A DNA stretch of 15,586 nt from NCBI RefSeq assembly GCF_006345805.1, contig NW_021825419.1, positions 1 to 15,586 of the forward strand, in the 5' to 3' direction. The notes beneath the pieces are model-generated. The model did no database searches. It saw only the letters and a program-made list of their open reading frames with translations, and was not told the origin of the DNA. Both the position numbers and the translations under genes were made by a program. The stretch comes from Octopus sinensis. Lineage: Eukaryota. This document shows positions 1 through 15,586 of the stretch, piece after piece (positions within the stretch are counted from its first letter, which is position 1; every line of letters begins with the position of its first letter).

Positions 1-418
1 AATGTCAAAATATAAAAGGAAGATATATTAGAGCTACTATAGAGAACGAAAGGTAGATAGATTAGGGTCCACATTTAAGGAAGATATACCGAAAGAAGTG
101 TTTCTATGTGTGGAGCAAGGAAAATATGACGGTGTAAAGGGAACAAAGCCTAGAATTGCAGCGATGAAGGGTAGAATTTATTAGTTCAGCAAAACTATCC
201 GGAAGTAGCAACGTGCAGGAGAGGAGGAATATAAATATATATATTCAATACAAGTTAAATTTTTAAACATCAGGTATATGAATATAAACTTTTCTACTTA
301 CCACTCCAAAATTTAATAGATGAAAGGACATTGGTGGCCAATAAAATTTATATAAAATCCGTCCAAATTTGAATATCCAAAATGTAATCTGAAAAAAAAT
401 ATAGATAAATATTAGATA

Positions 419-817
419 CGTGCAGACGTGGTTTTATGATAAATAATCTTGCTTCCCAAGTACGTTGTCTTGGGTTCAATCCCACCGCTGGACACTTTAA
501 GCATTTATCGTGTACTATAACCCCACGCCAACTAAAACCTAATGAGTGGATGTGGTGGTCGGAAGCTGTTTGGAAGACCGTCGTATATATGTGTACGTGT
601 GTATGCAGGTGTGTTTTTCTTTGTCTCCACCACTTCTTCAGAATCGGTGTTGGTTTCTTTATGTCCTGGTAACTTAGTGCTTCGAGTGAAGGTGTACTAC
701 AAAATAAGTGGTAGTCTTTAAAAATCAGTAATAAAGTTGATTTCTTTTAATGAAAACCTTTCAAGGCAGTACGCTAACATGAACCTACAATTCAATGACT
801 GAAACAAAACAAAAAGG
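419..817 (+). mobile_element. Degenerate tRNA-derived SINE (same family as 12458-12870)
   Basis: B-box GGTTCAATCCC at 473-483, internal TA/TG tract (~583-615), central GTAACTTAG motif and 3' ATGACTGAAACA (795-806). Colinear by eye with the well-preserved copy at 12458-12870. Confidence 0.85.
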
Positions 818-819
818 AG

Positions 820-907
820 TTTGGGGATCAGTTTTCTACAAAATCCTTCAATATGGCGTCCCGGCAGAGCAAAGCAGTCCAGCGACTTAAGTAAATATAG
901 AAGATAA
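820..907 (+). mobile_element. Second, more decayed SINE 3' tail fragment
   Basis: GGGGATCAGTT...CCTTCAATATGGCGTCCCGGCAGAGC...GCAGTCCAGCGACTTAAGTAAATATAGAAGATAA loosely matches the family tail GGGATCGAGTT...AAGGCAGTGCTCCAGCATGGCCGCAGTCAAATGACTGAAACAAGTAAAAGAG. Confidence 0.5.
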
Positions 908-1374
908 CAGTCAGCTCTACCACAGGTAGCACAACCTCTGATAGGGCATATTCGTACTGATCTACATCCAGGATTGATCAACACTATTGTTTTAGATCAA
1001 GCCCTCATTGATTTTTAAAGATCTACTTGGAAAGAAAAGTGAGGGTTGGGAGAGTGCTACGACCCAATGAATTTGGGGGAAACACGGGTGACTGTTGAAA
1101 ATATTGAGTGACTGGTTCTATTCTATGTATGCGCCTGTACATTAGAGAATAGTAGCTAGACGAGGGCTCATGCCTATAGTTATCATGGTAGTGCTAGATC
1201 TATCAGCTACCTTGATTGGCCCTACCTGAATTTTCTCCTGTATTTTCTAGCTTTTTATCCGTTTGGATAGGAAGATCCTACAAAATTTTGCGTTTCTTTG
1301 ACTCTAGCGCACTTTCGACTCGATGATCATATCATGAAACTCCAGCTTCAAATCTTCATTTCTGATAAAACATC

Positions 1375-1395
1375 AACCCTAACCGTAACCCTAAC
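1375..1395. repeat. Short telomere-like tract (AACCCT)3.5
   Basis: AACCCT-AACCGT-AACCCT-AAC read directly from the sequence. Confidence 0.6.
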
Positions 1396-1909
1396 TTGGT
1401 GATTCTTCCATTTCCTATATTTTCTCTGTACCAACTTGGGATATTCTGCAACGATGTGTGCCGCTGTCTCATTCCAAGTTCAAGTCTTGTGCAGCATTTA
1501 CTGCAACTTATCCAACTAAATCATCTTCATTATTTACTTCATTAGCAATCTTAGACACATAGTGATTTCCTTCTTTTTCATGTTCTTCATATCTTACCCC
1601 TTCGTTACCACTTTCTCTTATTGTTGTTTCACACTTTTCTTGTTCAGTTTTTATTCTTCTCTGAATTTCTTCCGCCTCTAATCCTGTAATCCAAAAGTCT
1701 TATAAAATTCCCCCTTACTTGCTATATCAATCTCTGGGCGGATGATTCAAAAACTCTTATTTCATCCCATATTCTCTTCATTCGTTTCATAAAAACCCCT
1801 TTTATTTGATTCACTTCTCACCAGCATTCTATTACAATCTTCTTTATCTTTTTCTCCCATTTCATTTTTTAAAATTTGTTTTTACACTTTTAACTTCGAT
1901 TCTGGTCCC

Positions 1910-1951
1910 GATCAAGCTCCAGTAGGTCATCAGACCTACTGGAGCTTGATC
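1910..1951. repeat. Perfect 19-bp inverted repeat with 4-nt loop
   Basis: GATCAAGCTCCAGTAGGTC-atca-GACCTACTGGAGCTTGATC. Confidence 0.97.
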
Positions 1952-2330
1952 AGACACTCCTTGCCTGCCGTGCACGACACCTTCACTGTTAACACTTCCG
2001 GTCTTATTATTTTCATTTTGATATCACTCTTTTAGCATTTGCAAGGTTGTGCAATTACAAATATTTTTACAGTGACACCTTCCCTATGGGTTGATAACGA
2101 AGGTTCACATGGTCCACACCTAACATCGTATACACTGTTTTCAGTTCCGAACTCATTCACACCATTGTTTAATACATTTGTATTTCACATCTTCATTCAT
2201 GAGGATGCTGGTGATGAAATGACACAACCACCGCTGTTTTTATTGATACACTATTTCCAGAGAGGTTGCTGACCAAGGCTAAAGGAGCATCTTCAGCCCA
2301 TGAGTTAACTCCCGCAAGACGCCAACCTGA

Positions 2331-2387
2331 CATTTTAAGGTCTCGGGGTGAATATTTCAAGGTCTCCGGGTGGGTATCTTAAGGTCT
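2331..2387. repeat. 22-nt tandem repeat (~2.6 copies) at the element 5' end
   Basis: CATTTTAAGGTCT / CGGGGTGAATATTTCAAGGTCT / CCGGGTGGGTATCTTAAGGTCT. Confidence 0.85.
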
Positions 2388-2391
2388 GAGC

Positions 2392-2392
<1 letters not shown>

Positions 2393-2467
<75 letters not shown>
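2393..2467. repeat. (TTA)25 microsatellite
   Basis: Perfect trinucleotide tract. Confidence 0.99.
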
Positions 2468-2470
<3 letters not shown>

Positions 2471-3009
2471 AGTCAGAGAGCAGTACATACCACTAAAGAG
2501 ACACTGGGATAAAATATACGAAGCCCAGTATACCCATCACGACTACCAGTCTGATAAGTGTACACCAGGCACATACATCACAACCACATGTGCGTGACAT
2601 CGTTTCATATCAAGATAAAAAGCGCATAAACTTGCTGTTGTTATCCAATTAGAATTTTATTCAGGTCGAATATCCCAACCCGCTCAAAAGCTCCCTGAAT
2701 AAGGGTTGTTTACGGACGTTGTACGAAACACCCATGTTCCCAGAGGTGACTTATTCAAACTCCAAAGAATCCCTCTCAACACATGGCTATGATGCTTCCC
2801 CGCCACTACTTCTGCACATGATCAGAGATGCACATATCGCCAGCTGTTAAAGGACAGGCTCAACTAATTAAGGTCAAGCAAAAATTTGAGGTATTGAGCA
2901 GAATATTTGCTGTAGACCATTTTTTATACCAAAGCAAAACAATGTGCATGATAACACTTCCAATCAGTTAAGATCAAAAGCCATGACAGCCACCGCCTGG
3001 TGCTGCATC
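2468..3009. mobile_element. ~540-bp non-coding interspersed element bounded by TTA repeats
   Basis: Flanked by (TTA)25 on the left and TATTACTATTATTA (3010-3023) on the right, with no long ORF. It resembles a repeat I recall from octopus DNA (unverified). Confidence 0.55.
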
Positions 3010-3069
3010 TATTACTATTATTACCTGTCTTTTACCCGGGGGCTAGAATGATCTGATTAATTACAGATT

Positions 3070-3520
3070 TTCACAGATTCGTGCACTGTTCTTTCTGCTA
3101 TTTAGAGGTTTTGATTATTACCTGGTATCCAGACTGCACTGCATTTCTTGTAACCAATAATTATCTTACTATCAAAATCGTATATCTTGATATTTTTTCT
3201 ATTATCACCATGGCCTCTATCAACAGTCATCCATTTATATATATCTACTTTATGTAACCTTTTAATATCCCCATCGGGAATACTTTGAATTTCATCAGTA
3301 TAATCAGCCTGCCTAAAGTAAATTATAGTATGTGTCATTCTGTCTCAATATTTTTTCATTTGCGAAAGTCTAGAAATGCTACGTGAAATGCCCTTAACTA
3401 TAGCCACGGTAATTGCGTTTGTGTGGCTTGATTTTCACGTATTACAGGTTCCTATTTGGTTTGCAGTATATATAATAGAGACTGGCACGAAGATCCAATA
3501 TAAAGTCCAGAAAAAATATT
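3070..3520 (-). mobile_element. Possible very old LINE (CR1/L2/Jockey-like) RT C-terminal remnant
   Basis: Weak. Minus-strand YKKCSAVWIP resembles the LEYCSxVWxP motif and upstream spacing is loosely compatible, but no intact catalytic motif is visible. Confidence 0.25.
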
Positions 3521-3839
3521 ACTCTCTACTCGTTCTCCGGAGAGATGAAGGGACCTAAGTTCTTAATGAATTTTAAGAGTTTTTCTAAACAATTCTTAAT
3601 TAACACACACACACATACACACGTGTATATATTATTTGTGGGCTAACTAGGAAACCAACGGTTTCATGTAGCAGTCTACACATTTAGTCATGGAAGGGTT
3701 GACTCTTGCCTCAATTTTAGCTGAGAATACAGAAGGTTACACTTGACTGAAGGGATTTAGTTTACGTGAGAAAACTTATAAGAATATAACAAATATTTAA
3801 TTGATTCCTCAATTATTTATGAATGCTTCAGCAACCCAA

Positions 3840-3990
3840 CTACATACCTGCTGTTGGAGATTACTTTTCCTTCTTTGGACTTTTCCCTTTCTCCTTTCCG
3901 ACGGAGAGCTATGCATGAAACGTCAAACTCTCTCTTTATCAAGCGTCAAGCTAATACATAATTGTATTATTCGTTTATTTGAATTGAGGA
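3840..3990 (+). mobile_element. Short hammerhead-containing repeat, copy A (degenerate)
   Basis: Pyrimidine tract, then TTT CCGACGG A GAGC TAT GCAT GAAACGTC AAA (3895-3927), then ...AAGCGTC...CTAATACA. Colinear with 15156-15295. Confidence 0.65.
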
Positions 3991-3995
3991 ATTAT

Positions 3996-4092
3996 ATGTG
4001 TGTGTGTTTGTGTATGTGCGTGTGTTGTGGTGGAGTGTATGTGTGAGTGTGTATGTGTGTGTGTGTATATGTGTGTGTGAGTGTGCGTGTGT
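3996..4092. repeat. Imperfect (GT)n microsatellite
   Basis: Direct reading. Confidence 0.95.
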
Positions 4093-4099
4093 GGTTCAA

Positions 4100-4225
4100 A
4101 TGTACAGAAAACAAAGCACAACAACAGCTGAGGGGACATCCGGCAAGTGTATTTGTTTCACGCTACGGAAGAATGAAAAATTCCTTGACGCTTCGAACCT
4201 ACGCCACTCGACAGAAAAGAGTTAG
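4100..4225 (-). mobile_element. Short hammerhead-containing repeat, copy B (degenerate)
   Basis: Minus strand 4219-4183 reads CTTTT CTGTCGA GTGGC GTAG GTTC GAAGCGTC AAGG, then AATTTTTCATTCTTCCGTAGCGTGAAACAAATACAC. Colinear with 15177-15250. Confidence 0.7.
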
Positions 4226-4493
4226 AAGAAAGCAATGGCCAGAGGGAGACAGGCAGCCAAACAGAAAGAGAGAGAGAAAGGGACACAAAAAGAGAGAAAA
4301 AAAAGAAAATGGAGTGAGCGAAAGTGTGTCTGGATTAGCAGTTTAACATGATGAAAAAATTACATGTGTGTGTCAAAACTAACTAAATACACACAGATAC
4401 ACTTGCATACCGATATACATAATGTATATCTGTAACATATATATATAATGTATGTATATCATATATAAATAATGTATATATATATATATATAC

Positions 4494-5915
4494 AGGGATG
4501 ACATCGACTTCCTGTCCCATCTTCCCAAAACAACAGAAACAATTCAGTTTTACTAAGTTTTGATGTGGTAAGTCTCTACACCAATATTCCACTCGATTTA
4601 GGAATAAGGCGATTAAATACTGGTTAGAAAACATAGAGAAGTGATTCCCAGCAGATTCACAGTGCCATTTATTTAGACACAGTCAAACTTATTCTAGAAA
4701 ATACACATTCTTCTTCAATGGAAAGAATTACATCCAAATAGAGGCACGGCGATGGGAACGAGGTTTGCTCCCGTTTACGCCAACTCTGTATGGGATACTT
4801 AGACAACAACTCTACCAAGAGGTGGAGGTAAACTATGGCACTGGTTTAGAAAGTATATTGAAAAGGCATGGAAGAGATACCTTGACGACTGCTTCATATC
4901 TGGACGAATCTATAAATACTCTGGAAGAGTTCAATATCCTCCTGAACAACCTACACACCCATCTCTCCAATTTCAAAGGAGATGAGTAGTACCAAATTAC
5001 CATTCCTAGATATAATGGTAATTAAAAAAGACAACCACCATCACCACAGATATATAAACACACAGACACCCAATCAATCCTAAATTTTAAGTCGTGCCAT
5101 CCACCACATACAAAACGTAACATCCCATACTGCCTAGCCAGAAGAATTTGTACCATTGTAGAATGCAAATATCAGGAACACACGCCTAATAGAACTAAGA
5201 GAATTTTTGCTCAAACAAATAAACCCATCTCTACTTATAGAAAATGACCTACAGCGGGCTATAAAAATACCCATACAACAACTTAGGACAACCCAAGGAA
5301 GAGGAAAACAAGAAAACAAGTCATACCATTCATAGTGACACACAACCCATGTCACCAATATCTTCACATTGCCAAAGCAACCTACCAATCATTGCCCAAA
5401 GTAAATGAATTAAAAGACATAATCACGGATCGAGCTATGGTGCTTAGTAAAAGACAGCCTAAAAACTTGAAAACATTACTACCAAAGCAAAATTTGACCT
5501 TAGCAACAAAACCAAACATTCACGGTAATCTAAATGCAATGATAGCCGATGTGGCACATGCCATTCATACATACCGGTCAATATATAAACACAAAAACCG
5601 GGAAAATATTCACAAACGCGAATATGAACTGCAAAAGCAGAATTTAATTTACTGCATCAAATGCCACCCAATTGTGAAGGAATATATGTAGGTCAGACGG
5701 GAAACGCACTATTAGGACGCTCACGTGTACACCGGCAACAGATTAGAGACCCAGAGGTCCGTCAGATACCTTTGAGTAACCACCTAGCAATATGTGGCCG
5801 GAAAATGTATATAATATTTCCGTTCTCACAAATTACACAGCCCAAGTGAAATCGAGAGGAGAATCAGAGAAAGAATTTTATTGATAAATTCGAACCCAAG
5901 CTAAATAAGCAATAA
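4494..5915 (+). pseudogene. Penelope reverse transcriptase + GIY-YIG endonuclease, frameshifted
   Basis: Motifs in order: RDDIDFLSHLP, SFDVVSLYTNIP, GTAMGTRFAPVYAN, WKRYLDDCF, LPFLDI, SCHPPHTKRNIPYCLARRICTIVE, linker KCNDSRCGTC (CX4CX2C, Neptune hallmark), NLIYCIKC..NCEGIYVGQT..R..VHRQQIR..HLAIC, ending IDKFEPKLNKQ* (stop 5913-5915). Confidence 0.95.
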
Positions 5916-6231
5916 TAATAATACTTAGAGGTATTACTTCCACTGCTACGACCATGACCACTAACAACAACAACAATACTAAAGGTGATCAAGATGAAGA
6001 TAGCAGAAAATTATCTTATTTAGGGTTAAAAGTTCTATTGCCACCACAATCACCACTAGCAACAATAATTAAGGGTGCTGACAATGATGATGATGACAAT
6101 TGAAATATAAAATATAAAAATCTCTGACAAAGGCTATTTACAACATTTCTAAAAATAACCCAACAATTGCTGCTTCGGCCAGGGTCAAGATACAGGACTC
6201 TTGACATGTCCAACAAAGCGTGATGCCTAAA

Positions 6232-6375
6232 CCAATCAATCTCAACCAACCAATCAGCTTAAGTAATTGAGTGATACTACCACTGATTGGTCAGAATACA
6301 GTTTGCAAAACCTAGCACTCTGGAGCCTACCCAGCTGTATTTATAGCACAGAATCAATCATCTTGCTACAGTCAA
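6232..6375 (+). promoter_or_regulatory. Putative Pol II promoter in the Penelope terminal repeat
   Basis: CCAAT at 6232 and 6250, ATTGG at 6286, TATTTATA at 6338-6345, and Inr-like CAGT at 6369-6372 about 30 nt after the TATA-like box. Confidence 0.45.
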
Positions 6376-6408
6376 AATTTGTGAAGCATGACTGTCAACA
6401 CTACTACA

Positions 6409-6453
6409 TGAACCCGAAGATTGCAGAATTCAATGCATGAAAGTACTAGTTCA
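6409..6453 (+). ncRNA. Minimal type I hammerhead ribozyme (Penelope-associated)
   Basis: Stem I TGAAC/GTTCA; core CCGAAGA; stem II t-TGCA-gaattcaa-TGCA-t; GAA; palindromic stem III AGTACT; predicted cleavage after A6448. Confidence 0.85.
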
Positions 6454-6586
6454 ATCAGATGAACATTTAACATTCTACTACTATTTCATTTTTATTTTTA
6501 TTCAATTATAATATATTATCTTATAATATATCATTATAAGATTGTAAATAAAACGTGAAAATCAGACAAGGTTGGAATCCCTTTTA

Positions 6587-6588
<2 letters not shown>

Positions 6589-6620
<32 letters not shown>

Positions 6621-6837
6621 ATATCATAGATATATTATAAACAATATATACAATCTATATAAAATATAACGTATTTAGTATACAAATGGTATGTATATGT
6701 ACATATATATATATATATATAATATACAGATACATTACAGATATGTATATAGGTAGATATATATAATATATATAATATATATGTATATATCGTAATATAG
6801 GCAATATATAATATATAATATATATTATATATATATA

Positions 6838-6882
<45 letters not shown>

Positions 6883-6894
6883 TATATATATAAC

Positions 6895-6925
<31 letters not shown>

Positions 6926-6929
6926 ATAT
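6589..6929. repeat. (TA)n-rich low-complexity tract
   Basis: Direct reading. Confidence 0.95.
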
Positions 6930-6986
6930 GAGTGTCTGTGTGGATAATTTACCTATAAAGTTTATTTTAAACGCACCGATCTACTT

Positions 6987-7051
6987 GGTAAAATTGTTAA
7001 TTAATTGATTAATTAATTAATTAATCAATTAATTGATTAATAAATTTTACC
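6987..7051. repeat. AT-rich palindrome ((TTAA)n-derived)
   Basis: Perfect 36-nt palindrome at 6999-7034 with outer arms GGTAAAATT/AATTTTACC. Confidence 0.9.
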
Positions 7052-7508
7052 CTTCTATTATTAATTTAAAATTATAATTTTCTCCATGATAGAATACTCT
7101 AGTTTTCTGCGGTATTGCTCGTAGCATACACGTGGTTATGGAATTTGAATAGTGTATTCACATTCGGCTCTGTAAAATTTGGAAGTGTTGGTTGGATATC
7201 TGTTACATAATGTCGCTCGATCGTGTGCATATTCGTGTCATAGCACTTTCAAATTTCATGAAAATTGGAAATATCATACTGAAGAGAGAAGTATGTAAAA
7301 CATAAATTACTTTAATCTCAAAACGCGTATATAGTTAATCCTGGTCGTATTGATTCATTGCTTTTCTCTTTGCCTTCGTAAAAAAGTATGTTTACCGTCA
7401 TGGTATAGTAGTAGAAAAGAAATTTTTTGACTCCTCTTTCTAATTTGGGTATGTGGGTGAAGTAGTTAGCTGAACCCTAATTATAATTTATATATTTATT
7501 AATATATA

Positions 7509-7786
7509 TTCTTTTATTCTTTTACTTCTTTCAGTCATTTGCTTTCGGCCATGTTGGAGCACATCATTGAAGCGTTTTTACTCGATGAAACCAACTTTAG
7601 GACATATTTCTTAAACCTAGAATATATCTTATGTTTTCTTTTGTTTGTTTGTTTGTTTTTTTATGCTAATTTAGGAAGACGTAAACACAACCAACACCAC
7701 TTGTTAAGCGGGGATGGAGGGACAAAATCAGATACTCACACATCGATATATGTACACAACAACATAATCCACCACACACACGCACG

Positions 7787-7868
<82 letters not shown>

Positions 7869-7928
7869 TATATGTATATATATATACAGAGAGAGAGAGA
7901 GAGAGAGAGAGAACGGGATTTTTTTCAG
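7509..7928 (-). mobile_element. SINE copy lacking its head, with expanded internal (TA)n/(GA)n
   Basis: CTTTTATTCTTTTACTTCTTTCAGTCATTTG..CGGCCATGTTGGAGCAC is the reverse complement of the family tail. GACGTAAACAC..CTTGTTAAGCG matches the body. ACGGGATTTTTTTCAG after the microsatellite matches the reverse complement of CTGAAAGAAGCCTGT. Confidence 0.85.
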
Positions 7929-7934
7929 ATTTTC

Positions 7935-9164
7935 AAAGATTTTTTCAGCTCACTATCAAGATGAACACTGCACTTTACACTGTTGGTATCATGATGAGAT
8001 AGAATCATTCTTGAAGGCTCTGCATGATGCAACGCACTCCGCATCTGAAGAGATTCTTGGACTTCCTGATCATGGAAACATCAAAATCGGTTCAGCGATA
8101 ACAACACAGATGTCCAACAATTAATAGATAAAATGCACAAACCATGGACAAATGATAAGAGCTCATCCAGAAAAGAGAATGTCTACAAGAAATGCAGAGG
8201 ACAGATCCATCGCGCTCTGAGACAGATGAAGGAGACTTGGTGGTCTTCCAGGGCTACAGAGCTCCAAGAAGCTGCATAGAGAATGGATTCTAAAACTTTT
8301 TAATGATGGCCTTAAGAAAGTGTATCGTCCTCAAGAGCATTGCGTTACTCCTATTTTTTCATCGAATAGAGAGACACTGTTGACTGATGAATCTGACATC
8401 CTGAAACGATGGAAAGATCACATTGAAACCGTGTTGAACTCCACATCAGTCACTAATGATGACGTCATGATGTCTATTACACAATACACTGAAATATCGG
8501 AACTGTCTCTGGAACCAACCTTCCTGGAAGTGATAAACTATTTCACAGATCTCTTCTGGTAAAGCACCTGGCAGGGATGCTGTCTCTCCTGAAATCTATA
8601 AATATGGTGGACAGAAGCTATTTAAGATACTGCATGACCCCTTCATAAACATTTGAATGGGAGGTTGTGTTTCACAGGACTTCAAGATGCCTCAATTCAA
8701 CATATTTATAAGAACAAAGGAAACAGAATTGTCTGTGATAACCATTGTAGAATATCGCTTCTGTCTATTGCTGGTAAGATTCTTGCTCGACTCATTCTTC
8801 ACAGGATTATCAAACACGTAAATGATATCTATCCAGAATCCCAGTGTGGACATCGCAGTGGTCGTGGCACTATCGACATGATCTTTTCACTCCGAAAGGT
8901 CATAGTGAAGATACGTGAGAAAAATCAAGAGTTGTTCTTGATATTCTTTGACCTTACTAAGGCCTTCAACACGTCAAGCACTATGGAAAGTTCTGAAAAA
9001 GCTTGGTATACCTGACAAGATGTTGAATGTTATCATCTCCTTTCATGATGAAATGAAAGCTACTGTCATGTCCGGAGGGGGATCTTCGGCTTCCTTCGAC
9101 GTTACAATCGGCACAAAGCAAGGTTGTGATTGGCTCCTATTTAGTTTGCACTTTTCAGTGATGC
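7935..9164 (+). mobile_element. AT-rich RTE-clade LINE, left part (linker + RT N-half), decayed
   Basis: LRQMKETWWSSRATELQEAA, ILKRWKDH, GKAPGRD, IYKNKGNRIVCDNHCRISLLSIAGKILAR, PESQCGHRSGRGTIDMIFSLR, FFDLTKAFN, GTKQGC. Start is approximate. Confidence 0.93.
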
Positions 9165-10490
9165 CAGGCTCAGTCAGCAGGGAGGGGCTGTTTGCGCTCC
9201 TGGGTAGGATAGGTTGCCCTCCCAGACTGTTGAAACTCATCACCTCCTTTCACGACGGTATGCAGGGAACAGTGCAGTTTGACGGATCGCCCTCGGAGTC
9301 ATTCCCCATCCAGAGTGGAGTGAAACAGGGTTGCGTTCTGGCGCCGACGCTCTTCGGAATTTTCTTCTCCTTGTCCTGTCCTATGCCTTCAGAACGTCCG
9401 ACGACGGAGTGTTCCTCCACACCAGGCTGATGGTGGATTGTTCAATCTTGCGCGCCTCAGAGCTAAGACCAAAGTCCGTCAGGTGCTGATCAGAGATCCT
9501 CTTTGCTGACGATGCCGCCCTAACATCACACAACCAACCGGTCTCCAGAGGCTGGTCAGCTCCCTGCGGATGCCTGCCAAAAGTTCGGCCTTACCATCGG
9601 CCTGAAAAAGACAGAGATCATGGGCCAGGACGTCGGAGGAGTCCCCAGCATCAGTGTCGGCGACACAGCTTGCAGGTGGTGAACGAGTTCACTTACCTGG
9701 GATCGACGGTCTCCAGCAGCCTGTCCCTCCAGCCGGAGCTGAACAGACGGATTGGGAGGGCTGCTGCTGCCATGGCTAAGCTCTCCAGGAGAGTGTGGGA
9801 AAACACATGCTCACAATAACACCAAGATCGCAGTGTACCGAGCCTGCGTGCTGAGCACACCTACTCTACGGCAGCAAGAGCTGGACAACATACACCGGCA
9901 GGAATGCCGCCTCAGCGGCTTCCACATGCGGTGTCTTCGACGGATCCTTGGCATCTCCTGGAAGGACCGAGTACCAACGGAGTCATCCTGGAACAGACTA
10001 ATATGCCAAGCATTATGCCCTCCTCGTGCGGAGACGACTGTCGCTGGCTCGGACACGTCTGCCGCATGCAGGACGGTCGCATGCCTAAAGACATCTTGTA
10101 CAGCGAACTCACCACGGGATCCCGACCCAAGGGACGTCACAGCTACGATACAGGGACGTGTGCAAGCGGGACCTGAGGACTGCCAACATCTGTGTGGACA
10201 CGTGGGAGGAAAACAGCTGCGACCGCTCTGCCTGGCGTCGGACGGTGAGGAAAGGCGTTTCCATGGCTGAGGAGAGGAGAGCACAGCTGTGGTTGGACAG
10301 GCGGGACCTAGGAGGACAACTGCAGCAACACCCCACACGCACCCATCGATGTTCGTGTGGCAGCAAATGTACCAAGGACTAGCCACTCTAGAATTGGACT
10401 GTTCAGTCACAGCAGACGCTGCACATCATCAAAGTAGGCCCCACCCTTGGCGCAACCCATTGTCTATCAAGACAGACGGGGAAAGAAAGA
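9165..10490 (+). mobile_element. GC-rich 5'-truncated RTE-clade LINE nested in the older RTE
   Basis: SVSREGLF..GVKQGCVLAPTLF..LFADDAAL..FTYLGS..FHMRCLRRILGISWKDRV..RWLGHVCRMQDGRMPKDILY, a C-terminal CxxC..RIGLFSHSRRC finger, stop at 10435-10437, 3' hairpin TGTCT-atca-AGACA and a GAAA tail. TSD TTTCAGTGATGC at 9153-9164 and 10491-10502. Confidence 0.96.
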
Positions 10491-10712
10491 TTTCAGTGAT
10501 GCTAAGGTATGCTTTTGCTGGTATACAAATGGTGTCAAATTCCAGTTTTGAACAAGTGGTGGACTATTCAATCATCAGCAATTCAAAGCCAGAACACTGC
10601 TACGCGCCAGTATCATTCGTGATCTACTTTTTGCAGATGATGCTGCAATAGTAGCGACCACTCAGGAACTTCTCAGGAACTTTCTTCTGCATATAAAGCC
10701 TTTGGTTTAACC
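10491..10712 (+). mobile_element. AT-rich RTE LINE, right part (resumes after the nested insert), 3'-truncated
   Basis: Continues FSVM|LRYAFAG..GVKFQF*TSGGLFNHQQFKART..IRDLLFADDAAIVA..KAFGLT, after which homology stops. Confidence 0.92.
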
Positions 10713-11744
10713 CAGAGTGGGGAGTGGATGCCTATGTGTTTCAAAAATTATATAGCTATATTTGTAGCTGCATTCATACAGTATGGCGGATTATACCATA
10801 TTTTCCCCTTTCTTCATCTTTTTAGTTCATGTACGTTTGGTTCAATATACGCTATGCTTTTCTTAACCCTTTAAACGCATGGGCCCATCCTGACATGACA
10901 TCCACCGTGAGCTCCCGGTGAAAATTTGCAAAAAATTTCAGTTATGAATTATTTTATTCATATGCTAGTTTTTGTTGTTATTTATAATAAATAAACAAAT
11001 AAAATACCTATTTCATGTCTATTTTATTTTCTCACTTCTACCTCCAAAACTGAACTTTAGCATACTAGTCGTGCCAACAGTTTTGACTTTTGGGGAAGTT
11101 CCTTATGTGCAGCACTTTGATTTTGTTGTGTAGCCCTATTCAACCATGAATAGAAGTCTAAACTGCGATGTGAAACGGTCTTGTATTAGTTAAATAGTTA
11201 GCAGCCTAGCGGGTACATATACTATACGCTCAGGCCGGAAAACCTGCCTTTTAGAAAAAAGCTCCACCAGCTTGGAAACAAGCTTAGTAATAGTATTCAC
11301 TAACTCTTTGATTATAGATGGTGGTTGGTTACAGATTATGTCTACATGAGTTTTGTACAAACATGGTTTATGGTAGGATTTAAAATTTGTCTGTACTAAG
11401 TTTCATATTAATGTTTCGGAAATTAATTTCTTTGAAGTTAGGATTAATTATAGTTTTACGTTAAGTTAACTAAATGTGTTACATAATATACGACTCTTAG
11501 ACTGTCGTCCGTATAGACTCTAATGTTGGCTCATTTTATTTCACTTTTAAGGACATGTAGGCGATAAAAGCCAACTAGATCCGCTAATTCTACGTTCTCA
11601 TTGCTGCCATAGTGACATCGAATAGCTCACACAAAAGGAATGATGAAAGTAGAAATTTTCTTGTTTACATGATAATAGCAACGTCGGTGTTAGTGGCGAT
11701 TGTGATACTGAAGAAGGAGCAAGAGCTACTGAAATATGCATATA

Positions 11745-11974
11745 CAGTAATCCCTCGATTATCGCGGATGTTACGTTCCAAACCACCACCACCACCCCAC
11801 GATAGGTGAAAATTCGCGAAGCAGAAACAGTACTGTATTGTATATGTCTTATTATTTTTATAATTTATATATATATATATATATTATAAATGCAAAACAA
11901 CGGCACAGAGAAATCGACGTAAGCTTAAATAATAAACTGCGATGGCTGAACCGCGATATGGCGAGAGGTTACTG
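11745..11974. mobile_element. Tigger/pogo-type (Tc1/mariner) MITE, 230 bp
   Basis: Imperfect TIRs CAGTAATCCCTCGATTATCGCGG / CCGCGATATGGCGAGAGGTTACTG. TA on the left flank (AA on the right) and an AT-rich non-coding interior. Confidence 0.88.
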
Positions 11975-12160
11975 AACACCCATTACTTATTTTTCTATCT
12001 TTAATTGCACTGTTTAAATTACACGTAATCGGATACGAAACATAACAAATCAGCGCTGGCTATAATTTCGATAGTAAATCTGTAGCAATACTCCCCCCAC
12101 ACACACACACGCACACACGCACGCACACGCACACACACACTCACATATATATATAAATAG

Positions 12161-12454
12161 TCTCAGTCATTAAATTACGGCCATGCTGGGACACCGCCTT
12201 AAAGAATGTTTGCCGAAAGAATCGATCCAGGCAATTATGTAATCCTGGTACTTATTCAAACGGTCGCTTTTACTGAACCGCTAAGTTACGGGGACATAAA
12301 CGCACCAACAACGCTTGTCAAGGTGTGGTAGGGTACACACATAAGGATTCTTTCCACAAGATTCTTTCAGTTTCCGTCTACCAAATTCACTCACGAGGCT
12401 TTGATCGGAGCCGGCAATTCGCGGTTGGGAAACTAACCTTTTAGTCACATCCTG
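12161..12454 (-). mobile_element. SINE copy with internal deletions
   Basis: Reverse complement of the family tail and body (CAGTCATT..CGGCCATGCTGG, GAACCGCTAAGTTACGGGGACATAAAC, TTCTTTCAGTTTCCGTCTACCAAATTCACTCAC). The head is degenerate with the B-box region deleted, and the internal microsatellite is nearly absent. Confidence 0.92.
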
Positions 12455-12457
12455 AAT

Positions 12458-12870
12458 GTGGCTGTGTGGTAAGTAGCTTGTTTACCAACCACATGGTTCC
12501 GGGTTCAGTCCCGCTGCGTGCATCTTGGGCAAGTGTCTTCTGCTATGCCCCGGGCCGACCAATGCTTGTGAGTGGATTTGGTAGACGGAAACTGAAAGAA
12601 GCCTGTCGTATATATGTATATATATATATATATATGTGTGTGTATATGTGTTTGTGTGCCTGTGTTTGTTCCATCTAGCATTGCTTGACAACCGATGCTG
12701 GTGTGTTTATGTCCCCGTTACTTAGCGGTTCGGCAAAAGAGACCGATAGAATAAGTACTGGGCTTACAAAAGAATAAGTCCCGGGATCGAGTTGCTAGAT
12801 CAAAGGCAGTGCTCCAGCATGGCCGCAGTCAAATGACTGAAACAAGTAAAAGAGTAAAAGAGTAAAGAGT
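12458..12870 (+). mobile_element. Well-preserved tRNA-derived SINE
   Basis: A-box TGGCTGTGTGG (12459-12469), B-box GGTTCAGTCCC (12502-12512), internal (TA)n(TG)n, and a tail of GTAAAAGA repeats. Confidence 0.95.
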
Positions 12871-13011
12871 ATATATGCGAGCGCGCGCGTGTGTGTAAGA
12901 GTGGAAATATACATACATATTTATGACACGTCTAACATGCATGATCACGTATATGTGTATGTGTAGTGTGTGAGTATATGTATGTATGTATGTATGCATG
13001 TATGTGTGTAC

Positions 13012-13051
<40 letters not shown>

Positions 13052-13251
13052 GTGTACATATTACAAACACACGGATATTGCACACATATATATATTCATA
13101 CATTCAAGTGAATAGGCATAGGTATGTATGTGCGTGTGTTGTGTGTCTATATACATACATATATATATATATATGTGTATATATGTGTGTCTATATACAA
13201 TATATATATATATGTGTAATATATGTGTGTCTATATACATACATATATATA

Positions 13252-13298
<47 letters not shown>

Positions 13299-13299
13299 T

Positions 13300-13373
<74 letters not shown>

Positions 13374-13390
13374 AAATACACATATATATA
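12871..13390. repeat. Compound (TA)n/(TG)n/(TATG)n microsatellite region
   Basis: Direct reading. Source of the YI/CV-repeat pseudo-ORFs. Confidence 0.95.
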
Positions 13391-13524
13391 TTTATTATTC
13401 TAAGCAATTATCGTTGTTATCGTCTAGTTACATCGACTATTTGTTTAAATATTTTATCGAAACAGAAGATCACTTTACAATAAATAAGAAATGACGACCT
13501 GCTTATCAGCCAGGCAGGTTGGGA

Positions 13525-13684
13525 CATATATATGTGAGTGAGTGTGGGTGGGTGTTTAAGTGTATGTGTGATTGTGTGCATGTGTGCATATATATATATG
13601 TGCGTGTAAGTAGATATGTGTACACATACATGTAGACATATTTATTCTTATACATACACATATATAAACACACTCACACACACA

Positions 13685-13741
<57 letters not shown>
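13525..13741. repeat. Compound (TG)n/(CA)n/(TA)n microsatellites
   Basis: Direct reading. Confidence 0.93.
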
Positions 13742-13890
13742 GCGCAGCGATGGCTGCGTGGTTAAAAACAATATTTGCAACCAAGTTGCACTCCTCATCT
13801 TGGGCAAGTTACATCTATTATAACCCAGGATGACAAAATGGTTGAGAGTGATTTTGGTAGACAAACACTTTGTGAACGCCTTTGTAGTAT
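13742..13890 (+). mobile_element. Degenerate SINE 5' half
   Basis: GCGCAGCGATGGCTGCGTGGTTAA..CAACCA..CATCTTGGGCAAGT..GAGAGTGATTTTGGTAGAC is colinear with 12458-12600. Confidence 0.75.
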
Positions 13891-13929
13891 ATAAATAAAC
13901 TTATGTACATACATTCACACACAGGCCTG

Positions 13930-13972
<43 letters not shown>

Positions 13973-13975
13973 GTG

Positions 13976-14039
<64 letters not shown>

Positions 14040-14062
14040 ATGTATGTATATATGTATGTATA
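13930..14062. repeat. (TA)n-(GT)n-(ATGT)n microsatellite
   Basis: Direct reading. Confidence 0.97.
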
Positions 14063-14634
14063 TAACACAGTACTGGAATAACCAACATCTTTTTCACGGC
14101 ATAAAATCGAACTTGCCTATTATCCTACAAAGCCCCAAAATGAAAACTTTGATTGAAAAAATACCTTACGGAATAGCAGACGCCAACAAAAACGTCTTGA
14201 AAAAACACCTCACAAGGGCAGAATTCAAATCAGAGAATGAATCAGAATTCTTAGTAAAAGAATGTGGAGATAGGAGATGTGGAATATGCAACAATATCAA
14301 CAACTTCAAATACTTGGAAAGTGGTTCCCACATAAAATTCAAGAGTGGATCCCTTTTTCAAAATAAAAGCAGATAAGAACTTCAAAACGCAAAATCTCAT
14401 ATACTGCATTACCTACCCAAAATGCAAGGAAAATTACATTGGTAAAACAAATAATTCCCTCTGCCAACGTGCAAGAATACACAGGCAACATATCCGACAA
14501 GTAGAATTGCGCAATATTACATTAAAAAAGTATCTGGAAATATACGGCGTCGGAAAATTCAGGACGATCTGCAATATCGAAAGGACATGGAACTACATTT
14601 CATCGAAAAATTCTCTCCAAAGTTGAGTGTTTGA
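14058..14634 (+). pseudogene. Second Neptune-type Penelope fragment (linker + GIY-YIG endonuclease)
   Basis: LKKHLTRAEF, KECGDRRCGIC (CX4CX2C), NLIYCITYPKCKENYIGKT..RARIHRQHIR, ending MELHFIEKFSPKLSV* (stop 14632-14634). Homologous to, but clearly diverged from, 5440-5915. Confidence 0.92.
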
Positions 14635-14932
14635 AAGAAAAGCAGAGACAGTGCGTTTTGTAAGTGTTGTACTAATGTTCTCTAACACAAAATCATGGAA
14701 TTGAAAAAAGGCGTGATCGAAGTTACACAGTATGAACATGGACATATTCCCAATCAAACACACACGCACGCACACACACACACACACTCACAGAAACATG
14801 CTCACACACAGACACACGCGCGCGCGCACATATACACTTCATCAAGGAGTCCTCCCTAAAACTGAATGTTTGAAAGTAAAGTTGAGAGATTGAATTCTTT
14901 ATTCCAAATGTGGCTCTCTCTACAAATGTTCA

Positions 14933-15090
14933 GATATATGTGTGTAGCATTGAGATGTTCTAGCTTTACGTATATATATATATGTGTGTACATGTGTATA
15001 TATAATGTGCGTGTATGTATATGTATATACATGTGTGTATATATGTGTGTGTATATGTACATATATATACATATATATACATATATATAT

Positions 15091-15154
<64 letters not shown>

Positions 15155-15155
15155 T
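14933..15155. repeat. (TA)n/(TG)n microsatellite region
   Basis: Direct reading. Confidence 0.95.
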
Positions 15156-15295
15156 CCTTGTTTTTTTTCTGTGTCCCTTTCTGTAGAAGAGCGTAGGCTC
15201 GAAACGTAAAAGACGTTTTCTCTATTCTGAGCGTTATATTAATACATCTGTTTGTTTTGTAACAACCCCTATCTTCGTCGTTTTATTTTATTTAC
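15156..15295 (+). mobile_element. Short hammerhead-containing repeat, copy C (best preserved)
   Basis: Starts at the end of (TA)n. Homologous to 3840-3990 (+) and 4100-4225 (-). Confidence 0.75.
15173..15214 (+). ncRNA. Minimal type I hammerhead-like motif with variant core
   Basis: Stem I CTTT/AAAG; core CTGTAGA plus an extra A; stem II GAGC-gtag-GCTC; GAA; palindromic stem III ACGT; GUA triplet with predicted cleavage after A15208. Confidence 0.75.
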
Positions 15296-15586
15296 TGATT
15301 GGTTTTTCAAAATGTTATTTTGCAAATATTATACTAATGTATTTTCATGCAGAACTACACTTTATCAAAAAATTCCCTCCAAAAATGAATGTTTGGAAGC
15401 CGTATATTCTAAATATAACTCAGAAAGGAGAAAAAGAAAGGATCAAAAAGGAAAGAAAAAGGAAAGAAGAAAAGGAGGTGAAAAAGAAAAACAAAAGAAG
15501 AGAGATAGAAAGAGAGCAAAAAAACTTTCAGTGCTGATCAAACCACACCTGTTTTTTTTTAAAGAGATCACCATCCTTAAAAACCC

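What the first reader, a model, noticed from the sequence alone, without database searches (positions are those of the whole stretch)
15156..15295. Short, non-coding, microsatellite-associated repeat carrying a minimal hammerhead with a non-canonical core (candidate cephalopod retrozyme/PLE-derived family)
Seen: CTTT-CTGTAGA-A-GAGC(GTAG)GCTC-GAA-ACGT-A-AAAG lies about 20 nt after a (TA)n tract, and two more homologous copies occur at 3895-3927 (+) and 4183-4219 (-). Two of the three copies have CUGU instead of the conserved CUGA (A6->U). All three have an extra nucleotide after core position 9 and an ultra-short stem III that can only form stably as a dimer. Established: minimal type I hammerheads with palindromic stem III occur in Penelope-like elements and in metazoan non-autonomous retrozymes. 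Inference: three copies in 15 kb imply a very high copy-number family, probably mobilised by Neptune PLEs. The shared A6U suggests a family-level variant core rather than random decay, meaning either a new active variant or a fold retained for RT recognition.
Basis: partly seen in the sequence, partly recalled or inferred. Interest (0 to 1): 0.8.

Follow-up and report, generated by a model that had tools for sequence, protein, structure and literature searches.

The report
Penelope retrotransposon end with altered hammerhead
This is a broken-off end of a very abundant Penelope-type jumping gene; its hammerhead-shaped RNA motif carries, in nearly all copies, a letter change at a position where changes weaken other hammerheads, so it likely cuts slowly or only with help from the element's own protein.

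Summary
The motif is real (core at 15181-15208), but it is not a short non-autonomous retrozyme. It is a truncated 3' end (pseudo-LTR) of a Neptune-type Penelope-like retrotransposon (PLE). Of 30 loci picked by the family's GIY-YIG domain, 28 carry this hammerhead downstream, and two partial tandems hold it twice, 4,273 nt apart, around an RT-endonuclease ORF. The extra base after A9 and the palindromic mini stem III are the published PLE consensus. What is unusual is U6: 13,318 of 13,792 exact genomic matches (96.6%) have it, a sister family has A6, and A6 copies are scattered single tips. Across seven subfamily groups only N7 and H17 change (2 of 28 core columns against 62 of 143 flank columns), the two positions a hammerhead leaves free. 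So the fold is under selection with U6 fixed. Cleavage is untested; published position-6 changes lower activity. Most likely it is a slow, dimer- and protein-assisted ribozyme; a dead fold kept for protein binding is the main rival. No report of U6 was found, but one key paper and Repbase/Dfam were unavailable. Verdict: new variant of a known kind.

The parts
15156..15282 (+). Fragment of the 3' pseudo-LTR of a Neptune-type PLE, cut at both ends
   Evidence: 91% (123/135) identical to the 3' end of ORF-bearing copy L203; lacks the upstream UTR and the last ~25 nt before the usual (TA)n
15177..15212 (+). Minimal type I hammerhead: stem I 4 bp, core CUGUAGA plus extra A, stem II 4 bp with GUAG loop, GAA, palindromic ACGU, H17 = A at 15208
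   Evidence: architecture as in PMC4209133
15184..15184 (+). U6, the non-canonical core base, fixed in the lineage
   Evidence: 13,318 of 13,792; 28 of 28 hammerheads in endonuclease-selected loci
14971..15155 (.). (TA)n-type microsatellite, the inferred insertion target
   Evidence: paralogous empty sites L114, L123, L133 have the tract followed directly by the sequence that resumes at 15278
14060..14970 (+). Older, different PLE (GIY-YIG fragment and 3' region) that hosts the insertion; it resumes at 15278
   Evidence: its endonuclease family is only about 26-31% identical to the U6 family ORF
4094..4249 (-). Old decayed copy of the U6 lineage (C3 at 4214, U6, C7)
   Evidence: 71-74% identity to old-type copies L037, L047, L033
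3838..3960 (+). Decayed copy of a related A6 hammerhead family (C3 at 3898), not the U6 lineage
   Evidence: 80% to an A6 copy in L032, about 72% to the triloop sister family

Best explanation
The motif is the hammerhead in the terminal repeat of a protein-coding Neptune-type Penelope-like retrotransposon, left here as a truncated copy in a (TA)n tract, and its fixed U6 core likely makes it a slow ribozyme that would cut only as a dimer and with help from the element's RT-endonuclease. Shown: the ORF link, the partial-tandem layout (unit 4,273 nt), 5' truncation, (TA)n ends, U6 fixed through a succession of subfamilies, and constraint on every core position except N7 and H17. Inferred: transcription from the upstream repeat gives an RNA with two hammerheads that pair through the ACGU palindrome. 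Most RNA stays uncut or is re-ligated and is copied by target-primed reverse transcription starting about 100-125 nt 3' of the hammerhead. Weak cleavage would be tolerated, or favoured, because the template has to span the hammerhead. Identity of the element is about 0.97; the stated confidence is for the whole, including residual cleavage.
For: ORF link: copies run upstream through a C-rich 3' UTR into RT and GIY-YIG frames. 28 of 30 endonuclease-selected loci have the hammerhead 271-1009 nt downstream on the same strand, all U6. 10 of 10 long-frame loci have it, and L238 and L239 have two direct copies 4,273 nt apart. 8 of 30 motif-selected copies reach the ORF within 1.5 kb, and 28 of 30 have a TA-type tract 70-150 nt after the core. 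Constraint: 2 of 28 core columns (N7, H17) and 0 of 8 stem I columns differ among 7 subfamily groups, against 62 of 143 flank columns, Fisher p=0.0002. G17 occurs in only 100 of 13,318. In four public runs with four organism labels, laid at 80% likeness, N7 shows all four bases, H17 shows A and U, and position 6 shows no variant at 2%. Stem I pair 4 is C-G here and G-C in the A6 sister family. Copies starting at H17/+1 number 26 against 13 at one control TA site. Literature: natural A6C is slow but active (PMC3088659, PMC7151607), and a PLE hammerhead cleaved only with the PLE protein present (PMC11167929).
Against: No cleavage assay. In a pairwise mutagenesis of another hammerhead, all single and double mutants of the CUGA region except the C3-G8 swap had low activity (PMC9901934, passages). 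A6C cut the Mg2+ rate drastically (PMC7151607). Hammerhead-dead mutants did not affect PLE insertion in vitro, and no RNA-seq ends were seen at the cut site (PMC11167929). The 26 versus 13 excess is weak (p=0.03-0.06, one control site, under 1% of copies). Stem II is invariant within the family, so it shows no covariation. Older groups were found by core pattern, which inflates core conservation; four groups were endonuclease-selected and one search is pattern-free. H17 flips only between A and U, so avoidance of G has little power. With 25-nt flanks ViennaRNA loses even stem II in most copies tested.
Confidence: 0.55

Rival explanations
1. Same element, but the U6 hammerhead is catalytically dead. 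The fold and palindrome are kept as a binding or dimerisation signal for the RT-endonuclease.
For: CUGA mutants have low activity. Cleavage is dispensable for insertion in vitro. L238 and L239 extend 300-500 nt 5' of an intact upstream hammerhead, so their template was uncut, re-ligated or joined at insertion. A second PLE family with open 775-777 aa frames has C4 in its hammerhead-like motif in 30 of 31 matches. U6 lets U4-G5-U6 pair with A15.1-C15.2-G16.2 in short constructs (P 0.8-0.98 in the A7 and U7 subfamilies).
Against: G8, G12, the GAAA box and a non-G H17 all stay fixed while N7 changes at least four times, which is the catalytic pattern. There is a two-fold excess of 5' ends at the scissile site. 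The U6-A15.1 pairing is weak in other subfamilies and mostly vanishes with longer flanks.
Confidence: 0.3
2. The 27-mer is conserved at the DNA level (promoter or endonuclease-recognition element of the pseudo-LTR) or by slow drift, and the hammerhead is a relic with no RNA-level selection since A6U arose.
For: pLTRs carry promoters (PMC6765202 passage). There is no compensatory change inside the family.
Against: The only two variable core columns are N7 and H17 (1 in 378 if two of 28 columns were drawn at random), and flanks diverged to about 60% identity over the same span.
Confidence: 0.12
3. One reading: a short non-autonomous retrozyme or SINE-like family mobilised in trans.
For: 22 of 30 motif-selected copies do not reach the ORF within 1.5 kb. 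Many begin about 80 nt upstream of the core.
Against: 5' ends are ragged and continue into the same UTR and ORF. No tandem array of 150-450 nt units was seen among loci L001-L110; the 6 loci there with two or three copies have microsatellite or unrelated DNA between them, as far as inspected. Full elements carry the identical core.
Confidence: 0.03

Closest known systems
Minimal hammerheads (min-HHR) in pseudo-LTRs of metazoan PLEs (Cervera and De la Pena 2014, PMC4209133)
   Same: Type I, 4-5 bp stem I, extra base between 9 and 10.1, G10.1-C11.1, palindromic 15.2-16.2, U-rich 5' flank, thousands of solo truncated copies, two copies around the ORF.
   Different: The published consensus is CUGANGAH, and the reported core variant is the compensatory U3-A8. 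None of the rows in the part of Fig. S3 that I read has U6. Here U6 is fixed and uncompensated in primary sequence.
Neptune clade of endonuclease-bearing PLEs (layout from PMC8557442, text and Fig. S2 passages)
   Same: Single ORF, DKG motif, RT then CX2-5CxxC linker then C-terminal GIY-YIG with two Cys and two His, GLN end, microsatellite target, partial tandems.
   Different: A family not matched to any named entry here; best full-length relatives are 47-49% identical and unnamed.
Natural A6C hammerhead of phage Bcep176 (PMC3088659, PMC7151607)
   Same: Natural substitution at core position 6 with the rest of the core intact.
   Different: A single phage ribozyme with C6, slow in Mg2+ and rescued by Mn2+; here U6, in a minimal dimer-type motif present about 20,000 times.
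Metazoan non-LTR retrozymes (PMC7229834; bioRxiv 10.64898/2026.07.22.740005)
   Same: Type I hammerhead, related to PLE terminal repeats.
   Different: Retrozymes are non-coding tandem units of a few hundred nt; this repeat is the end of a 4.3-kb coding element.

Membership tests
PLE (endonuclease-bearing) | One ORF with RT and C-terminal GIY-YIG | tested here: met
   RVT_1 E=6.7e-8 and GIY-YIG E about 1e-3 (below Pfam's cut-off) in L201 and L203; one 975-codon frame spans both in L238. The N-terminal part is frameshifted in the copies read.
PLE (endonuclease-bearing) | Partial tandems forming direct pseudo-LTRs, with 5' truncation | tested here: met
   L238 and L239, spacing 4,273 nt; ragged 5' ends. 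L244's upstream copy is an independent solo.
Neptune clade | CX2-5CxxC linker with long spacer, CCHH-type endonuclease, microsatellite target | tested here: met
   Motifs read and compared by eye with Fig. S2 passages; (TA)n ends in 28 of 30
Neptune clade | Placement in an RT phylogeny with named references | not tested
   No reference set held; the clade call rests on motifs
PLE minimal hammerhead | Stems I and II, extra base at 9/10.1, G10.1-C11.1, palindromic stem III, H17 not G | tested here: met
PLE minimal hammerhead | Core CUGANGA (A6) | tested here: not met
   U6 in 96.6%; so a variant, not a consensus member
PLE minimal hammerhead | Stem covariation | tested here: inconclusive
   Invariant within the lineage; one compensatory stem I pair against the A6 sister family
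PLE minimal hammerhead | Self-cleavage after H17 as a dimer | not testable with these tools
   Only an indirect and weak genomic hint; the public runs are contigs and show no RNA ends
Non-LTR retrozyme | Non-coding short unit in tandem arrays | tested here: not met
   Continuous with a coding 4.3-kb unit; no arrays seen in L001-L110
Non-LTR retrozyme | Abundant circular RNA | not testable with these tools
   No run on record as RNA, contigs only

The most novel reading that the evidence does not exclude
A retrotransposon lineage has fixed and kept, through roughly 30-40% flank divergence and about 20,000 insertions, a working hammerhead with U at the near-invariant position 6. U6 latches the monomer shut by pairing with the stem III palindrome, and dimerisation or the element's own protein releases it, making this a natural protein-gated ribozyme with a new core.
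Probability: 0.25. Interest if true: 0.75.

Novelty: new variant of a known kind. Interest (0 to 1): 0.5.

Why it matters
What hammerheads do in PLEs is unsettled: they are widespread in these elements, slow in vitro, and dispensable for insertion in the one reconstituted system (PMC11167929). This family is a natural experiment. A core change expected to lower catalysis was fixed in the master lineage, which then kept amplifying while preserving everything else. If it cleaves, the hammerhead core consensus widens and descriptor searches that require CUGA miss a family that outnumbers the canonical ones in the same pattern search here (19,898 against 12,295 motifs). If it does not cleave, PLE hammerheads are being kept for structure. 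Natural A6 copies and an A6 sister family supply ready controls.

Tried and rejected
Rfam scan: no hammerhead family hit. Linking the motif to the PLE fragments in the window (4500-5910, 14060-14630): their families do not end in this repeat, and paralogous empty sites show an independent insertion. The near-absence of hits first suggested solo copies, but the queries were the wrong families; corrected. A Pfam GIY-YIG search of the genome returned other PLE families, not this one. A6 as a surviving ancestral subfamily: rejected, since the 7 A6 copies sampled fall in different subfamilies and non-U bases are mostly C (68 C, 23 A, 9 G in the first 100 of 474, hand count). Expression: no RNA holder listed; contigs cannot show ends or circles. 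Metagenome scan: 5 hits, none with the family's flanks or ORF. Folding: the monomer latch is not robust to flank length, and the hand-built dimer (-13.9 kcal/mol) is not the predicted minimum (-21.6). Earlier scan notes: three look-ups, nothing returned. PMC11014351 passages gave nothing on position 6.

Full report
Observation. Rfam does not detect it. In the own genome G000 (2.72 Gb) the 27-mer with positions 6 and 7 free matches 13,792 times, control 0. The copy at 4214 (-) is an old member of the same lineage; the copy at 3898 (+) is from a related A6 family and is decayed.

Position 6. Only 474 of the 13,792 matches lack T at position 6, so U6 is in 96.6%. Among the first 100 of those 474 I counted 68 C, 23 A and 9 G, as expected from mutation after insertion. 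Position 7 takes all four bases. With stem II left free there are 19,898 U6 motifs (control 6) and 12,295 A6 motifs (control 9). The A6 set includes a sister family with the same stem II, a three-base loop and homologous flanks, and a family with a longer stem II. Contigs of four public runs, labelled with four different organism codes and laid at 80% likeness, show no variant at position 6 at the 2% threshold, while N7 and H17 vary. Whether those runs are RNA is a guess by the tool.

What the element is. Copies share a 3' end about 100-125 nt after the core, followed by (TA)n (28 of 30 motif-selected loci), but have ragged 5' ends. Of seven long copies fetched, six show endonuclease or RT similarity upstream of a C-rich low-complexity UTR. 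Selecting the other way round, by the endonuclease of a copy from the window's own subfamily, 28 of 30 loci have the hammerhead downstream on the same strand, all U6. Ten loci chosen for long open frames all carry it. L238 and L239 are partial tandems with two U6 hammerheads 4,273 nt apart around a 5' UTR and ORF; their N-terminal frames are broken. The protein has the DKG motif, a CX4CxxC linker, a C-terminal GIY-YIG and a GLN end. By eye this matches the Neptune rows, not the Nematis rows, in the Fig. S2 passages of PMC8557442; no RT tree with references was built. The best relatives are full-length proteins at 47-49% identity. Of 10 looked up, one has an organism name, an uncharacterised snail protein. 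The window copy is 91% identical to the end of L203 and sits in the microsatellite of an older, different PLE; three paralogues of that host show the empty site.

Selection on the motif. I built a tree from 145 of 155 natural copies (10 dropped for short flanks), with positions 6, 7 and 17 masked and the A6 sister family as root. It shows a ladder of subfamilies, with A6 copies as scattered tips (the middle of that output was cut, the tip order is). Among seven U6 groups (127 copies, of which up to 20 had been picked as non-U6), the majority base differs at 2 of 28 core columns, N7 and H17, at 0 of 8 stem I columns, and at 62 of 143 flank columns (Fisher p=0.0002). Flank identity between the oldest group and the rest is about 0.60. 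G17 is at background, 100 of 13,318. One stem I pair is C-G here and G-C in the sister family. Caveats: older groups were found by core pattern, groups were cut by eye, and stem II shows no covariation because it does not vary.

How it likely works. Shown: location in the pseudo-LTR, two copies per full transcript unit, constraint on the core. From the literature: such motifs need a second copy to form stem III and cleave weakly (PMC4209133, parts 1-2 of 4 and part of supplement 2 read; supplement 1 not searchable). A PLE hammerhead cleaved only with the PLE protein, and dead mutants still supported insertion (PMC11167929, parts 1-2 of 4). A6C is slow in Mg2+ but active, more so in Mn2+ (PMC7151607, parts 1-2 of 4; PMC3088659, passages). 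CUGA-region mutants of another hammerhead had low activity with no second-site rescue except the C3-G8 swap (PMC9901934, passages). I found no measurement of A6U itself. Inferred: a slow, dimer- and protein-assisted ribozyme, with most templates uncut or re-ligated, since genomic copies read through intact hammerheads at both ends. As a genomic hint I counted copies of the youngest subfamily that start at the scissile site: 35 hits, 29 of 30 inspected being true truncations, 26 of them at the TA microhomology, against 13 at one control TA site 15 nt upstream (p=0.03-0.06). That is no spike. ViennaRNA predicts that U6 lets U4-G5-U6 pair with the stem III palindrome in 44-nt constructs of the A7 and U7 subfamilies (P 0.8-0.98), less in the C7 and G7 subfamilies (0.44 or lower), and mostly not with 25-nt flanks. 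This is an idea to probe, not a result.

Comparison and novelty. The extra base and the mini palindrome are the published consensus, so they are not new. Retrozyme membership fails (PMC7229834, passages, supplement unreadable; bioRxiv 10.64898/2026.07.22.740005, parts 1-2 of 5). Nine library searches listed no report of a natural U6 hammerhead or of this family; most hits were seen only as listings. Lunse, Weinberg and Breaker (RNA Biol 14:1499), which by its title surveys many PLE-associated variants, is not held, and Repbase and Dfam are not available, so U6 or the family may already be catalogued. Verdict: a known kind of element and ribozyme with a real, lineage-fixed core variant of untested activity; interest 0.5.

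Noticed in passing
window 6409-6455 (+), in the PLE at 4500-6590: A second PLE family, with open frames of 775-777 aa elsewhere in G000, has a hammerhead-like motif with C4 (CCGAAGA) and no G10.1-C11.1 pair; C4 in 30 of 31 matches. Another family-level core variant in the same genome.
   Followed up: partly
L177, L178, L187, L190-L193, L198, L200, 3' of GIY-YIG: A third PLE family carries the known compensatory U3-A8 hammerhead core.
   Followed up: no
L082-L110: An abundant A6 hammerhead family with a longer stem II, often after (AAT)n or (AAC)n tracts; about half of the first 100 hits. Parent element not sought.
   Followed up: no
L249:1501-1529 (-): A metagenome contig holds a well-formed minimal hammerhead with U6, a 6-bp stem I and the same stem II arms but unrelated flanks; a single copy, so it may be decay.
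   Followed up: partly
window 7930-10700: Broken LINE-type reverse transcriptase frames, with a GC-richer second element apparently nested at about 9150-10490; RTE-like by recalled motifs, not tested.
   Followed up: no
window 420-830 and 12170-12850: Related SINE-like repeats in direct and inverted orientation (families D10, D19, D20 and pair I13); the same repeat flanks many fetched loci.
   Followed up: no
window 14587-14637, 14826-14876, 15349-15399: Three copies of the last codons of the host PLE's ORF, a composite 3' region also seen in paralogue L114.
   Followed up: partly
L238:3275-3290: The junction between tandem units contains a short TATATA, so the element appears to carry a piece resembling its own target site.
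   Followed up: no
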